The notes under the pieces were generated by a model that saw only the letters and a program-made list of their open reading frames with translations, ran no database searches and was not told where the DNA came from. This document shows, piece by piece, positions 1-64,000 of a DNA stretch of 64,000 nt. The stretch is taken from NCBI GenBank assembly GCA_965645245.1, contig OZ287070.1, positions 186,001-250,000 on the forward strand, in the 5' to 3' direction. Numbering within the stretch: the stretch's first letter is position 1; every line of letters begins with the position of its first letter. The DNA comes from Massalongia carnosa (taxonomy: Eukaryota). The position numbers were made by a program, and so were the translations under genes.

Positions 1-2403
1 TTATATGATATACGACAATGAACTCTTAGCCATCGTAAAAAGCTTTGAGGTCTGGCGACCCGAGATTGCCAGTGCAGCCCCAGATAAACCAGTAAAGGTT
101 TACACGGATCATAAGAACTTAAAACACTTCATGACAACAAAGCAACTGAACCGCAGGCAAGCCAGATGGGCGGAATTCCTATCGGAATTCAATTTCAAGA
201 TCACGTATCGGCCAGGAAAACAAGGTGAGAACTAGACACATTAACCCGCCGGTCTCAAGATCTTCCAAAGGGATTGGAAGATAGTCGTCAGCAACATCAA
301 TTTCAAACATTGTTGCAAGAGCATCAATTAGACGACGAGCTACGAAAAGCGTTATCCGCGGTTTTTTGTACAAATACAGCAAACACCAGTATCAACGACG
401 AGAACGAAGACCAAGATAAGCAAAGCGAAACCACCGAAGAGGACATCTCAGAAAGGACAGAGAGGGCCGACAATGAACAAGAACTCGTCGCAAATGAAGG
501 CAGACAGATAGAAGAAAAATCTCTAGAAGAACATATAGAAGAAGCTTATGAAAAAGACGAAGTAGTCCAAGACATAATATCAGCAAAAAGAAGGAATTAA
601 GAAAACTCCCACTAAACCTCATAAAAAGAGGGATAAAGCTAGCCATGGGAGACCTTAAGCTGGAAGATCACAGGCTATATGTCAAGGGAAGATTATATAT
701 CCCAAACCATGAGCCCTTACAGTTATATCTTTTAAAAAAACCATCACGGACCGTCCTTAAAAGGCCATCCAGGATATAAAAGCATGCATCAAATCATGAG
801 AGAAAACTACTTCTGGTTTGAAATGAAAGATCATTGCAAACGATATGCGGTGAACTGCTCTGTCTGCCGAAGGTCCAAAGCGTATAACGATAAAAAGCAA
901 GTTTTATTGAATCCTCTCCCTATACCGAATAGAAAATGGACAGATGTTTCATTGGACTTCGTCGAATTCCTTCCGGAATGCCGCAGACGAAATAGAGTAT
1001 ATCAGCACATATTGGTAGTCATAGATCGTTTGACAAAAGGACATTTATACGAACCTTCAACATCTCTTTCTACGGACGAATTAATGGATGCTATGGCTCG
1101 AAGATTATTCTCGTCTTATGGGTTTCCTATATCCACGGTTAATGATAGAGGAAGTCGTTTAACAGCACACTTGTGGAAAAGAGTCTGCGAAAGATACGGG
1201 ATAAAAATCAAGTTTTCGTCAGCGTATCATCCAGAGACAGACGGTCAGACAGAAAACGCCAACAAAGTAATGAAGAATTACCTCAGAGCCTACGTCAATT
1301 ATACTCAAGACAACTAGGTAGATTACCTAGCAGACGCCGAATTCGCCGCCAACAATCAAGTAAACGTCTCAACCGGAATGACACCTTTCTTCGCGGATCA
1401 CGGCTTTAACCCGCGGAGTGGGATAGAACCGCCAGGCCACTATGAAGGAAAAAGCAAGGCCGAAGTATTACACGCCGATAAGATTATAAAACGTCAGGAA
1501 GCAATGCGAACATGGCTAAGAGATCAGTTAGCATGGGCTCAAGAAGAACAAGCGCGGCATGCGAACAAAGATCGCCAGCCGCATCCAGAATACAAGGTAG
1601 GAGACATAGTATATGTTAATGCTAAACATTTTGCATCCGAGCGCCCGAGCAGGTCTCTAGGATTCAAAAACGCAGGCCCATGGAAGATAATCAGAATTAT
1701 CGATAATAAGGCATACCAACTAGAAATTCCAGACCAATTAAGGAACGTAGGACTTACACCAATCTTCCATCCATAGAAACTCCACCTCGCGCCGTCCGAC
1801 CCTTTCCCAGGACAAATTCTTCCGCCAGGCCCACCTATCTCGATAACAGGAAACGATGAGGAAGAATCACATGAAGAATGGGAAGTCCTAGAAGTAGTAG
1901 ACTGCCGTGAGGCAAGAAAACTCGAAGTTCAATACAAAGCCACGTGCGTGGGAAATTGGACGAATGGAACGCAAATCCCTACTGGCAATCGTGGACTGAC
2001 TTCAAGAATTCACCGGATAAAGTGCTTCAATATCATAGAGAGCACCCACAAAAACCCAAAACCCCGGAGGGTTTAACAAAGATTAATTGATATTATTAAC
2101 AGGTTGATTTCGACTCGATGTCGAACCTTATTATGACGAAATTGTGCTTGGCAGAGCGACTGCCAATTAGCGCATCGGAGACCTCGCCAATAAAAGGGAG
2201 GGGTAGTGTCAGGGTCCTAGCCTGACATAGGAACATGCTTAGCGCCAGTTATGAGGGAAAGGGGGATCACGGGATCACGTGCACTAGCGCGACCCACGGT
2301 GATAATATCTTCGTCAAGGGCGCACAGTAATTTCTCTTTTCCTCTTTGTAGATAAATTTTGGTTCAATAGCGGTTGATTAGAATCGACGACAGCTTCCTT
2401 ACA
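1..2403 (+). mobile_element. 3' part of a degenerate Ty3/Gypsy chromovirus (RNase H, integrase, chromodomain, PPT, 3' LTR)
   Basis: RNase H ([25 protein letters not shown]), integrase (SLDFV..VNDRGS..SAYHPETDGQTEN), GPW motif and chromodomain EEWEVLEVVD (~1870-2060). Broken by stops and frameshifts. PPT aaaagggaggggtag precedes the LTR. Confidence 0.93.
2207..2403 (+). repeat. 3' LTR of the Gypsy element (~197 bp)
   Basis: Starts TGTCAGG right after the PPT and ends CCTTACA; related to the LTR at 37056-37257. Confidence 0.75.
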
Positions 2404-2713
2404 GTGCCGAAGCGATGGCATCAGACTCGAAACACGATTATAGCTTAAAAAGCTAACCGGCTCGACCAACTAACGTAACCCACCACTGCTTTGGGCACCA
2501 GAATATCTAAATACCCTCATCGTCATCATCAATGGGAAGCGACAATAATGATGAATTAAATAAATCTGAATAGCCTCGTCGCTCGAAAACAGTCTGATCA
2601 TCACCCGAGAGTAATTACAGTCCCGTGCCAAAAGTCTGCGGCCCAACCCGTAATTTTCGTGATTTCCCGTTTTCAACTCATCAACCCCCAATCTTCCACC
2701 TCATCATTTCATC

Positions 2714-3799
2714 ATGCTTCGTGCTTCTTTGACCCCCATAAGTGGTAATCGGCCTCGTAACACTGAATTGACGTCATATCAACGTGGTATGATTGTTGGG
2801 GCCCAGGCGTTGGGGCACACACCGACCGAGATTGGGAAGACTCTTAATTTCACTAAATCGACCGTGCAGAGCACCATTCAGAAGCACTCAATTCGCAACG
2901 ACGGCGTGTCTAAATCACGTTCTGGACGGCCTGAAGTGCTGTCAGAACGCGATCGACGTTATATCATCAAGCATGCACGAATCAATCCACGAATCACTTA
3001 TGCACAAATCAAACTAGAAGTGGGGCTCGGCTGCAGTCGTACGACTATTTATCGGGCACTCAAACAGTATGGTTTAACCAACTGGGTGGCTAAAAAGCGA
3101 CCTTTATTGACGCCTGAGGTGGCCAAGAAACGATTGGATTGGTGCTTGCTGCGGCGTGAGTGGACTTTTGAGCAGTGGTCAAGAGTTATATGGTCAGATG
3201 AGTGCTCGGTGGAAAAGGGGTCAAGAAAACAGCGTCAGGGGGTGTTCAGATTGCCGAAAGAAAAATAGAATAAAGAGATGATACAACCTGTCCCCAAAGG
3301 CAAAGGAGTCAGTGTCATGGTCTGGGCAGCTTTTTGGGGAGATGACAGGTCAGATCTTTACAAATTGGCTCGTGATTTTGCTGCGAAGAAGATGGGGTAC
3401 TCGGCGAACTCATATATGGGATTATTGAACGATAATCTGCTTGGAATTTGGCAACCAGGCCTCATTTTCATGCAGGATAACGCACCTATACATAAGGCTA
3501 AAAAGGTGATGGAATTGTTCAATGAGAACGGCATAGAGGTCATCGATTGGCCCCCCTATTCACCTGATTTAAATCCTATCGAGCACGTTTGGTATGTGCT
3601 CAAAAAGCTCGTCTATCAAGTCAACCCGAACATAGATTTGGTGAGCGGCAGTGATGAAACTGTTCGTGAGGTTCTTTGGAAAGCGTTAGAAGAAGCCTGG
3701 ACGTTGATAGATGTGAAAATGATGAGGAGGTTAATAGAGAGCATGAATAGGAGGATAAAAGCGTGTATAGCGTCGGAAGGATAGTATACTAAATATTAA
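2714..3799 (+). pseudogene. Tc1-type DDE transposase with in-frame TAG stops
   Basis: HTH N-terminus, VIWSDE, FMQDNAPIH, WPPYSPDLNPIE. TAG codons at 3266 and 3782 sit where Trp is expected. Confidence 0.9.
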
Positions 3800-3891
3800 A
3801 AATCAATTTTTGGGGGAATTCGTGTTTAGTATGTATGTAATCATTATGTAAAGTTTCAAGACATTTCAGCAATCGTGACGTGGTTGATTGT

Positions 3892-4331
3892 TGTCAAGGA
3901 CTGGGTTGGGAAATGAACTAATGTTCCTAGGAATTGGATTGGATGATCAAGATGTCTTTATTAATGAGGCTATAGCTAGGAGGTGGTTTGCTATACAAGA
4001 CGTCGGACGAGGAGTCAGCTATCTACTGGATATTTCCTCTTTTTATACCTGAGCCAGCCCCTTCTTTCTCATGTTTTACCTTCACCCTAGATGAGAGATT
4101 TGGGTGATGGTGGCGGCGATAAGGTGGAGCGATAAGTGGGCCAGTGGATGTGATCCTTCTAGCGATAAGAGGGTGTAGTGGAGTGAGGAGATTGGTGGAG
4201 TGGAGTAAGGGGTTTATTCAGACTCATACCGAGGATGAATCTGAATAGGCTTTCAGGTGGCTTTTACCTCGATCGCCGCTTGGCGGTTCGGGGTAATCAA
4301 TTGGGTTTAACTCAAACTTTATTTCCTGGCA
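3892..4331. mobile_element. Solo LTR inserted in the 3' part of the Tc1 element
   Basis: TGTCAAGG...CCTGGCA termini, 5-bp TSD ATTGT (3887-3891 / 4332-4336). First ~130 bp match the reverse complement of ~35468-35600. Confidence 0.85.
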
Positions 4332-4624
4332 ATTGTTGATTGAATAGAATGATTGAAATGTTGGTGGGGTGCGGGGCCGCAGACTTTTGGCCTAGTACTG
4401 TACATCCCCAACCCCCCTTCTATTACCATCCGAAAAACCTCGTCGTTGAACTTCCACTCTCAAGATTTATGTCTTCATAAATCAGGACTTCCCTCCCTCA
4501 CCACCGGCCTGATAAAATAAGGCGCGTTCAAACTCGACCCGTAAAGACTCGGAGATGCTTTCAAAGAACGAGCTTGCGGGGTAGGCGAATTTCATACAAA
4601 ATTCAATTGTGTTTGAGTGGTATT

Positions 4625-5846
4625 TCAGGTAAACTTCTTCTTACTTTGAGAGGTAAATGGAGCATTTATATACAAATTATCTCTTCTTCTTTTCGATGGT
4701 CCTTGATTTGACATCTTCAACCTCTTTTCCTTCTCCTTCTGCACGGCCTTTGTCATTCGTTCACGCTTACGTTCAGTCTTCAGTTCATCCTCTTTCTTTT
4801 TCTTCTCAGCCTGAGCGGCAAATCGTTTGATTCTTTCATCTTTCTTTCTTTCAGCATCCTTCTTCTTTTCAGCAACGTTCATCTTTCTAGTCTCAACGGC
4901 CTCCTTTCTCAGACGAGTGATCTCTGATTTCTCCTTCTCTTTTATGCGATATGCCTCGGCCTGAGCCTCGGTGAGATCACGTCCGAAAGCGCTATCATAA
5001 GTAGCCCTTTTCCCTGCCTCTTTTCTCTTTTTCTCTCTCTTTTTCTTGGCCAGATTCGCTTCGAATAATGACTGAGTAGAGTCTTGAAGAAGTGTTCGAT
5101 CTGCGAAGGCGATAGCAGTTGCTCTTTTGAGACGCCGAAGCCGGTCTTGATGTGATTTGGGTATGAAAATTTCCAATGAATTTAACCTAGCAGAGTAATC
5201 GCGCTTGTTAGAAGGAATTCTATCCAAAGATTTGTTCGAAAATGAACTGTTGATGAAGATGGAGGTGGAGGTGGAGGTCAAGGGAAATACGATTGAACTC
5301 GAAGGGGCTGAAGGAACCGCTTGAAGAAATTGTAATTTTTCAATTACTCGCTGCGGGTCAAAAGAATAAATACCTGAACTTGATAGCAAAACATTAAGAA
5401 AAGAATGTTACTTTTATTCACCTGTTGCAGCCCAAGCTGACATGATTACATCGAAAGTCATGACCGTTTCCCTTGCCCTCTTTAGAAACTTCAGATAATT
5501 CAATTTATTCACGTACACCTTTCCGAATTTATTTCGCTCGTTCAGCTGTTTTTTGTATGCTTTGTCCAGAGGTACAATAAATTCTACGTTCAAAGGCTGA
5601 AGAAAATGGGTGGTATGAGGTGGAAGATAGAGCGGAATTATATCCACTGACCAGCAGTACTCGATAAAATCAACAGAGACATGAGACGCATACCCGTCAA
5701 TCAGAAGATGTCGTCGGCCTTTCAAATGAACTGTCTGAGGATTGAAACACTCTCTTACCCAGGTCAGTCCATGACTGTTGTCAGTCGAGCCATTCTTGCT
5801 AACGGCAAAGGTTGCTTCGAGAACTTCCTCCTTTCAGGTTTTTACT
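4625..5846 (-). pseudogene. pogo/Fot1-type (DDE_1) transposase, 5'-truncated at the Gypsy repeat
   Basis: LLIDGYASHVS..LYLPPHTTHFLQPLNV motif, charged coiled-coil C-terminus, probable 48-nt intron at 5374-5421. Confidence 0.85.
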
Positions 5847-6048
5847 TGTCAGGTCACGCACGTCCTGACATAAGCGAATCGGTAGTTATAACCGATCTCC
5901 GATCTCTAACTAGGACACGGCTCGTGTTCATAATCTTCTTTTCATTGTACCAATCATAATCACTTTAATTAAATCAACGGACTGGTGACCCTAGAAGTGG
6001 GGCTATAGGATAAAGACCTGATCGCCCACTTCTTTCGAGGGAAATGGT

Positions 6049-9000
6049 TCATGCCTTCGATTTTATTTTCTTCCTCGTAGGAGTTCTGGACGGTTTTTCC
6101 GGATATTGATTATGATAGGAATTAATTAATTCCTGTGATCCTTCCATGTCTTCGACGGATAACCATCGATTATCCGTATCAGAAAATCCCATCTATTTCA
6201 CCAGATATTGGAGTTTTCCATAGTGAATTCTACTATCCAGCACCTGTTCTACCTCGCATTGTTCTTCCCCTTCTACTTCTATGGGTAGAGGTGGTTCAGA
6301 TATTTTGTTCGGGTCATATCTATAAGGTTCCAATAGGGAAACATGGAACATATTATGAATGCCCTTCAATAACGGGGAAAGTTGGAGTTTGTAGGTTTGT
6401 TTTCCTATAGGAGAGACAATTTCGTATGGCCCGTAATAATTGTAGTCCAGTTTTTTGGACGGACGACTGGATTTAATATTTTTTGCGTTCAGGAGGACTT
6501 TATCACCCACATTATACGTCTTGGGAATATGTTTCTGATCATAATATCTAGCCTGGGTACTTGAAGCTGTTTGTAATAATATCTCCAGGTGTTTTATTTT
6601 GTCTATTATGTCAGTGGCCAGGACGCGTGCAGCAGGAACCTCGGACCCCTTTTCAGTCAGAATTTCGTCTTCCCATTTGGGCGCTTCTCCAAATATAGCT
6701 TCGAAGGGGGTCATTTTTATGACACTATGTAAGCTATTATTATAAGCGAACTCTACCAAGGGTAACCAGTAAGTTAGTCATCCTGTTGATAATTGACGTA
6801 GCATCGTAAATATTGTTCCAGTGTCTGATTTTGTGTCTCGGTTTGACCATCTGTTTGTGGATGAAAGGCTGTACTGTAACTGAGTCGAATTCTCAAATGA
6901 TAACAGAAATGAGACAAGTACTTTGAGGTGAATAAACTACCCCTATCCGAGACAATAGACACTGGCATACCGAATTTGGTAAATATTTCTTCCACTAGGA
7001 CGTCAGCCATGATTTCAGCATTCCAGTCCTTTCGTGCGGGAATATATCGAGAATATTTCGTATACCGATCTACCATGACAAGAATCGCATCATAGGCCAC
7101 GGTTCGGCGGAGACTCGGGGGCAGATCCGTTATAAATTCCATCGTCCAATTTTGTCTAGGCCCTTTTGGTACGGGTAGGGATTCTAATAACCCGAAGGAC
7201 TTATGTCTGGACGATTTGACTTGATGACAACGAGTACACGTTTCCACATAATACTTGATGTCGTTGACTATTTCGGGCCAATAATATTTCCTCTGGATCA
7301 ATTCCAACGTTCTGGAATAACCAAAGTGGCCCGCATTGGGATCATCATGATTCTGCCGCAAAAGTTCAGCACGTAATAGACCAGGGGGAATATACCACCT
7401 ATTGTCCCTGCATAGGATATTATCCTTCATGTGCCATCGGGTTTTTTCTAGGTCTCCTTCGACTTCGCCCCCCGACTCCCGCCCGTCTTGGAGCTGAGAG
7501 CCTGATGAGTCTTCGTTGCCCCCCGATTTATCCCTCGACGCGTCATGTAGTAGTCCTATAGAATTCCGCCCCTCTTGCATCGACGATGCGATGGAGGGCC
7601 GTTTCTTCTGCACTAGTTGATCAGGCTCTTGCAGAATTTGTAAAACGGTGCGTAGTTCTATTGGGGCGGCCCCAAACGCCGAGTCTTTCTCAGAGACATT
7701 TTTTATCTCTTCCCGAGAAATTCCAAACTTCTCATCCGAAGTTTCCACGAGTTTGAGTCCAACTGATTTTAAATTAATCAATTTCTCGTGTAACTGAGAG
7801 GTATCGGAACTACTTCCTGATTTTTTCCCCTTAGTTCTTCCAACAACCGCAAGAATTTCAGGAATTTCGACAATTTCAGCCGAATCAATTCCAATTCCTT
7901 CAGTGGTTCGTTGGGCCTGCGCAGTACTCCGACAATTTTTTTCGACAACGGGTGGACTCATCAAATCGCGATTTGCCCCGTCTGATAATTCATTTATAGT
8001 AGATTCCCAATCCATAGCATCGTCAGCTACTTGAGATTCACCATTCACAAGGGCCATTGTCTAATTTGACGTAATGAGCTCCTCTATCCCACCCCGATTC
8101 CCCTCCGAGACCCCCCCGAATCTTCCAGGAATTATAGCTCCGGCTTGATGAGACAAGTCGTGCCTTTCTTCTATATAATCCGGGCGTCTAGAGGGTCCAT
8201 CGGCTGGATTATGACGACCTGGACGATATTCAATTACGAGATCAAGACTAGAAAGTCTTTCCCACCATCTCGCCTCACGTCTAGATAAATTTTGGGTAGT
8301 AAGAAAGGTACGAAGATTACAATGATCGGTTATTACCCGAATCGAATGTATCGCTCCCTCAAGATAATGTCTCCACTCCTTACATGCTTCAACAATTGCC
8401 AACATTCTGTTTCGCCAACACCGTAGTTTAATTCGGCTGCATGCATTTTTCTTGACCAAAAAGCAATAGGATGCCACTGTCCCGTCGATTCAACCAATTG
8501 TGATAAAATAGCTGAAATCGCGACTCCGGACGCGTCCGTCTCTAATTGTATTTTCCGCATAGGGTCAAAATGCAATAACATGGGAGCGGTGGTAAAAGCA
8601 TGCTTGAGACTACGAAATGATTCGCTTGCTTCTTCGGTGAATGAGAATTTAATATCGAACTTTCTTTCTTTCCCCCTTTTAGTAGCGTCGTTAAGGCGGC
8701 CACAATGCGCGAGAATTCGTTGATAAACCGCCTATAGAAATTTGCAAACCCGAGAAATACTTGAACATCTCGATGATTTTTGGGTTCAGTCCAATTTATA
8801 ATCGTCGCTACCCGAGACGAGTCCATAGATGTACCATTCCGATTTACAATAAATCCCAGAAATTCAATTTCAGTCTGGTCAAAGAGGCACTTGGATAATT
8901 TCACCTGTAGACTGAATTTCCGTAATTTCTCCAGGACTAGTCGGACATGAAATGTATGATCTTTCATCGATTTGGAGAATATCAAAATATCGTCCAAGTA

Positions 9001-10230
9001 CACCACTACAAAGTCGTCTAAATATTCCCGTAGGGCTTCATTTATGTAGGCCTGGAATGACGCAGGGGCGTTGACTAGTCCGAAAGGCATAACCCGGTAT
9101 TCAAATTGACCGTACCTGCATCGAAAAGCCGTTTTCCATTCGTCACCGGCCCGTACCCGGATTTTATGATATGCATCCCGGATATCGAGTTTAGTGAAGT
9201 AGACGGCGCCAACAAGAACATTTAATAGGTTCATGATCAAGGGTAAAGTATATCGATTTTTTATGGTTATAGCGTTCAGTCCCGATAATGAACACATAGT
9301 CTCAGACCAATATCCTTTTTCTTGACGAATAAAATAGGAGCACCGGCCGCTGAAGTGCTAGGAACTATAAATCCTTTGGCCAAATATTCGTCGAGGTACT
9401 CCCGTAATATTTGTAACTCGGTCAAGGATAAATTGTATATTGGACCGAATGGAGGCTGTTTTCCTTCCGTATCGATAGCATGATCCTGAGGTCCATGTTC
9501 AGGCAACTTCTGTGCATTATCTTTCGAAAAGACGTCATGGAAATCTGAATATTTGGAAGGGATTTCATTTGTAACCTCCGTCACCGAACCGACTACGGTT
9601 CCTGCCCGATCGAGCTTCTCGATATCTAAAAGGAATGCCTGAACTCCATCCTTTTCACAAATGTCCCAAATTTTGTCCCTGCTCACTATCGCTACGTCCG
9701 CTTGACTTCTGGTATTTTTACTTCGGGGGGGGGTAACCCCCTCTTCTACACGCCTTTCAGTCTCGAGAGGTAAAATCTCATGCAGATAAGCCCCATCGTC
9801 GCCACTTTTGGTTCGACGAACATGGAACAATTTGCGCTCATGCCAGCGGATAACCGGGTCCAACCAATTTAACCAGGGTAGGCCTAGTATCATATCCACC
9901 CGGAACATGTCAGCACCTACGAACTTATGTTCCGTTCGATCCTCAATACCCCTACTGTCAACAACCCCAACTAGTAGGGAGTGATTTCGATAGGTACGCA
10001 GAGGTGTTCCATCCAGAGTCTTTAAATCGGACGGCGGTGGCGAGTCGGGGGTGAATCTGATGCCGAGTTCTTTGACCTTGAGTTGTGACACGAAATTCCA
10101 TGTCGAACCGCAGTCAATCATGGCCCGAATTCGTAATATGACTTGTCCTAGATATAAAGTTATCATAGTAAACAAGTGAGTTATTTTTTCACCTCTCTTT
10201 TAACGAGCCAACACAATCGAGGCAATATCG
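6049..10230 (-). pseudogene. Gypsy pol (protease, RT, RNase H, integrase, chromodomain), frameshifted
   Basis: AMIDCGST protease; KLDIRDAY and YLDDILIF RT; ETDASG RNase H; HHCC plus VSDRGS..TDGQTE integrase; GPY; EVEQVLDSR chromodomain. Confidence 0.92.
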
Positions 10231-10237
10231 ATTGATT

Positions 10238-12373
10238 CTAGGCTTTTCCCGCCTTCCTTGTTGGGGCTCGACAGTCAGATTTTTTATGACCCTTCTTAGC
10301 ACAATTCCAACAAGTGATTTTTGGAGAGTCGGTGGTGTCTTCTCGGGGTCGTTTACGACTCGGGGAGGTAACGGCTGCTTGAGCGGGACTAGCCTCGGAA
10401 GTTTCGCTCGTCTTTGAACTCGAGGCCTTGTTGTAGGTCACGGTTGGTTGGTGACTCGGGGCCCTCTGTGTAATACGGATGGCGCTAGAGGGATACGTGA
10501 TCGCCTATGGCGGTTGCGGGATTAACTAGCGTGGACCATGCCGTAGTACGAAGTCGCATAAGCCGTCGAGGCTGACACACTGCCATCTTGCCCCGAAACT
10601 TCGGAGTTATTGTTATCACGTTCTTGACTACTTACAGATCAAACACCTGTCGAGGCCGTGGTGGTAGATTGCCATGGAGTGTAAGGCGGACTCCTGTGGA
10701 GACGCCGAGGAACTCTATATGGGATCTACTGGCCTACTCGGAGCTACTGGATCTCTTGATGGATCAAGAGAGGTAGCAGGAGGCACGGCTCGCTGGACGC
10801 AGCTTGAGCTAGGCTCCCCGGTGTAAACTTCAGCTTCAACCTTTATTACTACGTTGGTAGTGATGTCGGCTGAATGAACCTACATGACCTCGTTGTCTAG
10901 ACCTTGTGTCTAGAGGCAGGTCCGCAGTGTAGCGAGGTATTCAGTCGGAGGTAACCTTCCATCACTAGGTAGTGGTGACGGCGAAATGAAGCTACATAGC
11001 CTGAGGCATGTAGTGAGGGATCTAGCCGGGGGTAGAATTGTTCTACCTTGCAAGGGAAGGTCTAGAAGGCTGCTCAAGGCTGACTAGATGATCCAGCGAA
11101 CGCCGAGTTCGTGGATGGATCCTGAGGGATGGTTGGATGTAATGCGATAAAGTCGGATGTGGATTGCAAGGCTGTAATGCTCGCAAGACTCCCAAGGCTT
11201 GCAAGGCTCCTAAGGTTCCAAGGCTCCCAAGGCTATAGGCTTGGGGTGAGTAGGATAAATATCAGAACGAATCTTGTAGTATTCGTTAGCAATTAGTCTT
11301 TATTCTATGAACAACCTACGTTTGGGTCTCGGACGAGATCTCTTGGTCTAAGCACTTCCACATCCATTAGTTCTTTGGATCACATATACTCTCGGAGACT
11401 AGCACGTAGTAGCTATCTTCCTCCTCTCACGCTGAGCATTTCCCCTTTCGAGATCAGTGTCGCTCGTGATAAGCTTACTGGTCTCGTAGCCCATTACACT
11501 CTGCGGCCTTTCTTCGTTTGTAGATCGATGATTGGGACGAGTGGCGTTCCGAACGAAATCGGGTTTAGGTTCCACTCTTTCTGCTACTCGGGCCGCTTCA
11601 ATTAATGCAAGTCGTGTTGTGCCCTGAGAATTAGCTCGAATAATAGCTCTCTGTAGATAATCATGAAGAGAATGTAGAAGATTAGTATGTCTTTGTTATT
11701 CGTAAGGTATTTCTAGAAGTTGATCTTCCAATGTGTCGAGATAAGAAACTAACTCCGACACTGTTTGTCCTGGTCGTTGTTTTAATTTCTTCAATTTTCC
11801 TCCGAGATCCAATAGACGAAGACGTTTTGGTTTTAGCTTTTCCTAGAGAAAGTCAACAAAATATTTCCATGTAAGAGAAGATTCATCAAGTGTGGGCTTC
11901 TCTCTATGCCAGTCATCTGCTGGAGTTCCTCTAATATAATTCTTCCCATACAAGACCTTTGTTGTATTCCTTTCATAGGTGATGGGTTTTTGATTGAAGG
12001 TACGAAGACATCCTCTGACGAATTGTTCGTAGTCCTTCTGGTTAGTTCCTGTATAGGTCTTTGGGTCAGCAGTCTTGAACGATTTTTCAAGACTCAATGG
12101 GTCGATTTCCTTAGGACGAATAGTCAACGTCGTCGGGAGGGGTTCGGCGGGGAATCCGGCGTCTCTGTCTGCTCTGGCTTTTTCTAGACTAGTAGCCAGC
12201 TGGGCGCGTTGTCTTTGGGCGTTTATCTCATCCAATTCACGTTGCATATCGTCTATGGAGGACAGAGGCGGGTTAGTCGTCCCGGAGTCGGGCGTGTTTT
12301 CCACTGTTTCCGACTCGTTGTTTCCAGAGGAATTACCTCTGACCACAGCTGAAGTCGCACGTCGGGGTGCCAT
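10238..12373 (-). pseudogene. Gypsy gag, interrupted by a 1-kb LTR-type insertion
   Basis: MAPRR start, PKTYTG..WKYFVDFL capsid-like region, zinc knuckle CWNCAKKGHKKSDC. Confidence 0.85.
10469..11498. mobile_element. ~1030-bp solo LTR-like insertion in gag
   Basis: TGTAAT...ATTACA termini, 5-bp TSD CTCTG (10464-10468 / 11499-11503), no convincing ORF, short caaggctcc repeats near 11170-11235. Confidence 0.82.
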
Positions 12374-12414
12374 AGTATCGTCGGGCTGTTACTAGGATAT
12401 AAGACTGATCAAAA

Positions 12415-12702
12415 TGTAAGGGGTCAAGTCTAACAGCGTGACTGCTATATTGATTCGTGATAAATGTACGAATAGAGAGTGGTAAATCAATAAATTAATC
12501 AGTGACCCCTCGAAAGAAGTGGGCGATCAGGTCTTCATCCTATAGCCCCACTTCTTAGGGTCACCAGTCTATTGATTTAATTACAGTGATTATGATTGGT
12601 ACAATAAAAAGGAGATTACGAACACGAGCCGTGTCCTAGTCAGAGATCGGAGATCGGTTATAACTACCGATTCGCTTATGTCAGGACGTGCGTGACCTGA
12701 CA
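12415..12702 (-). repeat. 5' LTR of the Gypsy element (288 bp)
   Basis: Minus strand reads TGTCAGG...CCTTACA and ends ~40 bp upstream of the gag ATG. Confidence 0.8.
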
Positions 12703-13208
12703 ATACCACATGGGTACTAGCGCAGTAGAGGATATATAAGGGCAGGTTCGGGTTGTCGATTGTCTTTTCTCTTCTTTATCTTTATTGTATTCGTTTCTAG
12801 CGTCCCTATGACTTGTATCTAGGTAGACCATAACACAAAACACGTATCGTAAACTAATTATTCAGAAGGTTTCATATTTTCTTGTTTGATAATAAAATCA
12901 AATTCGATCTCAATATTCTCGATCGAAGACGATGAATTGATAAAAATCAATTGAAACTTCAAAAAGCAATTCGCGAGACAAAGAAAATCATATTTAATTT
13001 TTTTGAAAGCATCGTCGAGTTTTAACGAATGACGAATTTCGAAAATCTTGATATTAATGATAGCGATTTAGGCGAAGCGTTGTAGGGGGGTGGAACGGTG
13101 ATACTCTAAATTCAAATCGCTAGCGGTTCGGGAGTTGGTTCTTTTCGGCTGATACTCGGTAAAGGTAGCGGGGAAGTCAGGTGACAGTCTTTCTTTTAGT
13201 TTAGTTAT

Positions 13209-13480
13209 TGTTGAATATCCAATTCCTACCAGTACAATGAACACCTATCAGTATGGTGAATATAGCACCTACGGCTGCCCTAGATTGACAAATCATCTAC
13301 GGAAACCGTAGATGCCGCATTAGGCTTAGTCCCAAGATAAGATAAGATCACCTCGCTTAGAAGGGTGACCAGTAATAGGAAATGATTGCTGCCTAGCAAC
13401 TCTTCATCCTTAACATCACGGTCATACATACCTTTATTATTATATAGCCATATAGCGGTAGTCATATACCTATTTCAACA
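13209..13480. mobile_element. Solo LTR (TGTTGAA...TTCAACA family)
   Basis: 5-bp TSD GTTAT. Homologous copies at 62524-62809 and, partial and inverted, at 46710-46784. Confidence 0.88.
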
Positions 13481-13864
13481 GTTATAGATAGTTCTTTTCC
13501 TTTTAGAGCAAGCATGCTCGTAGCAATAGCTACACAACACATAGCATCAACACATACAGTTCACAGGCAAGAGGCATGAGGCACGAGGCGCGAGGCTTAC
13601 AGTAATCAGTCTAGCCATTGTTCTTATTCTATTGTTCTATTCTTCTCTTGTTTGTTTGTTCTCTTGCACTCCTAGCAGTAGTGGACCACGCACACTATAA
13701 GAAGGACAGTAGACACTAGTCCTTATGGGTTATAATGCTCAGTGTGACTGCTAATAGATTGGTAGGTGCTAAAGCTAAAAGCTGATTCCCTGAAGATGGG
13801 AATCGAGCTTTCTATATACCCCTTGGGGTCCTATTTACTAACTACTTGTCTGGTTACCTGTCTG

Positions 13865-14020
13865 CCTTGTTGCCTTCAGCTGAGGTCTAGCAGATAACCT
13901 TGTTGCCTTCAGCTGAGGTCTAGCAGATAGCCTTGTTGCCTTCAGCTGAGGTCTAGCAGATAGCCTTGTTGCCTTCAGCTGAGGTCTAGCAGATAGCCTT
14001 GTTGCCTTCAGCTGAGGTCT
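13865..14020. repeat. Tandem array of 33-bp units (~4.7 copies) in TE-derived DNA
   Basis: ccttgttgccttcagctgaggtctagcagatag starts at 13865, 13898, 13931, 13964 and 13997; no spacers. Confidence 0.95.
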
Positions 14021-14699
14021 CCTAGGCGTCCCAGGCCTCCCATGAGATCGAGGCTTATCTGAATAGCTTCAGTTGCTGCCTAACAAACTGGTAAGGCTGA
14101 TTGCTGATGGCTTAGTATTGCTATCCGCCTTATCATGACTAAGCATCCGGATTATCAGTCACCCGGTCTTCTTGGGTGAGTCATCCCAGGAGCTAGCGCA
14201 GTCCTGTATTGCCGCGCTATTATAAATATAATATATAAAGAATTGAAAACACTTGTTGTATAGAGACAATTTCAGTTGAGTAAAGGTCTAAAAAGTCGAT
14301 TTGATAAACCCGAATGTCGATGTAAAATTGGTACGTCACAGAAAACCCAAATATATCATGAGCACCTCGTTATCTTTCCCTAATCGAGGGCATTTAAGAA
14401 ACGCCGATTTACCAAAAAAAAAAACCAAGATTCTCGGTCAGAATGACTTGTTATGAGAATCAATTCTCTTGTAAGACCGCCCGTGTTGCAGGAATATTTC
14501 GACGTTTTTCGGATTTCTTGGAAAAGCTCAACCCTAGAGCTTCTGAGAATGGATGTTGTGCGGGAACAGTGATTTTCCCTTCGACCACGTCACGCGCTTC
14601 GAGCTTTCAAAAATCTATCATTAAATATTGCAAAGCTACTCACAAGAGTCGTAGTTCTATTGTTTGAACTTGGATTTAGGCTCGTCTTTCTTGACGAGG

Positions 14700-14840
14700 T
14701 CTGTATAATGCATGCATGCAGATCCAGAACAGCACCCAGGAGTGCTCTAGATCATGCAGAAAGCTGCGTGGATCGCCATCAAGGGCGCCAATGATCATGA
14801 ATAAAATTTTATGTCTTGCATGCTTGGAGGTTCTCGAGGC
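14700..14840 (-). pseudogene. Diverged partial duplicate of the FunK1 kinase C-lobe
   Basis: Translates as FMIIGALDGDPRSFLHDLEHSWVLFWICMH versus FMAIGALAGDPHSFMHDLESFFWVLLWICIH at ~15280-15375. Confidence 0.75.
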
Positions 14841-14977
14841 ACAGCTGTCACTATTTTTAAGCCATACAGATACCTGAAGTACTTTTCGCCACGTAGCTCA
14901 AGTCATGGAAGAACGTGAGAATAGAGATTTACTAAACGTAGCGAACGCAGCTAGCATTGATGCTAACAAGGCTTGAT

Positions 14978-17586
14978 TTACACTGTCCCTTCCGTGATAA
15001 GGTTGTCTCGTGCCTTCTCAATCACCGCCTTCATCTGAGTATAAAGGCTCCGATCCTCTGTTTTCCACCGCTTCCCTCCAGGAAAGATGATCTTCCACAG
15101 CTCTTTAACACAGGGCACCAAGTCCTTACAATAACCTGTAACAGAGACCGACATCATCTCATCAAAATCTTTTTCATCAGATACTAGACCCCTTTTCAAC
15201 AATGCAAGTTTCGCGGTAGACTCGTAATTCCAGTCCTTGAAGTCGGCAACGTCATGAAGTTCCTTACCTGGCCCGGTGTAGTGAATGCAGATCCAGAGAA
15301 GCACCCAGAAGAACGATTCGAGATCATGCATGAAGCTATGTGGATCGCCAGCAAGGGCACCGATGGCCATGAAGACTTTGGTGCCGGTCTTTCCCGGAGC
15401 TCCAGACGCCTCCAGCCGGGTGATGTCCACAGCAAGGTCAAGGTCGATCAGGAACCCATCACTTTCATCGTCCTTAAGGAGGATATTTCCAAGTGATATA
15501 TCGCGGTGGAGTATATCAGCCTGGTAGAGAGACTCGTGCCCTGCACTCGTTAGCTACACATACAAATCAATTGATTAGCTCACCTTTGATGCCTCCAAGT
15601 AGCCCTGTGATTATCGCTGCAGGACAGTTCGCCTCACGAAGCGGTTTACCAGGACTCTGAGTTATGATGCGACGACGGACTTTGTCGTTCGTCGATCGAT
15701 TGTCGCCCTCTCTAGCAGTCATGATTGATCGTGAGCGCTTTCGTGCTGGTTCTAGTGCCTCGATCTGACTTAATGGCCTCTTTCGGGACGTCTGGCTTTG
15801 TTGGCTTGCTGAGCCAACCGAATTTACACATTGAGTCTTGGTTAGTTCAGGCGCTCGGCTGGATCTAGCCATTACCGGGGAAGCGGAACCTTGACTAGAT
15901 TTAACCACTAAAGGGAAACCGGACGCTTTGCTGGATGTTGTAGTTTCAGGTGAAAAGAAACCGGGTTGTGTGAACGGGTTGCTACCAGCTTCAGTTGACA
16001 TGCCATTTCCAACATTTGAGCGAATCAAGTCTTCTTTTTCGTTGAACAAGACCGTTACATGGTGGTAGTATTCAGAGATGTTAGTGGCACCTGCGGCAGT
16101 GGCTTTGCGAATAAGCTCGCCTTCCTCTGGTCGATTGACGTATTGCCAAGAGTCTTTGACTACAAGTGGCTTCTTGGAGTCATCTCCCTCACGGTATGCC
16201 TTCCAGCAAGTCGTCGCTCGGCCGGCTATGCACGCTGCATGAGCTCTCAGCGTTTCGGTGATGATCAGTCGCTCTTCTTTGCCGTCTCTATTAATCTTGA
16301 CGAATCGTTGACCGTCTACCTCCATCAAGTCCGAATCGAAGCCCAACTGTCCATCGTTCATCCAAAGGAAGCTGAGTAAGGTCTTCACAAAGAAAGGACC
16401 ATTTTTATGGATATCAAATGCCACTGAAGTCGTGGCGCCCAGTCGATCAAATTCCCAAAGCCGCATGGTGGATCCACATAGGGTGAGTCCAAGGACAAAC
16501 CGGCGGGAATCTTGGTGTCTGAAGATTTCTCTTGCGTATTTCATGACATCTGACCATGTCTTCTCCAAACCGTCCTGTCCAGAAGATTTGAGTTCAATGG
16601 CAACAAGTACCTGACGCCAAGAAGCTATCTGTTTGTTTGGCTTGGCGGGCACACCGATGCTTTCTCCAGCAAATGCGGCGACACATAGGTTAGGCTTCCG
16701 TTTCACAGCTCCCCGGGCGGGGGTATTGGGTGATGGCACGAACCGGCGTTGGCTTGGTGGCTCGATGCTGGCCTCCTCAAGAAACTTCATAAATTTGCTG
16801 ACGCATCCCTCAAGCGACCGCTGGACGCCTTTTTCATCACCGTCTTCCCAACCACGCTATCCGTAGCCAGTCGTGTAAAAGGGGTCCTTTCCATCGCAAC
16901 ACTTCTTGAAGACGGCAGTTGCTGCATCGTCGACTTGGGGGATTTCAGCAAGGTATGTGGCTATGAAATCGGGATGGTCGAGCTCAAGATTCGACTGGAG
17001 CTCCCACCTGAGCACATTCCTCATCATTTCAACAGGCTCAGATGTGTTTTGAAAGCTACCAGAGCTGAAACAGTTTGATGTGTTCTTGAAAGCTGAAGCG
17101 AAGTTAGGGCCGGAAGGTGGAGGAGTAGTTGGTGGGTGGGTCGGCTTTGTTTGTGCGATTGGGGCGTATACAGCAAGCCAGATTTCTTCATCTTTGACTT
17201 CTCTGATGACAGAGTTCAAGACAGGGGTGACAGACTTGACATCCAACTGGTCGAAATCAATTTGAACCCATAGACCACTAAGATCATCGAATAGAGTTCT
17301 ACCCCCATGTTTGGAGGGAAGTTGATAGGCCACATCTTGACCTTGGATTGCATAGATAAGTCGACGCGCTAGACCCCTGCCATCTGCATCTGTTAACAAG
17401 AATCAATCCAAACGGTCGGGGTCAGACAATACCTTCGCTTGAGACAACTCTCTTGATACTCTCTGAGGAGTTGGCAACGCCGAGTTTGTCGCAAGTGGAG
17501 TGAAACAACTGGCGAAAAGATTCGAGCGCTCCACCGATCGCATAACTTGATATGACGCGAATATCATTGACAGAGAGCTCGATCAT
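14978..17586 (-). pseudogene. Fungal-type protein kinase (FunK1 / Pkinase_fungal), 3 exons, one nonsense codon
   Basis: MRLWEFDRLG, GRATTCWKA, LVVKDSWQ, LHRDISLGNIL, LIDLDLA, TGTKVFMA, HDLESFFWVL. GT-AG introns at 17390-17432 and 15541-15583; in-frame TAG at 16857-16859. Confidence 0.88.
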
Positions 17587-18367
17587 GTCGGAAACTCCTT
17601 TGGTGGGTCGATTGGCTTGGCTTGATGTGAGTCAATAAGCTGGGCGCTGACTTAGTGATGAAAGATAGGTGATACGGTGAAAAATTTGAGTAACATACGT
17701 CAATTTTAGTTACTCGATCAATGGTCCTGATCACCGAATTGGGAAGCTACTGGACAAACGTACTGAAGGCGCGCGTTGTTCGCCTGTGACACTTAACGGC
17801 GTTTAAAAATCCTAAATCCCGCGATTTTGTCTTGTCACGCCAAATAGCCTTAGTAACCCGAAGTTGTAGTCTCGCGCAGCGAGAAAATTTTTTATTTTGA
17901 AGCAATTTAAACCGTCAAATGGAGCATCCTTCAACGAGTAGAGCCGTGCCTGAATTGTCTGATTTGATGTGCTGTGAAGTGTAGGATCGCCGGGCAAAAC
18001 CGACGCCCTGCTTGGCCCTGGTCGTTGCGAAAGTCGACATTTGCGCTTCGCAATCGAACCACAAAGGGGTTTTGCTAGAATTTTGAAACTTGGTTTGCTG
18101 AAAAGAGCTTCTTCTGAATAGAAGAAGCATCTCACCCCGAGTAGAATTAACGTAGCGCTGGTGGCGCGATACGTGGTGCAGTTGCACGCCTCGTCAGAAG
18201 ATGTCCCACCCAGTCACAGGAACGAGAAGGAGGTACTACGGGCACATTACGAGTGATCGCTTCTTAGTAGGAACGGTGTTACAGACCTCCATGGCTAGTA
18301 GTCGTAGAGAGAAAGAAAGGTACCATTGGCCTATCTACGAAGCAGATCCTCTCCAGCGTCAATACGC

Positions 18368-20794
18368 TTAGAGATCTGATGTCCACAGAGAGCCCCAAAC
18401 TGTCAACTTCCCGCGCAATATCCCACAGATCCCTCCCCTGCTCATTCGCCTTCCCTGAAGGATCCATCTCTTGACGTAGAACCGCTCCCTCAGGGCAGGA
18501 GTGTACCTCCACTTAGCCCCGAAGAGGCGGTCCAACTCGTCGAGCGACGTACGCCGGACCCCCTCCACCAACGTCCCCACCGCGAATTCCTCCAACACCG
18601 CCTCCGCCGAGGTCACGCCGCCGAGAATGGGCTCCGCCGGGCAGTCAGGAGGACGTTGAGGCGGCCCCTCTTGAGGGAGGGAGCCACAGGGCGCAGAGAC
18701 CGTAGACGCCTCTCCGGGGACGGAAGTGAGGACGACAGAAGGTGTAGGAAGGAGAGAAGCGACTGCGTCATCGTACGAGGACGCCGACGCAGCAGGCTCT
18801 TCACCAACGGAGTGCGCCGCCGTCGCAAGAGCAGTCGCCTGCCCTCGCCAAGAAGCCTCGTCCAACAGCCAGTCCCTCCGAACAGCCTCCACAGGAACCG
18901 TCAGAAAGGATCGAGGTAGCGTCGAGACCGTGGCCTGCAACTGTGAGAGCTGCGAACCCAGGACTCGAGCTATCTCCTGGGCATTTGCCACCGGCAGCGC
19001 ACTCAAGGTGGTCGTCAGCTGGCTCTGCCCAGAGAGCAACCTCTCCACAGCGTTGAGCGTGCGATCTTGCTTGATCGCAACACCGCTGACCTTGTTACTG
19101 ACGCCATCAACGGAGTCAGCAACAAGAGGCAGCACGCCGTGGATGGCCACGTGCAAAGGTTCCTTTTCTACGGCCTCCAACTCCCGTTTACTTCGCCGCG
19201 AACGTAGGGATCTCTGAAGACTTGGTGTCTCCAGAGCGAAAGCTCAGGAAACTGAGGCTGTAGAAGCGCCGCGTCTTGCAGGAAGACACAACGCAGCCGC
19301 AGCAACATCTCCAGAACCTTCTTCCCTGCCTTATCCGCATCAGGAAAAAGACCGCCTTTGTACGCCGCCAGAGCGTCATCCACCCAAGGCCACACCTGCC
19401 GCTGCAGGGCCAGGTCCGGTGAGTGTCCTCCTCTTCTCAAAAAGTAACTCCCGAGGGAGTTGCCAAAGCCGGCGGCGCGACGCATGTAGACACGCGGCAG
19501 ACGGGTGAGGTAGTTAGTGGCCCCCAGCGCAAGACGAGCCAATGAGCGAGGGCGTCGAGAGGACAGAGGACGACATCTCTGCTCCGCAAAGCATCATGAT
19601 AATGCTGACGGCGCGAGTTGCCCCCGTCCGCCAGAGGAATGCTCTTGCCCTGGCCAATTCGAAGGATCAACGCAAGGCATTCGGACCCCTCGTTAGGAAG
19701 GTCGTAGGCGCAGAGGTCAGGTAGCTCAGCCCTCCGCGTTGACTCCCCCCGCAGCATCATCGAATGCATTAGGAGGAAGTCGAGCGAGTCCGCAGGAGGT
19801 GCCACTCGCCGCCCGCCACGTTCTCCTCCCCCAAAAACTTGCCCCCGGCGAGCAGCATTGCCGACAATTGAGCGGCCTGCTCAGTCGCGTAGCCGTCGGT
19901 GAGGCCGTGAATCGCGCGATCCTCGAACGAGGCCCGCTTATAAGCGCTTCAATCGATGCGTAAGCGCGTCATCAGGGCTTTGATGGCCTTCCCTCTTGGA
20001 TGGGGCACCACCAAATTCTCTTCGAGATGCTGGTCATCGAAGAGGGCGCAGAGGGTAGAAACGTAGCCCGATTCCACGCTATCGGGCGCCAGAGGCCGAG
20101 ATAAAAGATCGTCAGCTTGCTGCAAGACGAGTCAGTAAGTTACAAAAAGAAGATTCTATTCCTGAATTCGAGTTCAGAGGGCGACTCACCGTCTCAACGA
20201 GCTCCTCGCCGTCGGAGAATTCCTCGAATTTTTCCACCTCCTCCACCTCCTCTCCCTCTACCGCTGGCGAGGCTTCCACCGCCTCCATCGCCTTCTCCTT
20301 CCCCCTCTTCAACGCGCGGCGCTTAGCCTGCCGTTGGCGATTCTGATCCCGCCGCCTGGCCTGCGCTGCTGCGCCTGTGAGCTTGGGACGTGGGACGAAG
20401 CGCAGGCGAAGGACAACCTCTTCGAGGGAGAGGAGCATCTTCCGCTCCCACACAAGGACGCCGTCAGGAAAATTGCGACGTCGGCACCACTTCTGTAGGA
20501 TGTTAGCGTAGGCCCAAATTTGCAGGGCATACCTATCGTAGTCACCTCCCACAGATGCCAGCACTTGCGGTACGTCTTAAGGGTGTTGGCCCTCCGATCC
20601 TTCTCCCGCATCCCGCGGACGCGCGTCATGGTGGCGGCCATGGCGGCCTCGTTGTTGCCGTGGGTGGCATAGGCCTGAGACTCACGCTTGACGGCGTCGA
20701 CATCAACGTAAGCCTCAGGAGGAGGCCAAGAAAGAGGCGCCGCCGTCTCCGGATCTGCGACAGCGGGGCCTGCAGCGGAGGGGCCCGGTTCCAT
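18368..20794 (-). mobile_element. CryptonF-like tyrosine-recombinase gene relic (NDC10_II plus C-terminal GCR1_C)
   Basis: LTDGY; DFLLMHSMMLRGESTRRAELPDL; LRCVFLQDAALL..LWRHQVF; C-terminal LDELDRLFGAKWR. Introns at 20493-20545 and 20120-20189; apparent internal deletion near 19520. Confidence 0.78.
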
Positions 20795-21289
20795 CGTGCG
20801 GCCGCCAAAGAGGGTATCCGTGGTATTTAGAACGCTCGTTGATCAGCAAGTCGCTCGCGGCGCAAAATGGGGATAGGTAGGCTTTTTGCAGTTCGACTGA
20901 CTGGGTCGAGGAGAGAAAATCGTGGTATGGAGCTTGGCCATATACAGCGTGACGATTTTGCAGGGTCACGCCTATAAGTGGGTTTAACTATACCCCAAAG
21001 TCACAGGCGATAAGGCCACTTTGCGAAGGACCGCCTCGGATAATGCTGTTTATGACTGTCCCTAAGCATCTCGTAATTTCATAATATGGGCATCCATCAT
21101 GAGCCCCGGGAGGTGCCTGGCAAAGTGCCTAAACAAGCAGATATGGGAGCCAAGGTCTGACCGTTTAGGCTCCTAGATGTGACTGTTTTGTGACTGCTAT
21201 ATAAAGCAGAGAAATAGCCCACATAGACAATTACCTTCAATGACAATCATGCTATTTCACCTACACGTGAATTTATCATTCATCAGAAA

Positions 21290-21544
21290 GGATGTCGAGT
21301 TTACACCAAGCACGATAGCGGCTTTTATGCTATGCTAGGAAGCATCCTTGGGGCTCAGATGCTGCGTATACTGCTAGACCACAAGGCCGCCATTGGATAT
21401 CGGGTGGTGGAGCAGGTCGTTGTTTTAGCGGCGAGGGAGGAGGCAGATACGGAGGAATTCGGCAAGCAACGATCGTTCCTAATCGTGCTATCCGACCCCG
21501 TTCCTCAACCTCAAGCCGCCACGCAAGTCCTGTCTTCCGAGTGA
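21290..21544 (+). pseudogene. C-terminal fragment of a fungal hypothetical protein
   Basis: GFYAMLGSILGAQMLRILLDHKAAIGYRVVEQVVVL looks like a conserved ascomycete C-terminal motif; no N-terminus seen. Confidence 0.4.
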
Positions 21545-22240
21545 TGCGTGTCATGGCATCACTTTTCTTCGCGGTGTCTGAGGCCGGTGACCGACCCGGC
21601 CTCGGCACGGGTGAGAGATTGATCAGAACGATTCACGAGAGCTGTTGCGAATGCACGAAGGGTGGAGGCGAGCTTCGGACGCACGACGGTCCAAAACGTC
21701 GGGGAAGGCTATTCGTGAGCCTGCGACAGCTTGTGGACTGGATCGTTCCTCGGGTCAACCAAGGTAGTGGTCATAATACCACTCACCAACGTTCTTGGAG
21801 ACCAAGTCCGACCCTACACCTCCACGCGGTGTCTCCGGGTGCCACTCTTCGTCAATTGAGAGATGGCAGCAGAGTAGGGCGGCACTACCAATGAGGTCAA
21901 CAAAGCGCTGATAGACATCACGATTGCACTGTCAAGTTTCCCTCAAGCAAGTGTCTTTCAATGCATCTTCAGTTGACCAGAATGAAAAATGTTGCAAAGC
22001 ATCGAGCACACTTTCGGGCAGGTGTGACGCAATAAAGTTTTCGACGGAATTATTTACCCGAAAATTTCATCTTCAACGTTACAATACGAGTTAAGGACAT
22101 TCAGTTATTCAGACTTCAACTTCGTGCTTCATGAATAGTCATTTCGCTTTCTGTTACGGATACTTCTATCCGTTGAGCGTTCTACACAGGATTAATTCCT
22201 TCTCTGCTCCCGCATTGCTAGTGAGGACTGAGCTGCCATA

Positions 22241-23580
22241 ATGCCCGAATCTCCCTACAACCCTGCATCTTCGGATTCTACACTCGAGCCCTCATCCCAG
22301 AATAGTTCCGCCAACGCTGTCTCTCCTACGCGTCAATTCTCGCTAGGCCCTTACACCAGCGCGAAGAAGCCGGAAATAACCACACAAACGACTCTCGACC
22401 CATGGAAGCAGGCACAGAGTGCCCTGTACGTAAACGACCGAGAATGGTTCCGCCTTCCTACCAACGAGCCACTAAGCTGGGGATGAGGGCCAAGCTGAGA
22501 GTTGAGCTTGAAAAGTACTACCATTACTGTAGAAAAGACGTAAATCAGCATCAAAAGGCGAGAAGGAGTTGGACAAGTGAGCAGATGTTCAGCTTGACGA
22601 GTACCATAGCGTCACTAAAAGCTATTGGATGCCAGTGCCTTAATGTTCTGCAATAAACCTACGACGCTCTATTGGACACATTCCGTTCAAATACGGGATA
22701 GGTGTCCATTGCTGCCTTTCGGATGTATTTACAAGGAATGGCATGGTTGCAACAACGATGACCCGAATATCGAGTTTGGCCACTTCTTCGCAAATCCTGT
22801 GCGTATTACTGCCATTGGTCCCCCGACGATATTGGCCATTCTCATGGCACACGAGGCCTTTTGCGAGCAAACATCTTCACTCCTCGATAAGATCAAACAT
22901 GACGAAGCCGGTGAGCTCGGCCTCGCTTGATGGCCGGACCCTCGTAATTTCAAATTGTTTCCGCTTTGTCGAGCAATAGTTATGATCCTCGACGAGCTTC
23001 CTCAAGACTATGACCCCGAAGGAGGATATGTATACGTGGATAAAGTTATACCGAGGCAAAATCTGGTAATAGTTTCTTTAAGCACGCCAATTGGATTCGA
23101 TAGCATCAAAGCACAGTCAATTCCACTCGCAAGGCCCGACGCTGATGAAAGCATCAAAGCTATCCGGGTTCTCTTGTCGACAGCTATATCATTTATCCCC
23201 TAACTACATTGAAGGGAAGAAGCTGCCTTTCCAGACTTAAAACCAAGCTCGATTGATCGCTCGCTCAGCTCAGAGGAGTGTGTTCCTTCACCCAGTGCTC
23301 CCAGCGCTGACGAGTGGGCTGATGGAGCCTTGCAAGCAGCTGATGAGAACGAGATCGACAATATCATCAAAGTGGCGGAACGAGGGGAGATATATCATCC
23401 GTTGGAGTCCGAACCATTCACTCCAGCCTGGAGGTGAAACAATAGCACAGTGTGCTTTACGCAACGCCGCGTCTTTTGCAGACGTATGAGAGTTGCCGCC
23501 GCCATTAGTCTCTTCGATAAATGACAGGAATACATTGATACGGATTCGCCTATCGTCGTTTGTCTTATGTTTCATGGTTA
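22241..23580 (+). pseudogene. Fragmented hypothetical gene of unknown family
   Basis: Chain of consecutive + strand ORFs (22402-22656, 22625-22930, 22955-23203) with protein-like composition and no TE motif recognised. Confidence 0.3.
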
Positions 23581-24179
23581 TTCTAGATGATCGACGGCAA
23601 CGAAACTAAATATGACTTCAAAGTCGACCTTATTCAACACTCAGGTACTCATCATCTCAACATGAAACAAACACGAGACTATGCGGAGAGCAAGCAATTT
23701 AAACGATGTCAATCGCAACTGAGTGTATTGTAATCAAATACATGTAGATTCATGAAGCATTGTACCAAAACTCAAGGTTTTATCCTTATGATAGTTTTAT
23801 AGTTGTAGATAGAGCGAATTATCATTGGTAGAAGCGCTGCTAAGCTGTTTCGAGGGCCTTGGCTTCATCTAAAACCTGGAGAGCAGTATGCAACATTATT
23901 CCCAAGCGAACCAACAATTCCACAAACTCCCTGGTCCACTCCTGACACTGCTTGCTCTGTAAAAGGAGAACTATATCAGCCAGGGACATATGAGGGAAGA
24001 TATCAACCATACCACCGCTGGATTCATTGGTTCGTTGCTAACACCAGGGGGAACGATTGTCTTGGCCTCGTTCTCCAGACTATCCTTCGGGTCTGAATCC
24101 AACGATTGAGCGCCTTCTGGAGAGTCTTGGATATGTTCATCATCTACAGTTATAGATATGGGCAGCCAACCTCTGTATA

Positions 24180-27064
24180 ACGTTATACTAGATTGCACCC
24201 GTCATCATAAAAGAGAAAGAAACACTAGAAAGCTAGAGGAGTAGGACCGCGTACGAAAAAACACGAAGGTCTCGTTCAACGAGTGCAAATATCGACGAAG
24301 ACTGAAGCAAAATAAAGACGAATCGTGGAGATTAATCATCACCAACCCTGATCACAATCACGAGATGACTACAGACCCCTTCGGTTTCAAAGAGCATCGT
24401 AGCCAAGACCTCGATCGAGCAAATGCCATAGATCAAGCAAAAAGTCTCCGTGATGCATCAACTAGATACGGTCAAGCATCTCGCGTTTTGGAATGACTAG
24501 CCTGCGCCTTTCGAAGAAGGACTATTACAACCTGGCTCGATCCCAGGGCAAACGTACACCTGAAGAAGAGTTGACCTATGCACTTGGATTTCTAGAAGAA
24601 GGGTTTCATGTACGGACTTTGGAGAAATATCTCGTTGAAAACAATATTCCCCGAAGACGTGTTGTTGAACATTTCTTTTCTGTAACGCTGAACAGATCTG
24701 ACTGACTAGACGATTCGTCAGTGGATTTTTGATAGAAACGGATGCTATGTTCAATACAAATCTGTTGAACTTGTTAGAATGTACAAATCAGGCTACTTCA
24801 TTTCAGACGCACTCACTTTCTACCGCACGAGTATGGCGCACGCTAATGGCTAGACGTATCGCTAGTCTAATACTAGGATACCGTACATTGTCTATAAATC
24901 TAGCTATTCCCACTATATAGAATAAAAGTAAGCGTTCTATCCTCTATCTACTATACTGCCTTTTGATAGAACTTACCTGTATCAGTGTTGATTGGCATCA
25001 CCAACACAAATCAGACTTTCCCCGCGGCCTATTGTTATATAAATTCTGAATCGGCTGAGTGCTTTACGTTTCTATTTGATTGTATGAAAGATCTCTTTTT
25101 TCATGATACATGTCCTGGTCCTAGGGTCATCCTCGGAGACTTCGCAGCTGGATTGACTGCAGCGATGCATAAAAAACGGGCTAAGGAAATAAACCCGGAT
25201 GCAGCAATGACCGTTGCATGGCCAGTCGCCCAATCAATACACGAAACCGACCCTGATTGTGTATTGCAATTATACACGTGGCACGCAGCGGAGGCAATCA
25301 AGAAACGCCTGATCAGGGCGGGTTCATATCCCTTAGAAGTACGGAAAGAGCTGCATGAATTGATATGGGAGTGGATCAAAACTCCTACCGTTGAATAGCT
25401 GGATGAGAAAAGAAACGCGTTTATGTTGAAGCTTCATGCTTCAGAAAAGGTATGAAGCCATCAAAAAACGTTAGTAAGGGCTAACTCGCTCCTATTTCCA
25501 GGACTATTTTACTAGCTATTATCAACGTCAGGAGTGTAACTTTGTTTCCGCATATGCCAAAAGTAACCTAATTTAGGTGCACAAACACACAAAGGGTGGA
25601 AGGTTTGCATCACTTGGTAAAGAATGTGACAAATAGGCATACACCTATTAAGGACTCGGTGCGGAAAATATGCGAAACAGTGAAAAGGGTTCAGGTTGAC
25701 TACGAAATATCAATCAATCATCAACGAATCAACAACCACCGGCTAATGGAAAGAAGTGCGTTCAAAGACCTTATAGGTTTAATAACTCATCATGCTATAT
25801 ACCTCATATCTAGAGAGTTGAATGCAGCTAAACTTTTAGCCGAAGATTTCAATCAACAGGTTTCTTTTGGAGTTGAAGGGACTGCATTAATTGAACCAAC
25901 CGGTGAAGATTGTATGTATGATTGATTTGCCTTCACGATACGGCCTTCCGTGCAGATGCTGGTTGTATCATTGCATCATTGATGTTATCCCCATACCTAT
26001 TTCCCTCATTCATCCCCGCTGGTTTTTCGATGGCCCGCCTTTTGTGGTCTCGTGGAGAATGGTTTTCGACCCCACCAAAAGTTTCGTTGAATTGTTTCGG
26101 AGAGCAGCTTACAGGAAGACCACAGAAGAGCAGGATGAGGAGGCGGATGAGGGAGAGAATGCTCAACAAAGACAAGAATCTGAGCCGGAAGAGGAGATCG
26201 AGAAGGTAGTTGACAATAATACTGGGGATAGATTTCGTCGCGGGGGTGTTGATTTGCTGCATGCGGCCGCACATCAATCTATTGATTTTCATAAATCAAT
26301 AAAAAATGTGCATAGAAGGGGGGAATACGCTCGTGAATTCGCCAAATTCACTGCTATTTTCAATAAAAAAAATGGCATGATAAGGAGCTGGCGAAGCCAC
26401 TTATCCCTACGACTTTCCCCGACGAAATCCGACCGAAGGACAACCTCATGTATAAAAAGAGTGGGAGTCGCCGGCGAGCTTACACTGGCCGTGAGGCAGC
26501 TGAGGCAGATGAAGCTAAGCAGCGACGTGCTAAACGTAAGGACTCGATTGAAGAAGGGAGGAGAGGAAGGCATGAGGATGAATTGCGGGCAGGCGGTGAA
26601 GACAAGGGTATGATTGATGATAAAAAACCCACGATATCAGCAAATCGATCGATGTAGCGCGGCTAATATTCGGTATAGATTCCGGAGATGCTATCATCGT
26701 ATCTGACGACGATGACCTGCAATATATAGCAACTCAGCCTACCCCCAATCCTCCACTCCCTCTGAATGAGAATGATGATTTTATCCCTCCATCCCCGGCA
26801 TCTTCTTCCGATTCATTTGAAGGTATTGATGAAGTGCTGGCGAAACATAGCCAAAAGGCTCTTTCCCAAACGGCTCCCTCTCCAAAAGCTCCTTCCCTTT
26901 ATAGCCTCAGTAAAAAAAACATCCGCGCTAGCTAGCTACCATCCACATCGTCTGCAACAACAACACGAGGGTCACGGGGTGTGGTAGCCAAAAAAATCGA
27001 AGGCTCAGTTGGAGTTGGAGTCTCAGCAGAGGGCCGACCAAGCGGCCAAACAAGCAAGGGCTGA
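24180..27064 (+). mobile_element. Degenerate Mutator-like (MULE) transposase region
   Basis: FAR1-like C..NPDHNH, IETDAMFNTN, VILGDFAAGL, LQLYTWH, SWIM-like LPCRCWL; intron 25450-25501. Homologous to 46790-47340, 57912-59004 and 60869-62050. Confidence 0.85.
24772..24968. mobile_element. Small solo LTR (197 bp) inside the MULE transposase
   Basis: 5-bp TSD GAACT; removing it restores NTNLLNLPVSVLIG. Confidence 0.8.
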
Positions 27065-27476
27065 ATTTCACTATCAAGAGATATTCTTCTGACGTAAATA
27101 TAAATTCACCATAGAGCTCATTATTATCATACATTCAGCACAACATCCTCGTATATTATTCTGAATTGGGAGGGATAAGATGGTGGAAGCATCGTCGTAG
27201 ATGTGATGACCGTAAGTAGGAGTGCTCTGGCAGATAGATAGGCGCTTCGAGAACCTCATCGGGAAGACTAGTGATTAATATTCAAACAAGTTCTACTAGG
27301 CTTGTTAGAGGTGCTGCCTGCTAGCTGAAAGACTGTTGAACTCTATGTGCTGCCAGGAGGTTCCCTTTCATTCGTTCTATCCTGCTCGATCAAGTGCAGA
27401 TTCAGACTTATGTAGTGTCCAATTTCGACACCGAGGCCTAAAAGTGCACATCGTCGGATTAAGATTATTTCCACCT

Positions 27477-28462
27477 CTAACAGCCCAGACAATTCATATA
27501 AAAGCCCCAGGCGGAGAGACAATCCGGAGGTTCTAGGAACCCCGGTACATAATCTGCAGCCCATTCCTCATGCTCGTCAACAGTGTATATGGTTTTGCAG
27601 AATTCCCAATATGCAGGATACCAGCCTGATTGATGCCAGTCGACGACGGCACAGATAAGAGGAGAGTCGCGAGATATGAGAATATTACGAGGATGCAAGT
27701 CGGCATGGGTAAATGTGATAGGGCTGTCATCGGGAAGTCCTGGTCGTATTGGATCGATAAAATCTTTCACGTTAGGTTGGCAGCGATGGGCTTGCCTAGA
27801 GAATCAGTCGTGGAATTCCTTGACCGAAGAGAAAGGGCCTCGGTTGGCTAATCCCGCAAACATGATATCGAGAAGCGGTTGATGAGCGACACTGCCTGGA
27901 CATTTAAATTAGACAGAATGCAAACCTTGCTTCAATGAGGTCTTATACAAGACTCACCAACGAACACATCCTTTGGGTCTTGCTTTAACTGGCGTATAGA
28001 TGCTACAATAGTCCGCAGCTGTTCACAGACCTACACACGTTCCTCGCTCGACAACGACTCCCAACGCTCCTCCAACGTAACCCCTGCTACTAGTTCCATG
28101 TAGATAAACACTTGTTCGCCATCTTGACGCCATCCGTAGACTTCCGGAACAGGCACGTGGTCACGTAGTAGTCGCCGAAGCGCCCATAAACATTGGCCTT
28201 CGGCAATCGAAACCTCAAAGCCGAACTTGACAATCAGATGCAGAGATGGAAATTGGACTGGAGGCGAAGTCCCGGGGGGGAACCCATTAGAGAGTGCCCG
28301 CTCTCTTACTTCGGCGGGCGAGGGTAAGGTGCGTTGGACCTCATGGTGTGAAAAGAAGGATGAGTCCTTGCATATGAACTCCCTGGAGGCTGGAACCGTC
28401 GAGGCGGATAACTCGATGGGGTCTGAGAGTTTAACATGAGCGCTGCGGATTTGAGATGTCAT
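27477..28462 (-). pseudogene. Aminoglycoside-phosphotransferase (APH/choline-kinase-like) gene, 2 exons, two nonsense codons
   Basis: LIVKFG, VPVPEVYGW, FIYMELVAG, FTHADLHPRNIL, VVDWHQSGWYPAYWE. Intron 27896-27957; TAG at 28031-28033 and TGA in FHD*F (~27804). Confidence 0.87.
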
Positions 28463-28649
28463 TGTGCAGATGCTGTTGTGTAGAAGATTTTCGTTGTGTG
28501 TATGGGTTAATTAAGCACACAATACCATTGATCAACGAACAACTCATCTTAGATGTGTGTGTGGTTGTATTGATTTCGCTTGAGTTCGTAGATAAAGAAC
28601 ACAACTACATAACGGTTTTATCTACAACATATCTTTATTTACCACAAAT

Positions 28650-31600
28650 TGTTAGTAGCACTAGTAGATAGAACGGGCTGTGGGCACGACTAGAGGCTAT
28701 TAAGGCCTTCGTCACTGTTAGGCACGGGACGCCTAGCCAGCCACGTGACCCCGAAAAGGGGCACACGCCTATATAGCCCACGCTCGCTACTAGCTAATAG
28801 AACAACTTTACCATCCAACTCAAGCACTGACGTAGTCATACGTCTGGTGCCACGAGTTGGGGTAAACCCACACTGATCAGTTTAGCTATTCAGATCAGAA
28901 TACCCCAATCATTAAAACCTGAAAACCTCACTATCGCTGACGATGGCAGGTTCTCCGAGCGTTGCTCCGAGCGCCGAAAACGCGATCGAGTCAACCGAGT
29001 CAACAAATCCCTTTCCCAACGGCATCGATCCGGAGACGGCCGATGCCGAGACAATCAAGAAATATATTAAATATCACTTCCAAAGATACGCAGACAATGA
29101 CTACGAGGACTACTATCTATGGAATATCGTCCAGGGAAACTTCGAGCACTTCAAAGAGGAGCATTTCAACAAATTCGATCGAGACACCTGGGAACTCGTA
29201 AAGGCCTACTGCTATCAACACGGCATTTGGATCGATCACAACTACGGGCCCGGCAGGACTCGCGCATCCTTCATGAGAAAGGCTATCAACACGGAATGGG
29301 AACTGGACTGGACTCTCGAACAAATTAAATGGGTTCAAGGACGATATAAACATCTATCCGAGAAAACCCTCGACCGAAAGCGAGAACTCATGAGCATCAT
29401 CGAGTCAGATAACCTAAATCTCATCGCTGCAAACTCGCGAGGTCTATCTGCGGATCCGAGAACACAATCGTACCAGGATACCAGACTCCAGACCCCATTG
29501 CATCAGTCTGCATCACCAAATCCGTACATACCTCAGGCACCCCTCGCGTCGCAGTCCCCACAATTTACTCAGCAGATCTCGCAACAACTGCCTCCGAGTC
29601 AATCATCGCATCAAACGCCTCATCATCAATTTCAGGAGAACTCGACCAATCAATACGCCAAGGAATTGACTCTGCTAGAGAAAATCTACAAGGATAACGA
29701 CAAGTTTAGTGGCACGGGCGACAACTTCGGTTTCAAACTCACCATATTCCTCGACAAATGCAGGCGAGTCGGACTACCTCATATCGCGTTCATTCATGGA
29801 GCCTCGATTATGCTTTCTGGTCAGGCATTGACTCATTACTATGCAAATCGAGGTTCCGCCGCGTCGTTTGATGATTTCTGTCAAACATGAGGACATTCTT
29901 TGAAGGGCCCGAGTGGGAACGCTACAATCTGGCAAAGTGGCAAACCATCTCCCTGAACGATGTTATCTCGGCCAACCCCTCGCTGTCGACAACCGAGTGT
30001 CTCAGAAAGCTATGCACCGAGCTGGACACGATATAACGAGGCATCAACACGGCATATCACGGGTCAATTCATCTGCGAGAAAACATCATTCGGGCCAGTA
30101 GGGGTCACCCAGCACTCGCGGCCGGTTTAACAAATCCACCACAGGACACACCAGGATTGGTCAATAACCTCTATGCCTCAATCGGCAATTATGAAGCGGT
30201 GCATAAGTCCGCGCAGGGGAGATATCTAGGCGAGAATGAGGACGATGAGGAGTCTTTCTTCACCGATTGGCAGTATCGCCGAGGCGGTTTCAACCCTCGC
30301 TCTCGCGGCGGACAACGTTTCAACCGATCAAGTTATTCATCTCGAAACCAGTCTCGAAACCCGTCTCGTGGCCCAATGCGTCAAAAACGCTGCTTCGTAT
30401 GCGATGAAGAAAGATGCTGGTCAACGAACCACTCATCGAAAGAACAGGAGGACTCCAAGAAGCGCTGGGGAGATAGGCATCCCAAGTACAAAAATCGCTC
30501 AGGCTATGAACGCAATCTTCGTCAATACATCGCTAATTATGAGGGCGATGATGAAGATGAAGACGAAATAGTTCACTTTTTCGGAGACCTGTCCATCGAG
30601 GCAAAAGACCCTTCTCTTGATGCAGAGGTCGCTACCGAGATGTTTCATACCTCGATTGGCACCCTTCATGCAGTTGAGTCTATTAATGCGATCAACATGC
30701 TGACCAATAAGGCCTTCGAACATCACATAACTTGGTCAGACAATACCATCGCCCCCGTCTCAGTGCCCTACAGTTTTATCACGTCAACCGACACTCGCTA
30801 CGACGAGTCCGAGTTTAAAGGGCTACTGATCGATTCCGGTGCTGCAACTCGGTCAACCGGTGGCATTGGGCAGCTAAAGGCCTTGCAGAAGATCATCTCG
30901 ATAAAACTCGACGAGACAACGGCTGGGTCAGCAAATTTCGTCTTTGGCATCGGTAGTACGTCTTCAATCGGCACGGTCAACCTGAATACCCCCATAGGAA
31001 GAATTGTCTTTCATATCGTACGAGTCAATACGCCGTTTCTCCTCTGCCTCGCCGACATGGACAAGCTAGGTGCCTTCTTCAATAACCTAACCAATCAAGT
31101 TGTTCAGGCCCAACATACTCATCCTGTGATTCGCCGGTATGGTCATGCGTTTCTTTTATGGTGCACATGCGCATATGCCCTCGCGATTGAATCATTCTCG
31201 GAAAATCCATGCTTCTTAACTACCACCGAGCTCCGCCGACTACATCGTCGCTTCGGGCACCCATCAGTCTCGCGCCTACATCGGATTCTCGAGCGATCAG
31301 GTCATGATGTCGACCTTCGAGCCCTAGAATACCTCGTTAAATATTGCCACCATTGTCAGAAGCACGGAAAGTCGCCAGGTAGGTTCGGTTTTACCATAAA
31401 AGATGACGTCGAGTTTAATTACCACATTGTCGTCGATATTCTTTACATAGAAGGCAAGGCGGTGCTGCAGTTAGTCGACGAGGCAACTCGATTTCAAGCA
31501 GGACGGTGGCTGAAGGACATTTCGGCCAGACATGTATGGGATCAGCTACGGGCATGTTGGATCGATACCTATCTCGGCCCCCCCGACCTCATCTCGGCCG

Positions 31601-34524
31601 ATGCAGGCAAACAGTTCATGGCCAGGGAATTCCGACAATATGCTGCAAACATGGGAATCATTGTCAAAAACGTCCCCGTCGAAGCGCATCACTCCATCGG
31701 TCTAGTTGAACGCTATCATGGACCACTTCGTCGAGCATATAGCATCATAACTGCCGAAATTCCCGGAATCGAGCCCGAGTTGGCCCTACAAATGGCATTC
31801 AAGGCACTCAACGACTCGGTAGGACCGAATGGTCTAGTTCCGACGTTGCTTGTGTTCGGTGCCTACCCGAGAATGACTGAAATGGATGCTCCCTCGCCTA
31901 CAATCACCCAACGCACGATAGCCATGAGAAAGGCTATGGAGGAGGTACGCAAGCTGCATGCATCTCGTCAGGTTAATGATGCATTGAACACTCGAAACGG
32001 CCCGTCCACCACCTTGATTCACGACTTGCCCATCAATTCGCCGGTGCTAGTATTCCGAGAAGGCAATGCAGGTCGATCAGGGACGTGGAAGGGACCATAC
32101 AAACTTCTCAGCCTACAAGGCGAGTCAGCTATCATCGAGCTGTCGAGCGGACCCACCAAATTCCGTTCCACCTCGTTGAAACCGTACTACGACCTTGCTG
32201 CTGATGGCATGAAGGATACAAATAAAGATGAAAAAGATGACGAAAGCGCAGGAGACGCCGACGTTGGTGCAGGACGTATAGATGATGGTACAGGAGATGC
32301 CTCATCTATTAACCCTCGCACCTCGGGACATGTTCCCTCGATCGATGCAAGAGACACCCCTCCTACGAATCCCCTCGTCTCGGGAATCATTGCCCCGACT
32401 GCCTCACCTTCATCAGCACCATCAGCACCAGTCAAACGTGGCCGTGGAAGACCCAGAAAGCATCCCGAACATGTCAATTTCACTACGCCTTCCAACATCT
32501 GCTTCGTCATCGATACTCCTGAAGATAATGATGACGACATCTCGAAATTACCCCAATTCACCTCATCGAGGCAAAAGGAAGTCGCCGGACTTCTAGAAAA
32601 AGGTGTATTCAAACTCGTAAATTCTGAAGACGTTCCAGATGACGCACGCGTTTTCAACTCGAGGTTTGTTGACGAAATAAAGAATCCTGGCACCGATAAG
32701 GCTTTCGAGAAATCACGTCTGGTCGTACAGGCCTACAATGACCTCAATAAAGACCTCGTTCTGACACAGTCACCGACAATTCAACGAGTCAGTCAACGTC
32801 TTATCATCTGCCTCACAGCAACATTTCAAAACGAGTCAACAAAGCTATACCTTCGCGACGTCACTCAGGCATACGTTCAATCAAATTCCGAGTTGAATCG
32901 TGACTTTTACATCCGCCCGCCTCATGAACTCACGGCGATGATGGGAGCTCCATCCAACTGCATCCTGAAAGTCATAAAACCTCTCTATGGCGTCCCGGAA
33001 GCAGGCAATCATTGGTTCGCCACGTATCATGCCCATCATACTAGAAAACTCGGCATGACCGAGTCAACCTACGATCCATGCCTACTCTACAAATCCGAGC
33101 CTTTTGGCATCGTTGGCCTACAAACTGACGACACCCTTATGCTAGCAAGCGACACCTTTTCGGCCGAGGAAGAAGATGCTATCAAGAAGGCTAAGATCAT
33201 GACTAAAGAGCGCACTCATCTCATCCTCGAAACCCCAATCAAGTTCAATGGCACCATGATCCGACTCGCCCCGAGCAGAGACATCATGTTGACCCAGGAA
33301 ACTCGTGTTGGAAGCATCTCGCTGGTTAAGAATCATGACGCCTCGACAACTAGCTCGCGAGGCATCGTTCGAGAAAAGTTGTCTTCGAGAGAGCAATATG
33401 TGGCCCAACGAGCTAGAGGTGCATACACAGCTTCCATCTGTCAGCCCGAGGCCTCTTTCGATCTATCTTATGCCGCTCAGTCAACAAAGTTCTCCTCAGA
33501 TGATATCAATGCCCTAAACAAGCGACTTAAGTGGCAAATAGAAAATCAATCCCGAGGGCTGAAATAGGTCAAACTCGATCGAAACAGCCTTCAGTTGGTC
33601 GTTTTCACCGATTCATCCTTTGCCAACAACCGAGACCTCTCATCACAAATCGGTTATGTCATATGCCTTGCTGACTCGACTGACAAAGCCAACGTCATTC
33701 ATTGGTCATCAATTAAGTGTAAAAGGGTGACGCGGAGTGTCTTGGCCGCCGAGCTATATGGCATGGCACATGGGTTCGATATCGGGGCCGTCATAAAGGC
33801 AACCCTTAGCAAACTTCTCGGAACCGACATTCCACTGATTCTCTGCACAGATTCAAAATCGCTATATGACTGCTTAGTAAAACTCGGGACGACCCAAGAG
33901 AAATGCTTAATGATTGATGTCATGAGTCTCCGTCAGTCATACGAGAGACGTGAGGTGACCGAGGTGAAATGGATTCATGGCCACAACAACCCCGCCGACT
34001 CCATGACCAAGACAAAGGCATCCTCGGCCCTCAAAACGGTGATTGATACTAATCGCATCAACCTAGATACGACCGAGTGGGTAGAACGAGCATCAGGCTG
34101 TAGGGCGGCGATAAAATGGCAGGCTGATGATGTTCAATGAACCTGAGGCCGCGCTATGTCAGTTGCGAGTTGGGTTGAGTGAGACGCTATATGAGGCCTC
34201 ACACAGGCAAGCAAAGCCGGGCGTAGGGGGACAGCAGGCATAGATGCAACCCGGCATCGAGGCATAGAGGGGGTTTATTTCGTTTTTCTAAGTGGTTCCA
34301 GTGTTAGTAGCACTAGTAGATAGAACGGGCTGTGGGCACGACTAGAGGCTATTAAGGCCTTCGTCACTGTTAGGCACGGGACGCCTAGCCAGCCACGTGA
34401 CCCCGAAAAGGGGCACACGCCTATATAGCCCACGCTCGCTACTAGCTAATAGAACAACTTTACCATCCAACTCAAGCACTGACGTAGTCATACGTCTGGT
34501 GCCACGAGTTGGGGTAAACCCACA
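28650..34524 (+). mobile_element. Full-length Ty1/Copia retrotransposon, GalEa-like
   Basis: Identical 223-bp LTRs (28650-28872, 34302-34524), TSD CAAAT, order gag-PR(IDSGA)-IN-RT(QTDD)-RH(TDSKSLYD), CTGATCAG hairpin instead of a PBS. Confidence 0.95.
28943..34140 (+). pseudogene. GalEa-type gag-pol polyprotein with a frameshift (~29885) and a stop (33565)
   Basis: ORFs 28943-29890, 30157-33567 and 33595-34140; CFVCDEERCWSTNH knuckle; AT-hook KRGRGRPRK between IN and RT. Confidence 0.9.
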
Positions 34525-34885
34525 CAAATAAATGTTATAATTTATTTTTTGATTTGAGATATTATGTATAATCAAATTTTATAACGGTTATATTTTAATA
34601 TCAATTCGCAGTGATTTAAGTTTTCTTCTTGAATATGGAATAATCTGTTTTGGAAGCCTTAGAGTTTGAAAAAAAAACAATAAATCTTATAAACGGCTTT
34701 GTAAAAATAAGAAAATTCTAATTACGTTGTGACCAAAAGAAGGAAACACGAGGTACGCCGCGCAACGGGTCGGGTTTCTCTACTGAAAACCCAACCCGTT
34801 TGTGGCGAGCCCTATGATTTTTGGTGTCCGGGTTGAGTTTTGAAAGAAAAACCCGGTGGCGAAAAAGTAATTTTATGGCGAAAAC

Positions 34886-35770
34886 TGTCAGGGGAGGGCT
34901 GGAGAGATACAAGACTCTATCTTGCAGAACGGATATCTAGATATGCTAAAACTAGAAGTTGAGAATAATACACAAGACGTCCGATGACGAGCTCTAAACA
35001 CCTGGGAAACCACATAGACTTTATAGCCATTGCTTTCAACTCTCCTATTCTCGACTTACCCTATCTCTGTTCCTATACTAATTTCCTTAACATGATTGCT
35101 TTGACCTATCCCGCCTTTATCTGTGCTGAAGCACTCTCAGTCATAAGCCTGGTGTCATGAAATCGAACCAACCCGATCCAGAATCAATCCCGCAGATGAA
35201 TCTGACTAAGCTCCCGTTCCTCTATTCAGCTTAGTCAGAATCTCATTAACTAAATCGAGTTTAGACCCCTCTCAACGGCTTCAGGTCAAAGCTGTACCAT
35301 CACCATCAAAGCGTACCAACGACAGGAGAACCTCATCTCCACCTTTTATCGTCAAACACCTCGTCAAACCTTCGTGCCGTACGTCTCCTAATAGGGGGAG
35401 ATGAACACTGATCGAATCTTCATGCAAAGGGGTTCGAGACAAATATAAAATGAAGGATAAGTTAATTAGATAGTTGACTCCTTGTCCGACGTCTTGTATA
35501 GCAATCCATCACCTAGCTATAGCCTTATTAATAAAGACATCTTGATCACCCAATCCAATTCCTAGGAACATTAGTTCAATCCCTTGCCCACTCCTTGACA
35601 CCTGGATAGTGGAGACGTTGAGATTGGATACGGATTGTAGGAGATTGATAGTGCGCTGAGAGCGGCAGAAGAACGCCTGAGCACGATGGGTGAGGTTTCA
35701 CAGCAATGGGCCCTGTTTAAATACTAACCCGATCAGGACAAGCGGGAGGGTGCGAAGCGATTCCGTGACA
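34886..35770. mobile_element. Solo LTR inserted in the MITE
   Basis: TGTCAGG...CCGTGACA termini, TSD AAAAC; uninterrupted inverted copy at 63470-63917. Confidence 0.9.
35153..35600. mobile_element. Solo LTR nested in the previous solo LTR
   Basis: TGTCATG...CCTTGACA termini, TSD CCTGG; shares one end with 3892-4331. Confidence 0.88.
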
Positions 35771-35850
35771 AAAACCCAACCCGTTGCGCGGCGTAACACG
35801 AGGGCGTTATCGGCTGGCAGAAGGATGTTAGAGATAGAGATAATTGGGAA

Positions 35851-35998
35851 TACGCGGCGCAACGGGTCGGGTTTCTCTACTAAAAACCCAACCCGTTTGT
35901 GGCGAACCCTATGATTTTTGGTGTCCGGGTTGAGTTTTCAGAGAAACCCGGTGGCGAAAATGCAATTTGTGGCGAAACCCAACCCGTTGCGCGGCGTA
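35851..35998. mobile_element. Second, uninterrupted copy of the ~148-bp MITE
   Basis: Same TIRs and interior as the 34754 copy. No TSD; followed by ACCCG/CGGGT-rich sequence to ~36125. Confidence 0.85.
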
Positions 35999-36164
35999 GG
36001 TCGGGTTGGGTCGGGTTTTGACTAGTCGAACCCGACCCGCTACCGGGTTGGGAAACCTGTAGGGCTCAACCCGCTGGGTTGAGGAACCGTTCCCGGGTTA
36101 ACCCGTTTGACCCGTTCGACCCGGTAGATTTTTTATATCAATTTTAAACGTGTTTTTTAGACGC

Positions 36165-36656
36165 TGTGAAGGGTGGAGTGGGACTCCACCGGGTCGGTGG
36201 CAAGTGAGGTGATGAGTCAGGTATTGGTCATGTGGTCGGGTGCTGGCGTCTTGGCGTTCCGGTTATATGAGTCTTTTTCTGTAAGACGTATGCTTCTACT
36301 CAGAGGGCGTGTTGGTCACGTGAAGGGGGTGTCTCAATAATGTATGTTATTGATCTATGCCCTTAGAATAAGGTGGGCATCGACCTCTTTATCCTACAGA
36401 CGTGTCTCCCCCTAAGACTCCTTTATCGGATAGCCCCCAGCTATCTGATTGGTCCAAATGGCTCCCGGCCCCTTTGGGCGGTTAGTGCCATCCGACATGG
36501 GTTTCCAGCCGTCCCCCTCGCCAGCCGTCCCCCTGAGACGGCATGTGGCCGACAGCGGAATCAGCCTATTAGGGTCGGGCCGGGTTCGGCGGCCGAGTCC
36601 ATGCTGATGCCCCTTTTCCGTATCCTTCTCCGTAGTCTCTATGGCAGGTCCTGACA
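36165..36656. mobile_element. Possible solo LTR
   Basis: TGTGAAGG...CCTGACA termini; flanks gacgc/aatgc differ by two transitions. Confidence 0.4.
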
Positions 36657-36859
36657 AATGCTTAGAGAATTTTTACTACTGTTTGCACAAAATTGCCCTG
36701 TTGATGATTTGTCATCCCAAAATCTCGAAATTATGGTCTTATCGTGCAGGACCCCCCATATGTTCGGAAATAAGCAATTTGAACGGGGTCTTATATCCGG
36801 GAGGGTCTTACCAAAAAGCAGAGGCTTATATGCCAGATAATACGGTAGAACATTCTCGA

Positions 36860-37257
36860 AAATCGTAAACGCAATAAAACTTCACAGAAATAAATCAGAC
36901 GATCGATAACGTTAAATTATCTACGAAAATCGTAAATGAATTCGATAAAAATTAATCTCGAATAAGCGATTATTCGTTTCTTTTTTATCAAAAACTGAAT
37001 AAACGAAGCGAATTATTCACCACTTCGAGACGTCCTTTATAGAAGGGAAGGATAGTGTCAGGATCCTGGCCTGACCCGACATGCTCTGATATTCACGGGA
37101 CAGCGTTACTTATCTAAGCAGTTACGCGCGTTGCTTGACTGACTAGCGCGTCACGGTAGATTACGTCTAGGAGTTTAGCGATGATTATTCTTTTCTTTCC
37201 TTGTAGTTAAATTCTAGTTCTTAGCTACTGAATAATATCAAGGCAAGCTGCCTGACA
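36860..37257 (+). mobile_element. Degenerate Gypsy 3' end (AT-rich relic, PPT, LTR 37056-37257)
   Basis: PPT agaagggaaggatag then TGTCAGGATCC...CCTGACA, similar to the LTR at 2207-2403. Confidence 0.65.
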
Positions 37258-40200
37258 CAAATATCTTTATCAAGTCTCTGACCTCTGCAATCTTTAATGA
37301 CATGCGAGGCAGGCTAGATTTAAAAAAATGATAAAAAGTCCTTTTAACTGGTTATGAGCACGGTCAGCAACAAGCTTCCGTACATCAGAAAAGGATATAG
37401 CTCTTCGCAAATCACTATCTCGGCAGCTCGACTACGATTCCTTTAGGTAGGAAGAATCAGCAGCTCGGCAGCTCCTTACGATTCCTATGGTAGGATAAAA
37501 CTAGCACCTCGGCAGCTTGACTACGATTCCTTTAGATAGGAAGAATCAGCATCTTGGTAGCTCGACTACGATTCCTTTAGATAGGAAGAATCAGCACTTC
37601 GGCAGCTCATTACGATTCCTTTAGATAGGAAAAATTAGCACTTCGGCAGCTCATTACGATTCCCTTAGGTAGGGAAAATCAGCACACGCACTTTCGGCAG
37701 CTTGATACAAAGGAAAACAACAAGCACAAGTTACAAAATGACAACAATTGCAGACGATCTAGCTAGAAGAAGACCTTTGCTCATTTTAACAAGGGAAAAC
37801 TATCAAAGATGGTTCGAACTAGCCGAAATGCACTTCGAGGCGGAGGGCATCTTCCACACCATCAGCGACCCACAGCCAAACCTCAATCCAACAGCAATTT
37901 TCCAGCTGCAAATGGACAAACTGAACATTGATGGAAAAGGAGAGGAGAAGACAAGCACTCCTCTCACTCCAGGTACCCCAATCGTGGAATCAGAAATTTG
38001 GAAAAAGGATAACGCAAAGGCATGTTATCTCATTACCATTTGCTTAGGTCAGTTCGATCAAGAACGCGTACGGGCAATGAAAACAGCGGCAGAGAAATGG
38101 ACCTCGCTGTTCAACAAATACAGCAACATACTTCCCACATCAGGAAGACAATATCTCCAAGAGCTGGTGTAATACAAGATGGAACAAAACACCACCATTC
38201 AGGCGGCATGGGGGGAACTTCTGTTGTTGAGAGATAAGGTCATCATGGCCACGCCCAAACTTCGCGATGCATTTTCCACTCAGCAACTCTTTCAACTGCT
38301 TCTACAATCGCTCCCGGCTGAATACGCCGTCATCAGAGACGGAATTGACGCGATTGGAGGGGTAGATGCCGAAATCGGCATAAAAAGACTGGAAGACAAG
38401 GAAATGCAGCTGACACAATCAAAGGTCGAAGAAGCTCTGCTCGCAAACCAAAAGCGAGAGCGAAGGCCGTTCAATTCATCAAGAAGCCACAGCCCATCCA
38501 AACAGCCCAAGCGCGATAGCTCCACGAGCTCAAGAAGAGGAGCAAAGGACAAAGAAGAACCAAGAAAGGGCTGCTTCATCTGCGGGGACGAGTCTCATCG
38601 AATGAGAGAATGTGACTTCCTAGAGAGCGCACGTTCGCATGCTAAAGACCTGGCAAAGAGGAAGAAGAGAATCGGCAAGCAATCCGCCAAGCGCCATCGA
38701 AGCTATCTCGCCGATGAATCAGAAGAGGAAGACGAAGAAGAAGATTTCGCATCAAGCAATGATGATGACCCCGAAGAAACTGCGGCTCTCTCTGGAGAAG
38801 CAGTCAGTAAGATCCCCAGATCAAAATGGGTAGCTCACTCCGGTGCATCGTCTCATATGACTGACGCTCTTCAATTCTTTAGTGGATTTCTGACCAGAAT
38901 CAGAAGACGAAAGAAAAAGGTCGGCGGAGGAGAGCTATACGCTCATCATCGCGGCACATGTGTGATTAAGGACAAGCATGGCAATCGAGGATTTCTTACT
39001 TCTGTTCTCTACGTCCCCAAGTTGGGGGTTAATCTTCTATCTGGCAGGCGAATGTGTGAGAAGGGTCTCATTGGAAGTTTCAATCAGCATGGGCTACGAA
39101 TGCATGATAAGCAAGGTAAGGAAATCTTGGAAGCACGACAGCGAGGGGAGTATATATTGTCGAGAAAATAGCAAAAGATCTCGATGAATTTGCTTTAATC
39201 GCATCCATGCATCATGACACTGCCTTTCCAAGCATGCAGGATCAGGTAAAATCGCGCCGCACGGATTCAACGTCACTGCCACATGATCAAATGAATATCG
39301 AAACAGCGTCAACACCCACTCCAAACAAGGCTGACAAGATCCTCGAAACGTACAGGCTATGGCACCGAAGATTTGCCCACTTAGGTCGAGAAAAGCTGCG
39401 CAATCTGCACAAAGTGACCACTCTAGAAAAGCCCATTCCAATCAGCAAAGATGAAGATCACGTCTGCGAGGTATGCGCCCTCACCAAGCTCACCAATAAA
39501 AGAGGCAAGACAACCGAACGAAAAACCTCTCTCTTGGCGTTAGTCTCTATCGACATCTGCGGCCCTTTGCCTGCTTCTCGAGAAGGATACATATATTTCC
39601 TGGAAATTGTGAATAACTATTCCAGAAAGATATGGTCCATTCCGCTCAATAAACGAGAAGAAGCACTAGGATAACTGCGAAAATGGAGGCTAAAGGTCGA
39701 GCTGCAAAGCGGACAACGATTGCTGGCTGTACGAAGCGATAATGCCACCGAATTGAAGGCCACATTGGACGAATGGTGCTCTTCAATCGGCATCGTCCCA
39801 CAATACACCGTACCCCATATGTCCATTCAAAACGGAGTCGCCGAGCGGGCCATCCGCACCACGGAGAACTCGGTGCGAGCCATGACAAAGGACGCAGGAC
39901 TCCCTATCGAATTCTGGAAGGAGGCTATGGAAGCGGACGCATATCTTCGCAATCGTACGGGATGTGGACCAATTCTCGACGGCAATACAAGCACACCAGA
40001 GGAGGCTTTCACCGGCATCAAGCCATCCATTGATCACATCCGCGTCTGGGGCTGCAAATGCTACTCATACATCGACCCCAAATCGCTGCCTGCAGGAGGA
40101 AGACGGGACAAGTTCATGGATAGAGGAAGGGTAGGAGTGTTCATGGGGTACGTAGAAGAGACTACCAAGCAGTATCGTCTCTGGGCACCTGATCTAGGGA

Positions 40201-42463
40201 GAGTTATCAGAAGTCATATGGTGAAGTTTGATGAAAATCTGAAGGGTGGCGACATGAATTTGAAGCTGCGAAAGCAGACTCTCAACATGTTACCCGAAAG
40301 ACGCCCAGTAGGAAGACCACAAAAGGAGATGAAAAACAGCGAACCTGCTGCCAAAATCGTGGAAAGATTTTCACATGTGGAGATTCCTAGCAACGAAGAT
40401 CAACCAACACATGAAGCTCCTGATCAATCAAATCCAAATAATGATGTCACCCAAGACGCATCATCAACATCAATTCCCGATCCAGCCCCAATCATGAATG
40501 ACCCAACTCCCGCTGCAGCCACATCAACTCCTGCCGCAACCGCACCCCATATTCTCACATGTGGCGATCCCTAAGCGCAAACGATCCAATGATGATTTAG
40601 CTCCCGAGGAACCGGCTTTCAAGATACCTCGCGCCTTCCTGGCATTATTCGCTGATGACAATGACAATGACGAAGATGGACATCTCAAATGGGAGTCTGC
40701 CATGTCCGCAAATACGTTTTCGTCAGGAAAGAACATACCAACACATAGATCTTATCGCGAAGCGGTGAATAATCCAGTGTGGGGGAGTTATGGAAGGAAG
40801 CAGTGGACACCGAGATCAACGCGCTGATTAGCAATAAGACATGGAAAGAAGTTGTCCCACCTCCAAAAACGAATATTGTCACTTGCAAATGGGTATTCAA
40901 GGTCAAACTGAATATCGATGGCTCATTGGAGAAGTTAAAGGCAAGATTAGTCGCCCGTGGATTTACCCAGAAATACGGCATCGACTATGAAGACACTTTT
41001 GCTCCCACGGTAAGATCAGACACTCTACCACAGTACTCGCTATAGTAGCCCTGGAGAATTTGGAATGCCATCAAGTAGATGTGAATAACGCATTCACTCA
41101 GTCATCCCTAAAGGTTACCATCTACATGACTGCACCGGAAGGAGTCAAGGTCGCCCCCGGTAGAGCTCTTCAGATTCTGCAAAGTCTCTACGGTCTAAAG
41201 CAATCCGTCAGAGAATGGCATAGCCGCTGCACCAATGAGCTGATCAAGCTAGGCTTCGCACAATGCCCTTCCGATCCATGCTTATTCACTCATCCTGTCA
41301 AAGGTACCATTATATTCATGCACGTAGATGACATAGTGATAGCCGCCAAGATGATGAAGGAAATCAACTGGTTCAAACGAGAATTCAACACTGCCGTCAG
41401 CATCAAAGATCTAGGAGAAGTGTCAAAAGTTCTAGGCATTCGAGTCACCCGAGATCGCAAGAATCGCATACTCCGAATGGATCAAACGCACTATCTCAAA
41501 GATGTGATGGAAAGAACGCACATGAGCGCTGACAAGCATAGGCCTACCGAAATTCCCATGAATGGCTACGATTCACTGCGACTAGCTGGAAAAGACGACA
41601 AACGCATAGATCAAAAGGAGTATCAGCAAATCGTTGGAAGTCTCATGTACGCAGCGATTCACACACGACCAGATATAGCATTCGCTCTTGGAAGGCTAAG
41701 CCAATATTTAAGCGATCCTGCTATTCATCACGGTCATGCGCTCAAGGCACTTCTTCGATATGTTCGATCCACCATCGATCTTGGCATACTCTACGGAACA
41801 GAGAGAAATCATAGTCTCATTGGATACTCCGATTCAGATTACGCGGCCGATAGACTTGAGAGAAAGTCGATTTTAGGATATGTATTCATGTTAGGAGGAG
41901 GACCTATATCATGGATGAGCAGAAAGCAGAAGTCGGTTGCTACTTCAACCACCGAAGCAGAATACATGGCTCTATCCACATGTGCTAAAGAGGGTATTTG
42001 GCTCGTTCAGCTAATGAAGGATATAGGCTTTGCTAAATACTTCGATCCCAGTGTCAACATTCGCGAAAACGGCAAGCATCAGGTTGACTCTCCTATACAG
42101 CTGAAGGGAGATAATCAGGCTGCCATCTAGTTGGCTAAAGACGCTCACATTCATGATAGGTCTAAGCATATAGACGTGGCATACCATCATATTCGAGATC
42201 TACACAAGCGAAATCGAATTCATGTCGACTATGTGCCAAGCGGAGAAATGATTGCTGACGGGCTAACCAAGCCTTTGAACAAGCCTATCTTCAAACGCTT
42301 CATCGATCAATTGGGACTGCAAAGATTGTGAAGGAGAATGAATATCGCACCGCAGGGGGAGTGTTAAATGGCGGTTGATTTGTACAGCTGGGATTGGGTG
42401 TCGCTTAGATGGCGCTAAGCCTTGTTCATTGAACATGTCGAATGTTCACTGAACCTATTCTAG
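37258..42463 (+). mobile_element. Ty1/Copia retrotransposon with truncated LTRs and broken gag-pol
   Basis: PBS-like ggttatgagc (~37351), gag (CFICGDESHRMREC), protease (WVAHSGAS), integrase, RT (HVDD), RNase H (SDSDYA..IADGLTK), PPT gcagggggag, 3' LTR starting TGTTAAA at 42362. Confidence 0.92.
37420..37685 (+). repeat. Six tandem 43-45-bp units in the Copia 5' leader
   Basis: Consensus tcggcagctc(g)actacgattcctttagataggaagaatcagcac, each with a small ttcct..aggaa stem. Confidence 0.9.
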
Positions 42464-43650
42464 CACGCGGGTGACAAAAAAATTTTACTCACAAATTTTG
42501 ACCCCACCAAGCCATCAAAGTTTGACCCCTATTTGCATCGTGGTACCACAATATTATTATTGCTACTCCTACTATCAATAACCCGTCATCGCACCGTCAC
42601 CATCTATCACCGCTTGCAGCCGTTTCGGCATCTCAGCCACCTTGCTATTGATGAAATTTTGCGAAACTGTGGCCCACCCCTCATGAATCAGTCCTACCGT
42701 GGTGGCCTCATCCCAATGAGGGAATTTGCGAATATACTGCTTGGGTGGCTACCAGCAATTTTCAATAGGTGAGAGATCAGGAGACGAAGCACAGTTGCCA
42801 TTTTCTTCCTTCCATTTGCGTACGATATTGTTTTTACTAGTACCGTGCCCTGAATCACCATCTTCTTTCAGACAGAAATCATCACCTCTGTCAAGCCACG
42901 GCTTGACGACAGGCTTCAAAATTTGATCAATATAGACCCTTTGACTCATCTTTCCATTAGTGTTGCCCGGAACGTCGTATAAACGAATGTCTGACTTGAA
43001 ATTGTGGCCCACAGCAGCCCAAGCATGCTTTTTTTTTCAAGTCTTTTTCAGTTGATTCGTTCGTTTCTTGAAGACAATCTTGACAGTATCGTTGACCCGG
43101 CTTGCGAATAATGCGAATTTTCCCCTGAGGCCCATAGCTATAATGCACCTCATCGCTGAATCGTACAGAAAACCAGTCTTTATCATCAGGATATCTTTCT
43201 TTCATGACGATAGCCCATTCAAAGCGACGTTTAGCCGTCGATTCGCTGACCCAGCCCTTTCTACATGCAATGCATTTATGATAATTCATCGTACCCATAA
43301 CTCTCTGAATTGTACGACCACTGCACTCCAGTCCCACCTCGTAGCCCAATTGAACCCACGTTAACCCGCGAGCCTCCATGCCTTCTGTCTCCAAAATACG
43401 GTCCATCTCTCGTATGTGTCTCGGGGTCACAATTGAATGACGTCCACGTGTTTCAGGAATGTCGGCAATGTGTCTAGTACGACTGGAATTTTCTCTTGTC
43501 AACATTTTCCAGCCAGCTTGTTTTGAAGTGCCGAAAACACGAAAAACATCTTCTTTGAAATAAGGAATCTTCATCGCATCTGAATTTTGGCCCGTGTGGG
43601 GGTAGGATGATGGGTCTGAGCCTCATGCGACTCCAAAACAGGTGTGGTAG

Positions 43651-46591
43651 TGAAGAAGGGTAGTCGTGCGTGCTAATGGAAGGTGGTGGTACGTGATGAT
43701 AGATGGCGAACTGAGCAGTGAACATACATACACACACAAACGTCTGAATGGACCTACGACTGCATAGACATGAAAAGAACTCGACGACTGAACGACTGAA
43801 CGACTAGTTGATGCAACGAAATGAACGTGTGTCGATGACTACGTGACACGACGATGATGATGACAGCGTAGGTGATAGAAGATGATGTCCGGAGATGATG
43901 AAGAAAACGCCAGCAAAAAACCCGTTTTATCCCCACACAGGCCTGCCATGTCACCTGACCATAGATGACACATGTCGCCCCACCACATAGCCTCACACCC
44001 CAAAGATGCCGTCCCCTGGCATCTGTCAACACTTCGCCAGCTCACCTCACTTGACCAATCAGAACTCGTCTCTGAGCCCTCGCCTCGCCTCTAGTCTGTC
44101 CGCCTTACTAGTCTGCCCTGCGGGCCAATCACAGCTCACATGATCACGTCACATGTGAAAAACATGACCCACATCGACCCCTATCCGCTGCTGAATAGCC
44201 TCCATCATCGTCACTATTGCCTGCCAGCCCTCGGGGGTAGACACGAACTGAATAAATCGTTGTTGACTGACTGATGGGTCTGTTGACGGTGATCCGGACG
44301 ACTGCATGGAGTTAGCCTGAGGCGGAATGAACGCACCGCTCGCCCGATAGGCCTCAAATGTTGACGACGTGACCGTTTCAGGTAATGGCAAGGCATCAAC
44401 CGGTGGTGCAGCTGGTAGGGCTGATGATAACGACGGAGGTGCTGACGGTGCTGGTGCTGACGCTGACTGATTAGATAGGCCGGGCCTGTCAAATGGAGTG
44501 GAACAATATGAAGCCGGAGATGCAGGTAGTGTCCAGCGCGTACGTTTTGCACGTCTAGCCCGTGCGTGCCTAGCTCGGTCTGACTGCCATGGCCCTGACC
44601 TACATGAAGGTGGAAACGACCTCACTCGATTGGCTGACACGGTGGCACTAGCTGAAGATGAACTTGACCGTGCGAGAATTTCTTTCACTTTCGTCAGCAA
44701 TTCGGTCAAAATCTCTCGACCCACGACAGTGTGCAGCAATATTTTCGTGTTATCAGCACCTGCTAGTTGACATAGGGTGTCCGAAAGGGGAAGACTGGAC
44801 AGTCGACACATAGGAACTATCCAGGTGGAGGCCTGCAAATATAAAAATCCTAGTGCCTGACGGGAGATAGATGACTGAATGAGAGGCAAAGTAGACAGAT
44901 ATTCTTCGATATTTGACGAAACGAAGGCTACTGAATGAACGAATGATGACGCTGAAGGGGACGGTGATGCTGAACGCAATGGTGATAATGAACGGGAAGG
45001 TGCTATATAGTCGTCAATTTCGACGTAGCTGACGTCCGGAAGGCGTCCGGCCATAGCTAGCTCCACATTGACCTCAGAGGCTGAATGAAATGATGTTGAT
45101 TTTGGCCTTTCCGGCCCCTTTTTTGATGACTCAATGACTGACTTAGTGTCAGCAGACGCAGTGACAGTAGACGCAGTAGACGCAGCGGACTCAGTGGTCG
45201 GCCTTTCCTCGGCCCGCGCTAGCTCAGTGCTAGAACCAGGTGCTGAACGTAAAATTGCTGATTTTGGCCCTTCCGGCCCACGTGTAGATGACTCAATTGC
45301 TGACTCAGTGTCAGCTGACTTGATAGCGGTGATGACAGGTGCCGAAGACACGGCAGAACGAAAAGCGGTGACGGGTGACGGTGGTGCGGTGGACGGTGCA
45401 GACATGAACGGTGCAGACGGTGCAGATGGTGCAGACATAGTGACCGGTGGTGACACGGCGACTGCTGGACAAATAGGCAGCGATTCTGGACAGTTTGTAT
45501 GGGCCACATAGGCCTTTTGTGCCCCATATTTCGCGAACAATTCCTCCATGCTCATGTATGACCTTGTTGATGCAACCGAAGCAGTTGATGATGACACTGA
45601 CGGTGCTGATGAACTGACAGACGATGCCCTCGACACGGAGATGGACCGGCGCTGTCTCGGCAGATGACGTCGCTGTCGCTTGCTCATAGGTGCGCTGGGT
45701 GAAGAAGAAGAAGCAGATAAAGATGAAGATGTAGATGGAGGTGCACTAGTGCTAGAGGTTGGTTCACTAGTGGTGGACGTGGAAGTGGACGACTCGGACG
45801 ACTCGGAGGCAGAAACGGATGCTCTTTTGGTAGGCCTACCACGTTTCGCTCGATTATGGTGTCGCTGTCGTTGACGTGCTCGTTTTGATGGTAGTGGAGT
45901 AGGTGAGGTCGGTCTAGTACTCTCGGACACGGTCGCATTGGCCCAAATGCAGAAAGTAAAGCACGAGGACATGGCCATCAGTGCAGTGAATAGAACGACT
46001 AGCCATTCCCAGAAATGGACGTCTGGAACGCATGCAGTCGGTGAAACGGTAACGGTAGCGGTAGCGGTGGTAAAGAAGCTGATGGGGGCCATGATGCTCG
46101 ATTTGGTGCTGAAGGACTCGGTCGTGCACGGTCGGAGGTGGAGTAGTCAGAGTGATCAGAGGTGCAAAACAAGGAGGTTTTTCGACGTTTGATGCTCAGT
46201 TCAACCGCTCAATTGCACCAGTACAATCATATATCGCACCGTGGTCGCCAATGAAGAAGGGTAGTCGTGCGTGCTAATGGAAGGTGGTGGTACGTGATGA
46301 TAGATGGCGAACTGAGCAGTGAACATACACACACACACACACAAACGTCTGAATGGACCTACGACTGCATAGACATGAAAAGAACTCGACGACTGAACGA
46401 CTGAACGACTAGTTGATGCACGAAATGAACGTGTGTCGATGACTACGTGACACGACGATGATGATGACAGCGTAGGTGATAGAAGATGATGTCCGGAGAT
46501 GATGAAGAAAACGCCAGCAAAAAACCCGTTTTATCCCCACACAGGCCTGCCATGTCACCTGACCATAGATGACACATGTCGCCCCACCACA
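43651..46591 (-). mobile_element. Non-autonomous LTR retroelement (2941 bp) with a single non-gag/pol ORF
   Basis: Direct repeats 43651-43987 and 46252-46591 (TG..CA, nearly identical), 4-bp TSD GTAG, PBS TGGCGACCACGG (46239-46250, minus), purine-rich ggggtgtgagg before the 3' LTR. Confidence 0.92.
44149..46092 (-). CDS. 647-aa hypothetical protein: N-terminal hydrophobic helix, basic patches, S/T/P-rich disorder, 54-aa internal duplication
   Basis: Uninterrupted 1944-nt ORF filling most of the internal region, in sense with the PBS. Confidence 0.75.
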   Translation of the reverse strand: MAPISFFTTATATVTVSPTACVPDVHFWEWLVVLFTALMAMSSCFTFCIWANATVSESTRPTSPTPLPSKRARQRQRHHNRAKRGRPTKRASVSASESSESSTSTSTTSEPTSSTSAPPSTSSSLSASSSSPSAPMSKRQRRHLPRQRRSISVSRASSVSSSAPSVSSSTASVASTRSYMSMEELFAKYGAQKAYVAHTNCPESLPICPAVAVSPPVTMSAPSAPSAPFMSAPSTAPPSPVTAFRSAVSSAPVITAIKSADTESAIESSTRGPEGPKSAILRSAPGSSTELARAEERPTTESAASTASTVTASADTKSVIESSKKGPERPKSTSFHSASEVNVELAMAGRLPDVSYVEIDDYIAPSRSLSPLRSASPSPSASSFVHSVAFVSSNIEEYLSTLPLIQSSISRQALGFLYLQASTWIVPMCRLSSLPLSDTLCQLAGADNTKILLHTVVGREILTELLTKVKEILARSSSSSASATVSANRVRSFPPSCRSGPWQSDRARHARARRAKRTRWTLPASPASYCSTPFDRPGLSNQSASAPAPSAPPSLSSALPAAPPVDALPLPETVTSSTFEAYRASGAFIPPQANSMQSSGSPSTDPSVSQQRFIQFVSTPEGWQAIVTMMEAIQQRIGVDVGHVFHM

Positions 46592-46709
46592 GTAGCTCTA
46601 TTCATGGCTAAATGATGGTGTATAAAATGTGGTGGTTGAAAAGGGGTCAAATTTTGATGGTTTGGTGGGTTCAAAATTTGTGAGTAAAATTTTTTTTGTC
46701 ACCCGCGTG

Positions 46710-46784
46710 CTAGGGCAGCCGTAGGTGCTATGTTCATTGAACTGATAGGTGTTCATTGTGCTAGTAGGAATTGGATATTCAACA
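46710..46784. repeat. Fragment of the 13209/62524 LTR family
   Basis: Reverse complement of ~13209-13283, ending at that LTR's CTAG. Confidence 0.8.
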
Positions 46785-46789
46785 ATTAG

Positions 46790-47785
46790 TGTGGTCTAAT
46801 CGGTTAACATTTTCCTTACACCGTACATGAAAGCCTCTGTCTTTCAACGAGCTCAAGGTAAAAAGAAGCACTTCTTCAGGCGTGTGAGCTTCCTCCGAAT
46901 GAGCGAGATTATAATAATCGCTTCTCGACAGACGGAGTCCTTGAATTTCTAATATTCTCGCTGCTTGGCCATATTGGGTTGATGATGCACGGAGATTCCT
47001 TCCTTGATCTAGGGCATTTGTTCGATCAGGGTCCCTACTATGATGTTTTCTGAATGCAAAGGGATCAGTGATCACTCATGATTGTGCTCGGAGTGAATAA
47101 TTATTAGTCTTCATGCATTGTCTTTGTTTTTTTTTGAGACGGAGGCGATAAGGGCACTCATTGAACGAAACTTTGATATTGGCTCGCACTCGGTCTTCCT
47201 CCTCTACTTTTCTAGTGTTTCTAATTCTTTTGTGGTGGCGTGTGTAGTCTAATACGATTAAATGGTTTTTCCTATCTTGAGTTTCTGTGATCAACGCGAA
47301 GCCTTGGGTGAAGGCATGGCCTTGAAGACGAGTCTTTGCCTTCTTTCAAGACGAAAATAACTCATTCTCTTGTGGAGGGAGGAGGTGAGGTGAGGATAGA
47401 AGGGCAATGCCATGTTACTTTCGTGCATTCAAAGAAGTGGGATCGAACTTCATCGCGATGAGGAGTAGTAAAATATATAATATAAGGTATAGCATAAGTG
47501 GAAGGAGAAATTTAGAGAGGGCAAAGGGTTAGGACAAGGACAAGGGCAAATGGTAAGTGAGGGTGAGGGTGAGGGTGAGAGTGAGGGTATACTTTATCAG
47601 ATCGAGTAGGATAATTATAAGTAGCAATAGCACGTCATACGATTTAAACCGAAAAGAGTTTAATGTGCTGTTGACAGTTGCATTACTAGCTTGTACGCAC
47701 CCTGGATGAGCAGTGAAATGGCTGTTTACTAGCAAAGATTTACACAGGGGGGGGGAACGGTCGGGGGGGACTGTCCCTAAGCATC
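46790..47785 (-). mobile_element. 5' end of a MULE (TIR plus N-terminal transposase relic)
   Basis: TIR ends gactgtccctaagcatc at 47785; ORF remnants are homologous to ~24180-24630. Confidence 0.8.
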
Positions 47786-48046
47786 GCCCAGTGCTACCAT
47801 TCCGCCTGTTGCAGTCACAATTCCAACACATTGGAAACAGAGAGATGCATGCAATTTAATAATGTGCTAAATGAGAGACTATAAAGTAACACTTATTATC
47901 TTCCCAAACAATTCTTCCTATCTACTACCATCTGCTGCACTACTATCCCGTCCGGTTCCGTCATTCTTACGGTGCTTATCAAATATATCAGATCACAATT
48001 TCAAGCCGCTAGTAACTGAAGGTTGTGATTGGCTTATTCCCCCTGT

Positions 48047-48731
48047 TTAGCAAGAATCACCACGAACAATACCATTCCATAGGTCCGAGTGGAAATCTTG
48101 ACCAGAGACAAGGCTAGCGCCGCTAGCACAAGAATTTAGGATGAGCTGAGCGCTGTCAGCAATATTGTTCCAGCTGTCGAGCGTCTTGGGGGTCGTGTTC
48201 TTCAACATGTATTAGCATTGTACATCTCTATTTGGGAACTTCGATAATGTGCTTACATCGTTACACCACCAAATAGCCGCGTTGTACGAGCAGCTAACCC
48301 TGCCACAGTTTCCAGGTCCTGGGCCATTGCGAGGTGCGCCATTCAAGCCTCTCAAGTAGGTAATGCCTTCCTGGATTCTGCCCTTGTTGGCAAGCGGGAA
48401 ATTTCCGCACAGCACGTTATCGCGCTTCTTTAAGCTAGATCTCGTTTCATCTCTCTTCCGCACGACTGTGCCAGTTGGGGATTGAAAGTTAGGATTGATC
48501 TTCCAAAGTTGGGCGTAAACTTCTTGAACCGTGCCATTCAGGGGGATAGTAGGACCACCGGGGGAAGTCTCAACATCCCAGGTGAATTCGTCGACGCCAT
48601 ATCCGGGTATGGGCGAGTCGACGCTTATAACCTGTGACAATAGTCAGTGAGGAGCTAGCAGATAAGCATAAAAGAGTATATACTCTAGCCACAAGGGTGG
48701 CAGCTAGGAGGGAGATGATGGTAGAGCGCAT
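48047..48731 (-). CDS. Small secreted cysteine-containing pre-pro-protein (191 aa, 3 exons)
   Basis: Exons 48684-48731, 48257-48631 and 48047-48199 with GT-AG introns and branch sites. Signal peptide MRSTIISLLAATLVAR, Kex2-like KR sites (VRKR, LKKR), mature domain with 6 Cys including GPGNCGRVSCSYNAAIWWCND. No lesions. Confidence 0.9.
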
Positions 48732-49639
48732 GATTAAGGTTGTTTTTGAGAAATAAAACTGTGGTAAAGTTCGGAATGCTATCAGGAGGCAGATGGGACG
48801 AGGAGAACGATAGAACTTAGTTAGGAAGCTTTCAAATAAGGAGTTATTCGAGCCTTTTATACTCAACGTTGGAGCCTAATAACAGCAATGAATGTTGGTC
48901 GCCAATCCAAGCTTCTATGCTAATGTGCTTATGTGCTTATGGTCACACATAGTCCTTCACAAGTAGTCATTGTTCAATATGAAATAAAGTCCGTTTTTCT
49001 GTCCAAAGGCAAGTAAAAGACATATCAACGCATCCTGATCGCTAAAAGTATAATTATGAGCTGATTGCTTATGTTCAACGTAGTGCTTCACAAGTGGTCA
49101 TCATTTAATATGGAATAAAGTCGTTTTTCGTGCATATGCGACGGATCCGCCGCGTAAGTCTATCTATCCTCAAACCTGGATTATTCTCCAATAGATCGAA
49201 GGGGTTTTGCAAGGAATGGACGCGAGGTAGCCTAGGGTGGTAATCGGACTCGGATAGTAAGTTTTCGAGTACGGACCGACCGGATACTAGTTCGGATAGT
49301 CCTATAGTGATTTAGTAATCGTTTGAATCTATCTATATTTGAGAAAAGAAGTTTGACTTCCCGATGCGGTCAACTCCAACCCGCAGAAGTCTTCTTTATA
49401 GAACTGAATCATACAAAATACTCGGGTTAGTGATTGGACGCTACTCGCTAATCAGAAGATACGAAAGCCTGAATCAGACGTGAATCAAATGAAGAAGTCG
49501 ATAGAGGCTGAGAAGGTTGTTCCTGAAGATATGGCATATATAATGATGAATGAATGGAAAGATCACGTGAACGATCAGAAGAATGTTCTTGATGTTCGGG
49601 CGGGACATGCAAGCGATAAAATTTAATTACTCCTGTATT

Positions 49640-50265
49640 CCACAAAATTTTTCTTATCCGAATCCCCCCTATTTTCTCACCCGCATCCCCATACTTTGTT
49701 ATTCGCATCCCTCCTATTTTCTTACTCGCATTCCCTTCATTTTCTTACTCGCATTCCCTCCATTCCCTTACTCGCATCCTTCCCGTTTTCTTTTGATTCT
49801 GAGCATAAACTTTCGTAGTACTGTATTTAGATATCTTATTGATTGATCAGATGCGTGCAATGGCTGATGAGACTATTCAGAAGCGAAAGAAAATAGGGGT
49901 TATGAGAGTAAGAGAATAGGGAAGATTATTACGATCGGTACGCAAAAGTCCTATTCATGTGGTGAAACTGCACTTTATTATGGACTATATTACATGATAG
50001 TCGGACACGAAGAGAGAAGCATTGCTTGCTTGGAGAGATTTCTCATATGTTTTCTGAATGGCGTTCTAAGCTAAATGCGGTTAGACCGCGGGAGCGCGGA
50101 AGAATGATTAGTTATTCGAACTGATCCGTAAGATCGAAGTTCACCTACCGAAATCGTAGATAGACGTTCAAGGAGCCTTTACGGGCTTAGTTTACATCAT
50201 GACGGATTGCGGGTAAGAAAATCAAAGAGGATTGCGAGTAAGAAATGAGTAAGATGCGGGTAATC
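49640..50265. repeat. Degenerate element with inverted clusters of CTTACTCGCAT-like motifs
   Basis: Several ttcttactcgcat(t/c)cc motifs at 49650-49790; reverse-complement motifs near 49900 and 50205-50262. Confidence 0.5.
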
Positions 50266-50576
50266 GTGTCAAGAAACTAGTAATTGAAGCGAGTCGCCTA
50301 CTAGTGTCCAGCAGCTCAGTGACGCATTCAGCCTGCTGACGCATATTTCCCTAATTAGCAGTATATAATAGCCATGTAGACAGATCTCAATAGAACACAC
50401 CTTTATGCAGTCTTCTCTCCTCCCTACCTGATATACCATTTAACTATACGAAATAATTGTTCAAGTTAAAAGGAGTATCTCATCGCAGGTGATCGCATTG
50501 ACCATATTGTCTAGTTACACAGTAAGGGGTTCATTGAAATTTTCTCTCCGTGTTTAATGAATCGGCTTAGCGCTGA

Positions 50577-53370
50577 TTAAGCTCCCCCTAACATGTACAC
50601 GTATCCCAGGATCGATTTCCTTTCCAGTCTGTCGGCCGCATAGTCTGAGTCGGAGTATCCGCCGAGGTTCTGATTCCCCCTAGTCCCGTATAGTATGCCG
50701 AGATCGATGGTGGATCGTACGTATCTAAGGAGCGCTTTGAGAGCGTGACCGTAATGGATGGCAGGATCGCTCAGATATTGGCTTAGTCTCCCGAGAGCAA
50801 ACGCTATATCCGGACGCGTATGAATTGCTGCGTACATGAGGCTTCCAACGATCTGTTGATACTCTCTTTGATCTATGCGCTCGTCGTCTTGTCCAGCTGG
50901 TCGTAGCGAATCGTAGCGGTTCATGGGAATTTCGGTAGGCCTATGCTTGTCAGCGCTCATGTGTGTTCGCTCCATCACATCTTTGAGGTAGTGCGTTTGA
51001 TCCAATCGCAGTGTGCGATTCTTGCGGTCGCGGGTGACTCGAATGCCGAGAACCTTTGAGGCTTCTCCCAAATCCTTAATGCTGACGGCATTGTTGAACT
51101 CCCTTTTGAACCAGTCGATGTCTTTCATTATCTTGGCGGCTATCACTAAGTCATCTACGTGCATGAATATAATGGCATTTCTGGTGAGGTGAGTGAAGAG
51201 GCATGGGTCGGATGAACATTGTTCGAATTCCAGTTTGATCAGTTCATTAGTGCAGCGATTATGCCACTCTCGGGCGGATTGCTTTAGACCATACAAGCTT
51301 TGCAGTATCTGAAGAGCTCTGCCAGGGGCGACCCTGACTCCTTCTGGTGCAGTCATGTAGATAGTATCATTTAGAGATGATTGGGTGAATGCATTGTTCA
51401 CGTCTACCTGATGGCATTCCAAATCTTCCAAGGCTACTATGGCGAGTACTGCGCGCAGGGTGTCTGATCTCACCGTAGGAGCGAAAGTGTCCTCATAGTC
51501 GATGCCGTATTTCTGGGTGAATCCGCGGGCGACTCCGTTTTGAATGGACATGTGAGGTACGGTGTATTGTGGGATGATACCAATTGAGGCACACCATTCG
51601 TCCAATGTGGCCTTCAATTTGGTGGCCTTCAATTCGGTGGCATTATCGCTTCGCACGGCCAGCAATCTTTGCGCACTTTGCAGCTCGACCTTTAGTCTCC
51701 ACTTCCGTAATTCTCCTGGTGCTTCTTCTCGTTTCTTAAGCGGGATGGACCATATCTTTCTGGAGTAGTTGTCTACGTTTTCCAGGAAGTAGGTGTATCC
51801 TTCTTGAGCGGCAGGTAGGGGACCGCAGATGTCAATCGAGACCAATGCTAGTAAGGAAGTCTTTCGCTCGGTTGCCTTGCCTTTCCTATTGGTGAGTTTG
51901 GTGAGAGCGCATACCTCGCAGGCATATTCCTCGTTGCTAATTGGAATCGGCTTTTCTAGAGTGGTTACCTTGTGCAGGTTGCGCAGCTTTTCTCGACCCA
52001 GATGAGCGAATCTTCGATGCCATAGCCTGTATGTTTCGGAAGTCTTGTTGGGGGCGGGCGTGGACGTTGTTTCGATATCCATGGAAGTTGGCAAATCCGC
52101 GCCGCGCGGCTATGACCTATCTGGGGAAGATAATGGTACCTGGTGGTTCTCTTTGCTTGGAAGGGCAATATCATGATGCATGGATGCGGTTAAAGCAAAT
52201 TCATCGAGATCTTTTGCTATTCTCTCGACGATATATACTCCCCCTCGCTGCCGTGCTTCTAAGATCTCTTTGCCCTGCTTATCGTGCATGCGTAACCCGT
52301 GCTGATTGAAACTTCCAACGAGATTCTCGCACATTCGCTTGCCAGATAAAAGATTGACCCCCAACTTTGGGACGTAAAGAAAAGAAGAAAGAAATCCCTT
52401 ATTACCGTACTTGTCCTGTATCACACATTTGCCGCGACGATCGGCATATAGCTCTCCTCCGCCGACCTTTATTCTTCGTCTCTTGATTCTGGTCAGAGGT
52501 TCACTGAATAAATGAAGTGCGTCAGTCATGTGAGATGATGCGCCAGAGTCAGCTACCCATTTTGATCTGGGGATCTTACTGACTGCTTCCCCAGAGAGAG
52601 CTGCAGTTTCCTCAAGATCATCGAGATCATCATCATCGTAGCAGGGTGTGAAGTCTTCTTCTTCTTCATCCTCCTTTTCTGACTCACCGGCGAGATAACT
52701 CCGATGGCGTTTGGTGGGTTTCTTGCCCTTGCCGGACTTCTTCTTTCTTGCCAGACCTATGGCGTACAGCCGGACGCTCTCTAGGAATTCACAGTCCCTT
52801 ATCCGATGGGATTCGTCTCCGCAGATGTAACAGCCTCTTCTCACTTCCTTCTTGTTCTTCGTTTCTTTTCTTGAGTTCGTGGAGGTTTCGCGTTTGGGGT
52901 GTGCACTGTGACTTCTGAATGGATTGAATGGCCTTCGCTCTTGATTCTGCTTTGCAAGTAGGGCTTCTTCGGCCTTTGAGTGCGTTAACTGCATTTCCTT
53001 GTCTTCCAGTCTCTTTATGCCAATTTCGACATCTATTCCCCCGATTGCGTCGATGCCATCTCTGATGGCGGTGTATTCAGCAGGGAGGGATTGTAGAAGC
53101 AGTTGGAATAGTTGTTGAGCTGGAAATGCGTTTGCTAGCCTAGGCGTGGCTATGATGACTTTATCTCTTAACAATAGGAGTTCCCCCCATGCCTTCTGGA
53201 TGCTGGTGCTTTCGTCCATTTTATAGGTCACCAGCTCCTGAAGGTACTGTCTTCCCGATGTTGGAAGGATATTGTTATATTTAGAGAACAGTGAGGCCCA
53301 CTTTTGTGCCGCTGTCTTTAACGCCCTTACGCGTTCTTGGTCAAATTGACCTAGGCAGATAGTAGTAATT
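50577..53370 (-). mobile_element. Truncated, internally deleted Copia of the same family as 37258-42463
   Basis: Clear protein similarity across gag-PR-IN-RT; integrase core fused directly to RT; no LTRs. Confidence 0.9.
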
Positions 53371-56300
53371 CGGCTAGGGCGAAAAGTAATGCCGGGACCG
53401 AGTGGAGGCAGGCCGTGGATAGCCAACGAAGGCCGAAGGCCGAAGGAGGATGATGTCCAAATAGTTGGACAAGGAGGGGAGAGAAAGGGCATAAATAGGT
53501 GGCCTTTTGGCACTCTTCTCCTCATCATCACCATTGATTCGGAGTTCAGCACCAAAAGGTCTTTTGAAAGTCTTTCCCGAATTAAAAATATCTGTCAATC
53601 ACCCACCCTCAACCCCATCATTCTAAATCACCTCCATTTCTCATCCTATATTACCTCCCACACTGAGCCCATCATGCCTTCCCATCGCCCTCAAAGAATC
53701 ACCAAGCCTTCCGCCCGCTCCGGAAACACCTCCGGGCCTGGTCAACGTCTCACTCGTTCCACCCGACCCCCTGGGGGAGGGGCCATAGTTCCAGAAACAC
53801 AGCCTCCTCCGAAACACTCAAGGTTCGGAAGGAACACTTCGGGGCGATGTGATAGACGTCCACCGAACACCGGAACCAACCCCGAACCTGCTGTTGGACC
53901 TCAGGGCTCAGCAGGAGGCCATGGCGACAGCCCTCAGGCAGGAGACCCGTCACCTTCAAAGGCAAATCGCCGAAAACTTGACGGCTATTCAGCGCATAAG
54001 GGAAGGAAACACAGTCCCGAGGGTAGGCAGGAAGCACACACTCCCCACCCGAACCAGCTACTGCCTGCTGAAACTGAAGGTACGGATCTATGTCTCCTTC
54101 CTCTAATTATCGAGTATCCCGCCATAAACAGCATTTATTTCCGACAAATTTTGAACAACAAATTCGATCCCATAAATATTTCCAAGCTCTGCACCGATGT
54201 AGTCTTAATCAAACCAACTGTCAAACGAGTGAACCTGGCCAAAGGATACGAATTAATACAAAAAGAAGACGATGCGTCACCAGGAGACATCAAGGGACTA
54301 CCTCACCTGATTCGCTGCCTCGGGGTGTATTGGCAGGTTTTGCTTCATTCGGCACCATCCGGAATAAAAGACAGCCTTTGTAGGGCCTTTCAAATCTATC
54401 AGGACCGCTTGTTGTTACATTACACCATCTACACTTGGGAGTCAGTACGAGTGTTTCATATAATCTTCCACAGGGGTCTGGTGTACCAGGGAGTGAACGA
54501 CCCGGCCGGATGGAGGAGAAGCGACACCACCGTCGAAAACATGTACCTTACTCGACGGACACCTAACTTGTCCATGACGGGAGGTACCACCAAGCTGCAC
54601 CCGGGATCATTTCCGGTAGGCGGCTCCATTGAACCAAAGCCTATGTCCTGCAATCGATACAACGCAGGGCGGGAATGCAAGGACTGCAGGTACCCTCACG
54701 TCTGCAGTCTCTGTTTCGGCCATCACACAAAAAACAACTGCCCCAAGGCACATATCAGCAACCCAAATTTCATGTCAACAGGTAGACGAGATTGACTAGC
54801 CGGCCCATTTGATCATATCGCCGAAGGGTTCCCCTATCCGCTGATAGATAAATCAGCAATCGTGCCCTCAGGGCCTCTAAGAAAAGAAGGCTGGGAACTT
54901 CACCTCATGGGTCATCCGGACAAAATTTACAAACAGATCATTCACGATATAATCGTGTACGGGGCCAAAATTGGTTACACCGGCCCAGATCAGTTCATTC
55001 TAAGCAGCAACCTGGCCTCGGCCAATGAGGCGCCAGAAATTCTGACCATGGACGTAGAGGACCAAAGGGCCAAAAACCGATTGATCGAGGTGCCCACCCT
55101 ACCAGCCAAATATATATGCTCCCCCTTAGGCCTGGTCCCCATAGCAAACGGAGGATGGCGCCGTATTCATCACCTCTCCCACCCCGAGGGTAATTCGGTG
55201 AACGACTTCATTCCCGAGGAATGGGGCACTCTGGAATATATCACTTTCGACGAAGCCCTCGCCGGCGTCAGAAGAATGGGCAAGGACTGCGTACTGATCA
55301 AACGAGATCTAGCCGATGCCTTTCGGCACGTTCCAGTGGCGCAAAGCGATTGGTGGTTGCTGGGTTTTTGTTGGAACGGGGTTTACTGGATAGAACGCTT
55401 TCTTCCATTCGGCCTCAGGACGTATCCCTTCTTGTTTGACTTATTCGCGAAAGGTCTGAACTGGATGATGATTAATAAAACAAATGGCGAACTTATTCAC
55501 TACTTGGACGATTTTCTCGGAATCGTTCGCGCTATTCCCGATGCGGTATCCTTCGATCGGAACTTTGCCGAAATTTGTTCAGACCTCGGCCTAAAAATCA
55601 ATGAAAAGAAAAATAAACAAGGCACGGTAGTCGAATTCCTGGGCATAGAGCTGGACACACACCTGATGCACGACTACCGGCCGAAAAGCTTCAGAAAGCT
55701 AAGGATTTCGTCCAATCAACATTGAATAAATCCACGATAACCAGAAACGAGCTAGACACTCTGCTGGGATTTCTGTGCTTTGCAGCCAAAGTGGTGTTTC
55801 AACAGTAAAATCGGGCCCGCACGCCCATTTATTCATATCAATTCTCACATAAAAGCTGATTTTTTATGGTGGCATCATTTTCTTCCATTATGGAACGGCA
55901 TACACATTATTAGCCCTTCGAGACCCCTGCTCCGTCTCTGGACGGATGCCAGTGGGGACTTCGGAATCGGGGCATACATACTTCAAGGTGGTCAGACCAC
56001 ACACACATTGCCCGCTGAGCAAGTGGTTTCTGAACGTTATACCACCAGGCTCAGAGCCAAAAATATCAATGAGAAGGAGATGACAGCGATTCTGCACTCC
56101 ATACGGCGGTGGCTCCCCATGTGCAAGGGAGCTCATCTTCTTCTTTATTGCGACAGCTTTGCTGTAATGTCCGGGGTCAAAAAGACCTCCATTCGGGGCG
56201 GGGCCATGCATCCCCTCCGGAATATCGCCATGATGGCGGCAATATATGAAATTGAGATTGAACCACACTGGCTGTCTACCAAAGAAAATTTCTTAGCAGA

Positions 56301-56580
56301 TTGGTTGTCCCGAGGACTATTTGGAAAAATCGCTGACAATTACCCCAACCTGCAGGGCATTTCATCGAACAAATAACGGCGTCACTCGCCCGCGACCCTC
56401 CAGAGACTTGGTATAACGAGGTTCCGCTGGATCGCCGAGCAGCCAGATATTTATGGTGGGGCATAGCAATTAGGACTCGAGGGCTATACGAAGCAGCCCG
56501 GAAAAGCTACACGACCCACTGTCAATTGGCAACGAATTTCCCTCCCTTTCCAGCGACAATTCGAAGCCTTTCGGCATGGA
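53371..56580 (+). mobile_element. DIRS/Ngaro-type tyrosine-recombinase retrotransposon, 3'-truncated
   Basis: gag-like ORF; RT (DLADAFRH, LPFGLR, YLDDFLG); DIRS-type RNase H (WTDASG, INEKEM, ENFLADWLSR); start of an overlapping YR N-terminal region (RAARYLWWG..FPAT). Confidence 0.85.
53674..54795 (+). CDS. Ngaro-type gag-like protein with C-terminal zinc fingers
   Basis: Open frame ending CNRYNAGRECKDCRYPHVCSLCFGHHTKNNC directly upstream of the RT. Confidence 0.7.
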   Translation: MPSHRPQRITKPSARSGNTSGPGQRLTRSTRPPGGGAIVPETQPPPKHSRFGRNTSGRCDRRPPNTGTNPEPAVGPQGSAGGHGDSPQAGDPSPSKANRRKLDGYSAHKGRKHSPEGRQEAHTPHPNQLLPAETEGTDLCLLPLIIEYPAINSIYFRQILNNKFDPINISKLCTDVVLIKPTVKRVNLAKGYELIQKEDDASPGDIKGLPHLIRCLGVYWQVLLHSAPSGIKDSLCRAFQIYQDRLLLHYTIYTWESVRVFHIIFHRGLVYQGVNDPAGWRRSDTTVENMYLTRRTPNLSMTGGTTKLHPGSFPVGGSIEPKPMSCNRYNAGRECKDCRYPHVCSLCFGHHTKNNCPKAHISNPNFMSTGRRD

Positions 56581-57694
56581 GGCTATGTTCACCTTGGCTC
56601 CGTCGACCAACATGCCCTTGATCTGATTGAAAGCACCGTCATACTCTGCACTGTATTGACCTACGGTTTCAAAATCTCTCATCCTTTTTGCACTGACCCT
56701 CAAGATGACATCCGTGATGCTCATTGGTGCTACGTCCTGGAATCTAGTCTTCAGGGTTGCCCACATCTCGGCAGCAATTTTGTTGTTGATGAGGTTGAAA
56801 TGGCATGGCGCAACCAGTCCGTGTATGATTCCAATAGCCTTGGTCATCGCAGTCTTCTGTCTGTTCATGTCATCCCGAAGTTCTTTGACAAGGATGCTGG
56901 TAGTAAGACTGGCTTGACTGAAGCCTTAGTCGATGAGGCTCTGTCGGATGAAATCAAGTGTAATATCTGGTTGGGTCTCCAATATGGCTGTATCGCAGTT
57001 GTTCTTCAGCAGAACTCCTCTGGTGTAGCTAGCCCATGCCGAATAGTGCTCTGGCTTCTCTAGAAGATAGGACTTCTCTGTGGAACTGATGCCATCTGGG
57101 AGAGACATGATGGAAAGAGGTGTCTAAGTAAACTTCTGTGATTTTTTGATAAATATCTAAGTTTCTGAGGTAAACACGGAAGTAGGATGTACACTGGAAT
57201 GAATGGAGAAGATGGGGATACGTGGTCATTATACAGACAAACGATCCCTCTCTGCGACATCAAACTGTGTTGTTCCTTATTTGCCACAACGCTTTTACCC
57301 TCATGAAAGACTTTCATTCAGTGGTGGAATTTTCACTTGGTTGTGTGAAGATAGGGGCGTTCTGAACCATGGCTATACCGATCTATTTAACAGGCCGGGC
57401 CTGTTAAATGGAATAAGGTTTTTTCGAGGTCTGTAACTACCAATACCGAGACTTTGAGGCGTTCTGCTTATTGAAAGTCTGATTACTTCTTGGAACTGAA
57501 ATTTCCGAGGCCTGTCTCTGGGTCAAGATAGGTGATACAGCAGAAATCAGACCTTAAAAGATAGTTCAGATGGTCTGCCTCTGAGTCAAAGTTAGTTGAG
57601 TGAGTCAGACTGAGATCTGCCTCTGGGTCAACGTCAGTCAAATGATGATGCAGCAAGAATCAGAGTTTAGAAGTGATCTGTTCTTGGGTCACGA
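56581..57694 (-). mobile_element. Copia 5' fragment (partial LTR, leader, gag N-terminus)
   Basis: LEKPEHYSAW..AIGII..AEMWATLK gag-like motifs; LTR end (TGTTAAA on plus) at 57402. Confidence 0.65.
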
Positions 57695-59004
57695 GGTGCT
57701 TAGGGACAGTCCCCCCCCGACCGTCTCCCCCTCCCCCTCCCCCCCCTGTGTAAATCTTTGCTAGTAAACAGCCATTTCACTGCTGATTCAGGGTGCGTAC
57801 AAGCTAGTAATACAACTGCCAACAGCACATTAAACTCTTTTCGGTTTAAATCGTATGACGTGTTATTGCTACTTATAATTATCCTACTCGGCTAACGCTA
57901 TCTCTTTCGCAGGATTATCTCACGAATTTCTATCAACATCAAGAATTTCAATTCGTGCATGCATATACTACTAAACTCCCTAATTTAAGCGCACACAGCA
58001 CGCAGCGTTCAGAAGGTCTGCATTCATTGATTAAAAATGTGATCAATAGAAACACTCCTATAAGACAATCGGTGCAGAATATATGTGATGAGGTGCGGAA
58101 AAAACAATTAGATCAGGAGATTTTATGCAATCAACAGCGAATACGCAATCCTAGATTGATAGATAGAAATGCTTTTACGCTACTCATTGAGAAAATTACG
58201 CATCATGCCATTGGCCTCGTTTCAAGAGAACTCGATGCCGCCAAATCATTAGCTGAACGAATCCTTTCAATTTTTCCTGATGATGAAAGCTGTGTTTATG
58301 ATTGTGAATTGCCTTTAAGGCACGGTCTCCCATGCAAATGCTGATTGTATAAATGCATCATCGACTCGGTCCCTATTCCCGTTTCCCTCATCTGCCCCGG
58401 CTGGTTTTTTGATGGCCCACCTTATGCGGTCTCTTGACAAATGACCTTCGATCTCGCTCGCGGCTCGGAGCCCGAGATCGAAAAGATCGTCGATGAGGTC
58501 GAAGGGACGAGAGAGATTGAGGCGAATAAGGATGAGGTCGAGCTCGAAGAAGGCGTGTTGAGTGAGGATAGATTTCGCCGCGGGGGCCTTGATTTGCTAC
58601 ATTCTGTGGCATATCAATCTATTGACCTGCATCAATCAATAAAAGATTCTCAACGAAGGAAGGAGTACGCTCGCGAGCATGCTCACATCGTTGAAAAGTT
58701 CAATAAGAAATGGCAAAAGAAGGAGCTGATAAGACCTCACATCCCCATCACAGTCCCCGACGAAATTCGGCCCAAAGAAAACCTCATGTATAAGAAAGGA
58801 GGGAGTCGTCGACGTGCCTACACTGATCGCGAGGCAGCTGAGGCTAGAGAAACTAAACAGCGATGTACTAGGCGAAGGACTCTATTGAACAAGGGAGGAG
58901 GCTTAGATATAATAGATTGCGTGCTGGGGGCGACGATGAGGTTGAAGGTGAAACAGAAGATAAAACTCACGATGTTGCAAAGTTATTGCGCCCGGGTCGG
59001 CTAA
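57695..59004 (+). mobile_element. Internally deleted MULE (TIR joined to the 3' half of the transposase)
   Basis: 57695-57889 is the reverse complement of ~47612-47785; TQRSEGLH and LPCKC motifs follow. Confidence 0.82.
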
Positions 59005-59149
59005 TACTCTATTGGGTACAATAGGTTTAGGAGAAAACTTAGTTATGAAGAGAATCGAAAACGCGCCCCACCGAAATTAAACAATTTCAACTGTTACTAC
59101 TACAGCGTTTATTGAACTTCAGATGCTTTATTTAATAACCTGTCATTTT

Positions 59150-59440
59150 GCCTTCACCTGCTATTATTGCTCGAAGACGTTCAGGCGTTGTGGCTACTTT
59201 TTCGTTGACAAATCCCTACGAAACATGACTTCATTCCTCATAAATCAATTTCTTGATGAGTAGTAGTCTTTCTCGAAGAATTTTTCCGCAAATAATGATA
59301 ATCACGTTCTCGTCCGACGTCGAACACTCGAAAAACTTCCTCCTTGCAATACGGAATTCCCATTTCCCTACAGAATTCGACGACTCCTTACACTTTAGCT
59401 TTGATGGAAGTATCATAATGTTTTTGAAACTCATGCGACG
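59150..59440 (-). pseudogene. N-terminal fragment of a Tc1-like transposase related to 42464-46709
   Basis: Reads HYDTSIKAKV*GVVEFCREMGIPYCKEEVFRVF, compare HHPTPTRAKIQ..MKIPYFKEDVFRVF. Confidence 0.6.
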
Positions 59441-60868
59441 AAGAATTAGAAAGGTTGAATTGATTCATGATGAATTAATGAGGAATGGGGCAAGATTTTG
59501 GTGTGGCGTTTTTTTGTCATGCGCGTGGCTATGTACGAAGTCGCATGAAAAGAGCAATGACGTTTGCTTAGAGCACTCGCGACTGGGTCACTCACTATTC
59601 CACTTCAAACCTGGCGACTACATAGATAAGTTATTGGCCCCTTCGATTCTACTTTCCGCGCTCATTACGCAAGACCGTATAGTAACGTCCTGTTCGATGT
59701 AGCTTAGCTGACAGCGTTTACCTACAAATTATCTTGACTATAACGAGATAGTGTAGGCCTCTGCTAGGCCTGCACCGCATGTCGATTCTAGGAATTCGCT
59801 CACTCTAGCTGAAGTAGATACGTTGAGCTGAACCACTGCCCACACATCCACTCTGACCCTGGCTTATCGTACATGTGCTAGTCGTTTTGCCATAGCTGTG
59901 TCCTGAGATGGAGAAAGTCAATCATGCGCCATAGCATCTCTCGCACTTTTTGCGTCCTAGGCCAAGCTCTTCTTATAAAGGATACTTGAAAACTACAGGA
60001 TTGTTGGAGACGGTGATCCTAATGCAGGCGAGCGAGATCCAGTCATTATGACTATCGGAAACTTACGTTCAAGGTAGAAAGCGTTACGCTGTCGTCGATC
60101 TTCTCATGACTGACCAACTGCCAGCCAGCAGTAACGTTTTTATAGATCTGGACGACGAAGGTCAAGCATAGGTCAAGATAATCTTGCTTGCCCTCAAATT
60201 CATAAAAAGTAATCTTTGCAAAGTCTGTCGGCGCCTCGGTTTTGATCGAAGCGAAATCGGAATGTCGAGTTTCATATCTGTTCACCGTGAAAGGTTTTGG
60301 AAGCGTCAGAAAAGGATTCCTTTCCAAATCCTGGTTGATTTACCTACCGCTGCCAAAGCGCTAGAGCGCGACCATAATTTCTCTTCGTTAATAACTGAAG
60401 TTCTTTTTTTACTTCCTCTCCATTGATGATGTGATCTTTGTTCTTCTCGGAGTCTCTCAACCGGGCCCGCTCGAAAAGATTGTGAGCTGAGCTCTGAGTC
60501 GGCATTGGGGATTGAAACTAAGCAGCAGAAGAGAAGGAGATAAGGACGAAAAATTGAGAGGGGAGGGATCTTTCGATAATCGACAGAACTTTTGAAAATT
60601 GAGGTTGAAGACAGGTAATTAGGATAGGAGAGTAGCAGCGGGGGAAGAAAGGAGAAGGCAATATATAAAGACCTGACGGCGGAGCATCTCTCAACAAGGG
60701 GCGATCCCTTTTCCACATAGACCCGAGGGTGAAGGTGTGACCTCGCCTTATTTTATGCGTGTGTGGTTTCGGATGGTTCCCATTTCGGCGCCTCCGGGTC
60801 CCGAAGCTGGGCACATGCGAATTACCGTCTAAAGTTGACAAAAAAGATACGACAGGGCAACTGGTCAG

Positions 60869-62352
60869 AGGGTTCAGGTTGACTACGAAATATCAACCAA
60901 TCATCAACGAATCAACAGCCCCCGGCTAATGAATAGAAATGCGTTCAAAGACCTTATAGGTTTAATAACTCATCATGCTATTGACCTCATATCTAGAGAG
61001 TTGGATGCAGCTAAACATTTAGCCGAAGATTTCAATCAACAGGTTTCTTTTGGAGTTGAAGGGACTGCATTAATCGAACCAACCGGTGAGGATTGTATGT
61101 ATGATTGTGATTTGCATTCACGATACGGTCTCCCATGCAGATGCTGGTTGTATCATTGCGTCATTAATGTTATCCTCATACCTATCTCCCTCATTCATCC
61201 CCACTGGTTTTCCGATGGCCCGCCTTTTGTGGTCTCGTGGAGAATAGTTTTCAACCCCACCATAAGTTTCGCTGAGATGTTTCGGAGAGCAGCTCACAGG
61301 AAGACCACAGAAGAGCAGGATGAGGATGCGGATGAGGGGGAGAATGCTCAACAAAGACAAGAATCTGAGCCAGAAGAGGAGATCGAGAAGGCAGTTGACA
61401 ATAATACTGGGGATAGATTTCGTCGCGGGGGTGTTAATTTGCTGCATGCGGCCGCACATCAATCTATTGATTTTCATAAAGCAATAGAAAATGTTAGCTA
61501 AGCAGCGACGTGCTAAACGTAAGGACTCGATTGAAGAAGAAGGGAGGAGAGGAAGGCATGAGGATGAATTGCGGGCAGGCGGTGAAGACAAGGGTATGAT
61601 TGATGATAAAAAACCCACGATATCAGCAAATTGATCGATGTAGCGCGGCTAATATTCGGTATAGATTCCGGAGATGCTATCATCGTATCTGACGACGATG
61701 ACCTGCAATATATAGCAACTCAGCCTACCCCCGATCCTCCACTCCCTTTGAATGAGAATGATGATTTTATCCCTCCATCCCCGGCATCTTCTTCCGATTC
61801 ATTTGAAGATATTGATGAAAGCGCTGGCGAAACATGGTCAAAAGGCTCCTTCCCAAACGGTTCCCTCTCCAAAAGCTCCTTCCCTTTATAGCCTCAGTCA
61901 AAAAAAATCCTCGCTAGCCAGCTACCATCCACATCGTCTACAACAACAACACGAAGGTCACGGGTGTGGTAGCCAGAAAATCGAAGGCTCAGTTGGAGTT
62001 GGAGTCTCAGCAGAGGGCCGACCAAGCGGCCAAACAAGCAAGGGCTGAGGAGAGGAAAAACGCAGCTGCAAGAAAGGTTGCTAAGACTATGAAGCCTAGA
62101 AAGGATGATGTTTCGCAAGCGATGCATTTTCGGAATTGAGATCATCGCAATGAGTAGTAAGAGTAGTAGTATTAATAGTAGTATGAATAGGTAGATGAGG
62201 ATTTTTCAGAATGCAGGGCTAAGCTAAATCAGCTAGAGGAAGCTTGCGGAGAGACGGCGATGGACGTGCACATATTTAGTATGGGGAGGTGGCTTGTAGC
62301 TAGTCCTAATTTGGAATGATTTTCGCTGGGGGGACGGTGGGGGACTGTCCCG
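60869..62352 (+). mobile_element. MULE 3' half, close copy of 25687-27064
   Basis: Near-identical sequence with a ~200-bp internal deletion near 61495; degenerate ggggactgtccc end near 62350. Confidence 0.85.
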
Positions 62353-62523
62353 AGTCTTCTCGGTAAGTAAACTCGTATATTCTTTGCCTCTATTCGACTC
62401 ATGCTGAGTAGTCATAATTAGATTGGGAATAATTCTCATCAAGATTAAACTGATAACCGTCGCTGCAAGTACTGTTCCATATTTAAAAGACATACAATCG
62501 TCGAATACAGAGGCATATAGAAC

Positions 62524-62809
62524 TGTTGAATTTTCAACTCCTACCAGTACAGTGAACACCTACCAGTTCAATGAACATAGCACCTACGACTGCCCATGAT
62601 GGACAGAGCACCTACAGAAACCGTAGATGCCGTATTAGGCTTAGCCTAGATATTAGATAAGATCGGCTCAATCTTATCACCTCGCTTAGCAGAGGGTGAC
62701 CAGTTATGGGACAAAGACTGCTGAACAGCACTCTTCATCCTTAACATCACGGTCATACATACCATTTTTATCATAGCCATATAAGCATAGTCATATACCT
62801 ATTTCAACA
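62524..62809. mobile_element. Solo LTR (family of 13209-13480)
   Basis: TGTTGAA...TTCAACA termini; flanks agaac/aaaac. Confidence 0.85.
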
Positions 62810-62955
62810 AAAACCCTCCTTAATAAAAAAGGACCTCGCGACCACCTTTTTTTGGCCCCCTGCAACGATCCCTGCAGACCCTTTGGAATCTTCTCCTTTT
62901 AAGCGGTCACCCTCTACTAAGCGAAGTGATAATAGTTTATCCGAGCCTAGGTTGC

Positions 62956-64000
62956 CACGCGGGTGAAAAAAAAAGGGCAAGGTGAGCCGAAATTCCCCCA
63001 CCAAAAATTACCCTTTTCTTCCCTTTTTTCTTCCCTATCTTCTTCCCCATTCAACATTTCAATTCGTATGACCATTGAAGTTCTACATACATTCTATTCA
63101 ATAGCCAGTCATCGCTCCCTCAGCCCTAATTACCTCTTCCAATCGTTTGGGCATTGATCGAAATCTTTCATTGATGAATTCCTGCGTCACCCGTTCCCAT
63201 CTATCCCTAATCAGCTGCTTTAAGCTGACATTGTCCCAATGAGGATACTTTCGAACATGCTGCTTCGCTGGCTGCTAGCAATTTTCTATAGGGGACAAAC
63301 CAGGTGATGAGGCACAATTGAAATAATGCTCTAAATGATGATCTTCCTTCCATTTCTTGACGGCATTTCTTGTCTTGCCCGTGCCATGACCAGAGTCTAC
63401 ATCTTCTTCAAGTACGAAGTCATCCCCACGCTCCAGCCAGGGCTTGACGACGGGGTCAAGAACGGATTCTGTCACGGAATCCCTTCGCACCCTCCCACTT
63501 GTCCTGATCGGGTTAGTATTTAACAGGGCCCATTGCTAGGAAACCTCACCTATGGTGCTCAGGCATTCTTCTGCCGCCCTCAACGCACTATCAATCTCCT
63601 ACCATCCGTATCCAATCTCAACGTCTCCACTATCCAGGCTTATGACTGAGAGTGCCTGGCACAGAGAGATTGCTTCAGCACAGATAAAGGCGGGATAGGT
63701 CAAAGCAATCATGTTAAGGAAATTAGTATAGGGACCGAGATGGGGCAAGTCGAGAAAGGGGAGTTGAAAGCCATGGCTATAAAGTATATGTGGTTTTCCA
63801 GGTGTTTAGAGCTCTCCATCGGACGTCTTGTGTATTATTCTCAACTTCTAGTTTTAGCATATCTAGTTATCCGTTCTGCAAGATAGAGTCTTGTATCTCT
63901 CCAGCCCTCCCCTGACAGATTCAATATACACCTGATAAGTCATTTTACTATTGCTGTTGCCCGGCACGTCATAAAACATAATATCCGACTTGAAATTGTA
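62956..64000 (-). mobile_element. 3' part of a Tc1-like element, continuing beyond the window
   Basis: End CACGCGGGTG as in the 42464 element; EEDVDSGHG and SPGLSPIENC motifs. Confidence 0.8.
63470..63917. mobile_element. Solo LTR inside the Tc1 transposase
   Basis: TSD GATTC; inverted copy of 34886-35770 without the nested insert. Confidence 0.9.

Follow-up and report, generated by a model that had tools for sequence, protein, structure and literature searches.

We propose that a 2,941-bp LTR element in Massalongia carnosa is a non-autonomous "satellite" retrotransposon of H1, a Ty3/gypsy family in the same genome, by which, judging from sequence comparisons, it would be mobilised in trans. 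The element, a member of what we call family A, lies in a window of 64,000 nucleotides (contig OZ287070.1, positions 186,001 to 250,000), on the minus strand at 43651-46591, and has TG..CA LTRs and a 4-bp TSD. Its features, in window coordinates and from its 5' side to its 3' side, are the following.

46592..46595, no strand: TSD on the 5' side of the element, GTAG on the plus strand; the empty-site joint in public contigs
46252..46591, minus: 5' LTR, 340 bp; last 24 nt (U5/att end) identical to helper H1 at 21/24
46251, minus: 1-nt spacer between 5' LTR and PBS, as in H1
46233..46250, minus: PBS TGGCGACCACGG, 18 nt, complementary without mismatch to the 3'-terminal 18 nt of the host tRNA-Arg(UCG), CCA included
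44149..46092, minus: single ORF of 647 aa (P0001), rich in Ser/Ala/Pro/Thr; homologue of the 470-aa ORF in family B (P0002)
45943..46011, minus: N-terminal hydrophobic helix, aa 28-50, predicted membrane anchor; best-conserved A/B block; Kyte-Doolittle 2.2 (A) and 2.4 (B)
44677..44895, minus: small four-helix core, aa ~400-472, from A/B conservation; orthologous domain of B with pLDDT 76
44551..44601, minus: W-containing, Arg-rich motif, aa 498-514, a candidate RNA-binding segment; 13/17 aa identical between A and B, third-position identity 7/17
44470..44496, minus: degenerate copy of a 27-nt palindrome, also in B, H2 pol and unrelated repeats; kept as nucleotides, not as protein
44158..44268, minus: C-terminal helical segment, aa 609-645; 16/37 aa identical between A and B
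44005..44023, minus: 19-nt hairpin before the PPT, identical to the hairpin of helper H1
43988..44004, minus: G-rich plus-strand primer tract (PPT position), a 17-mer, from the sequence
43651..43987, minus: 3' LTR, 337 bp, from the sequence
43647..43650, no strand: TSD on the 3' side of the element, GTAG on the plus strand
42476..46696, minus: Tc1-type DNA transposon that the element interrupts (listed for context only), from TIRs and Pfam

Most of the anatomy proposed in a first-pass annotation of this DNA was borne out. The near-identical TG..CA LTRs of 340 and 337 bp differ by one 4-nt deletion and one substitution in a CA/TG microsatellite and by a 1-bp indel. The PBS does lie 1 nt from the 5' LTR, its true length being 18 nt (46233-46250), and the proposed match to a host tRNA is exact: after addition of CCA, the 3' end of a tRNA gene at C14, called by ARAGORN as tRNA-Arg(TCG), complements all 18 nt. 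GTAG flanks the element on both sides as claimed, and a 5-bp reading of the TSD does not match. The accompanying claim of 5-bp TSDs elsewhere in the window was examined on one element (28650-34524), for which it is correct (CAAAT). The "purine-rich tract" does precede the 3' LTR; it is a mixed G-rich 17-mer with a conserved hairpin before it. As annotated, the 2,264-bp interior holds one 647-aa ORF, with no CCHC motif and no Pfam match to gag, protease, RT or integrase.

The interrupted Tc1-type transposon has terminal inverted repeats at 42476-42533 and 46639-46696 and a Pfam match to HTH_Tnp_Tc3_2 (E 8.6e-7) below the curated cut-off. Contigs of unrecorded type from four public runs of one study were examined at the insertion site. 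In three of the four runs, contigs skip exactly 2,945 nt, the element plus 4, with four letters at the joint assignable to either flank; other copies of the host transposon may be the source of these empty forms.

A genome search with family A, in which the best 40 of 104 candidates were scored, gave 47 matches. From 17 locus records, 4 of which were left out because the PBS or PPT was unreadable, we obtained 13 PBS-to-PPT interiors, two of them at one locus and counted once. The family therefore comprises at least 12 PBS-to-PPT copies, together with many solo LTRs, in line with the earlier reading of a multi-copy non-autonomous LTR family: it has LTRs, PBS, PPT, TSDs and several independent insertions, and no pol. 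The ORF is open (603-654 aa) in 4 of the 12 copies and broken in the other 8. The LTRs of a pair are 0-26 substitutions apart, which indicates activity from old to very recent, and older copies show a surplus of C-to-T changes at CpA, as in RIP. Among 21 solo LTRs, a 4-bp TSD was found at 18 and a 5-bp TSD at none.

A search of sequence databases with the whole A protein returned a single homologue, a 470-aa protein (29% identity, E 1e-29) of this same genome, which encodes it four times. These loci define family B, with three complete copies of 2,385 bp that have 332-bp LTRs (0-1 mismatches), the PBS of A and 4-bp TSDs, and a fourth, decayed copy. The LTR interiors of A and B do not align. 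The window itself also carries a piece of a family B LTR (36168-36280) and an interrupted solo LTR of H2 (13081-13695), the second helper family described below.

The first-pass annotation had called for a pol-encoding helper with the same ends, PBS and TSD length, and H1, found elsewhere in the genome, shares the PBS, the U5 end and the 4-bp TSD. A pattern combining the LTR end with the PBS matched the genome 46 times; 19 of these loci lay outside family A, of which 13 belong to H1 and 6 are chance matches. H1 is an 8.3-kb Ty3/gypsy family. Its ORF1 (960 aa) has a protease at its end and a TTTAAAC heptamer ahead of its stop; ORF2 (1,191 aa) encodes RT, RNase H and integrase, and a third ORF is present. 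The full PBS pattern gave 76 genome matches (0 for a control), and 40 of the 42 that were unassigned were inspected: 30 belong to H2, an 8.7-kb family, 3 to H1 and 4 to a third family, H3, the remaining 3 being left unplaced. H1 and H2 are 32% identical in Gag, which aligns over 842 aa, and 62% in Pol (1,192 aa). Pfam recovers the protease-RT-RNase H-integrase order of Ty3/gypsy elements on H1, of whose pol that of H2 is the 62% homologue, and gives no chromodomain match in the helpers. The helper Gag carries a Cys/His knuckle and a contiguous capsid region of ~200 aa, and its sole named relative is from Peniophora, which, like the RIP-like changes in older A copies, points to a fungal host. 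All four families include copies with 0-1 LTR mismatches.

Sequence common to A and H1 is confined to 41 nt (95%) around the U5 end and PBS and to ~50 nt at the PPT, which include the identical 19-nt hairpin; B and H2 share the same U5/PBS and PPT pieces. Over the last 24 nt of U5, A matches H1 and B matches H2 at 21 positions each, and the four cross pairs match at 10-12 ungapped (14-17 gapped). The LTR-to-PBS spacer is 1 nt in A and H1 and 2 nt in B and H2. In the 40 nt before the PPT, identities are 31 for A-H1, 29 for B-H2 and 22-25 for cross pairs. At the U3 start (18 nt), B-H2 agree at 16 positions and A-H1 at 11, against a background of 10-11. The PBS alone does not identify a partner, since it is common to H1, H2 and H3.

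Target choice gives a signature of the integrase that is independent of these end signals. We counted targets from solo LTRs with matching TSDs and from the left flanks of PBS-bearing LTRs, using the best-scoring LTRs and leaving out unmatched solo LTRs (A 3, B 7, H1 5, H2 1). A central TA was present in 27/35 targets of A and 16/23 of H1, and in 0/19 of B and 0/33 of H2; a central CG was present in 16/19 of B and 18/33 of H2, and in 1/35 of A and 1/23 of H1. In this comparison, A resembles H1 (p 0.55) and differs from H2 (p 4e-12). The features by which partners such as Quinta and Cereba (see below) are recognised occur here as an identical PBS (18/18 nt), conserved LTR termini at U5 (at the U3 start above background for B-H2, not for A-H1), and a PPT region with the 19-nt hairpin, a 4-bp TSD and a common target preference. 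The first-pass annotation had also considered that the element could be a simple pol-deletion derivative; this is not so, as no DNA or protein similarity was found between the interiors of A and H1. On sequence grounds, the two pairs would fit either co-divergence with the helpers or swapping of ends.

The ORF had been suspected to be kept under selection, and its indels bear this out. Among distinct ORF indels, 24/26 are in frame, compared with 4/24 in an LTR control of 36 sequences (Fisher p 6e-8); outside the microsatellite, 1/14 control indels is a multiple of three. Slippage on 3n repeats may contribute in part to this excess. In a set of 11 family A copies, obtained by leaving one near-duplicate out of the 12, stop codons were mostly singletons (15, with 2 shared). 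The dN/dS comparison that the annotation had recommended gave omega values of 0.5-1.15, indicating weak amino-acid constraint; the method ignores transition bias. In the same 11 copies, shared changes had an omega of 0.69 and singleton changes one of 1.00 (Fisher p 0.064); by region, omega was 0.51-0.59 in conserved blocks and 0.77-1.15 in linkers. Between intact copies it was 0.76-1.17, which disfavours strong amino-acid constraint. Conserved blocks nevertheless persist from A to B, and A/B identity at codon positions 1, 2 and 3 is 140, 155 and 104 of 227, a pattern that the protein-level alignment favours and that is to that extent biased. These data support the view that the ORF is probably both translated during the element's own spread and under selection of a kind in which amino-acid constraint is weak: the frame and a few blocks matter, and the linkers hardly do.

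The A protein begins with one clear hydrophobic helix near the N-terminus, followed by long Ser/Ala/Pro/Thr linkers in which the four-helix core, the Arg-rich motif and the C-terminal helical block are set. The helix is part of the best-kept long A/B block (21/36 aa identical over aa 18-53), and the second-best hydrophobic window reaches 1.2 in A and 1.9 in B. The stretch after it is strongly basic in A and not in B (positive-inside charge +11 and -2, respectively). An env-like gene is located after pol and encodes a signal peptide, a large ectodomain and a C-terminal membrane anchor. The annotation's suggestion of an env-like gene is not borne out, as the sole clear hydrophobic helix of A is N-terminal (aa 28-50) and no large ectodomain with a C-terminal anchor follows it.

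Database searches beyond family B returned little. The only Pfam hit for A was to DUF6535, on the hydrophobic helix and below threshold, and B had none; Rfam gave one sub-threshold match. B residues 200-470 retrieved only B itself, ESM Atlas had no usable match for B or for A residues 390-647, and a sequence search of the PDB had none. A profile search of 1.84 billion representatives yielded five matches, three of them A/B copies and two spurious and repeat-rich. In the searched databases we found no relative from another species. The whole protein was modelled with pLDDT 37 and an 88-aa core with pLDDT 76; fold searches with the core (best Z 6.3, no match at E <= 0.001, no capsid listed) are uninformative because the query is a small helical bundle. 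A complex prediction for the H2 capsid region with the C-terminal half of B, run without alignments, scored 0.00 and is likewise uninformative. Origin from the third ORF of the helpers found no support, as profile comparison (shallow profiles) gave a probability of 0.5% for a match to the A/B ORF.

The explanation that we prefer as a whole, at somewhat less than even confidence, is that A is a satellite of H1 whose protein works as an address tag in cis. Its parts differ in strength. That A RNA takes tRNA-Arg(UCG) as its primer, is copied by the H1 RT and inserted by the H1 integrase is well supported and very probable: helper dependence follows from the anatomy and from established LTR biology, and the use of H1 enzymes from the short H1 end signals that A has kept and from its H1-type targets. 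It is also supported, and likely, that the single ORF undergoes translation and selection as the element itself spreads. Third, and again short of even odds, we infer that the protein is mainly a cis address tag. Through the hydrophobic helix, the translating ribosome and the element RNA with it would be directed to the ER membrane, and there helper Gag would gather the translating RNA into particles, as for Ty1; the basic motif and helical blocks may hold RNA or contact helper particles, and the long frame may shield the RNA from nonsense-mediated decay. The sister satellite B would do likewise with H2. A role in cis is favoured because selection on the frame copy by copy is easiest to explain if each copy profits from its own product.

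Yeast Ty1 provides a precedent for both co-translational ER targeting and packaging in trans: Ty1 RNA is described as undergoing SRP-linked translation, reaching the ER, seeding assembly sites and being packaged without cis preference (PMC3945221; Ty1 RNA and assembly are reviewed in PMC4974528). By analogy, a satellite with a signal-anchor could reach Ty1-like assembly sites without making Gag, if a model from a copia-type yeast element may be transferred to gypsy helpers. Conservation of the helical core and the C-terminal block is left unexplained by a cis tag alone. Still more tentatively, A and B may represent an old "satellite retrotransposon" lineage with a dedicated, non-Gag, membrane-anchored protein for hijacking the particle assembly of one particular gypsy helper, a lineage whose branching followed that of its helpers (A/H1, B/H2).

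Alternatively, the protein might be a trans-acting competition or regulatory factor that acts by binding helper Gag or RNA, or else a silencing factor of the host, and so tilts packaging or expression toward the satellite. Phage satellites bias packaging or expression in their own favour in this way. Such a role would account for the conservation of the soluble blocks (core, Arg-rich motif and C-terminal helices), and the A/B divergence (29% identity) resembles that of H1 and H2 Gag (32%), as expected if the protein tracks helper Gag. A trans-acting product would serve broken copies too, however, weakening selection on a frame that is in fact strongly kept, and two pairs cannot show co-evolution, as swapped ends would give the same pairing. 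We consider this alternative rather unlikely.

The annotation had also proposed a highly divergent gag, which would make A an element of the TR-GAG/Quinta type that supplies capsid protein. The ORF does occupy the gag position and fill the interior, helical blocks and a basic motif are present, gag-only partners are known (PMC11302176, PMC13570524), and the blank Pfam result weighs little because even in the helpers' real Gag the capsid part escapes Pfam. Yet hhalign comparison of A and B with the helper Gag family gave a probability of 0.25-0.26% (shallow profiles, Neff 1.2-1.4 vs 2.5), leaving the proposal unsupported, and the homology to a partner's Gag that characterises TR-GAG and Quinta ORFs was not detected by sequence. 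H1 and H2 Gag align with each other over 842 aa, whereas tblastn of A and B against the helpers yields only a short shared palindrome. Unlike the helper Gag, the A protein lacks a Cys/His knuckle, its ordered blocks total ~110 aa interrupted by ~130 aa of low-complexity sequence rather than forming a contiguous capsid region of ~200 aa, and its N-terminal membrane helix is foreign to helper Gag. A diverged gag is thus improbable. We had considered the palindrome as a helper-specific packaging signal and dropped it, as it has 160 genome copies, including unrelated repeats, and A shares it with H2, not H1.

Translation might instead matter by itself, the open frame avoiding nonsense-mediated decay or keeping the RNA on ribosomes while the protein has no role. 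Very strong frame selection with weak amino-acid constraint is what this predicts, and one apparent protein motif is indeed a nucleotide palindrome. It is hardly probable, though, given that blocks including the hydrophobic helix are kept despite synonymous divergence (13/20 identical A/B core residues use different codons) and that short non-coding TRIMs succeed without an ORF. Least probable is a cargo acting on the host cell outside the replication cycle, either a captured host gene or a membrane-active selfish factor: the membrane helix and known gene capture by LTR elements such as maize Bs1 (PMC7264820) would fit, but a genome search with the B protein (best candidates scored) gave 47 matches that are all A/B copies or one decayed A-like copy, with no parental host gene among them and no outside relative found, and the decay of most inserted copies disfavours host-level selection.

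Tentatively, the helpers may be placed with the Ylt1-like, non-chromovirus fungal Ty3/gypsy elements. They resemble that group in the protease-RT-RNase H-integrase order and in giving no chromodomain match; they are set apart by their split gag/pol, in which the TTTAAAC heptamer precedes the stop codon of gag, and by a third ORF. Ylt1-like elements have been reported in fungi (PMC3248453, PMC5014426).

Among known non-autonomous elements, the closest parallel is RLG_Quinta with its partner RLG_Cereba in wheat, as described in PMC11302176. Like A, Quinta is presented there as having an intact ORF without RT or integrase and two diverged lineages, and its PBS, LTR termini and PPT region are common to the partner gypsy family, as in A and H1. 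The Quinta ORF, however, is reported to contain a clear GAG plus a domain with no known function and to derive from Cereba, whereas no Gag homology was detected in A; moreover, A and B share only 20-40 nt per end with helpers, and each matches a different one. TR-GAGs, as treated in PMC13570524, are likewise non-autonomous, with one ORF and no enzymes, but are defined by that ORF being GAG. TRIMs and LARDs, including fungal Helenus, have LTRs, a PBS and a PPT and are moved in trans, and their partners have similarly been inferred from PBS and TSD length (PMC10886601, PMC13570524). According to the same accounts, these elements are non-coding and shorter than 1 kb or longer than 4 kb, and Helenus has 5-bp TSDs and depends on copia; A, which measures 2,941 bp and has a 647-aa ORF under selection, is neither under ~1 kb nor over 4 kb, nor non-coding. 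Additional ORFs of LTR elements, and maize Bs1, include ORFs whose function is unknown and of which some have transmembrane segments, but as described they adjoin gag-pol or are transduced host genes (PMC7264820, PMC11963269), whereas the orphan ORF of A is its only gene. The partner of a non-autonomous LTR element often cannot be traced, as for 61 of 115 sugar beet families (PMC13570524).

Here, four short signals, together with the target preference of the integrase, match two satellite/helper pairs in one genome, so that the pairing narrows the cis signals for cross-mobilisation to a minimal, testable set. The gene that the satellites retain cannot be recognised as gag, as env or as a gene of the host. 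We found no like element in the literature, a search that covered neither Repbase nor most subscription journals. The "distinct class" of the first-pass annotation has for its basis two families, both from one genome, with no relative found in another species. Among non-autonomous LTR elements, A and B are best viewed as protein-coding satellites, each paired with a specific helper. Should the protein guide the element's RNA into helper particles, it would show how an LTR-element parasite competes for packaging, and that such elements can be protein-coding satellites and not decayed deletion products. Satellite retrotransposons of the kind outlined above would be the LTR-element counterpart of those phage and virus satellites that code for hijacking proteins of their own.

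The lineage of family A, the small non-autonomous LTR element with a single ORF, predates the main family-A copies, since a decayed, old A-like copy (L217:965-1285, ~77% DNA identity) keeps a visible hydrophobic-helix block. Another copy, L017 (C4:2573929-2576715), carries an in-frame deletion of 162 nt, and its ORF is still open at 603 aa. Because this frame is open despite the deletion in an element whose LTRs differ at 3 of 332 sites, part of the linker in the family-A protein is dispensable. A third, intact copy (L002, C8:2172945-2175901) has mismatched flanks (GTAG/GCAT), as do some copies of H1, the Ty3/gypsy family that is the likely helper of family A; these mismatches suggest recombination between copies. 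In addition, a truncated family-A copy lies inside a block that is present on three contigs at 99% identity (L031, L032, and L033), where its neighbor is either a retroelement of the tyrosine-recombinase type or a frame of 2,188 codons.

In H1 and in H2, the likely helper of the sister satellite family B, ORF1 encodes the protease and is overlapped by the pol frame. The heptamer TTTAAAC immediately precedes the ORF1 stop in both helpers (L040 and L119) and is likely a -1 frameshift site. Downstream of pol, both helpers carry a third ORF; the two are homologous (~29% identity), and a Pfam search with them gave no match. In many copies of H1, this ORF carries internal deletions.

L042:7896-9011, helper third ORF
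L119:8199-8711, helper third ORF

The same 18-nt tRNA-Arg PBS found in the other families is present in H3, a third retroelement family, whose members are 7.1 kb long and have LTRs of ~172 bp that lack TG..CA ends.

L088, L100, L102, L107 (L123, L131), H3 loci

A 27-nt palindrome with a one-base center occurs 160 times genome-wide (20-nt pattern, at most 1 mismatch; control, 0).

Window 44470-44496, palindrome
Window 57385-57412, palindrome
L218-L235, palindrome
5' end of H2 pol, palindrome

The flanks of the 23 contexts that we looked at fall into 6 unrelated groups; a copia-like element's leader, H2 pol, and the ORFs of families A and B are among these. The palindrome may be a binding site for a host protein on which several transposon families have converged.

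Other retroelement sequences were also found in the window.

Window 13081-13695, interrupted solo LTR of H2
Window 36168-36280, family-B LTR fragment
Window 53350-56376, frames with RT and RNase H motifs

The frames in the last of these resemble a retroelement, tentatively one of the DIRS/Ngaro type.
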